64,000 nt of DNA. Origin: a virus. The translations under genes and the position numbers were made by a program. This document shows positions 1-64,000 of the stretch, piece after piece (positions within the stretch are counted from its first letter, which is position 1; each line of letters begins with the position of its first letter). The stretch lies in the IMG/VR virus record IMGVR_UViG_3300033150_001207, positions 20,204 through 84,203 of that record. The stretch is one strand, 5' to 3'. The notes under the pieces were generated by a model that ran no database searches, was not told the DNA's origin, and was given only the letters and a program-made list of their open reading frames with translations.

Positions 1-1
1 A

Positions 2-1003
2 ATTCCCGCATTACATACTGGTAGTTTATTATTTATAGAATCAACAAGCGAGGGTCCCGGTGGATATTTTGCAGATTGGTGTAAAGAAGCGTATGACAGA
101 GAACTTCGAGGTATAAAACCCAACAAGCGTCAGTTCAAACTTAACTTTTACCCATGGCATGAAGCAAAACATAATAGACTCAATCCCGAAGGTATACAAA
201 TTTACCCCCGGCTGAATGATTATTTTTCTGATTTAAAACACAAACATAACATAGAGCTGGATGATGAACAAAAGGCCTGGTATGCGAATGAAATAAACAT
301 TTTTGAAGATAACATGAGGCGTGAGCATCCGAGTTACTTCGAGGAAGCTTTTTACGAATCAACAGAGGGGGCATACTATTCGCAACAATTCAGGAAAATG
401 CGGGAAGAAGGTAGAATTACTAAAGTGCCCTACGATCCAAGTTTTCTAGTCACAACATCCTGGGATATCGGGGTAGACGATTCGACTGCTATATGGTTTA
501 CCCAGACCTGCGGACGTGAACTACACTGGATTGATTATATAGAGTCCAGCGGTGAGGGAATAGGATATTATGTTGATTTACTGAGAGAAAGGCAGCGAAA
601 GTTCGGTTATAAATATGGGGCTCACATTGCCCCACCAGATATTATGGTAAGAGAGTTTGGTGCAGTCAACGCAGCGACACGTTGGCAGGCAGCAGCTAAT
701 TTAGGAATTAAGTTCGATATTGCACCAGCAGTAAGTGTTGCTGATGGAATACAGGCATTAAGAACCCTTCTAGATATTTCCTGGTTTGATGAAGAAAAAT
801 GTAGAGACGGTTATACCAAGTTGGAAAAATACCGTAAGGAATATGATGTGAGACTTGACAAATGGAAAGATAAACCGCGGCACGATCTTAATTCCCATGC
901 CAGCGACGCCGCACGCTATAGGGCAGTAGCCTGGAAAAGCAATGTACATACAAGCAATTTTAAAGTAGGGGAAAAATCAGTACCAGTGGGTGCATGGACA
1001 TAA
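2..1003 (+). CDS. terL: Terminase large subunit (5'-truncated by the window edge)
   Basis: The frame is open from base 2 (IPALHTGSLLFIESTSEGPGG...FYPWH) into the 314..1003 ORF. RNase H-like nuclease motifs SWDIGVDDSTAIW and HDLNSHASDAARY; directly upstream of the portal. Confidence 0.93.
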   Translation: MPALHTGSLLFIESTSEGPGGYFADWCKEAYDRELRGIKPNKRQFKLNFYPWHEAKHNRLNPEGIQIYPRLNDYFSDLKHKHNIELDDEQKAWYANEINIFEDNMRREHPSYFEEAFYESTEGAYYSQQFRKMREEGRITKVPYDPSFLVTTSWDIGVDDSTAIWFTQTCGRELHWIDYIESSGEGIGYYVDLLRERQRKFGYKYGAHIAPPDIMVREFGAVNAATRWQAAANLGIKFDIAPAVSVADGIQALRTLLDISWFDEEKCRDGYTKLEKYRKEYDVRLDKWKDKPRHDLNSHASDAARYRAVAWKSNVHTSNFKVGEKSVPVGAWT

Positions 1004-1012
1004 GGATAGAGT

Positions 1013-3196
1013 ATGGCTGAGGTAATTAGATTATCACGAGAAGATATGGCAGAAAAACATGAAGAAGCAGTGCGGGAATCATATGCGGAAACCGAAAAGG
1101 CAATTGACCAGATTTCCCAAAGGGTTCAATCCCAGAGACAATTTAGTAATCTGGCAAGTTATATTCGGAGTTGCTGGAACAGTGCTCGTTCTGCCAAAAT
1201 GGATATCCAGAAAGAGTTATATGAAAGTGCTTTGCAGCGTCGGGGTGAATACACACCCCAAAAGTTAAACGAGATAAAGCAACTTCCTGGCTCAACTGTA
1301 TTCATGAATATAACATCGGTTAAATGCCGTGCTGCCGAGGCGTGGATAGATGATTCTCTTGGACATCAAGATACTCAGATATGGGACATAAAACCGACGC
1401 CCATTCCAGACTTGCCTCCGCATATAAAAGAATACATTGAAAAGCTCGCTCAGTTTCGGGTCAGTAAAAATCCTCTTTTATTCCAAACAATCGAAAGTCA
1501 AAAAGAGTTTCAGGATTATCTCATATCGAACACTCATATAGAAATGCAGAAACAGGCAGAACTTGCCGCTGAACGTATGAGATTTAAAATTGAAGACCAA
1601 CTTATCGAAGCCAACTGGGTAGATGCACTTAAAGAAGTTATATCTGATGTTATTACATACAAAGCGGGATTTCTGAAAGGTCCAATTGTAAGACGTAAAC
1701 TCACGCTCAAATGGGAACATGATGAAAGGACTGGAACATGGAATCCTAAAATAGAACCCAGGCTGGTTGTTAATTACGAACGTATATCCCCTTTTGATAT
1801 ATATCCCGCACCTTCTGCTACCGGTATAAATACTGGATTTTTGATTGAGCACCACAGGCTAATCAGGCAGGATTTGGTAGATTTGATAGGCGTCCCCGGT
1901 TATCATACCCCAACCATCAGAAAAGTATTGAAGGAATACGGTAGCGGTGGACTCAGGGATTGGGTAAGAGTACAATCACTTAAAGAAGAAGCTGAGGGTA
2001 GAAAAGATATAGAATCCGCATCGGAAACCCCCTCTCCTGATAAAACAATAGATGCACTCGAATTCTGGGGTGATGCACCCGGTAGACTTCTTCTTGAATG
2101 GGGACTGAAAACAGATGCCATAGATGATCCTGATAAAGAATATCATATCAGTGCATGGCTGATTGGTGAATATGTCATTAAAGCCACGTTAAATCAACAT
2201 CCTACTGGAAACAAACCGTACTATAAGACTTCATTTGAGAATATACCGGGTTCGTTCTGGGGTCGAGGTGTCCCTGAAATTATGAAAGATATTCAGGCGG
2301 TCTGTAATGCAACCGCAAGAGCGCTTATCAATAATTTGAGCATATCAAGTGCTCCTCAGACGATGGTTGATGTCAATCAGCTCGCATCGGGGCAAAATAT
2401 TGAAGAAATGTATCCTTGGAAACTATGGTATATCGACACCTCTACTGCTGGATTATCTAAAAACAGAGCGATTGAGTTTTTCCAGCCTAATTCCAATGCT
2501 GACCAATTGCTCAGAGTGTATCAATACTATAAGAAAGAAGCGGATGAACATACTGGTATACCTTCTTATACGTATGGGTCGCCCGATGTTGGTGCTGGGG
2601 CCAGAACAGCGACAGGGCTTTCAATTCTTATGTCTAACGCGGCCAAAGGAATTCGTTTTGCTATATCCAATATTGATTTTAGTATAATCAGACCTTCTAT
2701 AGATAATCTATATACGTTTAATATGTTGTATGATGAAGATGCGAGTATCAAGGGTGATTTACAGGTTGTTACGAAGGGCGCTCTTAGTCTTATACAGAAG
2801 GAAACAACTGCCGTACGTCGTGTGGAAATGCTGAATACTCTGGCAACAAACCCTGTTTATTTAGAAGTTATCGGGAAGAGAGGTATCTCTAATTTACTTA
2901 GAGAAGTTATTGGCACACTTGATATGCCAACTGAGAGTATTGTACCAAGTGAACAAGACATAGAATCTCAAGATATACAAAAACAGATAATATTGCAACT
3001 GCAACAAGGATTGATGGCAATACAGCAAGGTCAGATAACACCAGATGAATTCGTAGCAACGTTAATTCAATTACTTGGTATACAAGCCCCAGAACAATCA
3101 ACTAAGGGAACGCCGCAAAAGCCAGCTACTCTGATGCCAAGCGGTGAGCGTGCAGGTGGAATTGATACGAGTTTATATGTAAAACAAAAGCAGTAA
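1013..3196 (+). CDS. Portal protein
   Basis: 727 aa after terL; portal-type segments ERISPFDIYP, PGSFWGRGVPE, ADEHTGIP, RTATGLSILM; Gln-rich C-terminus. Confidence 0.9.
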   Translation: MAEVIRLSREDMAEKHEEAVRESYAETEKAIDQISQRVQSQRQFSNLASYIRSCWNSARSAKMDIQKELYESALQRRGEYTPQKLNEIKQLPGSTVFMNITSVKCRAAEAWIDDSLGHQDTQIWDIKPTPIPDLPPHIKEYIEKLAQFRVSKNPLLFQTIESQKEFQDYLISNTHIEMQKQAELAAERMRFKIEDQLIEANWVDALKEVISDVITYKAGFLKGPIVRRKLTLKWEHDERTGTWNPKIEPRLVVNYERISPFDIYPAPSATGINTGFLIEHHRLIRQDLVDLIGVPGYHTPTIRKVLKEYGSGGLRDWVRVQSLKEEAEGRKDIESASETPSPDKTIDALEFWGDAPGRLLLEWGLKTDAIDDPDKEYHISAWLIGEYVIKATLNQHPTGNKPYYKTSFENIPGSFWGRGVPEIMKDIQAVCNATARALINNLSISSAPQTMVDVNQLASGQNIEEMYPWKLWYIDTSTAGLSKNRAIEFFQPNSNADQLLRVYQYYKKEADEHTGIPSYTYGSPDVGAGARTATGLSILMSNAAKGIRFAISNIDFSIIRPSIDNLYTFNMLYDEDASIKGDLQVVTKGALSLIQKETTAVRRVEMLNTLATNPVYLEVIGKRGISNLLREVIGTLDMPTESIVPSEQDIESQDIQKQIILQLQQGLMAIQQGQITPDEFVATLIQLLGIQAPEQSTKGTPQKPATLMPSGERAGGIDTSLYVKQKQ

Positions 3197-3209
3197 GCGA
3201 GAGGGTATT

Positions 3210-3479
3210 GTGAAACCGCCAGACAAAGATGTGCTTATAGCGATAGAAGGATTGAAAGCCACCAATTTTGCTCAGTTCGAGAAGATTGTCGAGTGGTTTA
3301 GAGAATCGTACGAATCTGACCTTAAAAATGCTCTCAGTCCGATTGTCAGTGATAAAGAACAACACCAAGCAGCGGGTTCGGCAAATACACTCAGTTTTAT
3401 ACTTAATGTCATAGAAAGCGCTCGTAATAGAATTGAAAGCACGAATTATATTGAGTATGTAACTTCAAAAAAAGGATAG
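3210..3479 (+). CDS. Small post-portal protein (Bbp19-like)
   Basis: 89-aa helical ORF with HQAAGS motif in the usual post-portal position; GAGGG RBS. Confidence 0.55.
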   Translation: MKPPDKDVLIAIEGLKATNFAQFEKIVEWFRESYESDLKNALSPIVSDKEQHQAAGSANTLSFILNVIESARNRIESTNYIEYVTSKKG

Positions 3480-3613
3480 AATATAACGATGGTTGGTAGT
3501 TATAGATTGCATGCAAAAGACAATACACACAGGGGAATAGTTATGAATAAGGTTCGGGAACTCCCCGAAGCCTGAAGAAAGTCGAACTAATTCTTTCAGA
3601 GGAGTTAAAAACA

Positions 3614-4000
3614 ATGGCACGTTATGAGAATTTTACAGTAACAGACCTGTATGTAGATAATATATACGGTTTACACAGCCTATCAAGCGATGTGGTTGAT
3701 TTCGGTGAAGATGCTGATGGTGTTGATGTTAAATTCTACGGTGATACGAGTGGGGTTTATGTATTATGGGATGAGTCGGCAGATTCTCTGTGCTTTAACA
3801 GCGCTGACATAACCGTTAGTAATGCACAGATTCAGTTTTCAAGCGCCGATGGTGCGCCATTTGTATTTGCTAACGACGGGTGTAGTGATTGCGCCGATAT
3901 GGCGTCAGCTGTATCAAGTACCATCAATGCGGTTGTTAAAGTCAAAGTCGGTGCTACAACCACTTATCTGGTTGGATATGACGGGTACACCGCTGCATAG
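3614..4000 (+). CDS. Hypothetical acidic beta-rich protein, probably virion-associated
   Basis: 128 aa, strong GAGGAG RBS, D/S/V-rich composition like the other structural genes. Confidence 0.5.
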   Translation: MARYENFTVTDLYVDNIYGLHSLSSDVVDFGEDADGVDVKFYGDTSGVYVLWDESADSLCFNSADITVSNAQIQFSSADGAPFVFANDGCSDCADMASAVSSTINAVVKVKVGATTTYLVGYDGYTAA

Positions 4001-4033
4001 GTGTAATATAATACAACACAACAGGGGAATATT

Positions 4034-4969
4034 ATGAAATTGAGTTACGATAACTACCTCGTTACCGGGGGTGCAGGATTTATTGGCAGCCATCTTGGCG
4101 AAGCAATAGTTAAACAGGGCAAGAAGCTAGTGATCCTTGATAACTTAATAACGGGAAAGAGAGAAAATTTAGAACCGTGGTGGGATGAACAGCTTTGTAC
4201 ATTTGTAGAAGCTGATATTAGCGACTATAATTCAATCCACCCATATTTTGATAGTGTTGATATTGTATTCCATAATGCCGCTTCCAAATGTACCGTATGC
4301 AGAAAAGCCCCAAATACTGATTTAATGGTCAATGCATGGGGTTCGTTAAATGTATTCAGAGCTTCGCAAAGTGCCGGGGTAAAGAAAGTTATTCATGCCT
4401 CCACTGGTTCTACGATGGAAGGTAATCCGAAATCATTCTATGGTGTAAGCAAGCTTGCGGCTGAAAATTACCTTGCTGTTATGCGAGAGTACCATCCCGA
4501 ATTTGTTTATTCTATATTGCGATATTACCATGTCTATGGAACTCGTCAGGATAATAGCGACGAAGGCGGCGTGATACCTATATTTATACGCAATGTTCTC
4601 AATAACGAACCTATTGTTATATTTGGCGACGGTAAACAGGTTAGGCATTTTACTACCGTCGAAGATGTTGTGAAAGCCAATTTATATGTATCCGAGGTAG
4701 ATGAATTTAGCTGGTATCCAGAATCGCCGCTTACTGTAGTATCAGATGTAAAGATTAGTATTTTAGATTTAGCACATTTAATATGTGAATTGATGGGTAA
4801 GCCAGATCATGAGATTATATTCAGACCAGAAAAACATGGTGATGTAAAAAACTTTGAATTTGTCAGAAGCTATAATCTTGATGAATTGGTACGGTTCAAC
4901 AATGACCTCGAAGGCGAGCTTAAAAAAGTGATAAACTGGTATAGAGAAAAATACAAATCAAGGCGATAA
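4034..4969 (+). CDS. NAD-dependent NDP-sugar epimerase/dehydratase (extended SDR)
   Basis: LVTGGAGFIGSH Rossmann motif, HAST, YGVSK (YxxxK), RYYHVYG, IFGDGKQVRHF. Confidence 0.95.
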   Translation: MKLSYDNYLVTGGAGFIGSHLGEAIVKQGKKLVILDNLITGKRENLEPWWDEQLCTFVEADISDYNSIHPYFDSVDIVFHNAASKCTVCRKAPNTDLMVNAWGSLNVFRASQSAGVKKVIHASTGSTMEGNPKSFYGVSKLAAENYLAVMREYHPEFVYSILRYYHVYGTRQDNSDEGGVIPIFIRNVLNNEPIVIFGDGKQVRHFTTVEDVVKANLYVSEVDEFSWYPESPLTVVSDVKISILDLAHLICELMGKPDHEIIFRPEKHGDVKNFEFVRSYNLDELVRFNNDLEGELKKVINWYREKYKSRR

Positions 4970-4991
4970 AAAAACAATAGCGGGAAAAAGA

Positions 4992-6161
4992 ATGTCCGAC
5001 TTTTACTGGCGTAATAAAGTCTTCAAGAGCGAACTTGGAAAATCCGCATGGGTATATAAAATTATACCAAAAGAATTAACCGTGAGGAAAACCATTGAGC
5101 CTGGACTCATAGAACCGCTCACTGAACATTATTTAAAAACACCGTTTTATGAAGTCAATATTGTTCCATACCATGAAGCACAAACGCAAGAAGTGGCTGA
5201 TTTTGTTGCCAAAGGTTGCAAATCAAAAAATATAAGTAAACAAAAGTTCTCGAAACTGTACTACGAGACATTAAAAAGAGTTATAAAAGAGAACTGGGAA
5301 TCGGATAAGTTTCATGTGCTATTACAGTCATCTGGGTATGATTCACGTCTTATCTCCATGGCAATCAAAGACAATCATAAAGAACTTGGGGATAGATGGC
5401 TCGGTGATATAATAATAGTTGAGTCTGGTAGTGAATTCAAGCTATTTAAAAAAATAATGAAACATATGGATTGGAAGCCTTATCAGTATACGGTATATAA
5501 CAACGGTGATAATCCAGATTTGAACATAAATGAATATTACTCTGATAATTTCGATTTCAAAAAAGCATGGAAAAGATTGAATGGATACTCAAGCTATCCG
5601 ATGAATCAGTATGATTTGATTGTTGACTGGTTGTACGATACCAACATAATACCAGAAAACAGAGAGTATCAGGGTTGGTCTGGTTATGGTTCAAACGAGA
5701 CAACATTAGCAATTGCATGGAATATGGGTATTCCATGGTATTTCAGACATTATTATTATCACGGGTTATCGCATTTTCCGAGAGAGAACTGGGTATTTCC
5801 GTACTTGCATTTTGATATGCTGGATTTATTACAAACTTATGGGCAGAATTACGCAAAAGAAACATTTAGCAAAAGGGCTGGAATACCAGAATTGGTGCTT
5901 AATGAATTATTTCCTGAATTGCAAAAGATACCCAAAATGTATCTTGAAGATTTAGTGAACGCTGGATATAGGACAATTTCGGACAGCCTATTGGAACAGG
6001 TTAGCAAAGATTACTTTGCATCGTGGTATGGGAAAAACGTAAACCCGAATGTCAAACCACAGAAACAGATTGATTATTTATCATGGTGGGTTTGCTGGAG
6101 CATGGCGAGTTTTTGTGAGTATTTATTGGAAAACAATTACAACATATTAATAGGACAATAA
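4992..6161 (+). CDS. Asparagine-synthetase-like N-type ATP pyrophosphatase (amide ligase domain, no glutaminase domain)
   Basis: PP-loop LLQSSGYDSRLI (cf. SGGxDS) and WSGYGSNE (cf. LSGEGADE); no N-terminal Cys Ntn domain. Confidence 0.65.
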   Translation: MSDFYWRNKVFKSELGKSAWVYKIIPKELTVRKTIEPGLIEPLTEHYLKTPFYEVNIVPYHEAQTQEVADFVAKGCKSKNISKQKFSKLYYETLKRVIKENWESDKFHVLLQSSGYDSRLISMAIKDNHKELGDRWLGDIIIVESGSEFKLFKKIMKHMDWKPYQYTVYNNGDNPDLNINEYYSDNFDFKKAWKRLNGYSSYPMNQYDLIVDWLYDTNIIPENREYQGWSGYGSNETTLAIAWNMGIPWYFRHYYYHGLSHFPRENWVFPYLHFDMLDLLQTYGQNYAKETFSKRAGIPELVLNELFPELQKIPKMYLEDLVNAGYRTISDSLLEQVSKDYFASWYGKNVNPNVKPQKQIDYLSWWVCWSMASFCEYLLENNYNILIGQ

Positions 6162-6176
6162 CGCAGGGGAAAAATT

Positions 6177-7169
6177 ATGTTTGATGTATTAGCACTCTGT
6201 CAATTCGATTGGGCAAACACAGCTTATAAGTTTTGCCAGTGCTTACAAACACTGGGTATTAACGTAATCGGGTATAAGGGGCAACCTCATGAATTTAATT
6301 ATGTCAATCAGTTGCCTATTCATCTGGAACTTAATAAAGGTATAATTGGCAATAAACATCCGCTTGTCGTATTCGCACCCGGCATGAAAGGGCTTGTTGA
6401 AAAGGCCAAAGTTGTACATTTCTTTGCAAGTACATTTATTGAAACGGGTGTTGATTTATCAAATAAGAAAATAATTGCACAACATGGCGGTACAACTTAC
6501 AGGCTTGATCCAAAAGCAAGTAACGAGGTGTTCAATCCGATGGTTACTGCTACAATAATACAGTACCCAACGTTACTTAACAAGGGCGCAAAGAATGAAC
6601 ACTTAATTTATTATCCAGTTGATACCAATTTCATACAGCCAGATTTTGAACGCAAAGGCAAAAGTAAACTCATAGTGGGACATTTTCCGAGTACATGCGA
6701 TTCAAAAGGTACTGAAACCATTGTGAATGTAATGGACAAATTGAAGGACAAATTCGAGTATATAGGTGTACGCAAAGATATTCGCATCGATTGGTTGAAC
6801 AATCTCGAAAGGGTAAACAAATGCGACATATTAATAGAAACAATTAAGCCAGAGTTGATGGGAAAAGAATTTGGAAGCTGGGGAAATGCCTGCCTGGAAG
6901 CTGCCGCTCTCGGTAAAATAGTGATAACCAATGATAATTATCAAGATATATATAAACGGGAATATGGCAATTGGTTCGAGCCTATGATAGCCAATGACGG
7001 TGAACAACTCGAACAAAGATTACTCGAATTGTATGATTATATGGATAAAGAAATATTCCATAAGAAACAAGCATCACGGGAATGGGTAGTACAATGCCAT
7101 TCAATATCTGTTACTGCCGAACGCCTGTGGGATAAAGCTTATCAATATCTAAACATCGGGAGAAAATAA
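6177..7169 (+). CDS. GT-B (GT4-like) glycosyltransferase
   Basis: HFPS..DSKGTE, CDILIE...WGNACLEAAALGKIVITND donor-binding motif, C-terminal SREWVVQCHS helix. Confidence 0.85.
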   Translation: MFDVLALCQFDWANTAYKFCQCLQTLGINVIGYKGQPHEFNYVNQLPIHLELNKGIIGNKHPLVVFAPGMKGLVEKAKVVHFFASTFIETGVDLSNKKIIAQHGGTTYRLDPKASNEVFNPMVTATIIQYPTLLNKGAKNEHLIYYPVDTNFIQPDFERKGKSKLIVGHFPSTCDSKGTETIVNVMDKLKDKFEYIGVRKDIRIDWLNNLERVNKCDILIETIKPELMGKEFGSWGNACLEAAALGKIVITNDNYQDIYKREYGNWFEPMIANDGEQLEQRLLELYDYMDKEIFHKKQASREWVVQCHSISVTAERLWDKAYQYLNIGRK

Positions 7170-8234
7170 ATGAATGTAAAACCGAAAGTAACAATGATTA
7201 GCTTACATTGCTGCATAAGAGTTGTCAAAGAAGCAATAGCACTAAAGAATCATGGGTATGAGGTGCACGGAATACTCGGTGCATTGGCAATGCGTGATGT
7301 ATTCGATACAATCACCATATTTACGGATGGGGATAGTTTACAAAAAGCGGTTAAAGATTCAAATGCTGATATATTTCATGTGCATAATGAACCAGATTGG
7401 ATTGTACCATTAATAAAATACCCAGCGAAGAAAAAACCTATTATCTGGGATATGCACGACCCTGAACATTTACGTGATAACAATCCGAAACCAGAAGAAA
7501 CGACATCTGTCATGCTTGCGGATGGTATTGTACACGTAAGTGAACCATGTATGAAAGCACTACATAAAGCGTATGAATATAATAAACCAGAATGCGTAAT
7601 ACATTCAATGGTAAATGAAAAGTTTATGCCGCCAGATAATGCAATTATTCCAGACCCAAGTTTTAAATCAATTGTATATGAAGGGGGTATAGACGATACC
7701 GAAAAACCTGTTATAATCGGCGAAGACCCATCGGGTTCAGATAAAACGCTAGCCAGAGTAAATTTAAGATATATTATTGATATAGTAAAAGCTTTTTGTG
7801 TTTCTGGGTACAATTTTACAATTCTTTGTGCAAAGAATCTTAAAAATAATAATTATCAGAATGCAGGCGCTTTTGTTGTAAAACCAGTGCCATATGGTCA
7901 GATGTTGTTAGGTTTGCGTTCTCATGGATTAGGACTTAACGGTTCCCCATACAATTCAAGACTGTTGCAATATGCTTCACCGAATAAATTATGGGAATAT
8001 ATAAGTCAGGGTGTTGTGCCAGTGTGTTTTAATACAGACGAAAGTTTCAGACTTTGTGAACAGTATGATATCGGATTAAAGTTGACTTCACTTAACAATA
8101 TAGAAAGCCAGTTGACTGAAGCGCCGCAAAAACGAAAGAATCTGCTTAAAGTAAGAAAAGAATTCACAATGGAAAGTGAAATACCGAAGCTGATGAGGCT
8201 GTACGAAAAAGTATTGAGTAATGAAAAAACATAA
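7170..8234 (+). CDS. GT-B (GT4-like) glycosyltransferase
   Basis: ADIFHVHNEPD, PIIWDMHD, IVYEGG, ASPNKLWEYISQGVVPV. Confidence 0.88.
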   Translation: MNVKPKVTMISLHCCIRVVKEAIALKNHGYEVHGILGALAMRDVFDTITIFTDGDSLQKAVKDSNADIFHVHNEPDWIVPLIKYPAKKKPIIWDMHDPEHLRDNNPKPEETTSVMLADGIVHVSEPCMKALHKAYEYNKPECVIHSMVNEKFMPPDNAIIPDPSFKSIVYEGGIDDTEKPVIIGEDPSGSDKTLARVNLRYIIDIVKAFCVSGYNFTILCAKNLKNNNYQNAGAFVVKPVPYGQMLLGLRSHGLGLNGSPYNSRLLQYASPNKLWEYISQGVVPVCFNTDESFRLCEQYDIGLKLTSLNNIESQLTEAPQKRKNLLKVRKEFTMESEIPKLMRLYEKVLSNEKT

Positions 8235-8244
8235 TCCTTATAGT

Positions 8245-8326
8245 AAAACCACCCATTCCGTACGTTACGTACTCACCAATTGGGTGGGGAATAGGTGGCG
8301 TCCTGTGTGTTAGATAAAACCTAACG
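8245..8326 (-). ncRNA. Candidate small structured RNA, copy A (homologue of 38056-38131)
   Basis: Minus strand: GUUAG/CUAAC hairpin, ACACAGGAC linker, 12-bp stem GCCACCUAUUCC/GGAAUGGGUGGU enclosing two small hairpins, then a U run; own promoter; homologous copy with compensatory changes. Confidence 0.65.
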
Positions 8327-8332
8327 AAAGTA

Positions 8333-8361
8333 AATATACACAATGCAAAGCAATAAGTCAA
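8333..8361 (-). promoter_or_regulatory. sigma70-type promoter TTGACT-17-TATATT driving RNA copy A
   Basis: -35 at 8356-8361, -10 at 8333-8338, exact 17-bp spacer, AT-rich upstream; same layout as 38022-38050 and 57833-57861. Confidence 0.75.
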
Positions 8362-8414
8362 TAAAAAATAATATGTTTGTTTTATTTAATTTTTATTAAC
8401 ACAAGGAGAAGAAA

Positions 8415-8780
8415 ATGTTACTAACAGCGAAAGAGCGTATTATTCTGTTATCTATTTTACCGAACGAAAACACCAACTATATCACACTCAAAGTTGTGCA
8501 TGATTTAAAAATGAATGCAGCTCTCAGTGATGAGGAATTTGATAAAGTAGAGACTAATGAACAGAGTACAAGAATTGAAGGTTTGAATAAAATTCCAGAT
8601 AAGGAAATCAAGATAGGAAATAAAGCGAAAGAAATAGTTCTTAACAGTCTTGTCAAATTAGATAAAGCGAATAAACTGACATTTGATCATTTCACGTTAT
8701 GTGAAAAATTTAATCTGGGTAAAAAATTAGAAGAATTAAAAAGAAAGGAAAATGAAGATCGAAATAACAGTAAGAAATAA
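8415..8780 (+). CDS. Hypothetical protein
   Basis: 121-aa ORF with AAGGAG RBS. Confidence 0.7.
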   Translation: MLLTAKERIILLSILPNENTNYITLKVVHDLKMNAALSDEEFDKVETNEQSTRIEGLNKIPDKEIKIGNKAKEIVLNSLVKLDKANKLTFDHFTLCEKFNLGKKLEELKRKENEDRNNSKK

Positions 8781-8873
8781 CAATGTAACTTTTAACCCAA
8801 ACGGATACTTAATAGTAAAGCCCGTGTAATTGTTTACATGGATACTATGCTATTAAACCCAAAGGAGTGAAAA

Positions 8874-10079
8874 ATGAAAGATCCACGGGAAGAACAGGCA
8901 GAAGAAGCGGTAAAAAGAGGGGAAGAAATTCAAGCTAAACTTTATAATGTTAGCAAAGAGGAAACTGTCCCTGTAGAAGCTTCTAAATCTCAGGAAATTA
9001 AACCTGATGAGAAAAAGCCAGAAAAGCAAGCCGAGAAGTCTGGCAAAAAGAGTAAAGAGGGCATTGAGCCTACTCAGGAATCCAAATCTGGTAGTAAAAA
9101 ACCAGAGGAAGAAACCTGGAAAAGCAAGTTTGATACTTTGCAGGGTAAATATAATGCCGAGATTGCTAAACTCAAAGCCAGAGTAGAGGAAGCTGAAAAG
9201 AGAGCAAGTGAGTGGAGAGATACTGTTGCTGAGATAGGGAAGTATAAAGCTACCGAAGCAAAGCAACGGGAAAAACCAGAAAAAGTTCCAGAAATTAAAG
9301 CACCAAAGATTGATTCTGTTGTTGCGCAACCGCAAAAGCACGTTACTGATGAGGACCTAGAAGATTACGGTCCTGAGCAGTATAATTATGTCAAGCGTGT
9401 TGCTCAAGAGGTTGTCGATAACGCATTGTTCAATTTCAATAAGGCTATTGGCGATGTTATTGAGAAACGGTTCAATCAAATCGAGGGAAGAATTGCTCCT
9501 GTCGCTGATGATTTAAAAACCGTTAAAGCGACACAGGTAAAATCAAGGGAAGATAAATTCTGGGAGGATATAGATAGATTGTGTCCTGATTTACAGCAAT
9601 ATAACTATGATCCTGCTTTTAACGATTGGCTTGACCAACCGTCTGTTGAGGCTGGTTTTAAACGTAGAGAGTTGCTCAATGATGCTTTCTACAATCTTGA
9701 CGCTAACCGTGTTGCTCGACTTTTCAATGCATTTTTAAATAGTTCGCAAGTAAATAAACAGGTTACTACTCAGCCTGAAAGTGTTGCGGTGAGCGAACCT
9801 GTTACAGAGCAATCGGTAGCAGTTCCATCTGAGCCAGAGACACCAGTTGCTGGCAAACAAGTACCTACTGTAGACATTGAGGACTTGATTTCCCCGGGTG
9901 TGTCAAAAGCTGGGCAGTCAGCAATAGCTGTGGCAGAAAGCGATACCCCGCCTTTTAGTATAAAAACGTGGGAAAAAGCTAAGTCAGATTGGAATAATAA
10001 GAGAATATCTCTCGAAGACTACGAAAAGATTCATGCCGAGTTCGACGCCGCATTAAGGGAAGGAAGGGTAGTACCATAA
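8874..10079 (+). CDS. Capsid scaffolding protein
   Basis: E/K-rich coiled coil, WKSKFDTLQGKYNAE, DPAFNDWL, C-terminal AALREGRV; directly before the capsid gene. Confidence 0.8.
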   Translation: MKDPREEQAEEAVKRGEEIQAKLYNVSKEETVPVEASKSQEIKPDEKKPEKQAEKSGKKSKEGIEPTQESKSGSKKPEEETWKSKFDTLQGKYNAEIAKLKARVEEAEKRASEWRDTVAEIGKYKATEAKQREKPEKVPEIKAPKIDSVVAQPQKHVTDEDLEDYGPEQYNYVKRVAQEVVDNALFNFNKAIGDVIEKRFNQIEGRIAPVADDLKTVKATQVKSREDKFWEDIDRLCPDLQQYNYDPAFNDWLDQPSVEAGFKRRELLNDAFYNLDANRVARLFNAFLNSSQVNKQVTTQPESVAVSEPVTEQSVAVPSEPETPVAGKQVPTVDIEDLISPGVSKAGQSAIAVAESDTPPFSIKTWEKAKSDWNNKRISLEDYEKIHAEFDAALREGRVVP

Positions 10080-10098
10080 GTTTGAAAGAGGTTTAATA

Positions 10099-10734
10099 AT
10101 GGCTGTTTACAACCGAGCTCAGGGTATGCCAAATTATTCCGCAGATAGCGGTGGAAACTTTATTCCTGAACTGTGGGCGCCCCGTATGCAAATCAGGTTT
10201 TATAAAGCCAATGTATTCAGAGCTATTTCCAATAATAGTTATGAAGGAGAGATTAAGCAATTTGGCGACACGGTTCATATAAACACATATCCTGACATCG
10301 ACATTTTCGATTATGTTAAAGGTCAAAAACTTCCTATTCAAACACCAAGCTCCACTCCTTCAAGTCTTACTATCGATAAGGGTAAGGCTTTCAACTTTTT
10401 AGTTGATGATGTGGACAAGGTACAGTCAAGACCCGATCTCACAAAAGAGTTCGGTGATACTGCCGGGTTACAATTGGCAGAGGAAATAGACAAGGATGTT
10501 ATTCAAGGTGTTTATTCCGATGCTGATTCCGACAATGTTGGTGCGACTGCTGGTGCAGAATCAAATTCCTATGATATGGGTGCTGCGTCTGCATACGAAA
10601 GTCTCACCAAGACCACAATTCTTGACTATATCGTTGACATGGGTTCTATTTTGGATGAACAGAACGTTCCTAATGATGGCAAGCGCTGGGTTGTTTTTAC
10701 ACCCTGGGCTGCTGGACTCATTAGAAAATCGGAT
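10099..10734 (+). CDS. Major capsid protein, exon 1 (212 codons)
   Basis: GNFIPELWA, YEGEIKQFGDTVHI, LTIDKGKAFNF, LDEQNVPNDGKRW; joins exon 2 as ...IRKSD|LKDVSMTGD to give 312 aa. Confidence 0.9.
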
Positions 10735-11661
10735 TCAAAAAGGGTCCCCTGCGTTAGTAATATCGCAGTGTAAATCAGGTGAATTGCTGGAATACTGAAA
10801 TGTAAATCAGCAGCCAAGCCCTTAAATGGGAAGGTCCAACGACTAATTCCTGAGTCTTAAAAAGTCTAAACTTTTATGTCGGAGACTTAAAATGAACAAA
10901 TATGATAGGGGAGTATTAATTGGTATGGCTCTTGGGGATGGATATATAAAAGTTAAAAGTGATGCTGATAGAATCAAAAAAAGAAACCCTTCGGCACAAA
11001 TGTCTTTTAGTCATAGCATAAAACAAAAAGAATATGCTCAATACAAAGTAGATAGATTGAATAAAATATTTGGTGGAAATGCTACTTTGAGAACTGGGGT
11101 ATATAAAAGTACAAACGGCGAAAGCTATAAAATATGTTATGCAAATAAGAGTAATCCATATTTTAAAGTGTTAAGAAGAATGCTTTATAAAAATGGTCAA
11201 AAATATATAACAAGGCATGTACTTAATATGTTAAATCCAGATGGTATTGCAATATGGTTTATGGATGATGGTAGCCGTAGGGCAAACAAGAATCTTGATG
11301 GTAAAATATCGTCAGTAGCTTTAACAATAAGTACGTGTTGTTCACGAGAAGAAGTTGACTCTATAATTGACTATTTTAATGAAATATATGGAATAGGGTT
11401 TAAACCAGCATTACACAAAAGAACTAGTTTATGGTCTGTAAGAGCCAATACATATGACTCGAAAATGTTGGCAAATCTTATAATGCCATATATGATTGAT
11501 TCTATGAAATACAAACTATCATTTGTTACAAAACTCAGGGAACACGAGCTCCTGAAGTCCAATAATCAGTTATATATTGTTGGATTATGAGATAGTCTAA
11601 ACTTACGGAAATAGAAACCGTAAGAAGTTTAGGATAAAGAGCCTAAACGGTAATAAAATTG
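10735..11661 (+). mobile_element. Group I self-splicing intron in the major capsid gene
   Basis: P1 GGAUUC/GGGUCC with U10734.G wobble; P2 CUGCG/CGCAG; P3 UCAGG/CCUGA; P/Q UUGCUG/CAGCAG; R GUCCAACGACUA; S GAGAUAGUC (P7 GACUA/UAGUC); P9 hairpins CUUACGG/CCGUAAG and GUUUAGG/CCUAAAC; terminal G11661; splicing restores the frame. Confidence 0.93.
10892..11590 (+). CDS. Intron-encoded double-motif LAGLIDADG homing endonuclease
   Basis: Motif 1 VLIGMALGDGYI, motif 2 GIAIWFMDDGS; K-rich, AT-rich; lies between P3' and P7' (P8 loop). Confidence 0.92.
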   Translation: MNKYDRGVLIGMALGDGYIKVKSDADRIKKRNPSAQMSFSHSIKQKEYAQYKVDRLNKIFGGNATLRTGVYKSTNGESYKICYANKSNPYFKVLRRMLYKNGQKYITRHVLNMLNPDGIAIWFMDDGSRRANKNLDGKISSVALTISTCCSREEVDSIIDYFNEIYGIGFKPALHKRTSLWSVRANTYDSKMLANLIMPYMIDSMKYKLSFVTKLREHELLKSNNQLYIVGL

Positions 11662-11964
11662 CTGAAAGATGTTTCCATGACTGGTGATACTGTATCACCG
11701 CTTCGTAATGGTAGAATCGGTATGATTAATAACATGAACATTCATGTTTCCAATAATGTACTTTCTACCACCGACGGTGGAACCACTGTCTGGTATATGC
11801 TTTTTGGTCATCCATTAGCGATTTCATTCGCAGAACAACTTGTCCAGACCCGTGCAATTCAGGCACCCGACACATTCGGATATTACATCAGTGGTCTCCA
11901 TGTTTATGGATACGACGTTGTTAAACCCGAAGCTTTAGGGTATCTGTATGCGGCGAAAGGCTAA
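11662..11964 (+). CDS. Major capsid protein, exon 2 (100 codons)
   Basis: LRNGRIGMINNMNIHVSNN, GHPLAISFAEQ, GLHVYGYDVVKPEAL: typical capsid C-terminus. Confidence 0.9.
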   Translation: MKDVSMTGDTVSPLRNGRIGMINNMNIHVSNNVLSTTDGGTTVWYMLFGHPLAISFAEQLVQTRAIQAPDTFGYYISGLHVYGYDVVKPEALGYLYAAKG

Positions 11965-12004
11965 TAATTGTTAATCTAAATCTTAGAAAGTAAGGGATTT
12001 TGAA

Positions 12005-12484
12005 ATGTCAACAACTTATGATTATATTGATGAGACTGATAAACAGTTTCATGGTGTTGATTTTCCTGTCGCTGGGTCTGAAAGGTTCACTGTTGTGGAA
12101 CGCACGTTCGATGCGGCTGAAGCATTGGACGATCTTGGTGCTTCCGCATGGGTAGCCAATGATGTTGTGAAACTTATTGATGTTCCTGCAAAAACACTTA
12201 TTCTGGGTATTTCTGTCAGGATTACATCTGCCGAGTCCACTGACAATGCTACTCTCGATATCGGAGACGGGGATGACCCGAACGGATGGGAAGATGGTAT
12301 TGACGCAACCACAACCACGCATATTTTCACTAAAACATATGCCAATGGTGGAAGTGTGACCGATAAAGATAACGGTTACTATGCTTCTGCGGATACAATT
12401 GACGCTGTGTTAGGTGATGTTGTGTGGACTGATGGTGTGTTCAATATTAAAGTAGTTATGGTTAATATGGCTGACGTCAATTAA
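12005..12484 (+). CDS. Head decoration/cement-like protein
   Basis: 159-aa acidic beta-rich ORF right after the capsid gene; VPAKTLILG, ATLDIGDG, YYASADTID. Confidence 0.6.
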   Translation: MSTTYDYIDETDKQFHGVDFPVAGSERFTVVERTFDAAEALDDLGASAWVANDVVKLIDVPAKTLILGISVRITSAESTDNATLDIGDGDDPNGWEDGIDATTTTHIFTKTYANGGSVTDKDNGYYASADTIDAVLGDVVWTDGVFNIKVVMVNMADVN

Positions 12485-12494
12485 TCAGACATAA

Positions 12495-12522
12495 TGTGGG
12501 GGTCTGAAATATGACCCCCATA
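12495..12522 (+). terminator. GC-rich hairpin after the head genes (possible terminator/processing site)
   Basis: TGGGGGTC-8nt-GACCCCCA; no U tract, so termination is uncertain. Confidence 0.4.
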
Positions 12523-12632
12523 CGAAATATAACATAGCAGGTACAGTTGTACTCATACCAAGCACAAAGTAGATATTAATAAGTATGAGTAATCTTGCCT
12601 AGTAATTCAGAGCATAGGAGAGGAGAACTATA

Positions 12633-13124
12633 ATGACTCGTTACATGAAACGGAAAGATTCGCCGCATGTAATCATATTCGACAAAAATCTTGTTAACGA
12701 TAACAGGTTTGAAATCTTGCCTGAGGATTTTGATATAAAACGTTATCAAGAAGAAATGGTTAAAACAAAAGGTAAACCAATACATACTATTGAATATTTT
12801 TCTCAGAGTGAGATTGGTAAACTTGTAGATAAAGAGCTTGGTTTTGAAAAAGAGCAATCGCCCGTTTCTGCAATACCAATATCACGGAATTCCAATGATA
12901 TGGATATCGGTATTGCCAGTTCCGATACTGCCGAACCAGAAGCTGTTTCCGAAACCGAGGAAGAATCCGAACAAGAATCGGTAGTTCATATGAAATTAGA
13001 GGAATTAAGGGCGCACATTGCCAACGCATACGGCGTTTCTGTTCCTCACAAAAAAACAAGAGACGAATTGCTCAGAATGGAAAGGGCATTGCGTCTGGGT
13101 TATGAGTATAAAGAAAAAGAGTGA
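12633..13124 (+). CDS. Hypothetical protein with C-terminal HeH/Rho-N-like helix pair
   Basis: GGAG RBS; acidic linker then MKLEELRAHIANAYGVSVPHKKTRDELL. Confidence 0.55.
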   Translation: MTRYMKRKDSPHVIIFDKNLVNDNRFEILPEDFDIKRYQEEMVKTKGKPIHTIEYFSQSEIGKLVDKELGFEKEQSPVSAIPISRNSNDMDIGIASSDTAEPEAVSETEEESEQESVVHMKLEELRAHIANAYGVSVPHKKTRDELLRMERALRLGYEYKEKE

Positions 13125-13135
13125 GAATATAGATA

Positions 13136-14119
13136 ATGACATATGATGATGTACTTAATAGAGTACGACGCAGAGTACGCGACTTTAAACATTTTACATG
13201 GGCAGAGGACGAAGTACGAGACTATATAAATGACGGATATAGAGAATTTGCCATGCTGACTCACTGTCTCAAAAAACATGGACAGATTATAATCTCTACC
13301 GATACTTCACTTTACGATGTTCCTTCCGATAATCTCATGATTTACCGTGCAGAGTGGGATGGTAAAGTATGTCCGATTCGCACTACGGAAGAAATGGACA
13401 AGATTTACGGTGGGCATGACTGGAGGAATACCGAAGGTGAGAATATAATGTATGTTATTCAGGATGGCGAGGGTTATCCGCAAATAAGGATATATCCTAT
13501 CATAACCGACTCTGACGATATTGGGCATTTGGTTACTGGTACAGATGGTAATACTTATAGATGTATTGTTGATCATACTGCTGATAGTGATAATAAACCT
13601 ATTACTGGTAGCGATTATGCAGATTACTGGGAAGCATATACTGGTAGTGGAACCGCTGATACATGGGTGAGTGGTACTGAGTATTACAAATATTTGGAAT
13701 TGGAATTAGATTACGTATATGTACCCACAGAACTACCTGTAGTTGTAAATGGAACTGACAGTAAAAGATATAAATGTATTCTTGACCATACTTCCTCAGC
13801 CGATGACAAACCTGTTACTGGTGATAATTATACTACATACTGGAGCGAATATATAGGTGATAAAAGCGGTGGTACGTGGATTACTAATACAGCATATGCA
13901 GGATATACGTATGATATTCCCGCAATGTATCATATAGCTCTCGTCGAATACGCAATATCACAATGCCAAAACGCCGAAGTGCAATCACAAAAGAAAGGCT
14001 ATTCGAGTAGTGCGCATTATGAAAGGTATATGAGAATGGTAAGAGCATGTAAACTAGAAACGGAAAGAGGATACGCTGTCGATAAATCGACAAAGGTTTA
14101 TGCAAGAAATTTCGTGTAG
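13136..14119 (+). CDS. Head-tail adaptor/ring protein 1, with two CBM5/12-like inserts
   Basis: N-terminal VRRR..D...W.EDEVRDYINDG helix pattern; duplicated GTD..Y.CI.DHT...D.KP.TG..Y..YW module. Confidence 0.65.
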   Translation: MTYDDVLNRVRRRVRDFKHFTWAEDEVRDYINDGYREFAMLTHCLKKHGQIIISTDTSLYDVPSDNLMIYRAEWDGKVCPIRTTEEMDKIYGGHDWRNTEGENIMYVIQDGEGYPQIRIYPIITDSDDIGHLVTGTDGNTYRCIVDHTADSDNKPITGSDYADYWEAYTGSGTADTWVSGTEYYKYLELELDYVYVPTELPVVVNGTDSKRYKCILDHTSSADDKPVTGDNYTTYWSEYIGDKSGGTWITNTAYAGYTYDIPAMYHIALVEYAISQCQNAEVQSQKKGYSSSAHYERYMRMVRACKLETERGYAVDKSTKVYARNFV

Positions 14120-14182
14120 ATAATAAGGGCTTTATATAGATTTGGCAGGTGATAATATTAATATTTTTAAGGAGATAATACT

Positions 14183-14872
14183 ATGGCATATACAGACAAA
14201 GAGGTAGCTGACCTCACTACGGAAGTACGTCGTTTATTTAATGAGCCTGTTCCCATGTCAATCACGGATACTGACATTAATAAATGGCTGGACTTTGCGG
14301 TAAATAAAATGTCGGATGCGGGATTATTAGGTGAAGTTACGGAAGAGTTACAATTTGACGGTTCAACACCGGAACAAAAGCTCGCATATACAATTTTCCA
14401 TCCGGTGGCTGTGATTTATGAAGGCGCAAGCACTTCTACTCCAGGCGCTACATCAAGTCCAGTACAAGCGCCTTTTGCATTGACAAAGACAAACTATAGG
14501 CAAATGGCTCATAATCAAACAGACCCCGGTGCTAGTAGTACGTATCCAACGGAATGGTGGGCTGAAGGTGGGTATATACATTTCTGGCCTCCGCCTGGTA
14601 CTGATTTGGCAAATCATTATATAAGAGTCTTTGGTTATACAAGATATGATACTTACGATAAAACTAAAGTTCCGTCATGGTTGCAGGAATATACAATCTG
14701 GTATGCGCTTTCTATGGCATTTGAGAAGATTGGTAATTATGCGGCAGCGCAGCAATATATGAGTGTGTTTGATAATTTTATATCATTCCATAGACAGGAA
14801 ATGATAAGCGACATTATAGATGCTAAAGACGATATGCGACAAAAAGATAGAACTCAGGTGATAGGGGGATAA
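14183..14872 (+). CDS. Head-tail adaptor/ring protein 2 (paralogue)
   Basis: EVRRLFNEP...DTDINKWLD; FWPPP; VPSWLQEYTIWYALSMAFEK. Confidence 0.65.
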   Translation: MAYTDKEVADLTTEVRRLFNEPVPMSITDTDINKWLDFAVNKMSDAGLLGEVTEELQFDGSTPEQKLAYTIFHPVAVIYEGASTSTPGATSSPVQAPFALTKTNYRQMAHNQTDPGASSTYPTEWWAEGGYIHFWPPPGTDLANHYIRVFGYTRYDTYDKTKVPSWLQEYTIWYALSMAFEKIGNYAAAQQYMSVFDNFISFHRQEMISDIIDAKDDMRQKDRTQVIGG

Positions 14873-14875
14873 TAA

Positions 14876-15574
14876 ATGGCTGATTTAGCAATAGCTGATG
14901 CAATATTAGAAGTTCGGAGAAGGATTAACGAACCTAGCGAAAAAGTAATTCTTGATACAGAAATAACTGAATGGTTACACAGAGGTGCGAGAAATGTTTC
15001 CGCTATTACTCTATGTAATACTGCAACAACTGGCTCTGATTCCACTTTTGTGCAAAATACATTCAGATATCCTATAACATCAGATTTTATAAAACTTGAT
15101 ACCGCTATACGTATAAAAAGTGATGGCTCTACGGAGCTGGAGGGGTTACAGCGTATTCACCCAAGACACACTGGCCATGTTGGTGGAGGAAGTACACCTG
15201 GGACACCTAAATTTTGGTTTAACTGGCATGAAGCTGGCCAGCCAACCTATATAAATTATTTGTACACATATCCCACTGCAAGTTCTACCGCCGCTACCGG
15301 GTCAAGCGGGGTAAGAATTCGTGGATACCTAATCGTAGATGACTATGGCGATGGCGACCAATTACCCGACTGGGCGAACAATCTTGCTATTCTTTACGCT
15401 GTAGCGTGCGCCCATATTAAAGAAGGTAAACACGCAAAAGCGGCTGTGGAAATACAACGATATATGAATGCGGTAATGAATGCTCGCAGAATATTCTACG
15501 AAAGTAATCAAGTACCCGATACCGCTGATATGAGAAAATTACCTGACACAAAAATATATCCCGAAAGGCAATAA
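14876..15574 (+). CDS. Head-tail adaptor/ring protein 3 (paralogue)
   Basis: EVRRRINEP...DTEITEWLH; TYPTA; LPDWANNLAILYAVACAHIK. Confidence 0.65.
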   Translation: MADLAIADAILEVRRRINEPSEKVILDTEITEWLHRGARNVSAITLCNTATTGSDSTFVQNTFRYPITSDFIKLDTAIRIKSDGSTELEGLQRIHPRHTGHVGGGSTPGTPKFWFNWHEAGQPTYINYLYTYPTASSTAATGSSGVRIRGYLIVDDYGDGDQLPDWANNLAILYAVACAHIKEGKHAKAAVEIQRYMNAVMNARRIFYESNQVPDTADMRKLPDTKIYPERQ

Positions 15575-15577
15575 CAA

Positions 15578-18500
15578 ATGGCTGAAGAAGATTTAGTTAT
15601 ACAGCCCGACCAGACACCAGAACTCAGAACCGATATTCCGCAGGCACCGGATACTACTGTTGTAAATGGCGATATAGTGCCAAATTTGAGGACTGATATT
15701 CCGCAGGCGCCGGATACCGTGGTTACGGATAGCGACACGAAACCTACTTTGAATATTGATATACCGACAGCGCCAGATACGATAGTTACGGATACCGCGA
15801 TAACACCAAAGCTTGATACAGAGTTTCCGACTGCCCCCGATACAGTTGTTACAGTACCAGATTCAGTACCCCAGCTTTCTCAGGAATTTCCAGTCGCTGA
15901 CGATATACCATTGGAACGTGCTGAGTTTTCGTTCGCAAGAGGTAGATGGTTACCCAAGGGTGATGCACTGACAATCGGCGAGGAAAATTTCAGTGAGCTT
16001 GAGAACTTCAGGTATACCGATTTTGGACTGGAGGGTGTTGGTGGATTTACGAGGTTAAATGGTAATTACAAAATCGCTACTAGTATAGAAAACGGTATAC
16101 AGCTCACTACCAATTACAGTGCTGCGCCTTCTTATGTAATTGTGCAGTCTGGCGAGAGCCCTAAAAATTATTATTACTATACTGATGCTATTCCCAATGC
16201 TGTAAGTGGTGCTGCCACTGCATTGCACAGTGGGGTAGCGGGTAACTCTACTGCAAGATTTTCAAAATTGCCCAATGGGCATATTGGAATATGCGACGGG
16301 AAGGAAAATTTAATATGGGCAGGCGAACAAATGCCTGTTGGAGCATTTTTGGTAGCAGATATCGTTGATGGTACTATAGCCTATTTTCCTCAGATGGTTG
16401 ATGATGACCACATACAAGATTTTACAAATATAATCAATAATACGTTGAATGATTCAAATAATTATGTAGACTTAAACTATGTAACAACGGCATTTGGAGA
16501 TGATAGTTCTACGGTTACAGTCGCTAATACTTCTGGTAATATTATGAGATATACCGATAATGAAGTTGTTGACCATCATTGTGATTTTGTTACCAATGGA
16601 TTAGCTGTTGGACATGCTATAGTAGTAAAAAAAGGCGGTCCGTTTGGTGGTACAAATGAAGGTATGTTTAAAGTTACTGCAGTTGCGGAAACTTATTTTG
16701 AGGTAGAAAATCCTGATGGTGCTCTTGAGGGACCGGTAACTCTGACTGCTGATGCAATACGAACATGGGGAAAAAGAATATTAATAGGTACTACAAGAAG
16801 AGCAAGGGGATTTACTTTTGATATAGAAACAGCTAATACAAAATCTGCAACTTTAACGGAAATATATGTTATTGCTCCAACGACAGGGGCATTTACAGGA
16901 ATAACCACTGGGGCTTCGGTAATTACTGATGGTACTGAAGTTGGCGGGAAAACTATGGCTCAAAGTGGTAGTGTTACGTGGACTGATCCTGAAATAGACG
17001 AAGTAAAAACATTCTTTAAGGGATATTATTTATACTGGTATTTATTAGGAATAAGCGATTGTAATGCCAATATTGCCAATGTTACGGCAAAATGTGATGT
17101 TCAAAGCTTATCCGATATATGGGATGGAGTTTATAGAAAACCTATTTTATGTAAATACTATGACGATGATAATACTCCCTCGGTAAGAGATTATACACTT
17201 GAAATCAACACAAAAACCCCGATTACACAGCAGACAAATACTGACATTGACCCATATACTGTACCGATACAGAATATGGAACCTAAAATTGACTATTTGA
17301 CTGTTATGTTTGAAGAACCAATTAGGGCTTCAATTATTAATCTATACACTTATAAAACTGGTAATTCAGCAACACAAGACGGAACTGTAAATGTTAGATA
17401 CAATGTTGGTGATACGTGGTGTAATGTTAGAAGAATAATAAGGGATTCCACCGCGGTTCCCGGCTATAACCAGGGTGGATATGCTATTGGTGATTTCAGA
17501 AATCACACACAATTCCTGCCATTTTATAGAAGTGGTGTAATTCAGTGGCGGATAGACCCTACTCAAGTTGCACCAGAAAGAAGTGTAACTATAGATGGAA
17601 TTACAGGTTATGCATACAAATTCGTTACAGAAACTACAAAAATAACTGGCGATGTACAAATAGACACGATAGATGGTATTCCTGATCTACCAGAAATAGA
17701 TACGTTATACATATTCCCATTCCAATACAAGAACCGAGCTATGTGGTGCGGTGCTATATCAGACAATGAGAAGAATCGTGTAGATTATAGTAAAACCAAT
17801 ACCGTAGATGTATATAATGGTATGGATGCAAGCGGGTTTCATCACGAACGTTCGTTGTATTTTGGCGATCACCGCGCGCTTACAGGTGCTATTGAACTGT
17901 TTAATCAATATGGTGATACCGTGGAATCGATAGCTTTGTTCTTCAAAGATACCGAAACGTATATGCTTACTGGTTACAATCCAGAAACATTTAAGATACA
18001 TAGAATATCAAATTCTATTGGTTGCCCAGCGCCTTTGACTATTACTTCTGCCGAGGTATCACTTAAAGTTGAAGATGCGCCCGCTCAGAATATTGCATTA
18101 TGGTTGAGTGATAAAGGACCGAAAATGTATATTAATAATACTATACGTAGTATAAAAGGCGTCGAGAATTATTTCCAGCAAAGCGAAACAGAGGCAATAA
18201 ACACATCGTATTTTAGCATATGCAGGGCATGGTTCAATTCAGACTATCAAGAATGGAACTTGCTTATACCTTCTGGTTCTGGACAAACTACCATAAATAC
18301 ATGGTTAGTATACGATTTAATACGCGACAGATGGTATAAAAACACACCGACAGACGATTTTCCAGAAGGTGCATTCCCAGTTGTAGACACTAATGGGTTA
18401 TCATATAATTATGGATACACTACCGATAACGGTGGTGTATTATTACGCATGGAAAATGGACTTAAATGGGGCGACACCGATGATATAGAAAACAAAGTAA

Positions 18501-19168
18501 CCACATCCGATTTTTTTTTCACAAAGAGTCTCTGGGATATAACAAGACTTAGACGATTATGTTCGATATTCAAGACCAACACTGCCAGTGATATTACAGT
18601 AGAGTATTATAAAGACACACGTACAACGCCCGAAACTGTGGATGCATTACCGAGCGCCGCTACCATGGCTCTCACGGGACACAGGATAAGACATTTAATA
18701 TCGTATCTGGATTTACGTGCGTGGGTACATAGGTTAGCTTTTATTGTCAAGAATGCAACGAGTGTTAAGCCAGTATTGCTGGGATTCGGTGCATATTTCC
18801 AGAGAGTTTATGAAGAACTTAAAGATAGAGATGATTATGAAACGATAACGATTACCGCTTCGAGTAATGATGTGTTAATATTTACGAGCAGTCAGGGTGG
18901 CTCTGATGTATCAATAACCGTTCCCGCTGGCGTTTACACTTTCGATGCCGCACTTCACGCTCTTGAGGACGCAATGAATGATAACGATGAGTTGGTCGGT
19001 GTATTTACTGTTACCTGCGTGGATAGTAAAACCACCATTTCTATTGACAGTGGTACGATTGCGTATACAAACAATGGTAGCGCTGGCGGTTCGGCGTTCG
19101 GGTTCACAAGTGATAAAGCAGCGGCGTCAAGCATCACGGCTGATAATGCATTAACAGAAGCACCATAA
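15578..19168 (+). CDS. Tail nozzle/stabilisation protein (P22 gp10/T7 gp12-like position), 1196 aa
   Basis: Follows the adaptors; propeller-like segments (FSELENFRY, SNSIGCPAPLTI, LWLSDKG, WLVYDLIRDRW); N-terminal 21-aa repeats. Confidence 0.65.
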   Translation: MAEEDLVIQPDQTPELRTDIPQAPDTTVVNGDIVPNLRTDIPQAPDTVVTDSDTKPTLNIDIPTAPDTIVTDTAITPKLDTEFPTAPDTVVTVPDSVPQLSQEFPVADDIPLERAEFSFARGRWLPKGDALTIGEENFSELENFRYTDFGLEGVGGFTRLNGNYKIATSIENGIQLTTNYSAAPSYVIVQSGESPKNYYYYTDAIPNAVSGAATALHSGVAGNSTARFSKLPNGHIGICDGKENLIWAGEQMPVGAFLVADIVDGTIAYFPQMVDDDHIQDFTNIINNTLNDSNNYVDLNYVTTAFGDDSSTVTVANTSGNIMRYTDNEVVDHHCDFVTNGLAVGHAIVVKKGGPFGGTNEGMFKVTAVAETYFEVENPDGALEGPVTLTADAIRTWGKRILIGTTRRARGFTFDIETANTKSATLTEIYVIAPTTGAFTGITTGASVITDGTEVGGKTMAQSGSVTWTDPEIDEVKTFFKGYYLYWYLLGISDCNANIANVTAKCDVQSLSDIWDGVYRKPILCKYYDDDNTPSVRDYTLEINTKTPITQQTNTDIDPYTVPIQNMEPKIDYLTVMFEEPIRASIINLYTYKTGNSATQDGTVNVRYNVGDTWCNVRRIIRDSTAVPGYNQGGYAIGDFRNHTQFLPFYRSGVIQWRIDPTQVAPERSVTIDGITGYAYKFVTETTKITGDVQIDTIDGIPDLPEIDTLYIFPFQYKNRAMWCGAISDNEKNRVDYSKTNTVDVYNGMDASGFHHERSLYFGDHRALTGAIELFNQYGDTVESIALFFKDTETYMLTGYNPETFKIHRISNSIGCPAPLTITSAEVSLKVEDAPAQNIALWLSDKGPKMYINNTIRSIKGVENYFQQSETEAINTSYFSICRAWFNSDYQEWNLLIPSGSGQTTINTWLVYDLIRDRWYKNTPTDDFPEGAFPVVDTNGLSYNYGYTTDNGGVLLRMENGLKWGDTDDIENKVTTSDFFFTKSLWDITRLRRLCSIFKTNTASDITVEYYKDTRTTPETVDALPSAATMALTGHRIRHLISYLDLRAWVHRLAFIVKNATSVKPVLLGFGAYFQRVYEELKDRDDYETITITASSNDVLIFTSSQGGSDVSITVPAGVYTFDAALHALEDAMNDNDELVGVFTVTCVDSKTTISIDSGTIAYTNNGSAGGSAFGFTSDKAAASSITADNALTEAP
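15623..15904 (+). repeat. About 4.5 tandem 63-bp (21-aa) repeats, L.TDIP.APDT.V
   Basis: LRTDIPQAPDTTVVNGDIVPN / LRTDIPQAPDTVVTDSDTKPT / LNIDIPTAPDTIVTDTAITPK / LDTEFPTAPDTVVTVPDSVPQ / LSQEFPVADD. Confidence 0.9.
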
Positions 19169-19177
19169 AGGTATAAT

Positions 19178-19543
19178 ATGTGGAGTATATTACGATATTT
19201 ACAAACTGTGGTTAATTCCGACCCTGATAGTGATATTGCTTACGAATACTACAGGAATACCAGAACTGGAACTACTGCAACTAATTTGCCGAGCGCTGTA
19301 ACGACAAGCGGGACTGGGCATCGTAATAGACGCATAATATCGGGCGATAGTCTCAATTGGCGTAATCACAGATTAAGTATTACAACAAAAAGATGGGATG
19401 GTACACTTACATTTACTCATGATTGGACTTTCGATAATACCACTCTTTGCAGATTTTTGGTCAATGTTTTGATGGATGCAGACGGTGATATCAATATAAA
19501 TGACGCACAACACTTAATTGGAATATATCCAGGGATAGGTTGA
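19178..19543 (+). CDS. Small protein whose N-terminal ~70 aa duplicate a late segment of the nozzle protein
   Basis: SDIAYEYYRNTRT...LPSA.T..GTGHRNRRIIS...HRL versus SDITVEYYKDTRT...LPSAAT..LTGHRIRHLIS...HRL (18548-18751). Confidence 0.6.
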   Translation: MWSILRYLQTVVNSDPDSDIAYEYYRNTRTGTTATNLPSAVTTSGTGHRNRRIISGDSLNWRNHRLSITTKRWDGTLTFTHDWTFDNTTLCRFLVNVLMDADGDININDAQHLIGIYPGIG

Positions 19544-19547
19544 TAAA

Positions 19548-20810
19548 ATGCTAACAGGTGGATTGCTTGAACTTCTCGATAAACTTATGGGTAAAGCTGT
19601 CGGGTCTGGAACATATAATCAGACTACAGATAGTAATGAAGCTATCAGGGAAGCTATTGATGGGTTGAATGATGTTTCTGCTGCAGAGGTTAATGCTGAA
19701 TGCGATACCGCTTTATCTGATTATGACCCGCCTACAAGAGCAGAGCTTACGGCTGATAAGGACAGTATTATCACAGAAATAAATGCCAACGAAACAAAAA
19801 TCGATGCATTAAATGATATATCTGCTGCAGAGGTTAATGCTGAGGTCGATAATGCACTGAATACTGCAATCCCTACAACTCCGACTACGGATTCAATAAA
19901 TGAGCGTATTAAAGCTATTGATGATAAACTTCCTTCGGGAACAATATCTGATATCACCACAGCTCAAGTCAATACCGAGGTTGATAATGCGATAAATACT
20001 GCTGTACCAGAACCACCTACTGCAAAGAGTCTTGCAGATATTTTGCATAAGGACAGTAATTATACTTACGATAATACGACCGATAGCCTTGAAGCTATTG
20101 CTGATGCTGTGGCAGGAATAAGTGGTGGAGGTGGAGGTTTATCTGCAAAAGAGAAATCGTTGCTTGGTATTGGCGTAGTTCCAGGATTTCAAGACTTTTT
20201 CAATACCGTTGCGAATGGTGCCGCCCCAGACTCAACTTATTGGTCAGTTGTTGAAAATGGTGATGGTGCTGTAACTATACTATCAGTAACACCTTATACT
20301 CCAGGATTTCTACAATGTTATACTGTTGTGACTGGTAATGATGCCATCGCTTATACAAAAGATAAGCGTGTTGTTTCGCTTAAAAATGGTGTTACAACTG
20401 TATGTTTAAAGGCTTACGTGAATTTAAGTTGGGGATGTGCTGGTTATGAGGGAAAATGTGGAATAGGTTTTACAGAGAATGATAATATCCCAGCGGATAC
20501 AGATATTCTTACAGGTGCTGCTCACGAGGTCGCATCAATAGTTGCTGATGCAGGAGTTCCAAAAGCATTTTCTTCTGATGGAAATACGGTCGAGAGCACT
20601 GATTTATCCTCTTATATAAGTGATGATACATGGTTTGATTTAGAAATTAGAATAACTTCATCTGACGTGAAATTTTATATAGATGGTACTCTTAGAGCAA
20701 CACATTCAACAAGTGTTCCTAATAGTGTTTGGCAAGTTGTAGCCAGCGGTACGGGTGAAAATGATACAATTAAAGTAAAAGTGGAAAAAATACAAGTTTG
20801 GGGAGAGTAA
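19548..20810 (+). CDS. Fibre-like virion protein with helical repeats and C-terminal ConA/laminin-G-like domain
   Basis: Repeats (L/I).D(V/I)(S/T).A(E/Q)VN.E.D.A x3 and TTDS.E.I x3; C-terminal WFDLEIRITSSDVKFYIDGTLRATH. Confidence 0.6.
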   Translation: MLTGGLLELLDKLMGKAVGSGTYNQTTDSNEAIREAIDGLNDVSAAEVNAECDTALSDYDPPTRAELTADKDSIITEINANETKIDALNDISAAEVNAEVDNALNTAIPTTPTTDSINERIKAIDDKLPSGTISDITTAQVNTEVDNAINTAVPEPPTAKSLADILHKDSNYTYDNTTDSLEAIADAVAGISGGGGGLSAKEKSLLGIGVVPGFQDFFNTVANGAAPDSTYWSVVENGDGAVTILSVTPYTPGFLQCYTVVTGNDAIAYTKDKRVVSLKNGVTTVCLKAYVNLSWGCAGYEGKCGIGFTENDNIPADTDILTGAAHEVASIVADAGVPKAFSSDGNTVESTDLSSYISDDTWFDLEIRITSSDVKFYIDGTLRATHSTSVPNSVWQVVASGTGENDTIKVKVEKIQVWGE

Positions 20811-21016
20811 TGAATAACTTACAAGAAATACCATGCTCAGTTACACGAGAAATAGATGGCAAGCAATACATAGTACGGAAATTTGGATACAACGGACAGG
20901 TTTACGAAGAGCATCTTATCCCAGTACCAACTGAGAAAACAATCCGTACTTTTAAAAAAGATGGTACTGAGGATACAACCAAACAGAAAAAAGAACCGAT
21001 TAAACTACAGAAGTAA
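20810..21016 (+). CDS. Small hypothetical protein
   Basis: ATG overlaps the upstream stop (TAATG); GGAG RBS. Confidence 0.5.
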   Translation: MNNLQEIPCSVTREIDGKQYIVRKFGYNGQVYEEHLIPVPTEKTIRTFKKDGTEDTTKQKKEPIKLQK

Positions 21017-21112
21017 AAACTTATAACCAATTGCAAAACCATTAACTGGTATTCAAAGAAAATAACGTATAACTATACTAGCGTTTTTAATATTCAGGGA
21101 AAATAACACATA

Positions 21113-21817
21113 ATGCTCGTATCTATACAACCACAAAAAGCGGTATCGTTCACAATAATCACACCTGTATTCGACGCCGAATGGGCTGAGTATATAAGCG
21201 GCGCAGCCAATCTTGATAGCGAAATTTCACAGGACGGCGGTTCTTTCAGTGATTGTACCAACGAGCTTACAGAGATTGGCTCTACTGGTGTTTATTCTCT
21301 CGTTTTAACTGGTACAGAGACAAACTGTTCGCAAGCGCTTATCAAAGCTACTACCACAACTGACGGTGCTAAAATACCGTGCTTTTTCATGAACACGGAA
21401 TCGGCTGGCGGCGGTGATGCTACGGCGGCGAATCAGAACACGATAATTGGTTATCTGGATACAGAAATCGCAGATATAAAAGCCAAAACAGATGGACTGA
21501 ATTTCACAGGCAATTATGTTCAAGCGCAGGTCAAGGGTCAGGACGATATTGACTTTGGGGCAACACAAAAATCCAGCATTCAAGATGCGGTAGAAGCGAA
21601 ACTTACATCTGCAAATACCGAACTTACAAGTGTACCTGCAGCTACTGCTGGATTGCGAGCAATGATCCAATTTATTTTTGAGAAACTTAAGCACAAGGGT
21701 ACGATGAACAAAGACACAGGGGAAGAAAAATTGTATAAAGATGACAATTCTACTGTACTCGGAAGTGCTACCCATAGCGATGACGGGACTACGGTTACAC
21801 GGGGTAAAATGTTATAG
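21113..21817 (+). CDS. Virion structural protein (Ig-like N-terminus, fibre-like)
   Basis: DSEISQDGGSF, TEIGSTGVYSLVLTGTETN, DTEIADIKAKTD, C-terminal LYKDDNSTVL...SDDGTTVTRG. Confidence 0.6.
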   Translation: MLVSIQPQKAVSFTIITPVFDAEWAEYISGAANLDSEISQDGGSFSDCTNELTEIGSTGVYSLVLTGTETNCSQALIKATTTTDGAKIPCFFMNTESAGGGDATAANQNTIIGYLDTEIADIKAKTDGLNFTGNYVQAQVKGQDDIDFGATQKSSIQDAVEAKLTSANTELTSVPAATAGLRAMIQFIFEKLKHKGTMNKDTGEEKLYKDDNSTVLGSATHSDDGTTVTRGKML

Positions 21818-22321
21818 ATGTTATCGGGATATTCTTATAGGGAAATTATAACTATAAATTCATCAGAGGTTGATAATGTTCATATCAGTCCTATTGTTAA
21901 AGTAGAGCTATCATCAAGTAATTTTAATTTTAGTTTGACACGTCCCGATGGTTACGATATACGGTTTACAGATTCCAACGAGGACACACTCTTATCATAT
22001 CAGAGATTGTCCTATGATGTTACATTGGAAAGAGGTATATTTCTTGTCAGACTGTTAGAAAATCTCTCGCCAGATTCGGATACGACATTTTATTTATACT
22101 ATGGGAAATCGGATGCTACCGATGTTTCCGACAGTACCGTTGCTTATGGTACAGCGAAACCGAAACTGTTATTTAATACAATGCGGTACAGGAAATTCAG
22201 AGATGATATGCTTGACAAGGATGATTTACAATACTGGATAGAACAGTATTATTTAAAAATTGATTCAACACATTTATTAGAGATTGACAATGCTGGTTAT
22301 ACATTGATAATAGGTGGATAG
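21818..22321 (+). CDS. DUF2341-like domain virion protein
   Basis: YSYREIITI, PDGYDIRFTDS, LLSY, TTFYLYYG. Confidence 0.7.
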   Translation: MLSGYSYREIITINSSEVDNVHISPIVKVELSSSNFNFSLTRPDGYDIRFTDSNEDTLLSYQRLSYDVTLERGIFLVRLLENLSPDSDTTFYLYYGKSDATDVSDSTVAYGTAKPKLLFNTMRYRKFRDDMLDKDDLQYWIEQYYLKIDSTHLLEIDNAGYTLIIGG

Positions 22322-22526
22322 AACATAAGCTACAATAAGAATAAACAGATTAACGAATTAGTGCAATTAATAAGTACTACCGATAATAACAAGATATTTA
22401 TCAGAGATTGGTAATACTGAGTATACTTTAGCAATTGGTAGGTAAATTATGAGCTATAGTGAAAATAAGCAGATTGGTGGACTGACACAGTTAACAAGTG
22501 CTGCCGATAATGATAAACTCGCAATC
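22279..22526 (+). repeat. Diverged 124-bp tandem duplication spanning a gene junction
   Basis: Copies start AGAGATTG at 22279 and 22403 and align without gaps; EIDNAGYTLIIGG*/EIGNTEYTLAIGR* and ISYNKNKQINELVQL/MSYSENKQIGGLTQL. Confidence 0.85.
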
Positions 22527-24437
22527 GAAGATGCTGACGAAACGACAATATTAAAATATATCGCAGCATCCAATCTCAAAACGTACATGAACGCTGGGTT
22601 TACCGCATCCCGCGCACTTGAAACAGACGGCAGTGGTAAAATTGTTGTTTCTGCTATTACGGCTACAGAACTTAATCACCTCAGCGGTGTAGCAAGCAAT
22701 ATCGGTTCACATATGACTGGTAAAGATGGTGTATATCACTTACCAGACCAGGCAGGACACGGTGGTGAATTCCTAACTACGGATGCATCTGTTGCAAGCT
22801 GGACAGCACTTACTGGATTAATAGGTCCCACAGATATCCAGGACTTCGCTGTTACCATGAGCAAATTATTTACAAAAATACCGGTGATTGACAATGATTC
22901 ATGGAGCGATAATACACCGGGTACGGGATACATTCAGTGGAATACGCATAACCTTTGTTACAATGGCGAGTATTATGAAGTTACAAGCGATAGTACAAAT
23001 CAAGAATTCGTTTGGTGGACAGTTGGTAACAGTGGCGGTTCAGGAACGGTAGCTGACCCATACATAACAACATACAGTGCTGGTGATACTGCACCCACAA
23101 TGACAGATGATACTTTTATTATTTGTACAAACAAGGATGGGAATGGTACTCATAATCTCGCATGGAATAGCATAGCGAATTCGGTTATCGGGACTGCGTA
23201 TATAAAAAGTGGTGCAATAATAAATGCTCATATTGCAGATGCAACAATTGAGCATGCCAAAATTAAAAGTGTGGATGCTGGAACTATTACTGTCGGGAAA
23301 CTTGGGGATGATTACATATCAAGTGCATCGACATGGAATGCAAAGGCAAAAGTGTTCAGGCAAGATACAGAACCGAGTTCGGGAATGTCGGCTGGCGATA
23401 TATGGATTGATACCAGTGATGGTGATAAACCTTATACTTATACTGGAAGTGTATGGAATCCAGAATATACCCATATTGATGGGGGAAATATAACTACGGG
23501 TACGATTACCGCTATTACGCATCAGACAGCATCAAATGGGCAGAGGATTGTAGTAGATGCAAGTGATAATACATTAAGGTTTCATACTGATACAGCAGAA
23601 GATGTTGTTATTATAGATGACTTATTATATGGCAACATTCCAGGCATTCAAATTGGAGAAAGTACACACGGCGGAATTTTTGTGGCAACAAATGGAAATG
23701 TAGAAACATATATGTCTCATGATACAATTCAGATGGGGGGAAAGGAAGGCAGCCCCGCACAATTTAGGGTATTACATGATAGTGTAACCAAGACTATTGT
23801 AGATGCTGCTGGAATAAATGTTATGGATGGGATAGTATACGCATCAGATGAAATATCAACTTCGGGGTTTGTACAAGCCAACGCAGGATACAGAATTGGT
23901 GATACAGAAATTATAGATTCAAACAAAAATATCACAACAAATATAGGTACTGTTGATGGTATTAAAATTTCTGATCATGCCGCCAATGCTGATGCACATC
24001 ACAACGAAGTACACACACTTAACAGCCATTCAGATGTAGATACTACCGGAATATCGGATGGCGAAGTGCTTGAATATGATACTGCTATGGGATGGATTGC
24101 TGGCAGTACCTATACCCCTGGTTCCCATGTCGGTGCCGGTGGTGCTGCTCATGCAGATGTCACTACTACCGTTGATGGTTTTATGACAGCTACCGATAAA
24201 GTTAAATTGAATAGTATTGATACTGGTGCTGATGTTACGGCAGATAACTGGCCAAAAGTTCATGGCAACACTTATCATACATCAAATTATCAAACCGCAG
24301 CTAATGTGGATGCTAAAATATTGACTCATAAAAACGATGCCAATGCTCATCATGCAGCACATAGTGGTGTAAGCGGTTGGTTGGGTGGTCAGGATGTACG
24401 ATTTGAAAACGGTCTTGCGGTTGAATTTGGAACTTAG
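22449..24437 (+). CDS. Tail fibre/spike-like protein
   Basis: 662 aa; TASRALETDGSG, AIINAHIADATIEHAKI, GDIWIDTSDG, IDGGNITTGTI, His-rich HAANADAHH motifs, DGFMTATDKVKL. Confidence 0.7.
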   Translation: MSYSENKQIGGLTQLTSAADNDKLAIEDADETTILKYIAASNLKTYMNAGFTASRALETDGSGKIVVSAITATELNHLSGVASNIGSHMTGKDGVYHLPDQAGHGGEFLTTDASVASWTALTGLIGPTDIQDFAVTMSKLFTKIPVIDNDSWSDNTPGTGYIQWNTHNLCYNGEYYEVTSDSTNQEFVWWTVGNSGGSGTVADPYITTYSAGDTAPTMTDDTFIICTNKDGNGTHNLAWNSIANSVIGTAYIKSGAIINAHIADATIEHAKIKSVDAGTITVGKLGDDYISSASTWNAKAKVFRQDTEPSSGMSAGDIWIDTSDGDKPYTYTGSVWNPEYTHIDGGNITTGTITAITHQTASNGQRIVVDASDNTLRFHTDTAEDVVIIDDLLYGNIPGIQIGESTHGGIFVATNGNVETYMSHDTIQMGGKEGSPAQFRVLHDSVTKTIVDAAGINVMDGIVYASDEISTSGFVQANAGYRIGDTEIIDSNKNITTNIGTVDGIKISDHAANADAHHNEVHTLNSHSDVDTTGISDGEVLEYDTAMGWIAGSTYTPGSHVGAGGAAHADVTTTVDGFMTATDKVKLNSIDTGADVTADNWPKVHGNTYHTSNYQTAANVDAKILTHKNDANAHHAAHSGVSGWLGGQDVRFENGLAVEFGT

Positions 24438-24486
24438 AAAAAATAATAACAACGAAACTTAAACTTATTATTGAGGTATATAACAG

Positions 24487-25035
24487 ATGAAAAGAATTAT
24501 ACTAACATTGCTATTACTATTAACATTGCCGTATACCACTTATAGTAATCCTGTATCAAAACTGTGGGACACTAGCTGGATTTCTCAACAGTGGCTGAAG
24601 TATGGTTTCCTGGGTTCTGCCTGTTTATCTGGTGTACTTGATGGTCTTGTCGAATCACATAAGTTCAACGGCAGATATATAACAAGTAAAAGTGATTATC
24701 ATGCTTACCGATATGCCCAGAACGCAACGATGATAAGCACTGGATGGTTTCTGTCCGCTAATTTAAGAAGTAACAAACTCACATGGAAAACGAAAATTAT
24801 GCGAACAACGTCGCTAATACTTCTAAGACGCAACTGTTTTGAATGGGCATACAAAGCTAATAGATGGGGAAATTGTTTTGATTACAGCGATAAACATACC
24901 TGTAATCATAAAGCAATAGTGTATTTCAAGTGGAATGGAAGCGGATTTACGGATGCTTATATATCGGGAACTGGAACTCAAGGGGTGATTATAGATTTGC
25001 TATGTTGGACTCTAGGAATATGGTTGTTTAAATAA
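24487..25035 (+). CDS. Exported/membrane hypothetical protein
   Basis: MKRIILTLLLLLTLP signal peptide, hydrophobic C-terminal helix. Confidence 0.6.
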   Translation: MKRIILTLLLLLTLPYTTYSNPVSKLWDTSWISQQWLKYGFLGSACLSGVLDGLVESHKFNGRYITSKSDYHAYRYAQNATMISTGWFLSANLRSNKLTWKTKIMRTTSLILLRRNCFEWAYKANRWGNCFDYSDKHTCNHKAIVYFKWNGSGFTDAYISGTGTQGVIIDLLCWTLGIWLFK

Positions 25036-25133
25036 TTGTAAATGTTAATAGACTCATCCACCTGTATTATTAATAATATAAGTGGGTATATAGCTCGAAT
25101 AGTTACAATGTATTATATAAAAGGATTATTATT

Positions 25134-25580
25134 ATGGCATTGACTAATTATTATTACGATATCGAGAGACAGAAAATTGGCGCAATTCCGCAACAACTTC
25201 GTGCGATACCACAGGTAGGTTATACAAAACTGTTACAACAAAAAGCGGCTTCTGACGTTGGACGAACGCTACAACAACAGGATATAGCGAGTAGACTCAT
25301 GAGACAACAATACCAAACGGCATTACCCGAACAGTTTTTAAAAACAGCAAAGCGTGAATATAAAAAAGCATTGCCAATTACTATTGCTGGTGTCGGACTT
25401 GCGGGACTAGGTGCATACAGCGATTATCGCGCAGAAAAACAACGCCAGAAAGAACAGGAAGAGCTGGAATTACTATACAAAATGCTTATGAAAATAGTCG
25501 AGGAAAATGCTGGTCGTATAGCAAAAGCGTATTCTATACCATCAGCAGAGTACAGGGCAGCTTTCAGACCAAAACAATGA
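25134..25580 (+). CDS. Internal virion (ejection) protein
   Basis: Q-rich helical protein with ITIAGVGLAGLGA hydrophobic segment; first of four cargo-like genes. Confidence 0.5.
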   Translation: MALTNYYYDIERQKIGAIPQQLRAIPQVGYTKLLQQKAASDVGRTLQQQDIASRLMRQQYQTALPEQFLKTAKREYKKALPITIAGVGLAGLGAYSDYRAEKQRQKEQEELELLYKMLMKIVEENAGRIAKAYSIPSAEYRAAFRPKQ

Positions 25581-25592
25581 TAAACATCAATA

Positions 25593-26582
25593 ATGATACC
25601 AAAGGAGTATATAATGCCATACGGTGATATGACAGGACCTTACGGACAGGGACCATACACAGGAAGAATGGGGGCATACGCAGCGATACCATTTCACCCA
25701 CAGGAAATATACGGTACACCACAGTCGAGAATGTTCGGAAGGGGGCAATATATAAGCCTTGTGCCATATATACAGGAACAAGCGCAATACCTTCCGCAAT
25801 GGTATCAGATGCGCAGAGAATATGAACTGGAAAAAGAAAGACAGAGAATTGAGCAGGAAAATCTAAGGGAAATGGAAAAGCAGGCTGAGTACGCGAGAAG
25901 AATTGAACTTGCCAATCTGGGTATTAGGGGTACACAAACCGCTGCTGAGCTTGGTATACCACAGTGGGGATATCGAAAATTGTTTCCAGAATCTTCGTAT
26001 TATACACCTGGTTTACAAGATACAGCATTAAGAACAACAACGCAAATCGGATTAAGACCAGAGGTAACTACAAGAGCTTTACCTGAACTTGGACAGTTTG
26101 GCGCTCAAACACCCACTATGCCGCCCGCTCAAACGTTTAGTACAATGCCAACTGGACCGAGGTCGGCTATCCCAATAACGGCTAAAACGGGTACTGCACC
26201 GTCGGCTATTCCACCAAGAGGATTCCTTGGTAGAGGAAAATTTATGGGTACTGGGATGAGCCCATTAGAATTCGGCACAACTGCTCTTAGTGGATTTGGA
26301 TACGGGCAGCAATACGGCGAAAAATTAGATAAGTATTTACCAGGTGGTGGTGATGTAGGAAAATATGTTGGTGGTGCAGCTGCAGGCGCGTTGGGGGCTG
26401 CTGGTATAGGTGGTATAGGTACTGGACTCAGCGCTCTAGGAATAGGTATCGGGACAGGCGGATTGGGATTAATACCAATACTTACAAGTAGCATATTCGG
26501 CGGACTTGGTGCAGCAGCTAAAGAGCATGAGTGGGGTAGAAAAATAAGTAGATGGTGGAAAAAAGCAACTGGGCGTGATTAA
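25593..26582 (+). CDS. Internal virion pilot-like protein with Gly-rich membrane segment
   Basis: Coiled coil plus long VGGAAAGALGAAGIGGIG...GLIPILTSSIFGGLG glycine-zipper stretch. Confidence 0.55.
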   Translation: MIPKEYIMPYGDMTGPYGQGPYTGRMGAYAAIPFHPQEIYGTPQSRMFGRGQYISLVPYIQEQAQYLPQWYQMRREYELEKERQRIEQENLREMEKQAEYARRIELANLGIRGTQTAAELGIPQWGYRKLFPESSYYTPGLQDTALRTTTQIGLRPEVTTRALPELGQFGAQTPTMPPAQTFSTMPTGPRSAIPITAKTGTAPSAIPPRGFLGRGKFMGTGMSPLEFGTTALSGFGYGQQYGEKLDKYLPGGGDVGKYVGGAAAGALGAAGIGGIGTGLSALGIGIGTGGLGLIPILTSSIFGGLGAAAKEHEWGRKISRWWKKATGRD

Positions 26583-26601
26583 ATTATAATGAGGTGATAC
26601 A

Positions 26602-27918
26602 ATGGCATATTACACAAATCCATATACAGGACAGGCAAGTGTAATTGGTGCTTTACAAAGTACACAGGATATTATACGTGGACTGTCGGAAGGGTACATA
26701 CGTAGCAAAGAAGCTGAGCGTGAAGCTGAGCTACGTAGACTTGGAATAGAATTACAGGGCGCACAATTACAAGCACAACAAGAAATTGACCTTGCAAGAA
26801 TAGAAGCTGAAAAAGAAAGACGTTTACGTGACCTTGAGCGTGAGGCAGAAGAATCCAGGCGTATGCAAGAATATCGAGAAGGCTTACTTGGATTGCAAGG
26901 GAAAGAACTTGAACTTGAAAGAGAAAGATTTGAAAAGGTTGAAATACCCACAGCGAAGGCAAGAACGCTTGAAACTGTTTTTAACACACCGATGTCGCCG
27001 AATCAAATAGCACAGCAATTCTATGTGCCTGGTTGCGCTGCAGAAAAGAATTTTCTGGAAAAATTTGATCCTGCTACCCTTGATACGCCATATTTAATAC
27101 TCGGAAAGGTGGCTGAAACACTCACAACGGAAGGTCGGAAATCTCCATATACAAAAGCGCTTGAGGCCGCTGAGACTGCAAAAAAAAGAGGACAGGACTT
27201 GATAAATAGCATGCTCGATCCGTATATACCACCCGACAGCCCTGAGTATGAAAAAACTGTTGAGGCACTATCCAGTATCAATCCGTATATAAAAATAGAC
27301 ACTGATATATATGTAGAACCATCATGGACACCTGGAGAACCAGTACCTACATCAAAAGAACCAATACCTATATCGCTGGAAGAAGCAAGGCGTATAAAGA
27401 AAGAAGACCCCGAAAGAAGAATCATATATGAATATACAGCTTCTTTAGATGTTCCTGCTATATCGAGAGATTACAAACTTGATATAGATGATACTACTTT
27501 GAACAAACTTGCCAGAGAGTTGAGTGTACTGGCTGATATACCAATTGAAAATGCTCGCAGTTTTATAGTAAATAATTACACTGGCACTCTTAATATCTAC
27601 AAACAAAGTTATGATGAAATGACTGATGATATATACAATCAGTATTTACAGTATATAAGAAATCAATCAAGTACAACGCCATCAAGAACTGCAACCCCAA
27701 TGTCTTCCTGGGGATTTGGTCCCGCTTTTACTGAACCATATTATTCACCAGGAAAAGCAATATTTGAAGAGACGCCGAGAACAGCTATGCCGAGATATGA
27801 AGAGTCAAGAATATCCCAGAAACCACAAGTACCCAAAGGCGCTGTAAACCTTGGTACAAGCAAAATCACAGGGAAAACTTATTACAGGCTTCCCGATGGT
27901 ACATATTGGGAGGAATAA
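26602..27918 (+). CDS. Internal virion (ejection) protein
   Basis: E/R/Q coiled coil; C-terminal VPKGAVNLGTSKITGKTYYRLPDG motif; GAGGTG RBS. Confidence 0.55.
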   Translation: MAYYTNPYTGQASVIGALQSTQDIIRGLSEGYIRSKEAEREAELRRLGIELQGAQLQAQQEIDLARIEAEKERRLRDLEREAEESRRMQEYREGLLGLQGKELELERERFEKVEIPTAKARTLETVFNTPMSPNQIAQQFYVPGCAAEKNFLEKFDPATLDTPYLILGKVAETLTTEGRKSPYTKALEAAETAKKRGQDLINSMLDPYIPPDSPEYEKTVEALSSINPYIKIDTDIYVEPSWTPGEPVPTSKEPIPISLEEARRIKKEDPERRIIYEYTASLDVPAISRDYKLDIDDTTLNKLARELSVLADIPIENARSFIVNNYTGTLNIYKQSYDEMTDDIYNQYLQYIRNQSSTTPSRTATPMSSWGFGPAFTEPYYSPGKAIFEETPRTAMPRYEESRISQKPQVPKGAVNLGTSKITGKTYYRLPDGTYWEE

Positions 27919-27921
27919 CAA

Positions 27922-30900
27922 TTGCCAATCATTGATGTAAAAGATATTCCTGATGATATTGTAATTCGTGAAAGAGAAACTGTATCTACTAGAGAACCTG
28001 TAGCTATTCCTTCAGGTGGCAGGCTAGTGTCGCCAGAGGATATTCCTGAAGATATAGTAATACATGAAAGGGAAATTGCACCTTCTGCAAAACCTGTAAA
28101 GATAGAAGAACCTATTCGTGAGATTCCAGAATCAATACCGGCCCGAATAGAACCTCGTAAAAGGCTTGGGAAAATAACACCGGTAGAACCAGTGTCAACC
28201 GCTGAAGAAAAGGCACGAAAACCTTTCGTTCCTGTTCCTGCGCCGATTGGATATAAACCACCTTCTATTGAAACAGAAAAGCCCGAACTGTTTGTACCGG
28301 CAGCAGAGAAACAAATTAAAAAATTACCCACTACTGAGCCAGAAGAAATACCATCCTCTTTGAAGCCCGCAATAGCTGAACCGGTGTCTCTCTACGTCAA
28401 ACCAAGATTCAAGCCCGAACCAGAGGAACAAAAATTCAGGGATATAATAAAATCTCACTGGAAAATAGGTTCTCTGGTTATAAAAAGAGGAGAGTTGGGT
28501 GCAAATGCAAGAGATACTGGTCTCTCAGTCGAAGAAACTCTAAAACAGGCTAGAGAAATTGACAAACTGGCAAAATCATACAGAAAAAAAATGCCCGAAT
28601 TTAGCATAAAGAAACCCACAACCTGGTTACCCTCTCTCGTAGCGCAAACAACCGAATTAATACCATATATGGGCAGAGGACAAGTTGAGGGTATGAAAAT
28701 GGGTATTGCTACTGGTGTTGGATTTGGCACGATGACTGCGCTCTGGGGTCAAGCCGGTCCGCAGGTATTAACCCCTGAAGAAGTATTAACCATTCCAGGG
28801 GCGATGGCTGTAGGCGGAACTGCCGGATGGGTTCTGGGCTCACTTAAAAATTGTATGGATATTGAGGGTGGTAACTTATATATAGACTTACTCGAACGTG
28901 GTGTAAAACCAAAAGTAGCAAAACAGCTTTCATTGGCGGGAGGGCTTGCAATAGGTGCTATTGAAGTTGCACAGATAGGTAGAATAGCTAGAAACTTACC
29001 AGGATTCGAGTTATTCTTTAGAAAAGGTGCTAAAAAACTAATTGCAAGCGATACATTCAAGAACATACTTAAAATCTCTGCAAAAGAATACGCAAAAGAT
29101 GTTGGCTATGAAATAGGAGAAGAAGAAGCACAGGAAATTGCATCAATGGCATCCGAATTTGTTGGCAGTTCTATATCTCCGGGCGCAGAAAAACTTACAT
29201 TTGGTGAAGCAAAGGATAGATTGAAAGGAGTAATTACACAGTCTGCTCTTGGATTTACGGGACTGTTGTTACCCGGACAGCTTTATAAAACAATTGGTAG
29301 AACCAGAGCTTTGAATATAAAGAAAAGTCTTGACGCTCTTGTGGAAGAAAAAACACCTAAACCGCCCGAAGTTACCAAACCACCGTCTGTCGTTCCTGAA
29401 GTAGAGAAAATCGTTCCCAGGCCGCCTGAAGCAGTCAAAGAAGTATGGGAAATGACAAAAGAAGAATTGAAAAATCTCGAAATTCCAGTTCCTGAAGGCG
29501 GCGCAAGCAAATCCCCTAAAACTGTTTTTAGCTGGAAACCAGGTGAATACGAAACGTTACATGATGTGAGCCAGTCAGAAGATGAATTTAGATTTAACGA
29601 AATACTTGGCAAAGGGTGGGAAGGTAAAGCATCATTACACTTAAAACCGAAGATAAAAAACAATGAGCCCATAACTGTTTACAGAGCGAGTGATTACGAG
29701 ATTATACCGGGTTCTTACGTTTCCGAAAGTATCGAATATGCAAAAAAACATGGCGAGAATATACTTGATGGTAAATACAAAATACATTCACTGGAAGTGA
29801 AACCGAGCGAACTGTTAGTATACGGAGACCCTCATGAATTTATTTATGTACCAGAATCCATCGAAGTTGGGCATAAACGCATAATAGAAAAAGCTCTATC
29901 TGAAGGCAAACCAGTTCCTAAAGAGGTATTGGAAGATTACCCCGAACTACAGGAAAAAGCAAAAGAATATGAAAAACCAGAGAAACTCGAAATATCTGTT
30001 TTAGATCCCAAGCCTGGCGATATTACGGGTTCAAAAGATATGTTGCCAAAACTTATAAAACTTAGAGACAAAGGCTCTGAAATGGTTAAACCAGATATCG
30101 TAAACAAACTCGAAAAATTCTGGAAAGAAAACCCCGAAGCTGAGTACGGTATATGGCAAGAAGATTTATCAATAAAACCTGTAACCAAAGAAACACTCGA
30201 AAAACCGCCTGAAATCACTGAACCCACCATTACTAAAGTAACCAAAGCTATTCCCGAAAAAGCCCCAGCTATCACTGGTAGAAAATCCACGGCAAAAACA
30301 GAGGCGGGTACAGAAATAGAATTTGACTATGATATTTACGACATTAACGACATTATTGCTTCCCACGATACAAACCTGCGAGCCAATCCACTATATCCAG
30401 CGGAAAAACAACCCCGTGGCAGAGCAAGAATGGCATCCGAAGCTCAAATTAACAAAATTACCCGTGAATTAGCACCTGAACGTCTTGGTGAAAATCCACT
30501 TGTGTCAGAAGGTGCTCCAATTGTCGACAAATCCGCCATTGTAGAATCAGGTAATGCGAGAATTATTGCACTACAGAGACTTTATGAATCAAAAAGTGAT
30601 AAAGCAAAAGAATATAAACAGTTTTTAATAGATAATGCTGAAAAATTCGGGTTGGATGTCGATAAGATTAGGGACATTGCCAATCCTGTACTTGTAAGAA
30701 GAAGATTATCAGATGTTGACATAGATAAGTTTATAAGAGAAGCAAACGTACCTACTGTTGCCGCTATGAGCGCTACCGAACAGGCGTTATCTGACGCAAA
30801 AATGCTTTCCGACGAAACTCTTGCAATGTTCGATGTGGGCGAAACAGGTGAAATAGATACAGCGGCAAATAGAGATTTTGTGCGTAGATTTTTCAAGGAA

Positions 30901-33900
30901 ATCGCTACCGAGACTGAGTATGGTAGATACTTTACAAAAGAGGGGCTAACCTCACAGGAAGGTATAAATAGAATAAGAAACGCCATCTTTGCCAAAGCTT
31001 ACGAAAATCCCGAAATAGTTGAGAAATTGTCTGAAAGTACAGACGTTAATATAAGAAATATAGTAAATGCCATGGTCAGTATAGCACCACGACTTTCTAT
31101 ATTGAAAAACGAAATTAAAAAAGGCAACAGACATAAATACGACATTACGAAAGATATTGCTCAAGCTTCCGAAAAGTTATCATTTCTAAGGAATCAGAAT
31201 AAAACAGTAGATGAGTATATAAGACAGACGGCATTGTTTGACGATGAAGTAACACCGCTTGCAAAGGACATACTCAAAGTATTTGATAAGTATAAAAGAA
31301 GTCCCAGGAAAATAAGACAAATATTTAACAATTATATAAATCTGGTTGATAAAGTCGGCAATCCGAAGCAGGCGAATTTGTTTGAAGAATATAACAAACC
31401 CAAACCCGCTGAGCTATTACAGGAAGCAATAAATGAAATGGAGGATAGTTATGTTCCACTTGATATTTTCAAAGCCGAGGCTGAGCGTAGTAAAGAAATT
31501 AGAGCAGTTACGAGGGAAAAGGGAATCACCAAAATCAAGCCCGAAAAAGAAATTGGGAAAAAAATCAGCATAACCCGCCCATTTGCATACGATAGTGATA
31601 GTACAGTTAATCAGGGCTGGTTCGCAATCAGACCAGTTGAAGACTTTGACGAAATGGGCATGGGTGAATCTAAATTCAAGACCAGACATGAAGTCAATGG
31701 ACTCAAAGAAAAAGGTATAAGTTTTGTCGTTGGCACCGTTAAGGGCAAAGAACAAATTCAAAGACTCAGCTTTAATAAAGATATATGGACTGAAAAAGCT
31801 GCAAAAGAATGGTGGAATAAAAACTTTGATAGAATTCAAGACATAGCTTCAACTGGTATAAAACCGCCCGCTAAAGTTCCTGAAGCGGGAATTGAAAAAA
31901 TAGTCGAACCGAAACTATCAGCCAAAATACCAGAAGATATAAACGACGTTGTTTTTGACAAGTTTAAAGCATGGCCTAAGAAAATAAAAAAGGTTGGTGA
32001 AGATTACTGGACTGAAGTCATGGCTGCGGCAGAAGAACTGTCAACGCCATATCGTTATAAATCTTTGCGACAAACCGTAGTTGGCAAATTTGAAAAAGAA
32101 AAGGGTATTAAACTTCAGGACGTTACGCAAGCACTAACCGCCACACATGAATTAGGGCATAATATAGACTGGCTTTTGAACAACAAAACTTTTCCAGGAT
32201 CAATCAAAGCTCGTTTTCCAGATTCGACTATAGGTGAAATGGGATTGAGAAATGAATTAAAAGAGGTTTCTAAAGTTGTCAGACCTGAACTCTGGGAAGC
32301 GTCTTTATCAGAGAAAAACATTAAATCACAACTCAGCCGTCATACAGAACTAATGGCTGATTTTATAACACATTATATTCTTGACCCAGAAAATGTTAAA
32401 GAGCTTGCACCCGATGTAACAGCGTTGTTTGAAGCAAAACTGGCGAACAAACCCGAATTATTTGATATTATCTCAAGACTACAGCAAAACCGTTATACGG
32501 GACCTGAAAGGCCAGCTGTTGCTGAACACATTGTAAAAGCCCTTCGTTTACCAGAAAAACATGAGCCTCTAAAATTGACTGTCGATCTTTCAGATAAAGA
32601 TTATGTAAAAACAGTAGAAAGTCTTGGGGTTCAAACATCACGGAATTATAAAGCCCTAATTCAGGAAGCCAACCTACAGGCAAAAAGAATTGACGAACTT
32701 GTGCCAGATAAAGATAGACAAACGGATTTGGTCGTTATTGTTGAAAAGGGAAGTAAAAATCCGTGGACTGGAGAAACAAGAGAAGAAATCCTCAAAAGAG
32801 GTATAAATGATAAAGAAAGAAAAGCAATTAACCTCTACAGGGCATATCAGGAACTTGCAAGACAAACGGTTAATGAATATTTAAAGGATTCGGGCGAATC
32901 GGAATATATCAAGTTTATTGAAGATTATTTTATCCACGCTTACGAAACGCCTATGACAGAAAAATATAAAAACGCAATAAACAAATGGGCTAAAAGCTCA
33001 CCACAGGCGAAAAAAAGAATCCTGCCTGACCTTGCAACAGCTGTTGAATTGGAATTAAAGCCAAGAGTCAAAACCCTAAGTGATGGTTTAAAACTCTGGT
33101 CTGGCATAAATTACAGAGTTGCTACAAATAAGGCTTTTCTGGAAAAACTGCCCCAGGTTCTCAATGAAGATGGTATGAGTGTTATTCAAAAACCAAAAGA
33201 TTTCCCAGCATGGCCAACGGTTGACTACTGGCCTATCCGACGGACATATAGATTACCGTTAAAGGGTAGAGGTGTTTTGCTATTTCAGGGACAGGTTGCA
33301 GTTGATCCGAAAGTAAAACCGTTTATCGATGCCCTCTTCGGACAGCGCTTTTTCAGTACACCAGCGCGTATTCTTGAAGGATTTAATGCTGTTACCAAGG
33401 CATGTGAATTAACTCTATTATCACTTTTCCATCATCAAGCAGAGTTTTTTAGTGCAGTCGGGGCTGCTGGATGGAGAGCAATGCCTTTTATTGGTGGTTA
33501 TTGGGGTAAGAAAGCCGAGCTCTTTGGCAGAACAAAAAAATTCGGTATTATACCAGCGCACATAAAATTCCTGGAAGCTGGTAAAGAACTCGAAAAAGTT
33601 CCCGAATTTATGGATGACTATTTGAAACACGGGGGACAAGTCGGATATATAACAACCGAGGGTATTAACGTAATGGAACGTATGCTACTCGGTATTGAAG
33701 AATTTCTAAAAAATGTCATAGAAGAAAAACCAATTTCTGGTAAAGCGGTATGGGCACCATATATTCCATTAAAGGCAATCAGAAAAATTTACTCGTGGAA
33801 TCAACATTTATTGTGGGATAACACCCAGAGAGCAAAATTATTAACATATTATGAAATCGTAAAAGACGGTCTGGCAAACAGCGATTTACCAGTTAAGAAA

Positions 33901-34905
33901 ATTAAAGAAACAGCAGCCAAATACACTTCTGATGATTACGGCGGGCAGGAATGGCTCAACACGTGCTTCAGGAATCCTAAGACGAGACAGGTCTTTACTC
34001 AACTTCTCATGTCTCTTGATTGGACATGGAGTCAAATAAAAATGGGAACTTGGCCTTTTAGATACGGTGGCAAAACAACAGAGCAAAGAGCGAGACTGAG
34101 ATTTATACGTAGGATTGGCAGACGTCATTGGTTTCGTTATATGATGGGTATAGCTGGGTTCACAATTGCAGCTAACTATGCTATAAATGGTAAAGGACCC
34201 TGGGAAAATGAAAAAGGACATAAATTTAACATTGACTGGACAAATATCTGGAGAAGATTACCCTGGAATAAGAATTGGAAAGAAAGAGGTGATTATGCCA
34301 GAAGATACATAAGTCTCGGTAAAGCGGGTCGTGAATTGATTCGCTGGACTACCGATCCTCTGATAGCATTGGGACATAAACTATCGCCTGCTGCAAGGAC
34401 AATGTTTGAACAGGCTACTGGATACAATGTTGGAAGCAACTTTTCCGAACCTTGGGCAAGAGATGACCTTGAAGAATATGAAGAAGTTTATGCGAGATTT
34501 AAAAACGTAATGGAAAAATTTGTACCTTTTGCTCTTAGTGGTAACAATGCTTTTCTGGCTTTTCCAAGCAAAAAGGGAATGACTCAATGGAAAGCCATTC
34601 GCAGTTTTGAAGATATTTACAAAGCGAGAGCTAGAATTGCAATGGGTGGACCTGCAGGGAAGATTTCCAAACTTTATCGTGTTCTTAATAAAGATGAAGA
34701 AAAATTGATAAAAGATATTACTGAAGCTTGTAAATTGAACGGTGTTGATGCAAAGAAAGCTGCAAGACTTGCCCTTGCAAATATAAGAAGCAACTACTAT
34801 AGAAAGTTCTGGCAGGCTGCAAAAGATCAAGATGTAGATAAATGCAATAAATATGTTAGCGCTTTGGTAGGACTTGGGGTAGAATTACAAGAAATAATTA
34901 AGTAA
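27922..34905 (+). CDS. Giant polyvalent DNA-injection/cargo protein (2327 aa) with ddrB-like ParB and HExxH peptidase domains
   Basis: IIASHD...NPLYP..KQPR.R...LAPERLG....SEGAPIV.....VESGNAR (ddrB-like ParB, from ~30277); ATHELGH (32146-32160) with downstream ELMAD; ITVYRA...GSYVSES.EYAKKHG (ART-like, ~29671). Confidence 0.75.
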   Translation: MPIIDVKDIPDDIVIRERETVSTREPVAIPSGGRLVSPEDIPEDIVIHEREIAPSAKPVKIEEPIREIPESIPARIEPRKRLGKITPVEPVSTAEEKARKPFVPVPAPIGYKPPSIETEKPELFVPAAEKQIKKLPTTEPEEIPSSLKPAIAEPVSLYVKPRFKPEPEEQKFRDIIKSHWKIGSLVIKRGELGANARDTGLSVEETLKQAREIDKLAKSYRKKMPEFSIKKPTTWLPSLVAQTTELIPYMGRGQVEGMKMGIATGVGFGTMTALWGQAGPQVLTPEEVLTIPGAMAVGGTAGWVLGSLKNCMDIEGGNLYIDLLERGVKPKVAKQLSLAGGLAIGAIEVAQIGRIARNLPGFELFFRKGAKKLIASDTFKNILKISAKEYAKDVGYEIGEEEAQEIASMASEFVGSSISPGAEKLTFGEAKDRLKGVITQSALGFTGLLLPGQLYKTIGRTRALNIKKSLDALVEEKTPKPPEVTKPPSVVPEVEKIVPRPPEAVKEVWEMTKEELKNLEIPVPEGGASKSPKTVFSWKPGEYETLHDVSQSEDEFRFNEILGKGWEGKASLHLKPKIKNNEPITVYRASDYEIIPGSYVSESIEYAKKHGENILDGKYKIHSLEVKPSELLVYGDPHEFIYVPESIEVGHKRIIEKALSEGKPVPKEVLEDYPELQEKAKEYEKPEKLEISVLDPKPGDITGSKDMLPKLIKLRDKGSEMVKPDIVNKLEKFWKENPEAEYGIWQEDLSIKPVTKETLEKPPEITEPTITKVTKAIPEKAPAITGRKSTAKTEAGTEIEFDYDIYDINDIIASHDTNLRANPLYPAEKQPRGRARMASEAQINKITRELAPERLGENPLVSEGAPIVDKSAIVESGNARIIALQRLYESKSDKAKEYKQFLIDNAEKFGLDVDKIRDIANPVLVRRRLSDVDIDKFIREANVPTVAAMSATEQALSDAKMLSDETLAMFDVGETGEIDTAANRDFVRRFFKEIATETEYGRYFTKEGLTSQEGINRIRNAIFAKAYENPEIVEKLSESTDVNIRNIVNAMVSIAPRLSILKNEIKKGNRHKYDITKDIAQASEKLSFLRNQNKTVDEYIRQTALFDDEVTPLAKDILKVFDKYKRSPRKIRQIFNNYINLVDKVGNPKQANLFEEYNKPKPAELLQEAINEMEDSYVPLDIFKAEAERSKEIRAVTREKGITKIKPEKEIGKKISITRPFAYDSDSTVNQGWFAIRPVEDFDEMGMGESKFKTRHEVNGLKEKGISFVVGTVKGKEQIQRLSFNKDIWTEKAAKEWWNKNFDRIQDIASTGIKPPAKVPEAGIEKIVEPKLSAKIPEDINDVVFDKFKAWPKKIKKVGEDYWTEVMAAAEELSTPYRYKSLRQTVVGKFEKEKGIKLQDVTQALTATHELGHNIDWLLNNKTFPGSIKARFPDSTIGEMGLRNELKEVSKVVRPELWEASLSEKNIKSQLSRHTELMADFITHYILDPENVKELAPDVTALFEAKLANKPELFDIISRLQQNRYTGPERPAVAEHIVKALRLPEKHEPLKLTVDLSDKDYVKTVESLGVQTSRNYKALIQEANLQAKRIDELVPDKDRQTDLVVIVEKGSKNPWTGETREEILKRGINDKERKAINLYRAYQELARQTVNEYLKDSGESEYIKFIEDYFIHAYETPMTEKYKNAINKWAKSSPQAKKRILPDLATAVELELKPRVKTLSDGLKLWSGINYRVATNKAFLEKLPQVLNEDGMSVIQKPKDFPAWPTVDYWPIRRTYRLPLKGRGVLLFQGQVAVDPKVKPFIDALFGQRFFSTPARILEGFNAVTKACELTLLSLFHHQAEFFSAVGAAGWRAMPFIGGYWGKKAELFGRTKKFGIIPAHIKFLEAGKELEKVPEFMDDYLKHGGQVGYITTEGINVMERMLLGIEEFLKNVIEEKPISGKAVWAPYIPLKAIRKIYSWNQHLLWDNTQRAKLLTYYEIVKDGLANSDLPVKKIKETAAKYTSDDYGGQEWLNTCFRNPKTRQVFTQLLMSLDWTWSQIKMGTWPFRYGGKTTEQRARLRFIRRIGRRHWFRYMMGIAGFTIAANYAINGKGPWENEKGHKFNIDWTNIWRRLPWNKNWKERGDYARRYISLGKAGRELIRWTTDPLIALGHKLSPAARTMFEQATGYNVGSNFSEPWARDDLEEYEEVYARFKNVMEKFVPFALSGNNAFLAFPSKKGMTQWKAIRSFEDIYKARARIAMGGPAGKISKLYRVLNKDEEKLIKDITEACKLNGVDAKKAARLALANIRSNYYRKFWQAAKDQDVDKCNKYVSALVGLGVELQEIIK

Positions 34906-34959
34906 CCTGAAACGGGTAAATGAAAAGGATAAATAAACCAATCCAATAAGGAGTGAAAA

Positions 34960-35382
34960 ATGAGAAAATTATTGGTCGTATTTACGTGCATCATGTTATT
35001 GCTTGCGGGTGTAAGTACCTACGCACAGAAAGAACTGTCTACAAAAACAGCAATAGCCGTTGGTGTTGTCGATAGTTTCAGAACGGAAGGTTATAACATG
35101 ATATATGCTATCGTTTGCGTCGGTGATAGCGTAGATACACTCACATTTGCACTTGAGGGTTGCGCTAGGCCGGGTACCGAGAGATGGACAAACATTGATA
35201 CAAACGATGACGATATTTCATTAATTCCAGACGGTACTACGGATAGCTACGCTACTATTGTAAAAGCGAGAGTATACGTACCATGGATAAGGTGGAACAT
35301 TAAGTCGATTGTAAACGAGGACAGTGTATCCGTAGCCGCCGATTCTACTGTAACTTTTTATACATATTTATTTAATGAGTAA
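34960..35382 (+). CDS. Signal-peptide beta-sandwich protein
   Basis: MRKLLVVFTCIMLLLAGVSTYA-QK signal; LTFALEG...WTNI...VPWIRW jelly-roll pattern. Confidence 0.6.
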   Translation: MRKLLVVFTCIMLLLAGVSTYAQKELSTKTAIAVGVVDSFRTEGYNMIYAIVCVGDSVDTLTFALEGCARPGTERWTNIDTNDDDISLIPDGTTDSYATIVKARVYVPWIRWNIKSIVNEDSVSVAADSTVTFYTYLFNE

Positions 35383-35393
35383 GGTGGTACCAC

Positions 35394-36668
35394 ATGAAAA
35401 AGTTTGTAATATTTATGATTGTTGTGTTATGTCTTACGTTGGCAGTATCGGTGTCTGGAAAACTGAATTATATTACCAATAAATTGAGTGATGTTTCCAT
35501 TAGTGGGAATCTAACTGTAGACGGCAACGTTGGCATTGGAACAATAAGTCCTGAAGCAAGGTTGCATATTTCGGATGGGGTAGCTTTATATGACACCGAT
35601 AGAAACCTGACTTCTCTATACCATTTAGTAGATAAGAGATATGTGGATGAGGCGGTAACTGCGCTGGGAGCGAGATACTATATGCTTGATACTGATTCTG
35701 GGATAGCGAACTATAAAGACTGTTCTCTGATCCCATCTGCTGACTCAGAACAAGACACCAGTATAACGTCAATATCGGATGATGATTACCTTGTTGGTTG
35801 GATTGCTCCAAATGCTAATGAACCAGATAAGCTATTAACTGGTGTTTATAACTGGCGACTTTATGCTGAGAAAACAGGTGGTACAGAAACACTAAGATTG
35901 TACTGGAAGCTGGTTGAACGGAAAAGCGATACTTCAGAAGAGGTTATTGGAACTTCTGTTGTTAGCAATGAGATAACTTCTGGTAAGAACTCATGTATTA
36001 TTCCTTTAACTCTGTCAGCAGACCACGATATAGCAAGCGATAGCTATGTTGTAGGAAAGATTTATGCTGATGTATCTGGAAGTGGTTCGGCGCCGAGTAT
36101 CACTCTATACTACGAAGGGAACTCTGACTCTCATTGGGAAATACCTGTCAATACAGAGATACTTGATGGTAGGTATGTTAATGCTGACGGTGATACAATG
36201 ACTGGAGGGTTAACTACTACTGTCTTGACCGCAGATAGCACCACGATTACTTCTCATGGTACACCCTGGGATTTAGCTGATAGTACATATACAGGGACAA
36301 TCGTTATCGGGCAAGCTGGTGTCAACACATCATTCGGGGATTTGTGTTACTTATATTCATCTGGCAAATATTTAAAAGCTCAAGCTGACAGCACCGCATC
36401 GATGCCTGCGAGAGTTATGTGTATAGAAAGAAATGGTATTGCAACCGATAGCTATGGCAAGTATTTGCATGAAGGTTATATAAAGCTGTCAACGTGGAGT
36501 ACGGTACAGACAATAGGTTCAAACGTTTACGTAGATGATGATACTGCTGGATTGCCTACAACTACGCAACCTCCAGATAGTGGTGACCAGGTACAAATAG
36601 TAGGATACTGTATTGCTACTGATATAATGTACTTTAATCCAAGTCCAGATGTGGGAGAAGTGCCATGA
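35394..36668 (+). CDS. Signal-peptide protein with tail-fibre-like motifs
   Basis: MKKFVIFMIVVLCLTLAVSVSG signal; GNVGIGTISPEARLHI, VDKRYVD, RYVNADGDTMTG; C-terminal cement-like domain (AG...FGDLCYL...AQAD...VQIVGY). Confidence 0.65.
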   Translation: MKKFVIFMIVVLCLTLAVSVSGKLNYITNKLSDVSISGNLTVDGNVGIGTISPEARLHISDGVALYDTDRNLTSLYHLVDKRYVDEAVTALGARYYMLDTDSGIANYKDCSLIPSADSEQDTSITSISDDDYLVGWIAPNANEPDKLLTGVYNWRLYAEKTGGTETLRLYWKLVERKSDTSEEVIGTSVVSNEITSGKNSCIIPLTLSADHDIASDSYVVGKIYADVSGSGSAPSITLYYEGNSDSHWEIPVNTEILDGRYVNADGDTMTGGLTTTVLTADSTTITSHGTPWDLADSTYTGTIVIGQAGVNTSFGDLCYLYSSGKYLKAQADSTASMPARVMCIERNGIATDSYGKYLHEGYIKLSTWSTVQTIGSNVYVDDDTAGLPTTTQPPDSGDQVQIVGYCIATDIMYFNPSPDVGEVP

Positions 36669-37231
36669 TAAGAGTTATTATCTATTTGTTAATATTTTTA
36701 TTTGTGCCTATAAGTGGATTTTCTGCTCCTAACGATGAGTTTGTTACAAACGGTAGCTTTGAGGACGGACCTGGTGATTGGGATAGTTATGGCTCTCCAG
36801 CAGGTTACCCCAGAGTAGATGGAGGACGCACAGGAAGTTATTCAAGAAAAGTAAACTTAGATGGTGATGGAAGTCAAGGGGGTATCCAGCAACTAATAAC
36901 AGGTCTTACCGTTGGAAAAACTTATAGATTTGTCGCATGGGTTAAAGGATGGCAGTTGGCTGCAGAAGACTTTTATCTGTTTTTCATGGAGACAACTTCT
37001 TCTACCGAATACTCGAATGATGCTTGGGTTAGGCTTGAAGGAACGAAAACTGCCACAGCAACTTCTACCTACGTACGTATATATGTCGCTTCAACGAATG
37101 CAGCAAATGCTAACGCAGCATTCTATATAGACGATGTTTCTGTTAAAGAGATGTGGCAAGGTAAATGGAATGGCGCAACAATAGAAAAATGGAATGGTAT
37201 AACTAATCCTATGAAGTGGAATGGTTTCTGA
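36665..37231 (+). CDS. Signal-peptide protein with CBM4/9-like domain and KWNG x3 tail
   Basis: Signal ...SGFSA; VTNGSFE, GLTVGKTYRFVAWVK, FYIDDVSVKE; GKWNG..EKWNG..MKWNG. Confidence 0.7.
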   Translation: MIRVIIYLLIFLFVPISGFSAPNDEFVTNGSFEDGPGDWDSYGSPAGYPRVDGGRTGSYSRKVNLDGDGSQGGIQQLITGLTVGKTYRFVAWVKGWQLAAEDFYLFFMETTSSTEYSNDAWVRLEGTKTATATSTYVRIYVASTNAANANAAFYIDDVSVKEMWQGKWNGATIEKWNGITNPMKWNGF

Positions 37232-37250
37232 TTAGAAAGTAAGGAGGCTA

Positions 37251-37373
37251 ATGATGGGAAGAATTACTCGTGGCAAACGTGATGGTACAGGCTCGTACAA
37301 GAATAGTTACCAGCAGAAGAAATACGGTAAGGGAAAACGTCAAAGAGAAGGCGTGAAATGTCCTAAAAGATAG
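37251..37373 (+). CDS. 40-aa basic peptide (below the ORF-track cutoff)
   Basis: AAGGAGG RBS; MMGRITRGKRDGTGSYKNSYQQKKYGKGKRQREGVKCPKR*. Confidence 0.6.
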   Translation: MMGRITRGKRDGTGSYKNSYQQKKYGKGKRQREGVKCPKR

Positions 37374-37381
37374 AGGTAAAT

Positions 37382-37690
37382 ATGTTATCAATAGGTGATG
37401 GAATAGCTATAGCATCAATTGCAGTACCCGCGGGAATAGGTTTGATAATAGCCTATATAAGATGGGGACATTCTAGCAAAAGTAACAATCCTGGAAATAA
37501 CTCTAGCATACCAAATAGATGTCCAGCCCATTCGGGTATTGTGGCTAATATTGAGAACTTGCAATCCGACATGACCGAAGTGAAAAACGATGTCAAAATC
37601 ATAAGCAATAAACAAGACCAGCTTCTTTTTCAATCAGGTGAAATTAAGCTGATTATAGATAAATGGGAAGAAAGACGTCGGAATGATTAA
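37382..37690 (+). CDS. Single-TM coiled-coil protein (holin/antiholin-like)
   Basis: N-terminal TM helix, CPAH, heptad C-terminus; near the lysis genes. Confidence 0.5.
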   Translation: MLSIGDGIAIASIAVPAGIGLIIAYIRWGHSSKSNNPGNNSSIPNRCPAHSGIVANIENLQSDMTEVKNDVKIISNKQDQLLFQSGEIKLIIDKWEERRRND

Positions 37691-37796
37691 CAAAACCAAA
37701 TATTCAAGATGTCTGATTGTTTAATCTATATTAATAAACTAATAAACCATGCAAAGATTAAGTTTTTAAATAAAAGCACAGTCGGAAGAATCAAAT

Positions 37797-37997
37797 ATGT
37801 CCAAAGCAATAAAACAACTCTACAGAAATGCGGGATTTAAACCCCCTAAGGGTCGCGGGCTGCACACTATAGCTTTCCATCGCAAGGCTATCCAGATTAA
37901 GAAAAGTAATCCCTCTTATAGTTGGAGTCAGGCATATGCAACTGCTATGAAAATCCTGGGAAGAAACAAGGCAGTCAAAAAATCGCATAGAAGATAA
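37797..37997 (+). CDS. Small basic protein
   Basis: 66 aa, K/R-rich, SWSQAYATA motif. Confidence 0.55.
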   Translation: MSKAIKQLYRNAGFKPPKGRGLHTIAFHRKAIQIKKSNPSYSWSQAYATAMKILGRNKAVKKSHRR

Positions 37998-38021
37998 CAT
38001 ATTTTACAATACGTTTCACTA

Positions 38022-38050
38022 TTGACATATTACAACACTTATAGTATATT
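38022..38050 (+). promoter_or_regulatory. sigma70-type promoter TTGACA-17-TATATT driving RNA copy B
   Basis: Consensus -35 at 38022-38027, -10 at 38045-38050, 17-bp spacer. Confidence 0.8.
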
Positions 38051-38055
38051 ACTTT

Positions 38056-38131
38056 CGTTGGTCTTCCAACACACGACATGCCACCCACCCCTACCCCATT
38101 GATTGGTACGTACAATCGGGATGGGTGGCAC
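38056..38131 (+). ncRNA. Candidate small structured RNA, copy B (homologue of 8245-8326)
   Basis: GUUGG/CCAAC hairpin, ACACGACA linker, UGCCACCCA/UGGGUGGCA stem enclosing ACCCCAUUG..GUACGUA; begins at the predicted +1. Confidence 0.65.
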
Positions 38132-38161
38132 AGTAACTTTAGCAGAAAGAGGTGATTTAAA

Positions 38162-38374
38162 GTGGCAAGGAAAAAATTATGGATACAGGACGCTATCAAA
38201 GCAGAAGGTAGTTTAACGAGGTCTGCAAGAGCATCTAACGCATTAAAGAAAGATGGAACTATTAAAGTATCATGGTTACGAGAACAGGCGAAAAAGGGTA
38301 ATTCAACCATTGCCAAGCGTGCAAGATTGGCGCTAACCTTGAGAAAAATGCCCAAAAGAGGTAGAAAAAAATAA
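38162..38374 (+). CDS. Small basic phage protein (WIQ.AIK..G.L...KRARLA.TL type)
   Basis: GAGGTG RBS, GTG start; motif recognised from other phage late regions. Confidence 0.7.
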   Translation: MARKKLWIQDAIKAEGSLTRSARASNALKKDGTIKVSWLREQAKKGNSTIAKRARLALTLRKMPKRGRKK

Positions 38375-38393
38375 CAGTACAGGGATAATCACA

Positions 38394-38594
38394 ATGAAAG
38401 AGCAATTTTCAGAAGGCGATAAAGTTCACATAACGCTCAAAGGTATAGTTGTAGAACTTGATGAAGGATATTATACCAAGGAATACAGCGAAGATTGTCA
38501 ATGGTATAATGTGTATGTACCAGAAATAGATGATGTTGTTACGGTATCAACTTCTAATGACGGCGGAAATATAAAACTTGAAAAAAGAGATTGA
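38394..38594 (+). CDS. Small SH3/KOW-like hypothetical protein
   Basis: FSEGDKVHI..KGIVVE...YNVY. Confidence 0.5.
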   Translation: MKEQFSEGDKVHITLKGIVVELDEGYYTKEYSEDCQWYNVYVPEIDDVVTVSTSNDGGNIKLEKRD

Positions 38595-39064
38595 TAAACC
38601 AGAGGGAAAACGAAGAAATGAATAATAATCCTGGATTAATATCTCGTGTAGGTTTGGAAATAATAAAAGAACATGAGGGTTTTAGGCAATATCCGTATAA
38701 ATGCAGTGCAAATAAAACTACAATAGGCTACGGGCACAACCTTGATGATAGAGGTATTTCTAAAAAAATAGCAGAGATGATATTCAAAGAAGATATAAAC
38801 GTTGCCATCGATGACGTATTTGAAATATTTCCCGATTTCCATAAGTTCACCGAGAACCAGAAAATTGTACTTGTTGACATGATGTTCAATCTCGGTATAA
38901 TTCGCTTCAGAAAATTCAGAAAAATGATAAGAGCAATAAAAAAGGGTGATTGGAAAAAGGCGATTATCGAAATGAGAAATTCACGATGGTATTCTCAAGT
39001 AACAAATCGGGTAGAGGACTTGATTGATTTGCTAGAGGAAGACTTGCAAGAAACGGAGAGTTAA
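38591..39064 (+). CDS. Endolysin, GH24 T4-like lysozyme (ATG start probably 38618)
   Basis: HEGFRQYPYKCSANKTTIGYGHNL (E-x8-C-x5-T), DMMFNLG, EMRNSRWYSQV..R. Confidence 0.93.
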   Translation: MINQRENEEMNNNPGLISRVGLEIIKEHEGFRQYPYKCSANKTTIGYGHNLDDRGISKKIAEMIFKEDINVAIDDVFEIFPDFHKFTENQKIVLVDMMFNLGIIRFRKFRKMIRAIKKGDWKKAIIEMRNSRWYSQVTNRVEDLIDLLEEDLQETES

Positions 39065-39541
39065 ATGGGTATATTAAATAAAATAGTTAATTTACTTACC
39101 GGCGATTTCGGGGCAAAAATCGTTGGCGCTATCAGGGATTATTTTCCGCCTTCTCTTTCGGATGCGGAAAAGCGAGATTTTGAATTGAAGATTATGGAAA
39201 TCACACAGGCTCATGAGATTGAACTTTTAAAAGAATTGAATGTTGCGGAATCTGAATTCAATCAGAGAATCAAAGAGCTTGAAGGAACAGCATCCGATTT
39301 GAGGCAAATACCTGTGCTTGGTTCGATTATTTTGTTCATGAGAGGATGCCAGCGCCCGGCGTTTGGATTCTTTACGCTTGCGATGGATTGCCTGGTGTTC
39401 GGCGGATACTGGACAATACAGGAAAATTCACGAATAGAAACTGCATTTCTTGTAATAAATTTGCTGGTCTTAGGTTTTTTGTTCGGGGAACGGGCTATCA
39501 AAAATGTAATACCATTATTTGAAAAATATATGAAAAAGTAG
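39065..39541 (+). CDS. Holin (3TM/GTA-holin-like)
   Basis: Follows the endolysin; RG..RP then two TM helices and LVLGFLFGER. Confidence 0.75.
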   Translation: MGILNKIVNLLTGDFGAKIVGAIRDYFPPSLSDAEKRDFELKIMEITQAHEIELLKELNVAESEFNQRIKELEGTASDLRQIPVLGSIILFMRGCQRPAFGFFTLAMDCLVFGGYWTIQENSRIETAFLVINLLVLGFLFGERAIKNVIPLFEKYMKK

Positions 39542-39982
39542 GTGAGAACTATAAAAAAGTTATTGTTAATAATATCACTGTGCTTACTCGTGTGCTGTGA
39601 TATATTCAGAGGTCCAACAGGACCGCCGGGTGAACGAGGTCCAGAAGGTCCACCTGGTCCGCAAGGAGAAGTCGGTACGGATGACGATTATTGTGTAATG
39701 GTTGAAATGTTTCTTACACAAGATAATCATACTGGCGGAAATTGGGTTTATGTAATAGACAGACAGATAATGCCTTTTGTGACTGATGTTGTATTATTCT
39801 TTGCGTCAATACCCGATTATAACGAGGGGCGATTCTTCAAGCTTGCTTACGGTACATACTGGTTGTTGGATGGCAATCAAATACGGATTGATTACAACCC
39901 GTACCTGATAAACACAGTTATTATTATAAAGATAAAAATTGAAAAACCTGTTATTATAACGGAAAACGAAGAAGAAAAATGA
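39542..39982 (+). CDS. Lipoprotein with short collagen-like repeat
   Basis: Signal ending LLVCC followed by GPTGPPGERGPEGPPGPQGEVG. Confidence 0.7.
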   Translation: MRTIKKLLLIISLCLLVCCDIFRGPTGPPGERGPEGPPGPQGEVGTDDDYCVMVEMFLTQDNHTGGNWVYVIDRQIMPFVTDVVLFFASIPDYNEGRFFKLAYGTYWLLDGNQIRIDYNPYLINTVIIIKIKIEKPVIITENEEEK

Positions 39983-39994
39983 TATTGAAATCAG

Positions 39995-40273
39995 GTGATA
40001 GTAATGGGTTTGTACGATACGGTCAGCAGACTTAACTTACAAATCAAGTGTATTGCTCACGATGAACCGACAATGAAACATTACAATATTGGCGATGAAA
40101 TACCATTACAGGATGGTGTTTGCATTTGTTATGGGGGTTGGTTTACGGTCAATAGTGGAAAAGTTCGTGATGCTGGCAAAGAGATATTCACAAAGTATGG
40201 CGGTAAACTTGATGGCGATGAAATCATAAGTGCTCTGAATCCTGTGTTTATTGTTTTAAATGGTATAAAATAA
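39995..40273 (+). CDS. Hypothetical phage protein
   Basis: MGLYDTV...QIK...M..Y.IGD pattern; AGGTG RBS. Confidence 0.55.
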   Translation: MIVMGLYDTVSRLNLQIKCIAHDEPTMKHYNIGDEIPLQDGVCICYGGWFTVNSGKVRDAGKEIFTKYGGKLDGDEIISALNPVFIVLNGIK

Positions 40274-40274
40274 T

Positions 40275-40348
40275 GGGGGTGACAGAGGTTCAATAAAATA
40301 AAGGAAATTTCACTTGTTTAAACACGCGTTCGAGTCGCGTCATCCCCA
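40275..40348 (+). ncRNA. tRNA-like RNA resembling an isolated tmRNA tRNA-like domain
   Basis: Acceptor GGGGGUG/CAUCCCC+A; stemless D region ACAGAGGUUCAA; short AAAUAA/UUGUUU stem; T arm ACGCG-UUCGAGU-CGCGU; no anticodon arm, no encoded CCA. Confidence 0.6.
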
Positions 40349-40569
40349 TCGAATGGCTTGTTTGTTGTATGCAGAATGGATTAAGTAAGTGGTAATAGTA
40401 AATTCCTGGCTTTTATGGACGCATAAACCAGTGGGAACGATAGGGTTTTGATAGAATACCTACTCGCCCATCAATGCTCATATTACCATTTGGAATATTG
40501 AGATCGAGAGACGGTATGCCGTGATGTTTGCCGTTTCTTGCAATTGTATATCACGAAAAGGGAATATAA

Positions 40570-40767
40570 GTGATAAACGTTTACAAAGATGAAAATACTA
40601 CTGCTGACCGCTGGATAGTCGAGTGTACCTCATTGAATCTATTGATAGAAGAAGTCGGCATCGAAAATGCCATAAGCAGATTTTGTGATGTACTCAAAGG
40701 TTTCTTGATTGAAAGCCATCGCAGAGGCAAACTGGCAAAAATATTGGATAATCAGCATGAAAGATAA
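40570..40767 (+). CDS. HicB-like small protein
   Basis: WIVECTSLNLLIEEVGIENAISRF beta-beta-beta-alpha pattern. Confidence 0.4.
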   Translation: MINVYKDENTTADRWIVECTSLNLLIEEVGIENAISRFCDVLKGFLIESHRRGKLAKILDNQHER

Positions 40768-40797
40768 TCCTTGGCTCGCTAACGAAAGACAATTACG

Positions 40798-41082
40798 GTG
40801 GTAAGGCTGTCATATACAGATACAATTACGGTAATCAAGGAATCGAGTATTCCGCAACGGGATAAGGATGATATGATAAAATCTGTTAATTATTTGCAAG
40901 AGTGTGGGGATGCGCCACTTGGCTACGGTTTTACTGTTGAGATATGCTCCCACTGCGGTTACCAGCAACTTTCTATTCATCCAATTCCCATGAAACATCC
41001 GAGTGAATGCAATAAGTGTGGCAGGAAGGCCTGTTACGTGGATGAAGATTTTGAGAACGAATTCAAAAGCAAGGAAATGTAA
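40798..41082 (+). CDS. Zinc-ribbon protein
   Basis: CSHCG and CNKCG. Confidence 0.55.
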   Translation: MVRLSYTDTITVIKESSIPQRDKDDMIKSVNYLQECGDAPLGYGFTVEICSHCGYQQLSIHPIPMKHPSECNKCGRKACYVDEDFENEFKSKEM

Positions 41083-41218
41083 ATGGAATTCACTACACAG
41101 ATACTAATTGTGGCATTATTAATAATCGTACTATTTGTTGCTGTAAATAGATAAGAAACCGAAAGTAACCAAGCAATTTCCCAGATAGTACACATAAACA
41201 TTAACACGGGAGAACTAC

Positions 41219-42499
41219 ATGAGTAACCATTATAAATTACCTGATGATATTCTCTTCGAGCAATTCCGCAAAATAATCCTCGAATATCCTGATATAAGCG
41301 CAGATAAATACGACAAACTACAAGTTCCAAATAAGCCGCCACGTACAACATTGCGGCGTCGCTTTGGTGAATGGCAAAATATAAAAGCAATGGCGCTCGG
41401 CGGCGGCGATGTAGAGATTATTGTAGAAAATGTGCGACTGGCTAAACAAAAACAGCGGTTTGAAGACAGAAACAGAATCGAGCGTAAAAGTTTCCGCCAA
41501 TATTGCCGTATTGAAAATGCTGTCGTAGAACTTAATAAAAAATTTATTGATCTGCTCGAACACAACAGCCTCAAAAGATTTGTCAAGCACTTTAAACCGA
41601 GTAAACCAATAGATGAAAATGCTGTCGGTCTTTTGCACTTTACGGATGCTCATTTTAATGAACTTGTTGAACTCGCAAATAATAGGTACGATTTTGTTAT
41701 AGCAAGTAAACGCTGTAAAAAGTTGGTTAGAAAAGCAAAGCAATATTTTAAGCTCTTTAATATAAAGAATATTCTGTTTGCAATGACGGGAGATCTGATT
41801 AACAGCGATCGCCGCTTGGATGAACTGCTCAGCCAGGCGACTAATAGAAGCAAGGCTATGTTTCTTTCTGTGGAAATAATACAACAAATGTTGCTTGATT
41901 TAAATTCGGATTTCAACGTTACCGTTGCGTGCGTAACGGGTAATGAATCGAGGATACCGAATGATATTGCGTGGACAGATATAGTGGTGACCGATAACTA
42001 TGATTTTAGTATATTTAATATTTTACGATATCTGTTCAAAGACTGTAAGGGTATAGACTTTAATATTGGTGATAGTTACTCAGAACAGGTAATAAGCGTT
42101 GCTGGACAAAATGTGCTTCTCATTCACGGCAACCAGATAAGCACTAAAATTGAAGAATCGATACAGAAAATTAAAGGTAAATGGGCAGCAAAAGGTGTGA
42201 TTGTCGATTTCGTGATATGCGGGAACGTGCACAGCTGTCGCATAGGTGATACATATGCAAGGGGAAGCTCTGTCGTGGGGGCTAATGCATATTCAGAGGA
42301 GGGACTTCAACTAACCTCACGTGCCAGTCAAAACATCCATATATTTTTTCCAGATAAAACACGAGACTCAATTCGTATAGATTTACAGGATGTATCAGGT
42401 GAAGAAGGATATGATATCAGCAGGGAATTGGAAGAATATTGCGCAAAAAGCGCCGAGAAACTACACAAACCTATAACCATATTTAAAATACAAATATAA
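41219..42499 (+). CDS. Calcineurin-like metallophosphoesterase with N-terminal HTH
   Basis: TDAHFNE, TGDLI, TGNESR, IHG, GNVH; N-terminal PPRTTLRRRFGEWQN helix motif. Confidence 0.8.
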   Translation: MSNHYKLPDDILFEQFRKIILEYPDISADKYDKLQVPNKPPRTTLRRRFGEWQNIKAMALGGGDVEIIVENVRLAKQKQRFEDRNRIERKSFRQYCRIENAVVELNKKFIDLLEHNSLKRFVKHFKPSKPIDENAVGLLHFTDAHFNELVELANNRYDFVIASKRCKKLVRKAKQYFKLFNIKNILFAMTGDLINSDRRLDELLSQATNRSKAMFLSVEIIQQMLLDLNSDFNVTVACVTGNESRIPNDIAWTDIVVTDNYDFSIFNILRYLFKDCKGIDFNIGDSYSEQVISVAGQNVLLIHGNQISTKIEESIQKIKGKWAAKGVIVDFVICGNVHSCRIGDTYARGSSVVGANAYSEEGLQLTSRASQNIHIFFPDKTRDSIRIDLQDVSGEEGYDISRELEEYCAKSAEKLHKPITIFKIQI

Positions 42500-42591
42500 A
42501 CAGAAATACATATCATTTACAATTGTTATTGTTTAGCTTTACTTGGTACAGCATAAAACATTTATTGCCCTCTACCATGATAATCCTCTTT

Positions 42592-44172
42592 TCACCAGAT
42601 AAGACATCTCAAGAAGTAATCACTAAATAGTTCTCTATGTTTCACAATTATATTTTCTATATGTGTATCTAGCAAATAGATAGTACAGTAATCATCCTGA
42701 CTTCTGATTCCACGTCCACATTGTTGTTCCAATGTCTGTGCAGCTTCCGCTTTGTACCAATAGTTCCCGATATGCGGGGTGTAGGCTTTTGCAGATACCA
42801 TTTTATCCCCCAAATCAGGATAACTCAGTTTGGTTACGATAATAAATCTTGCCAACTCATCGTCTAACGAAATACCCCTATCGCACGAGGGGGATACGAG
42901 AACTAACGGTCTATCTGATTCTTTGAATTTGTCTATCTGTTCAATTCTGTTTTCAAGTTCATGTGTTATCAGTCTACCATTATGGTTGCAATGTTCCATT
43001 ATTAAATCTCTTAGCCTGTAGTTAGTAGTATGTATTAATCCTTTTTGTTCAGCATGTTCTTCCAGTATCTTATTTATTTCACTTGCAACCTTATCAAACT
43101 CTTTATATCCATGTTTGGTCGCCATATTAGCAGTAGACTTAAGGTATATCGGTCTTTTCTTCGGATCGAATAAGCTCGGCACTTCCATATAATCCATTTC
43201 ATTCATCGGTATACCAGTCTCTTGCGACAGTATAGGCAACGGTGGTAGCTTAGCGCTCATTAACACCATTTTCCCCTGTTCATTTTCATTTCCGATATGT
43301 CTTCTTATAAATTCATCAGTCATTTCTGGCGTTATCCACACGGGTGAAAACGACCATACTCTACCGAATTTACCTATCCATTCCTGAAATATCCAGTTTT
43401 TATCAAGAAATCTCTCAAACATTCCAAGTCTACGCATAAACCCTTCGTACTTCTCAAATATTTTCCTTTCATGGGCTGATTCGTCCAGTTTATCATATTC
43501 TTTCTTTACTTTTATACGGTTGATATGCGCCCAGTCTTTCCATGATTTAATTCCATTCTCACATGCTGTTTTGTACTTCGGTGGTACTATGTTAAACTTA
43601 GCAATTTGCCATTCCGAGACCTGAAGTTTGATAAAATTGAGCAACTCATTTTTTAGCGTATCAGCCTCGTCGCAGATCAATAATCTTGAACCCGAAAACT
43701 CACCCACATAGTTACATTCATTTAGAAAGAGTTGATAATTGAGCAATCTCAGGGGGTGATTAACGACCTTCTTTTTCTGCACTCTATATAAACATTTCCA
43801 ATACATTGCACAGTTTTCTTTCGGGGATTTGTAAGGACAATCCGCAACAGTATTGCCTTTTATATCTATACATTCGTAATTTGCCCTACCTTTTAATACC
43901 TCAAACTCTGGAAAATCATGCTGTGCTTGGTTTTGAAGGGATTTACTATGAACCAGATAGGTAGAATTGTTATAAACCTTACATACGATACTTCCTATCA
44001 TAGTTTTTCCACTTCCAGTATCCGCTTTCAATACTACTACCGGTTTATCGCTGTTAATGATAAATTCCGCTGCCTCTAATTGATATTGACGTGGATTTTC
44101 ATTTTTAAAATTTTGAAAAGATTTAAATATCGCACGTAATTCATCTATGCTATAATATTTTAATGTGCGCAA
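42592..44172 (-). CDS. DinG/XPD-like SF2 helicase
   Basis: PRQYQ, ADTGSGKT, LKGRANYEC with three further Cys (Fe-S type), CDEAD, MSA, RGISL, QQCGRGIRSQDDY. Confidence 0.93.
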   Translation of the reverse strand: MRTLKYYSIDELRAIFKSFQNFKNENPRQYQLEAAEFIINSDKPVVVLKADTGSGKTMIGSIVCKVYNNSTYLVHSKSLQNQAQHDFPEFEVLKGRANYECIDIKGNTVADCPYKSPKENCAMYWKCLYRVQKKKVVNHPLRLLNYQLFLNECNYVGEFSGSRLLICDEADTLKNELLNFIKLQVSEWQIAKFNIVPPKYKTACENGIKSWKDWAHINRIKVKKEYDKLDESAHERKIFEKYEGFMRRLGMFERFLDKNWIFQEWIGKFGRVWSFSPVWITPEMTDEFIRRHIGNENEQGKMVLMSAKLPPLPILSQETGIPMNEMDYMEVPSLFDPKKRPIYLKSTANMATKHGYKEFDKVASEINKILEEHAEQKGLIHTTNYRLRDLIMEHCNHNGRLITHELENRIEQIDKFKESDRPLVLVSPSCDRGISLDDELARFIIVTKLSYPDLGDKMVSAKAYTPHIGNYWYKAEAAQTLEQQCGRGIRSQDDYCTIYLLDTHIENIIVKHRELFSDYFLRCLIW

Positions 44173-44201
44173 TTTTCTTCCATTGAGGTTTAAATGTGTG
44201 A

Positions 44202-44531
44202 TTATCGATATGTCGGATTTGATATAGTTTCTTTTTGTTTGGATTGTTTATCTACTGCTATAATCATTCTTGTCAATGCATGTTCGAGATGCGGTTCTGA
44301 TTTGCTACCAATTATGTATAGTACAATATGTCTGACTGCTCTGTATAAGTGAAATGTAATAGATTTATCCCAGCTCTTTTTGTTGGTTTTCTCGCCATGT
44401 TCCAGTACCTTTTGTATAGTCTGTATTGGTTCGATTGGCAACAGTATCTGCGAATTACGTATCGACCTATTCAATTTTATTCTAATTACCCGTTCTTTTT
44501 GTTTCATCGTTTGCCCTGAAGTATTATTCAC
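44202..44531 (-). CDS. dATP/dGTP diphosphohydrolase-like (DUF5664-type) domain
   Basis: VLEHGEK....W......H..RA.RH......SEPHLEHA. Confidence 0.6.
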   Translation of the reverse strand: MNNTSGQTMKQKERVIRIKLNRSIRNSQILLPIEPIQTIQKVLEHGEKTNKKSWDKSITFHLYRAVRHIVLYIIGSKSEPHLEHALTRMIIAVDKQSKQKETISNPTYR

Positions 44532-44853
44532 GTTTTAGTGTCTGTTTTTGTTCTTGCCTGCGTTGTCTTTTTCGTGCCAGTAATTTTTCCCTGTTCTGAA
44601 GATAATAATTGCGGCCATATTCCTTTAATGCCTTTATGTTGTTCAAATAGTATGCCCTGTGATATTTTCTGAGTTTATCCCTGTTGGCTTTACGATATGC
44701 TTTCTGGTATTCAGGATTGTTGTACTTCTTATTATTTATATTCTTACATACTACACATCTACCGGTACTACAATACCTCAGGCTCTGTCCTGTATCCCCA
44801 TGCTCATGTTTGTGCGGACAGAGTTTTCCCAGATAATATTCTACTTGCGACAT
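44524..44853 (-). CDS. Basic protein with Cys/His zinc knuckle (HNH-associated N-terminus, no nuclease domain)
   Basis: YYLGKLCPHKH...LRY...GRCVVC followed by Y..N repeats. Confidence 0.6.
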   Translation of the reverse strand: MSQVEYYLGKLCPHKHEHGDTGQSLRYCSTGRCVVCKNINNKKYNNPEYQKAYRKANRDKLRKYHRAYYLNNIKALKEYGRNYYLQNREKLLARKRQRRQEQKQTLKRE

Positions 44854-45096
44854 TGTTAGTCTCCTGTTTTAGCATAAGTTTACCTGTCATTTTCCACACC
44901 CTTCGATATATCATCGACTGTCCATTCAGTTATATTATCCGTGTTATTAAATATGAATTGCATGAATAGTTGATGACAGTAAATTATTTGTTTAATCGTA
45001 TCAATATCTATTCTTTTCGATACCGCGATAGTGGCTTTATTCTCTTTATTTTTCTTTGTCATTATCAAATTCCTTCGTGGCTTTCCAATTTTTCTG

Positions 45097-45154
45097 CTTC
45101 TGTGTTTACATAAGGTTTTCTTTCTGGAGTTGTTCCTTGCATTGTAATTACCTC
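45097..45154. repeat. 58-bp direct repeat, copy 1 (copy 2 at 56717-56774)
   Basis: 57/58 identical by direct comparison; on the minus strand it holds a GAGGT RBS and ATG CAA GGA ACA ACT (MQGTTPERKPYV). Confidence 0.92.
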
Positions 45155-45268
45155 CCTCAATTAAAACTATATTTCTTTCACGGTCTCAAGGAAAGGAGCT
45201 TTTATAAATTCCTTTCAAATCGAATAGAATCACATAAGCAAACTATTTTGGGCTTTTTCATCTCATTC

Positions 45269-45463
45269 TCATAAAATACGAATGTCTAAATTAACAGAAA
45301 TGACATTTCTCATTCCTCCGATTGTGTCGCTAAATATTAAATCAATATCAGAAACAGAACAACTTGTTCTTTCTTCAAAATCTCTAATTGACTCAAGAAT
45401 CATCTCTTCCAATAATCTCTTTCCTTGCCGAATATCTTTAATGTCCATCTGCCTTCCCTCCAA
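45269..45463 (-). CDS. Small hypothetical protein
   Basis: 64-aa ORF with GGAGG RBS in the minus-strand gene run. Confidence 0.6.
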   Translation of the reverse strand: MEGRQMDIKDIRQGKRLLEEMILESIRDFEERTSCSVSDIDLIFSDTIGGMRNVISVNLDIRIL

Positions 45464-45471
45464 GAAAAGCT

Positions 45472-45900
45472 TTAAAATTTAAATTTAACTAATGAAATTG
45501 TGGTAGTATCCAGAGCAAGTGGTATCAACCATGATAAATTCGGAATGCAACTCCTAAAATCTATATTCTTTATTTCTAACACCACTATTCGCTCTCCAGT
45601 TTTACTTTTTATTTTAAAAACCTTATCATCAAATCCACGCCAAAAAATCACTCTCTTTTGACCGTCTAAAGAATCGCCTTGAGCAAATGGAGACCAATCA
45701 TTAAAATACAATCCCGTCTCCTCTTTAAATTCTCTAATCATCGCACTTTCTATGGATTCAAGCTCCCCAACACGCCCGCCAATTCCATTAAATCTTCCTT
45801 CTTGCCACTCAGAAGTGGCAGAAAGAATGAGTGCAATATGAGTCCTTTCTTTGCTGAATAGAAGCCCACACACATACACTTCTGTTGGTTCTTTTCTCAT
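45472..45900 (-). CDS. Nudix hydrolase
   Basis: Nudix box GGRVGELESIESAMIREFKEETGL. Confidence 0.92.
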   Translation of the reverse strand: MRKEPTEVYVCGLLFSKERTHIALILSATSEWQEGRFNGIGGRVGELESIESAMIREFKEETGLYFNDWSPFAQGDSLDGQKRVIFWRGFDDKVFKIKSKTGERIVVLEIKNIDFRSCIPNLSWLIPLALDTTTISLVKFKF

Positions 45901-45936
45901 TTCTTTAAATCTCCAGAATGATTGTCTTTTTTATTA

Positions 45937-46209
45937 CTACTCTTGTAGAGGCAACTCATCCCAATAGTACCCGCAATTGTTACATGTTCTTCTTATAACA
46001 TCCATTTGGTGTTTGATATAAGAAGAAGACGCTTCGTAATCATACGAACCCTTTTTTCTGAAGCTTGCCAGAATTTTCTCATCCCCGCATGCGGGGCATT
46101 TTGCATTTGGATTATATCTGTTCATATTTTTCCCTTTGCATAACAGAATTCTCGTATTTATGTTCAGCAATAATCTCTTTGATACGTTTATTGAGTCCAT
46201 TAATTTCAC
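45937..46209 (-). CDS. Zinc-ribbon protein (true start probably MNRYN)
   Basis: CPACG and CNNCGYYW. Confidence 0.55.
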   Translation of the reverse strand: MKLMDSINVSKRLLLNINTRILLCKGKNMNRYNPNAKCPACGDEKILASFRKKGSYDYEASSSYIKHQMDVIRRTCNNCGYYWDELPLQE

Positions 46210-46287
46210 TGATGATTTCCGTTTCCATGTTAGATTTTTGCTGAGATGTTATTTGCTGTTCTTCTTATAACATTCACATGTTTCTTC

Positions 46288-46530
46288 TTATTCAATATCA
46301 AAGTCCTCATAAGGAGAGTCCAATGTAATTGGTTTGATCTTAACAAGTTCTCTATCAAGTACTATTTTAGCCCCATTTTTTATTGCCCGTTTATACATAA
46401 TACCCCATATATCATAATGCGGAGTTCTTTTGTTCTGAAACCATTCTCTCTCAAGTCCAATTTTATGTGCAAATTCATGTAATTCTTCAAGTGAATCAGC
46501 CACAAGGTGTATTCCATCAGTATAAACCAT
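46288..46530 (-). CDS. DUF4031-like protein
   Basis: MVYTD..HLVADSLEELHEFA..IGL...WFQ....PHYDI. Confidence 0.8.
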   Translation of the reverse strand: MVYTDGIHLVADSLEELHEFAHKIGLEREWFQNKRTPHYDIWGIMYKRAIKNGAKIVLDRELVKIKPITLDSPYEDFDIE

Positions 46531-46927
46531 ATTCGTATCCTTTATTATTATATTCAACAAAAAATTCCTCAACTGACTTCTGGTAGTCAAAACCTACCCA
46601 CGCAAGATTTATACCAGATTGCCTGAGGGCTGACATAATACATGCAGGACAACCATTTGATATATCTTTCAATTTTTCTATATTGTATTCCGCTGGGATA
46701 ATACCTGTTATAAAACCATCGTCTACCTGTTTTTCATCTTTTATTTTAACTATAGACTTTTTAAGTTTTTCTATTGGTTGCTGTTCCCATTCCATTAATT
46801 CACACATCCTGCATATACGATTTGGGTTCATTGTGCAATGCATTTCATGTTTTTTTATAGAAGCTTTATTGCAACCACTTTTCCCACAGAAATCACAATA
46901 GTATCGCCAGACGCGTTTTTGCTTCAT
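46517..46927 (-). CDS. Cys-rich hypothetical phage protein
   Basis: YYCDFCGK, HEMHCTMNPNRICRMC, CPACIMSALRQ. Confidence 0.7.
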   Translation of the reverse strand: MKQKRVWRYYCDFCGKSGCNKASIKKHEMHCTMNPNRICRMCELMEWEQQPIEKLKKSIVKIKDEKQVDDGFITGIIPAEYNIEKLKDISNGCPACIMSALRQSGINLAWVGFDYQKSVEEFFVEYNNKGYEYGLY

Positions 46928-46984
46928 AGTTTTTTCTCCGATAAGAGTTTATGTAAATATCTATATATCTTCTCATAAACCCTA

Positions 46985-47245
46985 TTATTCTTCTATTATA
47001 TCATACGTTTTCTCAAATATTTCTTTATCACACGGATATTTCTCATCATCAACTCCGAATATTAAATAATCACCAGGCTTTCCCCTAACTTTTCCTTGTC
47101 TGGTTGTAACTTCAAACCCTTCAGGAAAGTTTAATTGCAAAGCATGAACATTGACTGGTTTTCTGCAACATTTTACAATACCTTCAAAATTATCAATAGT
47201 AATATCGTCAGCATTAAACGGTTTTACGCTACCTATTTCACTCAT
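46985..47245 (-). CDS. PGDYG-like small phage protein
   Basis: GKPGDYLIFGVDDEKYPCDKEIFEKTY. Confidence 0.75.
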   Translation of the reverse strand: MSEIGSVKPFNADDITIDNFEGIVKCCRKPVNVHALQLNFPEGFEVTTRQGKVRGKPGDYLIFGVDDEKYPCDKEIFEKTYDIIEE

Positions 47246-47515
47246 TTCTTTTTACCTTCCTTCCCTTTAAAAACCCTGAAATATTTACAATGACGGCAAG
47301 TTTCACCAGTCTGGTCTTTCCCCTCATAATTATGACACCAATCTGTACATTCAACAACTGGACGCACGGTATAATTTGTGTATATATAATTTCCACTACT
47401 CTCAACAGTATTGATAATTATTGGTGGATTAAACAAACATTCGCCTTTCATGCTCATCTTTTTTTCTCCCTGTTTATAACCTTAGTCAGTCCCCTTTAGT
47501 TCAATTGTATTCTCT

Positions 47516-47872
47516 TTATTCATTTTCCCCTATAATAACCTTTAAATTCTCATTAATAATATCGGCACAATATTTTAATTCTTTCTTTGCTTTGGGATGT
47601 ATAAATACATTAGTCATCGAATCCACGTTACGAAGCCGTTTTATCTCATCTCTGATTATTCTAATTGCATCAGTTTTATCTCTTGGCGGAGCATATCTTC
47701 TCATAAAGTTATCGCAACAATCAGTTATTTCAAGACCCGCTAATGGTTCTTCATCTGGAGCCAAGCCAAACGTACATTTAATTAAAGGTGAATACCCAAC
47801 ATTACCTAAACTTCTGATTGAATAGTTACAATTACCGCAACACCTCGCTTGATATATTTTATTCTTATTCAT
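47516..47872 (-). CDS. Hypothetical protein with Cys cluster
   Basis: CCGNC...C...CCDNF; in the minus-strand gene run. Confidence 0.55.
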   Translation of the reverse strand: MNKNKIYQARCCGNCNYSIRSLGNVGYSPLIKCTFGLAPDEEPLAGLEITDCCDNFMRRYAPPRDKTDAIRIIRDEIKRLRNVDSMTNVFIHPKAKKELKYCADIINENLKVIIGENE

Positions 47873-47948
47873 AATTCACATACCCCCTTTTTGCATTGGT
47901 TAAATTTTCCTTAAATACTTATATATTCTAATTCCTGTTAGCAATGAC

Positions 47949-48141
47949 TTAATCATCATTTTCGTCCTCATTCTTTGCTTCATCATATCCTTCAGAATAA
48001 CCGTCTTCATATGCTTTTTTTCAAACATTCTTTGCAGGGGTCTACAGTTACTAATCCATCTCCACCAGTGGACTGTCCACATAGACCTTTTCCACATGAA
48101 CACCATACGCTTATTTCAGCTTCTACATTTACTATCGGCAT
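47949..48141 (-). pseudogene. Small Zn-binding gene frameshifted at an A7 run
   Basis: MPIVNVEAEISVWCSCGKGLC...VDPCKECLKK continues as AYEDGYSEGYDEAK...* only if one A of the run at 48015-48021 is removed; span 193 nt = 64 codons + 1. Confidence 0.65.
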
Positions 48142-48459
48142 TTACGTCTCCCTTTTACATTCTCCCCTCTGACTCATCATACCCCAGAATAACCGTCTTC
48201 ATGCGACATTGCACATTCTTTCATGTTATATACATTGCAAACCAAACCACCATGTACATTCTTTCTAAATCGAAACAGAAAACCAGCAAACTCGGTTTCA
48301 GCACTTAGCAATCTTTCTTCATTCAACATGTGCCATATTTGTTGTAATGTTGAACTAAATTTGTGTGGTTCTTCTAATTGCTTTTGTGCTTTTTTAAGTT
48401 CATAAAGAAGTTTGCTTTCCTCTGGTGATATGGGTTTTTCTGATAACACTTGCTTTTCT

Positions 48460-48729
48460 TTACTTGGCATCACTATTTCTCTCCCAAAGTGTTTTATTGT
48501 ACCATTTAGCAAATTCAGATTTTGGATAATGTTTCAAAGCCATCCTAACTAATTCTCCTTGTGCCTCATAAAAAGTATTACACTGAAGCGATTTATCTTT
48601 GAATCCATTTAGCTCGTCACCAAGATAAACATCAAATCCAGTATCCCAGAAACACTGTATTTTAAAATTTATCTCACTGTCATATATTCTGTAAATGAGT
48701 TCTTCCGTAAAATTGCCTAAATCAGTCAT
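48460..48729 (-). CDS. Hypothetical phage protein
   Basis: AAGGAG RBS; IYDSEINF.I..FWD.GF.V.LGDELNG, HYPKSEFAKW. Confidence 0.7.
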   Translation of the reverse strand: MTDLGNFTEELIYRIYDSEINFKIQCFWDTGFDVYLGDELNGFKDKSLQCNTFYEAQGELVRMALKHYPKSEFAKWYNKTLWERNSDAK

Positions 48730-48813
48730 AACTATTTCTCCTTTTATGGTATAGAAATTGGATATTTTTCGTTACACTAGATTTCCCCTGTGTCTTTCAC
48801 TCATAGTCTCACC

Positions 48814-49527
48814 TCATTTGGATTTATTAATCCTCTTTACTTCGTATGATGCGATGTATGGATTAGCAATAATCCAGAGCGGTTTGCCTTTCCATGTATC
48901 ATAGTAACCGAGTTTATCCCCGGTTTTTATATCTAAGTTTCTATGGTATTTACGAAAGCCTGGTATTTCAGTAATATATGTTCTGGATTCTGGCGTATTG
49001 TCGTATAAGTAATGAATATATCCATCCCTGCGTCTTATCGGTCTGGCATATTTGTTGAAAAACTCTTTTAAACTCACATTCTTCCCATTTCCTGTTTTTG
49101 TCCATTCTTCTGCGGTTATCTTTTGCACTCTTTTTACATCAACACCCAACACTTTCCACCATCTGCGAATTGCTTCAATGGGCATATCTTTGTCGGGAGA
49201 ATGCCAATAATTAAAACCGTGCGGAACATTTTCTGTCATATCATCACTTAAATATACATAGCCCTCGTCTAAATCATAAGCCCAAGTTTCCCGACAGCCG
49301 ACTACATCACCAACTGCGTATGGAAGTTTCCAGATATCCCACTCTGTTTCTATGTCTGGTTGTGATAGTGTTGGTTCTGTAGCTGGATTATAAAATTCTA
49401 CAAAATCATTTCCAATTCTGCTTAATTTCCATAAGTTTGGTGGTTGCTCTTTCAGCACTACCAGAATTGTGTTTATTTGTCGCCAGTTGCGAGCCTCTGT
49501 ATCTGTGAGGTTGTAGTATTTCATCAT
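48814..49527 (-). CDS. ASCH/PUA-like phage protein
   Basis: LPYAVGDVVGCRETW, W.SP...MP..AIR, VKRVQKIT, ANPYI. Confidence 0.6.
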   Translation of the reverse strand: MMKYYNLTDTEARNWRQINTILVVLKEQPPNLWKLSRIGNDFVEFYNPATEPTLSQPDIETEWDIWKLPYAVGDVVGCRETWAYDLDEGYVYLSDDMTENVPHGFNYWHSPDKDMPIEAIRRWWKVLGVDVKRVQKITAEEWTKTGNGKNVSLKEFFNKYARPIRRRDGYIHYLYDNTPESRTYITEIPGFRKYHRNLDIKTGDKLGYYDTWKGKPLWIIANPYIASYEVKRINKSK

Positions 49528-49814
49528 ACCTCTTCTTGATTTGAATTATCAAAATCATAATTACAATTGGGGTATAAATCATATTTTATATCGGATACAT
49601 GAAAGAATTGATTACACTCTTTACATCGTACTGCAACTTTGTGATAACATTCCCCACATAATTCCAAATATTGATTTTCGTCAAATGTTGGTAATGTATG
49701 GTATATTTTTAATTGATTAATATCCTCTAATTCTTCATCACTATAATTAATTGCTGGTATAAGCTCTTGTCCACAATAATCACAGTAAAAAGAATCTGTT
49801 AATTCATCGTACAC
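49524..49814 (-). CDS. Cys-rich zinc-finger protein
   Basis: CDYCG, CGEC, CKEC. Confidence 0.55.
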   Translation of the reverse strand: MYDELTDSFYCDYCGQELIPAINYSDEELEDINQLKIYHTLPTFDENQYLELCGECYHKVAVRCKECNQFFHVSDIKYDLYPNCNYDFDNSNQEEV

Positions 49815-50828
49815 TATTTATACTCCTTCGGTTCAACCTGAGCGAATTCTATTAATTTTATACAGCTTTCAAGTAGCCATTGTACTCTATAACACTGAGC
49901 TTTAGCTTCCTTATAATTTGGTTTTTCCTCTGCAAGATAATCATAAATAAACCCAGCTTGCTCGCTTGCTTTAAGTGATACATCTATGATTATCGGCTTT
50001 ATTCTTGTGTTCATCATATTACTCCTTATCAAGATTGCCAGTTGCGAGCTTGTTCATCATCAAGATTATAATATTTCACCTCATTAATCTCCAGAATATA
50101 AGAGTTTGGATCAACCCGCCTATGAACCAAATTACAATCATAAATATTATTGTTTCACCTATATTTAAATTCCACATTATTGTTCTCTTTCCCCAATTAT
50201 TCATCCGAATATTTTCATAATCAAAACGCCCAAACACAATCCGAGTATAAATCCATAGATTGTAAAGAACATATAAGCCGCTGTAATATAAGATTTATCA
50301 TCCATCTTACACCTCTTTTTCATCTAATAATTCCAAAACACTGCTTTTATTATAGCCCCTGCACTTTTAGCGGTGAGGGATAATTAATATACTTATTGAA
50401 TTAGGACAACTATGTTAGATTTATATTCTACAGAACTATACTCTATTTGTTGCTTTGCAGAACTAACTTCATAGGTGTTTGAGTTAATCATCCCTCACCA
50501 TACCCTTCTTTAGGGGCGAGTGTAACAATGTCCCCCTTGTTTTTTAGCTACACCACATAATTATGAAGGGTTGTTTGCTTTTCTTTCAACTGAATGAGTA
50601 CCCGACCAACTCAATAACACCCATTTCTTTTTTATCACTATCACACCAATGAGTAATTTCGTTAATATTACAAGAAAATCCTTCTGGAACAGCTGGTACT
50701 CCTATACTATCTTCAAATATTACTAAATTCCCGCATCTTTTACACCTACATATAAGCGTAGGGCGCCTGGTATTGATTTCGGTTTCTTCAACTTCTGGTT
50801 TTGGTGATCCAATCATTTTTCTTTTCCT

Positions 50829-51425
50829 TTACTCGCTAGTTTCACTTTTAAACAGTATTCCATCGTGTAAGTATCGGTATGCCCTTGTTAAACGGTCAAG
50901 ACACCATAATTCTAATTTCTTTCTATTATTACTAATTTTTACATGCACACGGTAATGTACATTCATACTCGCCAAATGCGCTCTAACTTTTTCCCTTGTC
51001 ATTTTGGGGCTTATTGGATATTCAAATAAATCCGCTTCATCTGCTTCTATGACTAAACCTGCAAAGAACATTTTGCTCATTTTCTGTAGCTTCTTGATTG
51101 TTTTTGTTTGATATTCTTTCTGGATGAAACTCTCGAAATCGCTCTGCTTCTTGCGTTCAATCGCTACCTGTTTTTCGTATCCGCTTACTGAATAATCACC
51201 CACCCTTAATGTTACACCCTTTATAATTAAATCGCCGTGAGTACGTATCTCACCTTTTTTAATTGGCCAACCAGTGAAAAGTGGGGACTGCTCACGTGTA
51301 TCTACAAGAAGTATAAATCCATCGGGTATTACTGTTGGTTTGAAATCATTCCAGCTAACAGCAGGCTTTTCACGTCGTGCGCCATGAAATAATATCCTCG
51401 AATCGGGTGGTTCGTAAAAACCCAT
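50829..51425 (-). CDS. ERCC4/XPF-type nuclease (probable resolvase)
   Basis: VDTREQ, LRVGDYS, AIERKKQSDF. Confidence 0.88.
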   Translation of the reverse strand: MGFYEPPDSRILFHGARREKPAVSWNDFKPTVIPDGFILLVDTREQSPLFTGWPIKKGEIRTHGDLIIKGVTLRVGDYSVSGYEKQVAIERKKQSDFESFIQKEYQTKTIKKLQKMSKMFFAGLVIEADEADLFEYPISPKMTREKVRAHLASMNVHYRVHVKISNNRKKLELWCLDRLTRAYRYLHDGILFKSETSE

Positions 51426-52341
51426 TTATTCTACCCTCTTAAATTCAACGTGACCATTTTATTTTTCTTCTACAACATTATTTCTTATCCATCTGGCGAG
51501 AAATTTAGCCCATTTCCAACCATCACCTGGCGTCTGTTCAGAAAACTGATTAAGCTCTTTGTCCGTTAAATGTTCAATCTCTACTGATTGCCATTTGCCG
51601 CTACGTTCAATTCTCACATAAGCACCTGTCATTATTCGTTCCCCCTGAAGTATATATAACCTACAATGCCAGGTTTGTTGGGATGTGTTACAATAAGGCT
51701 ATCCAATTCCCCGTTTACCAACATTTCAATACCCTCATCGATAGCATCATATTTGGAATCACTTATCCAGTACGTATGTTCGGTATTATGCATCACATCA
51801 ATTGCAGTACATACAATCATCGATAAACATATTACCACTATCATTACAATAAAAGGGATATCGTCCTTTATCGTTACAGTAAAAGGAACATCACTTTCAG
51901 TCATCTTCATTTTCCCCCAGTAGCTTTTTCACTGTTTCTTCTATATATTGGGGCGGCGTGATTAGCTTCTGTATTTCTACAATACGAGATCTAATACTTT
52001 TTAAAATTTCTTTATAGGTCGCAAGACAACCGTATTTGAAAAGAATCCTGTATATAGCAGCATTACTCAGTTCTTTATATATATGTACGAGAAATTTTAC
52101 CTCGCCATTCGGATCAAGCTTTTTCGGTTCAAGATAAGTAATACGAGTATCCCCAATTTTAGTAGCATCGAATACTTTAGGCGAACGGCTTTCTTTGTTC
52201 ATTAGATTCTCCTTATTTTAGCTATAGGATACGAAATGTTTATGTGCGGAACTGGCAAGATATTGCGCCTGCAGGTCTGCCCGGCATATCTCGAACGTGT
52301 TATAACCTTTCGTTGCTTTTAGCCCAGTTCCGCACCACCAT

Positions 52342-52992
52342 TTACCCACCGAAACCCTGGTTTTCAGCTGTTACCTGAGTTCCTGCATTTCTGGCTGTAC
52401 TTGCGAATGAAGCGGTAGTTGCTCTCGGTGCGGCTTTGCCCTTATTTTCAGCAACAATACCACAGCCCCATCTACCCATCTTGGCAAAGTTGACGTCAAA
52501 TGCGGTTCTTACGATGGGTTCACCGTTTTCATCCGTCTCGCCGGTTTTCCACTCACGCCTGCTTGTCTCAATTATTACTTCAAACACTTTGTTTGGCAAT
52601 AATATATTAAGACCGTTGACTAGTATCTGTAAATTCTTTTCATCAGGCGCAAGCGGATTACCCATATTGCCGCCACGCTCTTTGAATCCTTTAAGAAACT
52701 CATCACGTAGCCCAAGTACATCGAGAAGGTTAACAATTTTGTTTTCTTCCCGTTTCCTTATACCCTCTGGTAACGACGGGTCAGGATTGACAAACCAGAG
52801 CCATTGTATTTCTTCGTGCTGATACACCGCAAATGGTATTCTAATTGAACGGTATCCCTTGGCATTCGGCGTTTCATTGAGTACGATTTTATCAAACACC
52901 GAGACTACCGCAGGGCCATCCTGTGGCGCTCTTCGACTTACAATAATACCATCTTCGTTTAAGTTTGGTTGATCGTTGAAACCCATAATCAT
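52342..52992 (-). CDS. SSB-like (OB-fold) protein
   Basis: Directly downstream of the AAA_24 ATPase; beta-rich core, disordered tail ending GFGG; AAGGAG RBS. Confidence 0.45.
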   Translation of the reverse strand: MIMGFNDQPNLNEDGIIVSRRAPQDGPAVVSVFDKIVLNETPNAKGYRSIRIPFAVYQHEEIQWLWFVNPDPSLPEGIRKREENKIVNLLDVLGLRDEFLKGFKERGGNMGNPLAPDEKNLQILVNGLNILLPNKVFEVIIETSRREWKTGETDENGEPIVRTAFDVNFAKMGRWGCGIVAENKGKAAPRATTASFASTARNAGTQVTAENQGFGG

Positions 52993-53034
52993 TCTCCTTT
53001 TGTTGTTAGGTTAAAACATTAAATTTTAGATATG

Positions 53035-54162
53035 TTACACGCCGGGTATATGCTGTTTTTTCTCTTTTGAAGTATCATCTGTTTGTATTTCAGCATTTAC
53101 TTCCCCCTGTGGTATATTATCCAGATCATACTTTTTGCTCGTAATTGTTCCTCCTTTCGGTAAATTATCAGCTTCTTCTGTCTCTATTATATCATCATTT
53201 ACACTCAAGATTGCTGTTTTTTCATTTGCTTCCTCTCCTTGAACAGTTTCGGGTTTTTGTGATGGATTATATACAGGCGGATAAAATATAGTTTTCAAAT
53301 CAAACGGACACATTATAACAGCGTCATCTGCTACGGGACGTTTACCAGTCCATTTATGCAGAAAATTTCTTTTATTACCGTTGCTATCAAAATCTTCCTC
53401 AAATTTAATCCATGGCGGATAAACTTTTTTGATTTTTTTCACTTCTTTTGTAATCTCGTCAATTTCTGTCGGAATATACCTATCCTCCACGAGCCCTATA
53501 AAGTCTACCTGGCCTGGGAATTTTCTTGGGAACTTTTTGCCCATTAACGATGGTTCAGCCCGTACAGAACTATCCCATAATTCCTGTCCTTCAATTAGCA
53601 TAGTCAGTACCACATGCTTGTTGTGGGGATGTAGCATTTGCTCTGTAAGCAGTTTAAACAATCTTTCCATGTGGTCTGCGAGCGAACCATAACCTTCTTC
53701 GGACAATTTTGTTCTCAATATGAAATCTTTATCACTTGTTTCTCTTCTGGCTCGTGCTTTCGCCGCCGCATCGGCAATTTCAAATGATATATTTGACATT
53801 AGCTGTGTACCCCCATCGACAAATATCAATTTAATATCTTTGTAATCAACCCCTGCGCTTTCAACCGTTATTTTACTGTCTGCATTAGCAATTGTTTCTA
53901 TGAGTTCATCAAAAGTCGAGTAATTGAAAAGGACATAATTAATTCTACCAGTTTCAGGGTTAGTTCTAAGCAAATCTACAGTTTCGCAGGCTACTTCAAT
54001 ATTTCTGCTTTCACAGGCTATGATTAATGCCGGGGAAAAATGCTCTGGGTGTTTTTCAATACTACCGAGCACACTTGATGTCTTGCCAGTGCTTGTTTCC
54101 CCGTAACTAACCAGGCATTTGCCAGTTCCTCGTGGGGCATTATAAGGGATCAAAGGAGACAT
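53035..54162 (-). CDS. AAA_24/Sak4-like P-loop ATPase
   Basis: YGETSTGKTS, IFVDGGT, GYG, PSLMGK...PGQVDFIG; acidic tail. Confidence 0.8.
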   Translation of the reverse strand: MSPLIPYNAPRGTGKCLVSYGETSTGKTSSVLGSIEKHPEHFSPALIIACESRNIEVACETVDLLRTNPETGRINYVLFNYSTFDELIETIANADSKITVESAGVDYKDIKLIFVDGGTQLMSNISFEIADAAAKARARRETSDKDFILRTKLSEEGYGSLADHMERLFKLLTEQMLHPHNKHVVLTMLIEGQELWDSSVRAEPSLMGKKFPRKFPGQVDFIGLVEDRYIPTEIDEITKEVKKIKKVYPPWIKFEEDFDSNGNKRNFLHKWTGKRPVADDAVIMCPFDLKTIFYPPVYNPSQKPETVQGEEANEKTAILSVNDDIIETEEADNLPKGGTITSKKYDLDNIPQGEVNAEIQTDDTSKEKKQHIPGV

Positions 54163-54179
54163 TTTATTTTCCTTTCTTT

Positions 54180-54731
54180 TTATGTTATGTGTTTCCAGGT
54201 TTTATTATTTAAAACTCTTTGTATTTGTGCTTTATCAACACCAAAAATTTTAGCAATTTTTCTTTGTGAATAACCATTTAAGTGCATTTGTTTTATTTCT
54301 TTTATATTTTTGTTTCTCAATTTTGCCCTTCCATTTCTTTCACCCTTTCTGCTATTTAATCCAATTTTATATGCATGTTTGTGATTTTCTGAACATGTAA
54401 CCAGTTCTAAATTTTCTAATCTATTATCTGTTTTAATTCCATTTCTGTGGTTAATTTCCAAATTGTCAGGAATATTTCCATTAAAGTATATCCATATAAT
54501 TCGATGAGCTTTACAATTATACAATTTTTTATTTATAGTTAAAGTAACATTTATATAACCCTTACTATCTACATATTTTATCTCTCTTTCAGGAATTTTG
54601 ACAAATCTATTTTCCCAATATTGATTGCTACGCCTTTGTGCAATTTTCCATACCCTACCCTCGCTGTCGATACGGAAGTAACCATCATTAATAGCTTTAA
54701 TAAATATATGCTCATTATGTGCTCTTCTCAT
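54180..54731 (-). CDS. Free-standing HNH homing endonuclease with C-terminal HTH
   Basis: KAHRIIW, EINHRNGIKTDNRLENLELVT..EN..H, GERNGRAKL, SQRKIAKIFGV. Confidence 0.93.
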   Translation of the reverse strand: MRRAHNEHIFIKAINDGYFRIDSEGRVWKIAQRRSNQYWENRFVKIPEREIKYVDSKGYINVTLTINKKLYNCKAHRIIWIYFNGNIPDNLEINHRNGIKTDNRLENLELVTCSENHKHAYKIGLNSRKGERNGRAKLRNKNIKEIKQMHLNGYSQRKIAKIFGVDKAQIQRVLNNKTWKHIT

Positions 54732-55114
54732 CTTGTTATCTCCTTACTTTGTTTATCAATGAGTTGTTCTACTATATTCTTGCATTCATTTCTGACATAT
54801 TCCTCTGTTCGTAATACTTCCCCCAATAGTCTTACGCCAGGAAATTCTATGCCAGGAATTCTATCGCCAAAATGACTACAGTCGAAACCTATCCACCAAC
54901 AGTTATTCTCTGCATGAACGGGATATTCGTTGCTGCCGCCAGAATAGGTCAATCCGCCATGACATTCAATATCAATATCCCTGCGATCAACATTGAAATA
55001 TCTGTGGCTCTGCGGTACTCTTACATATCCACACCTAAAACCCAGATCATTCGTAATGCCAACAATCTGATAACCTTTATACTTTTCATCAAATTCTACC
55101 GAGAACCTTTTCAT
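54728..55114 (-). CDS. Conserved phage hypothetical protein
   Basis: GFRCGYV..P..H, HGGLTY, WWIGFDCSH.GD. Confidence 0.8.
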   Translation of the reverse strand: MKRFSVEFDEKYKGYQIVGITNDLGFRCGYVRVPQSHRYFNVDRRDIDIECHGGLTYSGGSNEYPVHAENNCWWIGFDCSHFGDRIPGIEFPGVRLLGEVLRTEEYVRNECKNIVEQLIDKQSKEITR

Positions 55115-55115
55115 C

Positions 55116-56225
55116 CTAATTCCCCTCGTCTTGATTCTTTTCTCTTATCCTGTACCGTTCAAAGTTCACATTCCCGCCAGCCGTACAAACATCATAATAA
55201 TCACACATAGTATTGTACATGAAACATTTATTATCTTCGATGTAAAAGCTATTCCTTTTTGCCCTGTCCTGTATTTCAATAGTTATCCATTTATATCTGT
55301 ATTCCAATTCCTTGAGATTGAATTCATCCCTGTAAAATTGCAGTCCATAAGATTTGTCTTCATGGTTATACCCTATAAATACATTATAAGGATTTGCCAT
55401 TATCTCGCTATATACACGTTCTTCATAATCTTCAATTGTCTCATCTTCAGCTCTTTGTTTACCCGCTTTATACAGTTTTTGTCTTGGTACTTGAATAATT
55501 TCCATAGTAACGCTTCTCAAATTCTCATTTGCGAGAAAATATGTACCGATTTGACTGTTCAATGCCCATACATTGTTATAATATCTCTGGTCGCTTGTAA
55601 ACTTGCATTCAACAAACCTGTCCTTATATAATCTGTCATAATATCCGTGTACAATTATATCGCCCACAGGTTTATCCCAATAGTGCCATATAAAATGTTG
55701 TTGCAATCCAACCAAGTCCTTTTTATCGGGTTCAATCAGGTCGCAATATGCCCTGTATACCGCACTCACCTTTGCTCTGCATACATCTGGTATCTGTAAT
55801 TCATCTATATAATCAGCTACAGTGGTTTCGGTAACATCATCCACACCGTATCTCAGGCTTTGCAACTTATCCCATAGCTTGCCCATCTTGACTGGGTCGG
55901 AAAGATACTGCGGTAAAAGTTCCACCCCTCTTATATTTTTATACCAGTATAATCTTTTACATCTAAGGTAATCCTGTACCGCCGAATGGGATAACCAGAT
56001 AGCGTTTGCTTTTATAGCTTCGGTACAGCGGAATTGGTCGGGAAGTGCGCACATTGAAATATTACCATCCTTATCGAGTATTGTATGAATACATGGGGAA
56101 TCGGGTGTCGATACCATTTTATCACACTGTTTCTCTTGTACATTCACAATAATTCCCTTTATATCTTCTTCACTCTTTGAAATAATAACCAAGAATAAAG
56201 ACGTTGTCATAATCTTCAGATGCAC
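55116..56225 (-). CDS. PD-(D/E)XK Cas4/RecB-like exonuclease (true start probably near 56117-56150)
   Basis: LSHSAVQDYLRC, GYYDRL....VECK, Q..TY, C-terminal C..Y...CDYYDVC (Fe-S type). Confidence 0.82.
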   Translation of the reverse strand: MHLKIMTTSLFLVIISKSEEDIKGIIVNVQEKQCDKMVSTPDSPCIHTILDKDGNISMCALPDQFRCTEAIKANAIWLSHSAVQDYLRCKRLYWYKNIRGVELLPQYLSDPVKMGKLWDKLQSLRYGVDDVTETTVADYIDELQIPDVCRAKVSAVYRAYCDLIEPDKKDLVGLQQHFIWHYWDKPVGDIIVHGYYDRLYKDRFVECKFTSDQRYYNNVWALNSQIGTYFLANENLRSVTMEIIQVPRQKLYKAGKQRAEDETIEDYEERVYSEIMANPYNVFIGYNHEDKSYGLQFYRDEFNLKELEYRYKWITIEIQDRAKRNSFYIEDNKCFMYNTMCDYYDVCTAGGNVNFERYRIREKNQDEGN

Positions 56226-56489
56226 TTATTATTTCTGGTGTAAGCCCAGTTCTGTCTTTAATACTGTTTATATAGTCTGCCATGTCATCTATATGTACTT
56301 TTGTTATAGCCACAAGTATACCGTTATTGTTTTTTTCTACTTTGAATTCGAGTTTCAGCTCATTCCCAATCCCAATAATAGTTATAAAATCCCATGCTGT
56401 CATTTTTTTGTTCCTTACAGATAGTAAGTATTATAGTATATAAGATAAAAATAAATATATTCCCATTAAATTGTATTTTTGTGTCAATA

Positions 56490-56762
56490 TCAAAGTTCGC
56501 ATCTTCTAACTATATCATTAATCATACCCGTGCAAAAGCACACATCCTCTACAATTTTGCTAAGTTTCTTTGATAACACAACATTTTCAGCACGCTCATC
56601 TTCTAAAACTTTTTCAACCGGTTCATTGTCTTCTTGTATTAAAACTTCAAATAACCTCTGTTCTAAAGCTTCAATAGAATCACGTAGCTCACCAACATAC
56701 TTTTCAAGCCTTTCAACTTCTGTGCTTACATAAGGTTTTCTTTCTGGAGTTGTTCCTTGCAT
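56490..56762 (-). CDS. Coiled-coil hypothetical protein (start MQGTT)
   Basis: GAGGT RBS; its 5' end lies within the 58-bp repeat. Confidence 0.6.
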   Translation of the reverse strand: MQGTTPERKPYVSTEVERLEKYVGELRDSIEALEQRLFEVLIQEDNEPVEKVLEDERAENVVLSKKLSKIVEDVCFCTGMINDIVRRCEL

Positions 56763-56774
56763 TGTAATTACCTC
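56717..56774. repeat. 58-bp direct repeat, copy 2
   Basis: Matches 45097-45154 with one mismatch; offset 11620 bp. Confidence 0.92.
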
Positions 56775-57185
56775 TGTTGAATTGTTTTTCATGTCAGTAT
56801 TAAAGGTTCTTCTTTAACGTTCATTTGCGGTCTTTTATTGTATAAATAATTGCTAAAGTACATACAATAATTGTAGCAATAACCGCAGAAACAGCATTGG
56901 CTATCGTACAAACTACACTTATAAATACAAATTTATAGGGATTCGCTGGAATTGCTTCTCCTGTGCTTTTATTCCTGTGTGTTAAAATCCTTTCTCTGTA
57001 TGTTGTGCCAAATCAATATCAATAATATCTTCCGTATCCGGCATTAACTTCCACTTTCTACCACCGTACAAGAATGGGTGTTCCCTGGCTTTAGTTTCAA
57101 ATTCTTCAACCGTAAAGTACAATTCCTGTGTATCGGTTAATTTACCAGATTCCAGAACTTCATATAATCTGTACATGGCATACCT

Positions 57186-57806
57186 CTACATGGTTTTTAC
57201 GTTATCTGGCAAAATAAGTTCTTCGATGCTACCAGTAAAATCGGGTGTATAAATATCTATTAATTCAGTTTTTGATTTATCGAGAGCATCCAGCTTTTCT
57301 TTATCAATTATATCGCCATTACACTCAATTGCAAACTTTTTGCGCTCTTCAAACTCTTTCTCAGTACGCTTTACAATATTGTCTCTTTCTATACTCGCCA
57401 GTTTTAACATCACGCTGAGTATTTTCTTAATATTATCAAGCATTTTGACTTCGGGCAAACCGTAATGTATATCACCCTTTTCAGCCTTTTTGCCAAATTC
57501 AATCAATATTGTGAGCAATCCTACTCTGAGCGCCGCACGCTTTAATTCGGATATAGTCTTGAAGAAATGATTAAGCGATTCATACGCTGACTCTAAACAG
57601 GCTATGTAAGAATCGTTTTCCCTGAAATTGACTTTTGTCGATATACGTGAATTACTTCTTACCTTGAGCGTATCGATTGAGCCGAGAATCGTTTTTGAAA
57701 CTGTATTGCGTATAACTAAGAATTTCTCGTTGTCTTTCTTCAATTCAGCGTTCTCTTTTTCAAGCTGTTTGATCCTTGATTTCAATTCTTTTATAACTTT
57801 TTCCAT
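57186..57806 (-). CDS. Helical hypothetical protein
   Basis: 206 aa, AAGGGG RBS, first gene behind the 57833-57861 promoter. Confidence 0.7.
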   Translation of the reverse strand: MEKVIKELKSRIKQLEKENAELKKDNEKFLVIRNTVSKTILGSIDTLKVRSNSRISTKVNFRENDSYIACLESAYESLNHFFKTISELKRAALRVGLLTILIEFGKKAEKGDIHYGLPEVKMLDNIKKILSVMLKLASIERDNIVKRTEKEFEERKKFAIECNGDIIDKEKLDALDKSKTELIDIYTPDFTGSIEELILPDNVKTM

Positions 57807-57832
57807 TCCATACCCCTTTTCGTTTTATAATA

Positions 57833-57861
57833 AATATACCGTGTGAATTCCGCTTTGTCAA
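57833..57861 (-). promoter_or_regulatory. sigma70-type promoter TTGACA-17-TATATT
   Basis: -35 at 57856-57861, -10 at 57833-57838, A-tract upstream; points into the replication/recombination genes. Confidence 0.8.
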
Positions 57862-58048
57862 GCACTTTTTTTAATTAATTACCATTTTTGATTTTAATAT
57901 CGCATCTGATTACATTTTTAACTGTATATACCATTACATCATAATCGTTTGTGTTAATTTGAACTTTTGTTCTTTTACCATTTATAATGTAATCGATTGC
58001 CGTTTCGAGGTCTAATATCATCTGTGTTTTTATGTCTGTATTCATTGT

Positions 58049-58248
58049 TCACCTCCTTGATTTACAACCGTTGTCAGCTATATTCCTATACGTTTCCTCA
58101 AGTATTCTCTCTAAATCGCCTGTGCCGCTTCAGGAACTAATGTCGTTTATATTCTGTCGATGTTCAGTATTTATTCCTTTGATTTGCTGTTACTGTTAAT
58201 TATATTTTTGTATGTTTCCCCAAGCATTTTTCTCAAGTCATTCGTATC
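58049..58248 (-). repeat. Diverged duplicate of the last 26 codons of the 58171..58578 gene (offset 122)
   Basis: GTGDLERILEETYRNIADNGCKSRR* (58049-58126) versus DTNDLRKMLGETYKNIINSNSKSKE* (58171-58248). Confidence 0.75.
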
Positions 58249-58578
58249 ACCAATAGACTTCGCCAATTGGGCTTTAACCACATAAAGAAATTCATCTATG
58301 GAAATTATATCGTTGGTAATGGTAATACCAGCCTTAACAATGCAATCCCTACAAACATCAAACGTCTCACCGTGTTTATCAAATACTATATGCTCAGGTT
58401 TCTTTTTTATCGGTTGTGGCTCATTACCGAGTAAATGAAAAATCTGAAACATATTTGGAATTTCTTTTTCTTGATAATGTGGGCAGAAAATAGCAATCCT
58501 TAAATAATTACCAATAGTAACGGGATTTCCACATATATCGCATCTCTTATAAATAATTTCACTCACTTTGTATATCAC
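58171..58578 (-). CDS. Zinc-finger hypothetical protein
   Basis: CDICG and DVCRDC. Confidence 0.6.
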   Translation of the reverse strand: MIYKVSEIIYKRCDICGNPVTIGNYLRIAIFCPHYQEKEIPNMFQIFHLLGNEPQPIKKKPEHIVFDKHGETFDVCRDCIVKAGITITNDIISIDEFLYVVKAQLAKSIGDTNDLRKMLGETYKNIINSNSKSKE

Positions 58579-59574
58579 CCCAGTTTGTATTATATCGATA
58601 GTTATATTTCACGAGAACCCAACAGTTCCAGTGTGGTATATTCTGGAAGCAGGAGGTCAGTGTTCTTCCGAATGCACGTTGGTTTCATTATGGTTACTGC
58701 CAGGTTCTCGTATTGTCAGCAGATGTTTTGGTCGACTAGTTCATATTCTTCATTTAATTTCTCAATACTCATCCCTGCCCGAATTCCAACATTACTTTCA
58801 AGCCAGAAATGTCTTGTATTCTTATGTAGTTTCCATAAAGTGTTTGTTCTTTTATGTCGAAATATCATATTGGGCTGGAGATTTTGTAGTTGTATATCAG
58901 GCATTAATAAAATCCCCTATGATAGTTCTCGCAGAAAAAGTATTCATTAAATCGATGGTTGCACTCATAATCTCAAGATACTTATAATTCTCACGTATGT
59001 TCCCCCGTGCCAGTGTTTTCGCCAATCCCTGCTCGTCTATTAGTACCAGATTGAATGTTTTGTATGGTTTGTGTATTCCAAGCCTGTCTATTGTTACCTC
59101 GTGATTATATTTATACAGCTTATGGTTGATTTTGTCAAGTAATTTATTGAATTGTTTTTGCTCTTTGCGGTCTTTCTCTGTTATATTTATATTTTTACTC
59201 ACAAGATTATCCCCTACAGTTCATTTTAATGAACCCCTATAAATTTTTACAGCCAGTTTATATTGGCAGCCAAAGCCGCATCTTTTCCATACTTAATAAG
59301 ATTCTAATAATCAATATATTCCCTATCCCAGTGCGCATAGCTCTGCAATTCTTCAGCTGCTTCTCTCAAATCTTCTATTGCGGTATATATTAACTCACGT
59401 AGACTAATATCTGATGTATCGTCATTAATATCGCATTCAAGCTGGTCGATTATTTCGATAATTTCGTCGCCTGGTATCATCATGTCTTCCCTCCGTATAA
59501 TATAAGCACTTTTAAAAAACAATTAAGTTAAAATCAATACTATTCGCATGGATTTCCCCTAATTGGTTATGGTC

Positions 59575-59604
59575 AATTTAATGTATGGCAAAATAACTTG
59601 TCAA
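59575..59604 (-). promoter_or_regulatory. Probable sigma70-type promoter TTGACA-18-TAAATT
   Basis: -35 at 59599-59604 with the same GCTTGACAA context as the 57856 promoter; intergenic. Confidence 0.55.
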
Positions 59605-60504
59605 GCTCTTTTTGCAATTTTTCTAAAAACGTTTAACATTCTCTTGCTTTAATAGCATTATCAACAAATTGCAATAACAAATCCCCAACATCGTATTCTA
59701 CGCAGATATAATCCCCAAAATCATCAAGTATAGATTCGAGCTCTTCCCGCAAAAGCGCAGTATTAGTACCTATGCTTTCCAGTTGTTCTTCAAGCCAGTT
59801 CATATCATACCAGCCAATAGCAATTGTATTGTTCGGCTCGTAATCCTGTAATAGTTTGATAGCATCTTTGACTTTCATTGTGAACCTCATCCATTGTCTT
59901 ATGTTCTTTAGTAACGTTTATTCCTTCCGTGCTTTTCCAAGCGTACCATAAGGTTTAATCCCCCAAGTATATCATAAGCTTTTTTAAAAGCGTTCTCATC
60001 ATCACGATTCCAATGGGCTTTAAAGCCAAGAAACCGTTGGCTAACCCTATGTAATGCTTCAATCAATTCGTCAATAGTATTATACGCTTCTGCTAAATCA
60101 TGCAAATTGGTTGCTATATTCTTCTTAAGTTCGCAATTCAATCGTATTAACCTATCATTTTCCTGTGCGAGTGTCACTTGCAACCTCACTTTCTAATTAG
60201 CTTTTCAATTGCTATTGCAAGCTCATTATAATCATAGTTATCTGTAGTTTCAACATTTTTTATTTCCTGACAAAGCGCTGATATAAACCACAGTATCATA
60301 CCTATGCCAAATTCATCATAGATAACCTTGATAAGCTTGTAACCGAATGTTGCTTTTAATGGATTATTCATTTTCCTATTTCTCCTTTCGTCTGGGCAAG
60401 TATTCTTTTAAATTCTGATACATCTTCGCCAAGATATTCTAATAGCCGTACGGTATCCTCATCCACTTTTGCCTCCTGTTTTGTTCTGATAAATACTTAC
60501 TCAA

Positions 60505-61092
60505 TCAAACAGCTTTTACCTTTGAAATTATATCTGCATTGTTTTTGTATTGGATTGCTTCCGCTATATGCTCTACTTTAACACTTGCTGAGTTATCAAG
60601 ACCTGCTATCGTAGAAGCGACTTTGGTTATTTGAATATAATCCATTACGTCAATATTTAACTTTTCATATGCTTTATTGAGCAATTTTTTAGCATCAGGT
60701 TCAATCTTATATTCACGCTGTTTGTATTCTCTTATACGTGCGGTTACTTCCTTTGCACTTTCGTTTAATCTGGTACTAAAATCTTGAATACATATCCGTT
60801 TGCTTGCGACAACCATATCAGCTTTAAATTCCTTTTTATTTCTGTATTCCATAATGGATATAGGTGTACATATACACTCAACCTGAGGATCTGTAAGATG
60901 TCCGCAAGGACAAGGTTTTATAACTTGCAAAAGTGCGGAATCTCCATCTATATCCGCAAAGGCTTTATAGTATAAATCATTTAATCCGTTACAATCCAGA
61001 ATAGTTATACTATGATTGCCAGCCACAGCAATTTCCATAGCCCTTTTAATAATAGAAATAGAGCCTGGTAATGCTTTGAAATTGTCTGTCAT
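60505..61092 (-). CDS. Miniature ComM/YifB (Mg-chelatase ChlI-like) homologue lacking the ATPase core
   Basis: KRAMEIAVAGNHSI, PCPCGHLTDP..EC.CTP....YR, ESAKEVTARI, KVASTIAGL....V..EHIAEAIQY; no Walker A/B; AAGGAG RBS before ATG 61092. Confidence 0.8.
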   Translation of the reverse strand: MTDNFKALPGSISIIKRAMEIAVAGNHSITILDCNGLNDLYYKAFADIDGDSALLQVIKPCPCGHLTDPQVECICTPISIMEYRNKKEFKADMVVASKRICIQDFSTRLNESAKEVTARIREYKQREYKIEPDAKKLLNKAYEKLNIDVMDYIQITKVASTIAGLDNSASVKVEHIAEAIQYKNNADIISKVKAV

Positions 61093-61364
61093 TCTAATAT
61101 CTCCTTGTATTATTATTGTTAGTTTTGACAACTTTTAAGTGGCAATTCAACATTTCTTGTTATCTACCACCGTTCGACTTCAGGAAATAGTATATATCCC
61201 CTGTCTCTGCACGGCTAAAGGTAATTCCAATAACTTCATCATCACTCTCAGCGATGATATGTAAACAATTCAATTCTACTTTTTTACTATCAATATTACA
61301 CCTAATGGTTTTGACAGTGTGCTTTTTGACATTATTTACACTGATTTTCATAGCCTGTCCCCGT

Positions 61365-61700
61365 TTAATCATTAATACGTCTGGCAGAATTAACTTTTTG
61401 CATCACCCGATTTTTTCCCTCTCTTTCAATAAGCTCAGCAAGTTTTCCTGTTACAATCTCGATTGCCTTTTTTCTTGTAATTATCTCAGAAATATTGTAA
61501 TTATCGAGTATGAGACGCCCAGAATGATACTCGCTTGCTGTCCAGCCAGGCACCTTATAGATTTTTTGTTCGTACACATCATAAGCTTCGTCGTGAAATA
61601 CCACCTTAATACCATGTATTTCAGTCAAATAACCTTCTATCTCTGGGAATATATCACGATTTTGACTTCTCATCGCTATTTTAAACTTTATCTTTTTCAT
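61365..61700 (-). CDS. Hypothetical protein
   Basis: GGAGG RBS; WTASEYHSG motif. Confidence 0.6.
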   Translation of the reverse strand: MKKIKFKIAMRSQNRDIFPEIEGYLTEIHGIKVVFHDEAYDVYEQKIYKVPGWTASEYHSGRLILDNYNISEIITRKKAIEIVTGKLAELIEREGKNRVMQKVNSARRIND

Positions 61701-61987
61701 TTTAACCTCCTGTGTGGTGATTCAAACCTATGTCAGCTAAAGATATATTAGAAGCGATTGTCAGGATCGCCAGCAATTTTACGTGGTCGCATTTCCTGAT
61801 TTCTTCTAGAATATCGCCGTCGAGGGTTTCATCACATGCGTCAAGGAACATAGCCGCAATTTCTGCTTTCTTTTCGATTGTTCCTTTTCCGTCATAATTG
61901 TTTACAACTTCATGCATTTTCATTGCAAATCTCCTGTTTTGTTATATTATTGTTAAGATGGTAACCTCATAAGTATTCCCATGTGTT

Positions 61988-62761
61988 TTAAACATTGCGT
62001 AAATCTTCCTTCCATACAACTCTAGCGTCTTTACCAGTATATAATTTCCATCTGTATCCATTAAACGAAGGAACTAATCCAGATTTCCATAAATCCACTG
62101 CGGACTGAAAAGGATACTCTCCCCTTTTATGCTTGATATATTTCCATTTTTTGATACAAGGGAATAAAGAACCCATATAAGCCCTGGCTGAACTAAAAAC
62201 CCAATCCCAGATCAAAAACCCGTCTGGGATTGGGAATGGACTAACAATTTTTCTCCGAACCAGAGTCCAGATTGAATCACGGATTAAGTTCCAGACGAAC
62301 ATCCCAGCTGTTTCCCAAGTCGAACTCGTAATCGAATCACAAACTGAATCATTTGCTAAATCATAAATTTTACTCCAGTTCTTAAGTAAATTTAACTCAT
62401 AATCGCTTACTTCAGGCGCATCAATATTGAATGGATTAATAGGGTTACAGGCTTCATTATAATTCCATTCAAAAATGTCAGCTGGATTCACTTCTCTTAT
62501 TACCTTTAAAGCTTTGGAACGTGTTTTATACTTATCCCTTGTTATCACATCGATAGTTTTTACCTGAAAGGCCGCTACTGGAAGAGATTTTACGCCAACA
62601 AGACAGTCATTTGGATTGCGTGAACTATGCAAACCTTTTCCGCAATTTCCCTTTTCTGGAGGATCGTAATCCGTCAAACGTATGACCTTACCGATGTTTT
62701 CACGATAATTGATAGTACCGCTGTAAAAGTCATAACCATCGGGGTGTGTAAGTTTATACAT
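61988..62761 (-). CDS. Hypothetical phage protein with CGKGLH domain and eroded 4-aa (SVWD-type) repeats
   Basis: NCGKGLHSS; DSVCDSITSSTWETAG..VWNLIRDSIW; YPFQSAVDLWKSGLVPSF.G..W. Confidence 0.7.
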   Translation of the reverse strand: MYKLTHPDGYDFYSGTINYRENIGKVIRLTDYDPPEKGNCGKGLHSSRNPNDCLVGVKSLPVAAFQVKTIDVITRDKYKTRSKALKVIREVNPADIFEWNYNEACNPINPFNIDAPEVSDYELNLLKNWSKIYDLANDSVCDSITSSTWETAGMFVWNLIRDSIWTLVRRKIVSPFPIPDGFLIWDWVFSSARAYMGSLFPCIKKWKYIKHKRGEYPFQSAVDLWKSGLVPSFNGYRWKLYTGKDARVVWKEDLRNV

Positions 62762-64000
62762 TTTAATAATCCTCTATCTTTATTTGTTTTCGGTTTTTTG
62801 CTTGCAGTATTCTGTCATAATTTCCCAGAACTCTGTTTCTTCTTTGAGATTCAGTTTTCTGTAGGTTGGCTGTAATTCAAGGTCTTCAATACCGCAATTT
62901 ACAGCATCCTTTACTTTTTCATTACTTGCTACGTAAATCATTTCATCACCTCCTGTTGTGTTTATTATTTACTTCTTCTTATACACCTGCTGTTTACCAT
63001 GTCTTACTCTTTTTACTTTAACGAATCCTACGCCTTCTATTTTGATTATATCACCGATCTTAGGAACACGGGGTTTACCATCAGGCACATAATCGTGTTT
63101 TGTTGCGTATTCATTGTTTATCATTGCTTCCACAAGAAGAAACGGTAGGAAATTTTTTAAACTCATTGCTTTTCCTTTCAATTTTAAAATTATTAACGTT
63201 TTTATATTACCCGCTCTACTAATTTAACAGCTTTTTCGCCGTATCTTTCTCTGACAATATCCGCACCCGATTTGTTCTTTTCCATATAGTAAGGGTCAAG
63301 CCATTTGCAGAATTTAACAATGTCAATACCGGTTTCTTCAAGTGGTAGAACTGAGTTTAGAGTTCCTTTAAAATGTTCAATCGGTACACCAAATGTTTTT
63401 CTAAATTCTGACTTATCCCTTTTTGTAATCATTTCAGACCTCCTGTTTGTATTATTTCATTTCAAAGCGCCAATTAACGAATGTAATATTAAAAACGTTC
63501 ATTTTAACTTTGGTTATATTGCGGTTCGTATTCAAAGTTTTCACAATAGTCTGTTGGCTTGACGGTTTTTGCTTTATCAATTTCCCCGATTCTCACACCG
63601 TAAATGCAAATTAATTCTCTCTCTGGTGTAGTTGCATTATTCCTGCGGTATGATGAATAAGCACAAAATCTACAGGTTTTCGACATTATTATTTACCTCC
63701 AATTTTTTACTTCCACGTTCCCAAGTATCAAAGGAAAAGGAACGTAAAATTATTACTTCCCCCGCTAAATGTTTACCGATTATTATTGGACTGCATTTTG
63801 TTAAGTCTTTCCCGCACTGAATTTAAAACAGAAACAAATATTTCCTCAATTTCCTTATACTGTGCTAATGCTAAAGCTCTACATCCATCTGTTTCTCCAG
63901 ATTCTTCAAGTGCTTTGGTAAGGTAACATACACGCTTAGTTCCACTATTTAACCACATTGTTAAATCTGATATGCAACGCTCTGCATCCCAATCAGTATT

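What the first reader, a model, noticed from the sequence alone, without database searches (positions are those of the whole stretch)
8245..8361. Twin promoter-driven small RNA genes with covarying structure (copy A, antisense within the late operon)
Seen: the reverse complement of 8245-8361 aligns end to end with 38022-38131, 30 kb away. Shared blocks in order: TTGAC.TATT, GTATATT (17-bp spacer in both), ACTTTCGTT, AACACAC, GCCACC.A, ACCC.ATTG, GTACGTA, CGG.ATGGGTGG. The promoter spacer has diverged while the -35/-10 boxes are kept. The 5' hairpin shows an A-U to G-C compensatory swap (GUUAG/CUAAC vs GUUGG/CCAAC) and the long stem a U.G to C-G change. Copy A has no credible ORF behind it, ends in a U run, and points against the late operon about 10 nt from the GT stop. 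Inference: a standalone ~80-nt phage ncRNA family held in two copies under structural selection and made by host RNA polymerase. Possible roles are a decoy for a host RNA-binding or defence protein, an antitoxin mimic, or a packaging/regulatory RNA. I do not recognise it as a known family.
Basis: partly seen in the sequence, partly recalled or inferred. Interest (0 to 1): 0.82.

Follow-up and report, generated by a model that had tools for sequence, protein, structure and literature searches.

The report
Promoter-linked structured RNA repeat in phage
An uncultured 84-kb phage carries three diverged copies of an about 80-base two-hairpin element, two of them directly behind strong host-type promoters, which is probably a small regulatory RNA module with no relatives found elsewhere and no function shown.

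Summary
The reverse complement of 8245-8361 aligns with 38022-38131 (71% over 115 nt, E 2e-11 within the genome; 0 of 500 shuffles reach the score).

New here:
- A third, promoter-less partial copy lies outside the window, in an iteron-rich control region.
- The two promoters belong to a phage-wide class, TTGACA-N17-TATATT (9 exact copies against about 0.05 expected), so the promoter reading is strong.
- Copy A is followed by UUUU and no gene, and sits at the 3' edge of a lineage-specific sugar cassette. Copy B has no U run and is the 5' leader of a small basic protein and lysozyme operon.

No Rfam family matches. No homologue turned up in IMG/VR, metagenome or genome pattern scans, or in 34 related phage records. 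Covariation therefore rests on three paralogues only (3 of 16 pairs change on both sides), which is weak. The folding strand is ambiguous and no expression data exist.

Best reading (0.4): a cis-acting promoter-proximal RNA module, with copy A ending as an about 81-nt antisense RNA. Rivals are a trans-acting sRNA, a PeSL-like DNA cassette and decaying duplicates. It is real and orphan, but of moderate interest.

The parts
8356..8361 (-). Copy A, -35 hexamer TTGACT
   Evidence: member (one mismatch) of the phage's TTGACA-N17-TATATT promoter class
8333..8338 (-). Copy A, -10 hexamer TATATT, 17-nt spacer
8245..8325 (-). Copy A, predicted about 81-nt RNA (inferred start G8325, 8 nt after the -10; end in the U run)
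   Evidence: R1 109 bits, E 1.1e-26; MFE -32.1 kcal/mol, z -3.66. The start and end are inferred, not measured
8309..8325 (-). Copy A, hairpin P1 (GUUAGGU / UUU / AUCUAAC)
   Evidence: the A-U pair here is G-C in copy B (columns 10/20)
8248..8299 (-). Copy A, long hairpin P2. A 12-bp closing helix (8299-8288 with 8259-8248) encloses the C-rich block CCCCACCCAAUUGG and two small hairpins
8245..8248 (-). Copy A, UUUU directly after P2 (weak intrinsic-terminator tail UUUUACUAU), 11 nt from the GT stop codon at 8232-8234 on the + strand
   Evidence: The terminator scan did not flag it, because that scan needs a loop of 3-8 nt
38022..38050 (+). Copy B promoter, TTGACA-17-TATATT (11 of 12 to consensus)
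38057..38130 (+). Copy B, transcribed two-hairpin element: P1 38057-38070; P2 38079-38091 with 38118-38130. No U run follows
   Evidence: MFE -31.5, z -3.32; 97.5 bits, E 1.2e-23
38149..38374 (+). Shine-Dalgarno GAGGTGA and a GTG-started 70-aa basic protein, the first gene behind copy B. It is followed by a 66-aa ORF, a lysozyme (38591-39064) and further + strand genes up to 42499
   Evidence: phrog_15706, PF25632 E 1.4e-6; PF00959 E 3.4e-15

Best explanation
**What it is.** An orphan promoter-plus-leader cassette of one phage lineage. A host sigma-70-type promoter of the phage's own TTGACA-N17-TATATT class is fused to an about 80-nt transcribed element. That element has a hairpin at or next to the 5' end (P1), a CA-rich linker (AACACA), and a long hairpin (P2). 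P2's 5' strand and inner loop are C-rich (CCACC, CCCnACCC, ATTG) and its 3' strand is G-rich.

**How I think it works.** It is a cis-acting, promoter-proximal RNA module. The nascent RNA folds at once and is recognised by one common partner. That partner could be the transcribing RNA polymerase itself, as with HK022 put RNA, or a termination, antitermination or other RNA-binding factor. The partner then sets the fate (elongation, termination, stability) of transcripts begun there.

**The three copies.**
- In copy B the module heads the mRNA of a small basic protein and the lysozyme cluster.
- In copy A the same module is followed by UUUU and no gene, so it ends as an about 81-nt RNA antisense to the intergenic part of the late operon.
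- Copy C keeps only P1, the linker and the C-rich block, in the early control region.

**Shown.** The repeat, the promoter class, the fold potential, the pair-preserving changes and the gene context.

**Inferred.** Transcription starts and ends, the strand that matters, and any partner or effect.
For: - **The repeat is far beyond chance.** A-B, A-C and B-C each have 0 of 500 shuffles reaching their score. The model R1 finds exactly 3 sites in the genome.
- **The promoter class is real.** There are 9 exact TTGACA-N17-TATATT sites, all reported intergenic or nearly so apart from copy B, which my crude ORF map masks. Each has A/T-rich upstream DNA, one lies ahead of the terminase gene, and copy A adds a tenth with one mismatch. 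The same class occurs in relatives G001-G003.
- **The copies look old and constrained.** Unconstrained parts are near baseline: spacer 8 of 17, upstream 17 of 40, P1 loop 2 of 7. Hexamers, stems and short single-stranded islands are kept.
- **Stems are preserved.** All 6 differences in paired columns keep pairing. 3 of 16 pairs change on both sides and 95.7% of cells are paired, against 30-50% when the partner is slid.
- **The C-rich block matters on its own.** AACACA, CCACC and CCCnACCC..ATTG survive in copy C although its 3' half is different.
- **The consensus fold is better on the promoter strand.** -23.1 against -18.6 for two copies, and -17.2 against -14.9 for three.
- **Copies A and B differ exactly in the U run**. 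That fits one terminated copy and one read-through copy.
- **There is a precedent.** HK022 putL and putR are about 70 nt, have two stem-loops, share sequence similarity, and lie just behind PL and about 270 nt behind PR (PMC9378689, passages read).
Against: - **No homologue outside this genome.** The tests were pattern scans with model filtering of IMG/VR, metagenomes (50/51) and genomes (61/62/63, truncated at 120 rows). I also searched 90 loci of related phages, 1.18 Mb, and the whole records of 34 relatives (4, 30, one counted twice). No independent covariation test is therefore possible.
- **The covariation control is weak.** 19 of 500 shuffles reach the score, and the alignment was fitted to the model.
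- **The strand is ambiguous.** Copy B folds at -35.4 on the opposite strand against -31.5, and copy C at -38.7 (z -4.0) against -27.1 (z -1.5).
- **Copy C departs from the pattern.** It has no adjacent promoter of the class, and its P2 closing helix has a C.C mismatch.
- **Nothing to override.** No terminator-like site lies between copy B and its first gene. The only + strand terminator-like sites between copy B and 42499 are two overlapping ones at 39344-39364, inside a gene. A put-like function therefore has no obvious intergenic terminator to override.
- **No candidate partner found.** No antiterminator or RNA-binding family appeared among the 30 ORFs scanned with Pfam.
- **The single-stranded islands need not mean RNA.** Their conservation could also reflect DNA-level recognition.
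Confidence: 0.4

Rival explanations
1. Trans-acting small RNA. Copy A makes a free, terminated RNA of about 81 nt that acts in trans. It would act by base pairing through the single-stranded linker or C-rich loop, or as a mimic of the copy B leader (and copy C) that titrates whatever binds them. That would couple lysis-operon expression to early or late transcription.
For: - Copy A has a class promoter, no ORF behind it, a 5' hairpin and a terminal hairpin plus UUUU, which is the usual anatomy of a bacterial sRNA.
- It resembles the copy B leader over its whole length.
- Self-complementary words (CCAATTGG in A and C, GTACGTAC in B, GTACGT..ACGTAC in A) could allow RNA-RNA contacts. These words are not enriched genome-wide.
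- Virulent phages do make abundant sRNAs and early antisense RNAs in structural regions: PAK_P3, PMC4933390 (passages read).
Against: - No convincing target was found. The duplex scan of 5' regions of all called ORFs gave only long, gapped pairings, and top hits partly reflected the copies themselves.
- The U tract is only 4 U.
- The RNA does not overlap any coding region or ribosome-binding site on the other strand, because it ends 11 nt from the GT stop.
- There are no homologues and no expression data.
Confidence: 0.25
2. A DNA-level regulatory or recombination cassette, analogous to the PeSL elements of T4-type phages. It would be a conserved block of about 100 bp made of a strong sigma-70-like promoter with A/T-rich upstream DNA and a G/C-tract stem-loop. 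Such blocks are spread by, and serve as sites for, homologous recombination that shuffles accessory gene cassettes. Any RNA made would be incidental.
For: - Copy A lies exactly at the 3' junction of a four-gene sugar cassette (4034-8234). That cassette is absent between the portal gene and the homologue of the 121-aa protein (p121, the ORF at window 8415-8780) in the complete relative G003, and has no tblastn match in G001 or G002.
- PeSLs are described as sigma-70-like promoter plus A/T-rich upstream plus stem-loop, often polyG/polyC, conserved over about 100 bp and mostly beside variable ORFs, with a few in virion modules (PMC2839356, passages read; PMC4122927, abstract).
- The fold is about as good on either strand.
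- Copy C sits among iteron-like and palindromic repeats next to an ORF with a Recombinase-domain match.
Against: - In PeSLs the stem-loop lies at or upstream of the start site and acts as terminator for upstream genes. Here both hairpins are downstream of the start, and neither works as a terminator for the gene-sense strand, since no U run follows on the + strand at copy A.
- Only 2 of the 10 class promoters carry the element.
- The copies are 71% identical, too diverged for efficient homologous exchange now.
- Paired double changes in the stems are expected for a folded single strand, not for a duplex protein site.
- No second element flanks the left side of the sugar cassette: R1 finds nothing else in the window.
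Confidence: 0.2
3. Decaying duplicates of one promoter-leader with no present function of their own. The leader of the basic-protein and lysis operon was copied twice. Copy A lost its gene and copy C lost its promoter and 3' half.
For: - Copy A has no gene and copy C is partial.
- The element is confined to one genome.
- The downstream words TTTA..A.AA.G are weakly shared after the RNA in A and B.
Against: - Divergence is strongly uneven. The spacer and loops are near baseline, while hexamers, stems and islands are kept.
- All six stem differences preserve pairing.
- The copy A promoter is intact although it faces the late operon.
- No remnant of the 70-aa gene lies behind copy A.
Confidence: 0.1

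Closest known systems
HK022 put RNAs (putL, putR), cis-acting antiterminator RNAs
   Same: About 70-80 nt with two stem-loops. There are multiple similar copies in one phage genome, placed just behind host-type promoters (one copy further downstream), and made by host RNA polymerase (PMC9378689, passages).
   Different: - No sequence relation was shown.
- The host, the RNAP contact and any antitermination are untested.
- One copy here is antisense with a U run directly after stem 2.
- No intergenic downstream terminator needs overriding.
- The phage is a distant relative of Rhizobium, Pelagibacter and Roseobacter podophage portals, not a lambdoid.
PeSL (promoter-early stem-loop) cassettes of T4-type phages
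   Same: Repeated composite blocks of about 100 bp: a strong sigma-70-like promoter, A/T-rich upstream DNA and a G/C-tract stem-loop. One copy sits at the edge of a variable gene cassette.
   Different: PeSL stem-loops lie at or before the start site and terminate upstream transcription. Here the hairpins are transcribed leader. There are only 3 copies, one of them antisense, and no sequence similarity was tested or expected.
Phage-encoded sRNAs and early antisense RNAs in structural modules (for example PAK_P3 sRNA1, sRNA2 and asRNAs)
   Same: Short non-coding transcripts of a phage, some antisense within the late region, proposed to tune late-gene expression (PMC4933390, passages).
   Different: Those were found by RNA-seq, whereas this element is a prediction. 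PAK_P3 asRNAs lie within genes, whereas copy A lies in an intergenic gap and has a sense-oriented twin used as a 5' leader.
RNA anti-CRISPRs (Racr, solitary repeat units)
   Same: A promoter-driven small hairpin RNA in a phage genome. Copy B gives a weak cmscan alignment to CRISPR-DR15. The Racr concept comes from PMC10651486 (abstract seen in the listing).
   Different: The match is 13.9 bits against a gathering score of 36, with a 24-nt insertion. No host array is known, so this is not supported.

Membership tests
Any Rfam 15 family | Covariance-model score at or above the family's gathering score | tested here: not met
   0 matches in the whole window at gathering level. In E-value mode around both copies the best hits are 13.9-16.1 bits with E 4.5-5.9, all far below gathering
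HK022 put RNA | About 70 nt, two stem-loops, more than one similar copy, behind early host-type promoters | tested here: met
   compared with the description in PMC9378689. This is a resemblance of layout only
HK022 put RNA | Sequence or structure homology to putL or putR | not tested
   No put sequence or model was at hand. I did not verify whether Rfam 15 holds one. No Rfam family matched at all
HK022 put RNA | Factor-independent suppression of downstream terminators through the beta' zinc-binding domain | not testable with these tools
   This needs transcription assays. The scan found no intergenic terminator downstream of copy B
PeSL cassette | Strong sigma-70-like promoter with A/T-rich upstream region, repeated in the genome | tested here: met
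   9 exact sites plus copy A of TTGACA-N17-TATATT, with A/T-rich upstream DNA
PeSL cassette | Stem-loop placed between, over or upstream of the promoter boxes or just before the start site, acting as terminator for upstream genes | tested here: not met
   Both hairpins lie downstream of the inferred start. The definition is from PMC2839356
PeSL cassette | Flanks variable or orphan gene cassettes | tested here: inconclusive
   Copy A abuts a sugar cassette missing in relatives. Copy B and copy C show no such junction, and there is no partner element on the other side of the cassette
Intrinsically terminated bacterial-type sRNA | Own promoter, no ORF, terminal G/C-rich hairpin followed by a U tract | tested here: inconclusive
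   - Copy A has a promoter and no credible ORF, but only 4 U after a branched hairpin, and the terminator scan did not flag it.
- Copy B has no U tract and runs into a gene.
- Copy C has no promoter of the class
Racr / CRISPR repeat mimic | Close similarity to a CRISPR repeat family | tested here: not met
   CRISPR-DR15 at 13.9 bits against a gathering score of 36, E 5.7
tRNA / tmRNA-like | Cloverleaf recognised by ARAGORN | tested here: not met
   0 genes in the window

The most novel reading that the evidence does not exclude
The element is a protein-independent, polymerase-modifying or termination-controlling RNA of the put type, in a phage lineage unrelated to lambdoids, and it is used in two modes. 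As a leader (copy B) it licenses expression of the basic-protein and lysis operon. As a free antisense twin (copy A) it competes for the same partner. The ratio of the two RNAs would then time lysis-gene expression relative to late transcription that runs over, and occludes, the copy A promoter.
Probability: 0.1. Interest if true: 0.75.

Novelty: new member of a known kind. Interest (0 to 1): 0.4.

Why it matters
Cis-acting RNAs that reprogramme RNA polymerase without proteins are known from very few phages, and the functions of phage sRNAs are mostly unknown.

This would be a compact, testable example: about 80 nt, two strong promoters, with one terminated and one read-through copy in the same genome. 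It could show how a phage that relies on host polymerase with near-consensus promoters throughout its genome still controls its lysis cluster and antisense transcription.

As it stands, though, it is a single-genome prediction from an uncultured phage, with no host, no transcript data and no relatives. Its value is as a lead, not a result.

Tried and rejected
**Known RNA families.** Rfam at gathering level found nothing in the whole window, and E-value mode around both copies gave only sub-threshold hits. ARAGORN found nothing.

**Homologue searches, all negative.**
- The INPHARED phage collection gave no match in near mode with 7000-9500 or in distant mode with copy B.
- IMG/VR pattern 1 (the P1 motif) returned 85 loci. 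The best non-self model hits were 22.5 and 21.2 bits, in coding-looking DNA without promoters.
- IMG/VR pattern 2 (linker plus C-rich block) returned 8 loci, none matching the model at the pattern site. One locus, from a contig of similar length (84,332 bp), was read and is GC-rich coding DNA.
- IMG/VR pattern 3 (the 3' half) returned 84 loci. The single model hit (E 0.053) lay away from the pattern site.
- The metagenome pattern returned 6 loci with 0 model hits.
The script found 121 pattern hits, of which I read only the 5 in loci under 50% GC. The model was run on 100 of the 120 loci and gave one E 0.61 hit, not at a pattern site. The test for a host look-alike is therefore incomplete.
- Single-protein searches for related loci found no relatives.
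- A portal-profile search gave 80 loci. The model found nothing in those 80 plus 10 whole-genome pieces, 1.18 Mb in all. It also found nothing in the whole records of 4 and then 30 relatives.
- Syntenic intergenic gaps in G002 and G003 hold ordinary hairpins and nothing alike.
- A promoter-driven terminated RNA in G001/G002 is not significantly similar to A, B or C: 58, 40 and 108 of 500 shuffles reach the score.

**Other checks that led nowhere.**
- Sequencing runs: none was listed and no RNA holder was listed.
- The target search by duplex energy was not informative.
- No remnant of a paralogue of the 70-aa gene lies behind copy A.
- An inversion-site or terminal-inverted-repeat reading was considered and rejected by reasoning only. 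The 30-kb segment holds essential head and tail genes, the repeats are 71% alike, and a third copy exists.
- A restriction-site cluster reading was rejected, because GTAC, CAATTG and TACGTA occur at expected frequency.
- Supplementary tables of PMC4933390 and PMC2839356 were not seen.

Full report
**What is there.** The window is bases 20204-84203 of an 84,203-bp IMG/VR virus record with a 114-bp terminal repeat. The genome is 37-38% G+C. Its + strand block runs from the terminase and portal genes to an exonuclease at 42499. Minus-strand replication-type genes follow.

Within the genome the match has E 2.2e-11 (71.3% over 115 nt). Its local alignment score of 95 compares with 20.0 +/- 3.9 for 500 shuffles, none reaching it.

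**A third copy.** A search of the whole genome found a further match at genome 5997-6061. The covariance model R1, built from copies A and B, extends it to 6008-6114 at 30.3 bits.

This copy C shares several parts with the others:
- P1, identical to copy A's;
- AACACA;
- CCACC;
- CCCCACCCCAATTGG.

Its 3' half is different: an unrelated 8-bp hairpin and a weaker closing helix. A-C and B-C are also beyond all 500 shuffles.

Copy C lies in an about 1-kb non-coding control region. That region holds four copies of a GGAATAGTCTACTGTAG-like word and several GTGTAAATATTTACAC palindromes. An ORF with a Recombinase-domain match lies nearby.

**The promoters are real-looking.** A generic consensus scan finds no more promoter-like sites than shuffles do (71 against 68.7 +/- 8.4). 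The exact string TTGACA-N17-TATATT, however, occurs 9 times in the genome, always behind A/T-rich DNA. Eight of the nine fall in DNA that my crude ORF map calls intergenic. The ninth is copy B, which spurious ORFs mask. From base composition I expect about 0.05 such sites (my arithmetic).

Copy B is one of the nine. Copy A has TTGACT. One of the nine sits ahead of the terminase gene at the head of the long + operon. The relatives G001, G002 and G003 carry 5, 4 and 2 exact sites of the same kind.

The leaders behind the other eight promoters are unrelated to the element, and R1 finds only three sites. So the promoters are generic to the phage, while the transcribed about 80 nt is specific to A and B (and C).

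**Anatomy.** With the usual spacing, the start falls on G8325 in copy A and G38057 in copy B, the first base of hairpin P1. This is inferred.

- Copy A folds as P1 (7 bp), a 9-nt linker, and a 12-bp helix P2 enclosing CCCCACCCAAUUGG and two small hairpins, followed by UUUUACUAU. MFE is -32.1, z -3.66, with 0 of 200 shuffles as good.
- Copy B folds as P1 (5 bp), a linker, and P2 (9+3 bp). MFE is -31.5, z -3.32. It is followed by CACAGUAACUUU, a GAGGUGA Shine-Dalgarno and the GTG start at 38162.

Behind copy B come a 70-aa basic protein (phrog_15706; PF25632), a 66-aa acidic ORF, a lysozyme and further genes up to 42499.

Behind copy A there is only the opposite-strand end of a glycosyltransferase gene. 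I found no credible ORF and no remnant of the 70-aa gene.

**Selection.**
- Between A and B, paired columns are 26 of 32 identical, and all six differences keep a standard pair.
- Unpaired columns are 34 of 57 identical.
- The promoter spacer is 8 of 17 identical, upstream DNA 17 of 40, and the P1 loop 2 of 7.
- On the three-copy alignment, 3 of 16 pairs change on both sides and 95.7% of cells pair, against 30-50% when the partner is slid.
- Even so, 19 of 500 column shuffles reach the covariation score, the alignment was fitted to the model, and the structure came from these sequences.

This is suggestive, not proof.

**Strand.** The consensus fold favours the promoter strand: -23.1 against -18.6 for two copies, and -17.2 against -14.9 for three. 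Copy A alone agrees (-32.1 against -26.0). Copies B and C alone fold better on the other strand: -35.4 against -31.5, and -38.7 against -27.1. Promoter orientation is the main argument for the sense strand.

**No relatives.**
- Rfam gives nothing.
- Three IMG/VR pattern scans, one metagenome scan and one truncated genome scan, each filtered with R1, gave no homologue (50/51, 61-63).
- The nearest phages by portal protein are 56% and 50% identical.
- Neither their whole records, nor 30 more distant ones, nor 1.18 Mb of related loci contain the element.

**Context of copy A.** In the complete relative G003, the homologue of the 121-aa gene follows the portal gene after about 1.4 kb. G001-G003 gave no tblastn match to the epimerase, the two middle genes or the glycosyltransferase. 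Copy A thus sits at the 3' junction of a lineage-specific sugar cassette (4034-8234).

**Interpretation.** Several facts have to be explained together.
- Both class promoters are intact.
- The hairpins are preserved.
- Short single-stranded islands are conserved, even in copy C, which lacks the G-rich partner strand.
- A and B differ in the U run.

These are best explained by an RNA module read by one common partner at the start of transcripts (confidence 0.4). HK022 put RNAs give the nearest layout precedent. A Rho-type or other termination control on the C-rich stretch is an equally open variant: the first two-thirds of the RNA has C 16-20 against G 5-7.

I found no antiterminator or RNA-binding family among 30 ORFs scanned. 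No intergenic terminator lies downstream of copy B. The mechanism therefore remains inferred.

The rivals are:
- a trans-acting sRNA or mimic from copy A (0.25; precedent PAK_P3);
- a PeSL-like DNA cassette (0.2);
- decaying duplicates (0.1).

**Verdict.** The element is an orphan candidate RNA module of a known general kind, worth an experiment if the phage or a surrogate system becomes available, but currently confined to one metagenomic genome.

Noticed in passing
L002 1512-1618 (= genome 6008-6114, + strand; outside the window, about 14.1 kb before its first base): This is the third, partial copy of the element (P1, linker, C-rich block). It lies in an about 1-kb non-coding region with four GGAATAGTCTACTGTAG-like repeats and several GTGTAAATATTTACAC palindromes. 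This is likely the early control or origin region.
   Followed up: partly
window 57861 (-), 38022 (+), 8361 (-); L315 5505 (-), 10068 (-), 10366 (-), 14652 (-), 15199 (+), 17817 (-), 19035 (+): The phage has a family of promoters with the exact form TTGACA-N17-TATATT behind A/T-rich DNA (9 exact sites plus copy A). The same form occurs in three related phage records. This suggests the whole genome is read by host polymerase.
   Followed up: yes
L184 4275-4395 (+) (relative G002; the same sequence is in G001): A class promoter is followed by an about 75-nt hairpin RNA with a clear U-rich terminator, and then at once by a second TTGACA promoter, in the divergent control region. This is an sRNA-like gene that is not significantly similar to the element studied here.
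   Followed up: partly
window 38874-38901 (+): A perfect 12-of-12 consensus promoter (TTGACA-16-TATAAT) lies inside the lysozyme gene.
   Followed up: no
whole genome (G000): GATC is strongly under-represented (69 seen, 258 expected from a Markov estimate). The genome also encodes Dam-like, two N6_N4, and MT-A70 methyltransferases, several of them behind class promoters.
   Followed up: no
window 8161-8241 (+): There is a weak hammerhead-like match (RAGATH-1, 15.4 bits against a gathering score of 56.3, E 4.5) with the CUGAUGAG and CGAAA cores, inside the 3' end of the glycosyltransferase gene. It is probably chance.
   Followed up: no
window 10731-11670 and 40261-40350: Earlier first-stage notes propose a group I intron in the capsid gene and a tRNA-like mini-domain. 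The whole-window Rfam gathering scan and ARAGORN returned nothing at either place. That neither confirms nor excludes them.
   Followed up: no
L315 7227-7646 (-): A 139-aa ORF matches only the 'Recombinase' domain of serine recombinases (E 2.4e-6). The neighbouring small ORFs have no match. It may be a split or degraded integrase next to the control region.
   Followed up: no

Follow-up and report, generated by a model that had tools for sequence, protein, structure and literature searches.

What is the 74-nt element that directly follows the last open reading frame of a plus-strand gene block in a phage genome, and could it interfere with ribosome rescue in the host? An earlier note on this DNA had read the locus as a miniature tRNA-like domain of the tmRNA type and had proposed that it acts as a decoy for SmpB. 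The window referred to below is the whole stretch of DNA analysed, 64,000 nt in length, which corresponds to bases 20204–84203 of an 84,203-bp viral record that has direct terminal repeats and is rated 100% complete. The GC content of this genome is 37%.

Architecture and genomic setting of the element

The element extends over 74 nt from G1 to A73 (40275–40348, plus strand) and reads as a tmRNA-type tRNA-like domain (TLD) that has no tag frame and no encoded CCA. The 5′ strand of its acceptor stem, GGGGGUG (40275–40281), pairs at 7/7 positions with 40341–40347 (base-pair probabilities at least 0.998). The pairs are G1-C72, G2-C71, G3-C70, G4-C69, G5.U68, U6-A67, and G7-C66, and the helix aligns with zero non-standard pairs to both covariance models described below (R1 and R2). 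The stem is followed by A8 (40282), which opens a D-loop analogue (ACAGAGGTTCAA / ACAGAGGUUCAA; 40282–40293) that allows no D stem. Seen with the last base of the stem, this stretch (GA-CAGA-GG-UUCAA at 40281–40293) comprises A8 and the GG..UUC.A motif, with GG at positions 13–14, and it aligns to the consensus of the models. An AU-rich hairpin at about 40294–40320 replaces tmRNA helix 2 and closes the TLD; the three P2 pairs modelled there are U-A, A-U, and A-U in the element in both alignments. Hairpin and AAAC linker together (40294–40323) lie directly before the T arm (40324–40340), which consists of a 5-bp stem, ACGCG/CGCGU, and the loop UUCGAGU, and which is evident in the sequence, in a descriptor search, and in both models. 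The 3′ strand of the acceptor stem, CAUCCCC, and the discriminator A make up 40341–40348.

Position 70 is a C (40345), so that the third pair is G3-C70 (40277/40345), and the U at 40343 gives G5.U68, the sole wobble. As the discriminator A (40348) is followed by TCG, no CCA is encoded. Only 41 nt separate G7 from the T arm, and they hold no mRNA-like domain, resume codon, or tag frame. With 7 bp in the acceptor stem, 5 bp and a UUCGA-type loop in the T arm, and neither D stem nor anticodon arm, the element is built as a TLD is. The structural description given in the earlier note (acceptor stem, A8, stemless D region, AU-rich stem, perfect T arm, and discriminator A) is borne out by the sequence in every part, and so are its statements that message, G3.U70, and an encoded CCA are all absent and that the wobble lies at 5.68. 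Folding of 76 nt gave a z-score of −2.57. The tRNA-like fold has a free energy of −19.6 kcal/mol versus −21.0 kcal/mol for the minimum free energy (MFE) structure, a gap of 1.4 kcal/mol; the MFE structure lengthens the acceptor helix at the cost of two T-stem pairs.

The element closes a plus-strand block that encodes a 2327-aa protein, fibre-like proteins, an endolysin (38591–39064, plus strand; PHROG phrog_7, E 2.3e-25), and three small ORFs. The last of these ORFs (39995–40273, plus strand) terminates with a TAA codon at 40271–40273 and ends 1 nt before G1. The candidate extended −10 box put forward in the earlier note, TGGTATAAA, is indeed present at 40261–40269 on the plus strand, within the last codons of this ORF, and ends 5 nt before G1; however, a two-hexamer sigma-70 scan gave no plus-strand promoter at this box or elsewhere within 39900–40900. 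A scan of the same interval found no terminator-like site on the plus strand.

Downstream of the last small ORF is an ORF-free gap of 296 nt (40274–40569), the seventh largest in the genome by a crude ORF call. After the element, 221 nt of this gap form a trailer on the plus strand that reaches the next gene (40349–40569; from folding and ORF scanning). The trailer folds with −59.3 kcal/mol (z −2.14) on the plus strand and with −38.8 kcal/mol (z −0.61) on the minus strand. It has no Rfam match and no tag-like frame and may be cotranscribed with the element. Beyond the gap are two small ORFs, then an exonuclease/phosphoesterase gene (41219–42499; phrog_284, E 6e-50), whose product shares 43% identity with a Synechococcus phage S-CBS2 protein, and then a minus-strand helicase gene. 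Searches of the genome for SmpB, an RF-1/ArfB-type domain, and CCA-adding enzyme families were all negative. Nor was any tyrosine integrase, serine recombinase, or resolvase found genome-wide, the genome being complete with direct terminal repeats.

Detection of the element and a family of phage mini-tmRNAs

The window contains a single occurrence of the 5′ motif GGGGNTGANNNNGGTTCRA, against an expectation of 0.02 at up to one mismatch, and a descriptor combining the acceptor stem and the T arm gave a single match on both strands of the window, which is the element. The element is missed by standard tools. ARAGORN, named in the earlier note as a check on its reading, found no tRNA or tmRNA at default settings in the window or in the whole genome. 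The element is not a functional tRNA, and it is not a complete tmRNA either. Rfam was likewise named there as a check. No family matched in the window at the gathering thresholds. The best tRNA-clan family on the element was tmRNA, not tRNA, in a search with 89 bases; yet the tmRNA model (RF00023), aligned over positions 1–374 of 374 in that search alone, scored 13.5 bits, below its threshold of 47. The same 89-base search listed tmRNA, tmRNA_permuted, and Ysr251, with two lower tRNA-clan matches suppressed. In a search with 401 bases RF00023 was not reported for the element at E up to 10, and tmRNA_permuted alone was listed. Other tRNA-like RNAs of Rfam (YrlA/Y RNA-like, tLRNA motifs, and others) gave no listed match to the element. 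The features by which ordinary tRNAs are recognized (D stem, anticodon arm, U8, and detection by a tRNA finder) are all absent from it. A permuted two-piece tmRNA was considered and rejected, as the match reached 12.7 bits (E 1.7) and the downstream GGGAACG pairs at 5/7 positions versus 7/7 for the upstream strand.

A pattern generalized from the element (GGGGNTGANNNNGGTTCRA, a gap of 15–45 nt, then GTTCGANTC) matched nine viral contigs in a first scan. These contigs yielded seven distinct sequences of 59–80 nt, each with acceptor stem, D-loop analogue, short hairpin, and T arm. All seven pass RF00023 end to end with 56–68 bits (threshold 47), indicating that the element-derived pattern retrieves bona fide tmRNA TLDs; ARAGORN called none of the seven. 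Covariance model R1 was built from these seven phage mini-tmRNAs with the element left out. It found the element at 40275–40351 with 44.9 bits (E 3.5e-8), at full length and with 15/15 pairs standard, the next best score in the window being 12.3 bits. The collection was then widened by a metagenome scan (26 loci) and a looser viral scan (83 stretches) to a total of 109 loci. With at least 4/5 T-stem pairs and at least 6/7 acceptor pairs taken as the definition of a well-formed mini-tmRNA, 100 of the 109 loci carry one, representing 63 distinct sequences of 59–85 nt. Nine loci, among them L091, L096, L106, L111, and L113, were dropped for poor acceptor pairing. Model R2 comprises the 63 sequences and the RNA of mycobacteriophage DS6A (64 in all), again with the element left out, and gave the element 47.2 bits (E 2.3e-9); the runner-up in the window scored 12.1 bits. 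The R1 and R2 scores are partly built in, because patterns taken from the element served to collect the members; the patterns left the P2 helix, the T stem, and the 3′ acceptor strand unconstrained, and all of these fit.

The shared structure covaries across the family (957/957 cells paired; score 0.644 versus 0.145 for shuffled alignments, a value reached by 0/500 shuffles), in an alignment that was fitted to the model and is therefore biased toward the structure. CCA is encoded in 19 of the 63 mini-tmRNAs. Other tRNA genes are present at 25 of the 100 loci that bear a mini-tmRNA versus none in the element's genome. The linker before the T arm is most often GGAC or similar, with AGAA, ACAC, ATAC, TAAT, and others also occurring; the AAAC of the element is mildly unusual in this respect. 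Such genes are nearly invisible to ARAGORN, which calls one of the 100 loci, and the element is also invisible at the Rfam thresholds. When cellular genomes (one per species) were searched, the general pattern occurred at six places, none of them well formed. With this pattern, the mini-tmRNA design is confined to viral and metagenomic DNA.

Close relatives of the element itself were also sought. Megablast of 39000–42000 against cultured phages gave no match, distant blastn of the element gave chance-level matches only (E about 3), and the exact 25-nt 3′ half occurred zero times in viral contigs. A single-protein scan with the exonuclease yielded no confirmed relative. With the exonuclease as anchor, 3027 homologous proteins (the best about 59–65% identical) and 80 viral loci were obtained, and none of the loci holds an element-like copy. 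Among these loci only L014 and L013 carry a tmRNA-like RNA, in both cases downstream of the exonuclease gene and in L014 6 nt past its stop codon. An endolysin gene is near the exonuclease gene in 48 of the loci. Where coordinates were compared (e.g., in L020) it is situated just upstream of the exonuclease gene, and the 2.1-kb insert that carries the element is missing there. The helicase of the element's phage is shared by 0/5 records with exonuclease homologues and by 0/5 records bearing a mini-tmRNA. Two other contigs encode an exonuclease identical to that of the element-bearing phage. The search for viral homologues, which the earlier note had also named, thus returned 63 distinct mini-tmRNAs of the same design and none with the element's variant.

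Given the shared architecture and motifs, the element is very probably homologous to the tmRNA TLD and, in the broad sense, a member of the phage TLD-only group. That it is a remnant of a host gene or of an attachment site, or a chance structure, is hardly credible. The attP site of a temperate phage frequently contains the 3′ portion of a tRNA or tmRNA gene, as the available part of PMC9004378 also mentions. Against such an origin, both halves of the TLD are present rather than the 3′ end alone, and the complete genome has no tyrosine integrase or serine recombinase; chance is opposed by the expectation of 0.02 per window for the 5′ motif and by model E-values of about 1e-8 to 1e-9.

Two departures from the family and their possible meaning

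The 3-70 pair is G.U in all 64 other members (the 63 mini-tmRNAs and DS6A) and G3-C70 in the element, with neither the patterns nor the pairing filter having preferred U over C at position 70. The position equivalent to G19 of tmRNA (E. coli numbering) is G in 63/63 mini-tmRNAs and in DS6A and A in the element (40292), the search patterns having permitted A or G there. The common acceptor stem of the family is GGGGGUG/CACCUCC, versus CAUCCCC for the 3′ strand of the element, and G5.U68 occurs in no other member. These sequences amount to a shift of the wobble, from 3.70 in the family to 5.68 in the element. On R1 the element scores lowest, with 44.9 bits versus 48.1–94.8 for the 64 others. Of the features invariant in the family, A73 is present in the element and U70 and the G19-equivalent G are absent. 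By sequence comparison, then, it is an outlier among the 64 others, without the alanine-mark base and without the SmpB-contact base. Because two features that are invariant in the TLD-only group are missing, we regard the element as a variant rather than a plain member. Scans specific for C70 found zero matches in viral contigs and zero in metagenome contigs (the element's own record having possibly been left out of these). As no homologue sharing its changes was found, covariation specific to the variant is lacking. The C at 40345 is that of the assembled record and may be an assembly error.

Both departures preserve the fold, since they replace G.U by G-C and a purine by a purine. In the element all 12 pairs of the acceptor and T stems are intact, as are the T loop, A8, GG, UUC, the following A, and A73. 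Changes of this kind, in a 37% GC genome where none of these pairs and no part of the T loop has been lost, suggest that the structure is still constrained.

How might such an RNA act? Either the late/lysis operon, whose end lies 1 nt upstream, or the TGGTATAAA box would account for its transcription, and host tRNA-processing enzymes would trim the RNA and add a CCA end. G3.U70 is the identity mark for alanine. As this mark is absent, charging by AlaRS is not expected, and the element would presumably be left uncharged. An uncharged RNA is not expected to be delivered to ribosomes by EF-Tu, so that action by binding remains. Most plausibly, the RNA would rival the host tmRNA in binding SmpB or other factors that recognize TLDs, and this competition would damp trans-translation and ssrA tagging during infection. 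We favour this role because non-chargeable TLD molecules are reported to inhibit trans-translation (Mao et al., 2009, as cited in the available part of PMC4131195), which gives the SmpB decoy proposed in the earlier note a precedent. The same proposal is weakened by the second departure. According to the part of PMC8363625 available to us, G19 is highly conserved and stacks on a hydrophobic patch of SmpB, and the mutation G19C prevents SmpB binding; the element lacks the equivalent of this base, and its role as an SmpB decoy stays conjectural. By analogy with the non-chargeable molecules, the mechanism of an uncharged competitor is plausible and still doubtful. Our preferred reading as a whole, offered tentatively, is that the element is a diverged TLD-only mini-tmRNA that is not alanine-chargeable and acts as a competitor for partners of tmRNA, for instance SmpB. 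If it is functional, the element would separate binding from charging in a natural molecule and could serve as a ready-made control for studies of how phages interfere with ribosome rescue.

The conservation seen in the family bears on this reading in two ways. Given that 64/64 others keep the alanine mark, the family would normally need charging, and its members probably enter ribosomes rather than acting merely as SmpB sponges. Given further that 64/64 keep U70 and 63/63 keep the G19-equivalent G, the usual job of the family would need both alanylation and SmpB contact, and a copy without both may be dead. "Dead" might be meant in an active sense, namely a tmRNA mimic whose fold is under selection, whose alanine mark has been lost, and whose SmpB-contact base has been retuned, so that it would be a pure sponge for SmpB or another TLD-binding host factor and would never enter the ribosome. 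We think this version rather unlikely. If true, a dead mimic would be the natural counterpart of the non-chargeable TLD constructs that are reported to inhibit trans-translation, and the phage mini-tmRNA family would be split into chargeable and non-chargeable functional classes.

The element might instead be dead in the plain sense, a recently inactivated relic of an alanine-accepting TLD-only mini-tmRNA that has undergone two transitions at key identity positions, is non-functional, and has not yet decayed further or been lost by deletion. The invariance of G3.U70 in 64/64 others and of the G19-equivalent G in 63/63 mini-tmRNAs is what this would predict, as are the lowest score on R1, a score far under the Rfam threshold, and the singleton status of the element, no relative with the same changes having appeared in the C70 scans. 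However, the 12 acceptor and T-stem pairs, T loop, A8, GG, UUC, and A73 are all intact, and random decay at 37% GC would be expected to break GC-rich stems equally often, whereas both changes are fold-preserving. This counter-argument is post hoc and weak, as it rests on two changes. The relic is a serious rival. We nevertheless rank it below the competitor, because the transitions preserve the fold and all stem pairs have survived in a genome rich in AT, and consider it rather unlikely. If it is correct, the element shows the early decay of such a gene.

Improbable, in our estimate, is a role in cis, in which the acceptor/T-arm minihelix would guide RNase P cleavage and trimming of the 3′ end where the late/lysis transcript finishes, or would cap, on the 5′ side, a longer structured RNA with the 221-nt trailer in it. 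The position of the element, 1 nt past the TAA of the ORF at 39995–40273 and on the same strand, is in keeping with such a processing or stability element. The same is true of the lack of a plus-strand terminator-like site in 39900–40900, of the trailer, with its z-score of −2.14 on the plus strand versus −0.61 on the minus strand, and of the other mini-tmRNAs that adjoin ORF ends (at 6 nt in L014 and 10 nt in DS6A). Nevertheless, a processing signal would not require the tmRNA-specific A8 and GG..UUC.A, which the element has kept. Processing in cis and a trans-acting role such as competition for tmRNA partners are compatible and not mutually exclusive.

A decayed ordinary tRNA, or a tRNA-like RNA without D arm and with a vestigial anticodon arm, is very improbable. 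The length of 74 nt is that of a tRNA without CCA, and an arm with a UUC-type loop can be drawn by hand at 40302–40318 (four pairs in a 5-position stem and a 7-nt loop); this arm contains a G.G mismatch, and no D stem is possible. ARAGORN made no call at default or with −ps, and with −ps80 its sole overlapping call was a permuted tmRNA. The best match in the Rfam tRNA clan is tmRNA, so that any match to tRNA is below 13.5 bits. An A at position 8 and GG at positions 13–14 are tmRNA-like and unlike tRNA norms, and the element has both, as tmRNA does.

Comparison with known systems

Bacterial tmRNA (ssrA, RF00023) shares with the element A8, the GG..UUC.A motif, the lack of an anticodon arm, a UUCGA-type T loop, and A73. 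The element differs from it in having no mRNA-like domain, pseudoknots, or tag, in having G3-C70 and A in place of G19, and in scoring below the Rfam threshold. Organellar tmRNAs without a coding sequence (CDS), from jakobid mitochondria and, at about 65 bp, Mallomonadaceae plastids, are described in the available part of PMC11915505, whose reference list includes Jacob et al. (2004). By that description they resemble the element in being TLDs without a tag frame and in their similar size, and differ from it in being organellar and in co-occurring with SmpB.

The 63 mini-tmRNAs from uncultured phages have the architecture, motifs, and discriminator A of the element; in contrast to it, all have G3.U70 and the G19-equivalent G, and none has G5.U68. 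Our literature search for a systematic account of phage TLD-only RNAs or SmpB decoys yielded remarks on DS6A only. TLD-only mini-tmRNAs are thus a recurrent and almost unstudied phage device.

The closest described counterpart is that of mycobacteriophage DS6A, the phage in which the TLD-only form was originally described and which is given as "TLD only" in the part of Hudson, Lau and Williams (2014; PMC4131195) available to us and corresponds to tmID 11587 of the tmRNA Website (PMC4131195 and PMC11915505, available parts). In E. coli, endogenous tmRNA is inhibited by the DS6A form, according to the available part of PMC11915505. Given the DS6A precedent and the CDS-less forms described in the accessible parts of these two sources, the TLD-only kind is not new. 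The DS6A RNA is encoded at 28478–28560 of JN698994, 10 nt past gp33 and before the gene for DNA polymerase III, and scores 52.6 bits on R1. In DS6A both G3.U70 and the G19-equivalent G are retained, whereas the present element has G3-C70 and A; DS6A reaches 43.2 bits on RF00023 versus 13.5 for the element; and DS6A encodes a tyrosine integrase, gp56, whereas none was found in the present genome. In other respects the two are alike. Both are phage-borne RNAs of about 80 nt, composed of acceptor stem, D-loop analogue, short closing hairpin, and T arm with no tag frame, and both directly follow the stop codon of an ORF. Phage-borne, 74 nt long within a range of 59–85 nt, closed by a short hairpin, and matched by the models, the present element has the hallmarks of a phage TLD-only RNA of the DS6A type.

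Phage TLD-only mini-tmRNAs

Viral and metagenomic contigs commonly carry phage mini-tmRNAs comprising the tRNA-like domain (TLD) of tmRNA without a tag reading frame. A well-formed TLD-only mini-tmRNA was present in 100 out of 109 loci examined (L002-L010, L091-L116 and L123-L196). After removal of duplicates, these 100 loci yielded 63 sequences, 59-85 nt long, and every one possesses G3.U70, A73 and a G at the G19-equivalent position. ARAGORN detected just one of the 100 loci. Other tRNA genes were present in 25 of them, lying no more than 500 nt from the mini-tmRNA in 18. Scanning cellular genomes (one per species) with the general pattern revealed no TLD-only mini-tmRNA.

The endolysin-exonuclease region and the trailer

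Of the 80 related loci recovered through exonuclease homologues (L011-L090), 48 have an endolysin homologue near the exonuclease gene, directly upstream of it where coordinates were compared (e.g., L020). Relative to these loci, the window phage carries approximately 2.1 kb extra between endolysin (38591-39064) and exonuclease (41219-42499), within 38591-42499, and this insert contains three small ORFs, the mini-tmRNA-like element (40275-40348, + strand), a trailer and two further small ORFs. The trailer, an ORF-free stretch of 221 nt (40349-40569), lies directly behind the element. Its + strand gave a fold of -59.3 kcal/mol (z -2.14), which is closed by a stem of 11 bp and includes a strong hairpin at about 40505-40540; the fold of the - strand was much weaker (-38.8 kcal/mol, z -0.61). 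An Rfam search of the trailer returned no match, and no tag-like frame was found in it. The sequence GGGAACGAUAGGGUUUUGA, at 40417-40435 inside the trailer, bears a loose resemblance to the 5′ half of a second TLD, and it accounts for a weak tmRNA_permuted match (12.7 bits, E 1.7).

Longer mini-tmRNA-like RNAs and the DS6A tmRNA

Two uncultured phages (L014 and L013), whose exonuclease is about 60% identical to that of the window phage, carry longer mini-tmRNA-like RNAs with G3.U70 and an encoded CCA, each starting 6 nt past the exonuclease stop codon. The L014 RNA (7087-7221, ~132-135 nt) scored 50.3 bits and the L013 RNA (7087-7184, 98 nt) 19 bits with R1, a covariance model built from seven other phage mini-tmRNAs.

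The published TLD-only tmRNA of mycobacteriophage DS6A, which is not annotated in GenBank record JN698994 (L197), lies at 28478-28560, between gp33 (10 nt past its end) and the DNA polymerase III gene. This RNA scored 43.2 bits with the Rfam tmRNA family RF00023, slightly below the gathering threshold of 47 bits, and its position 8 is C, not A.
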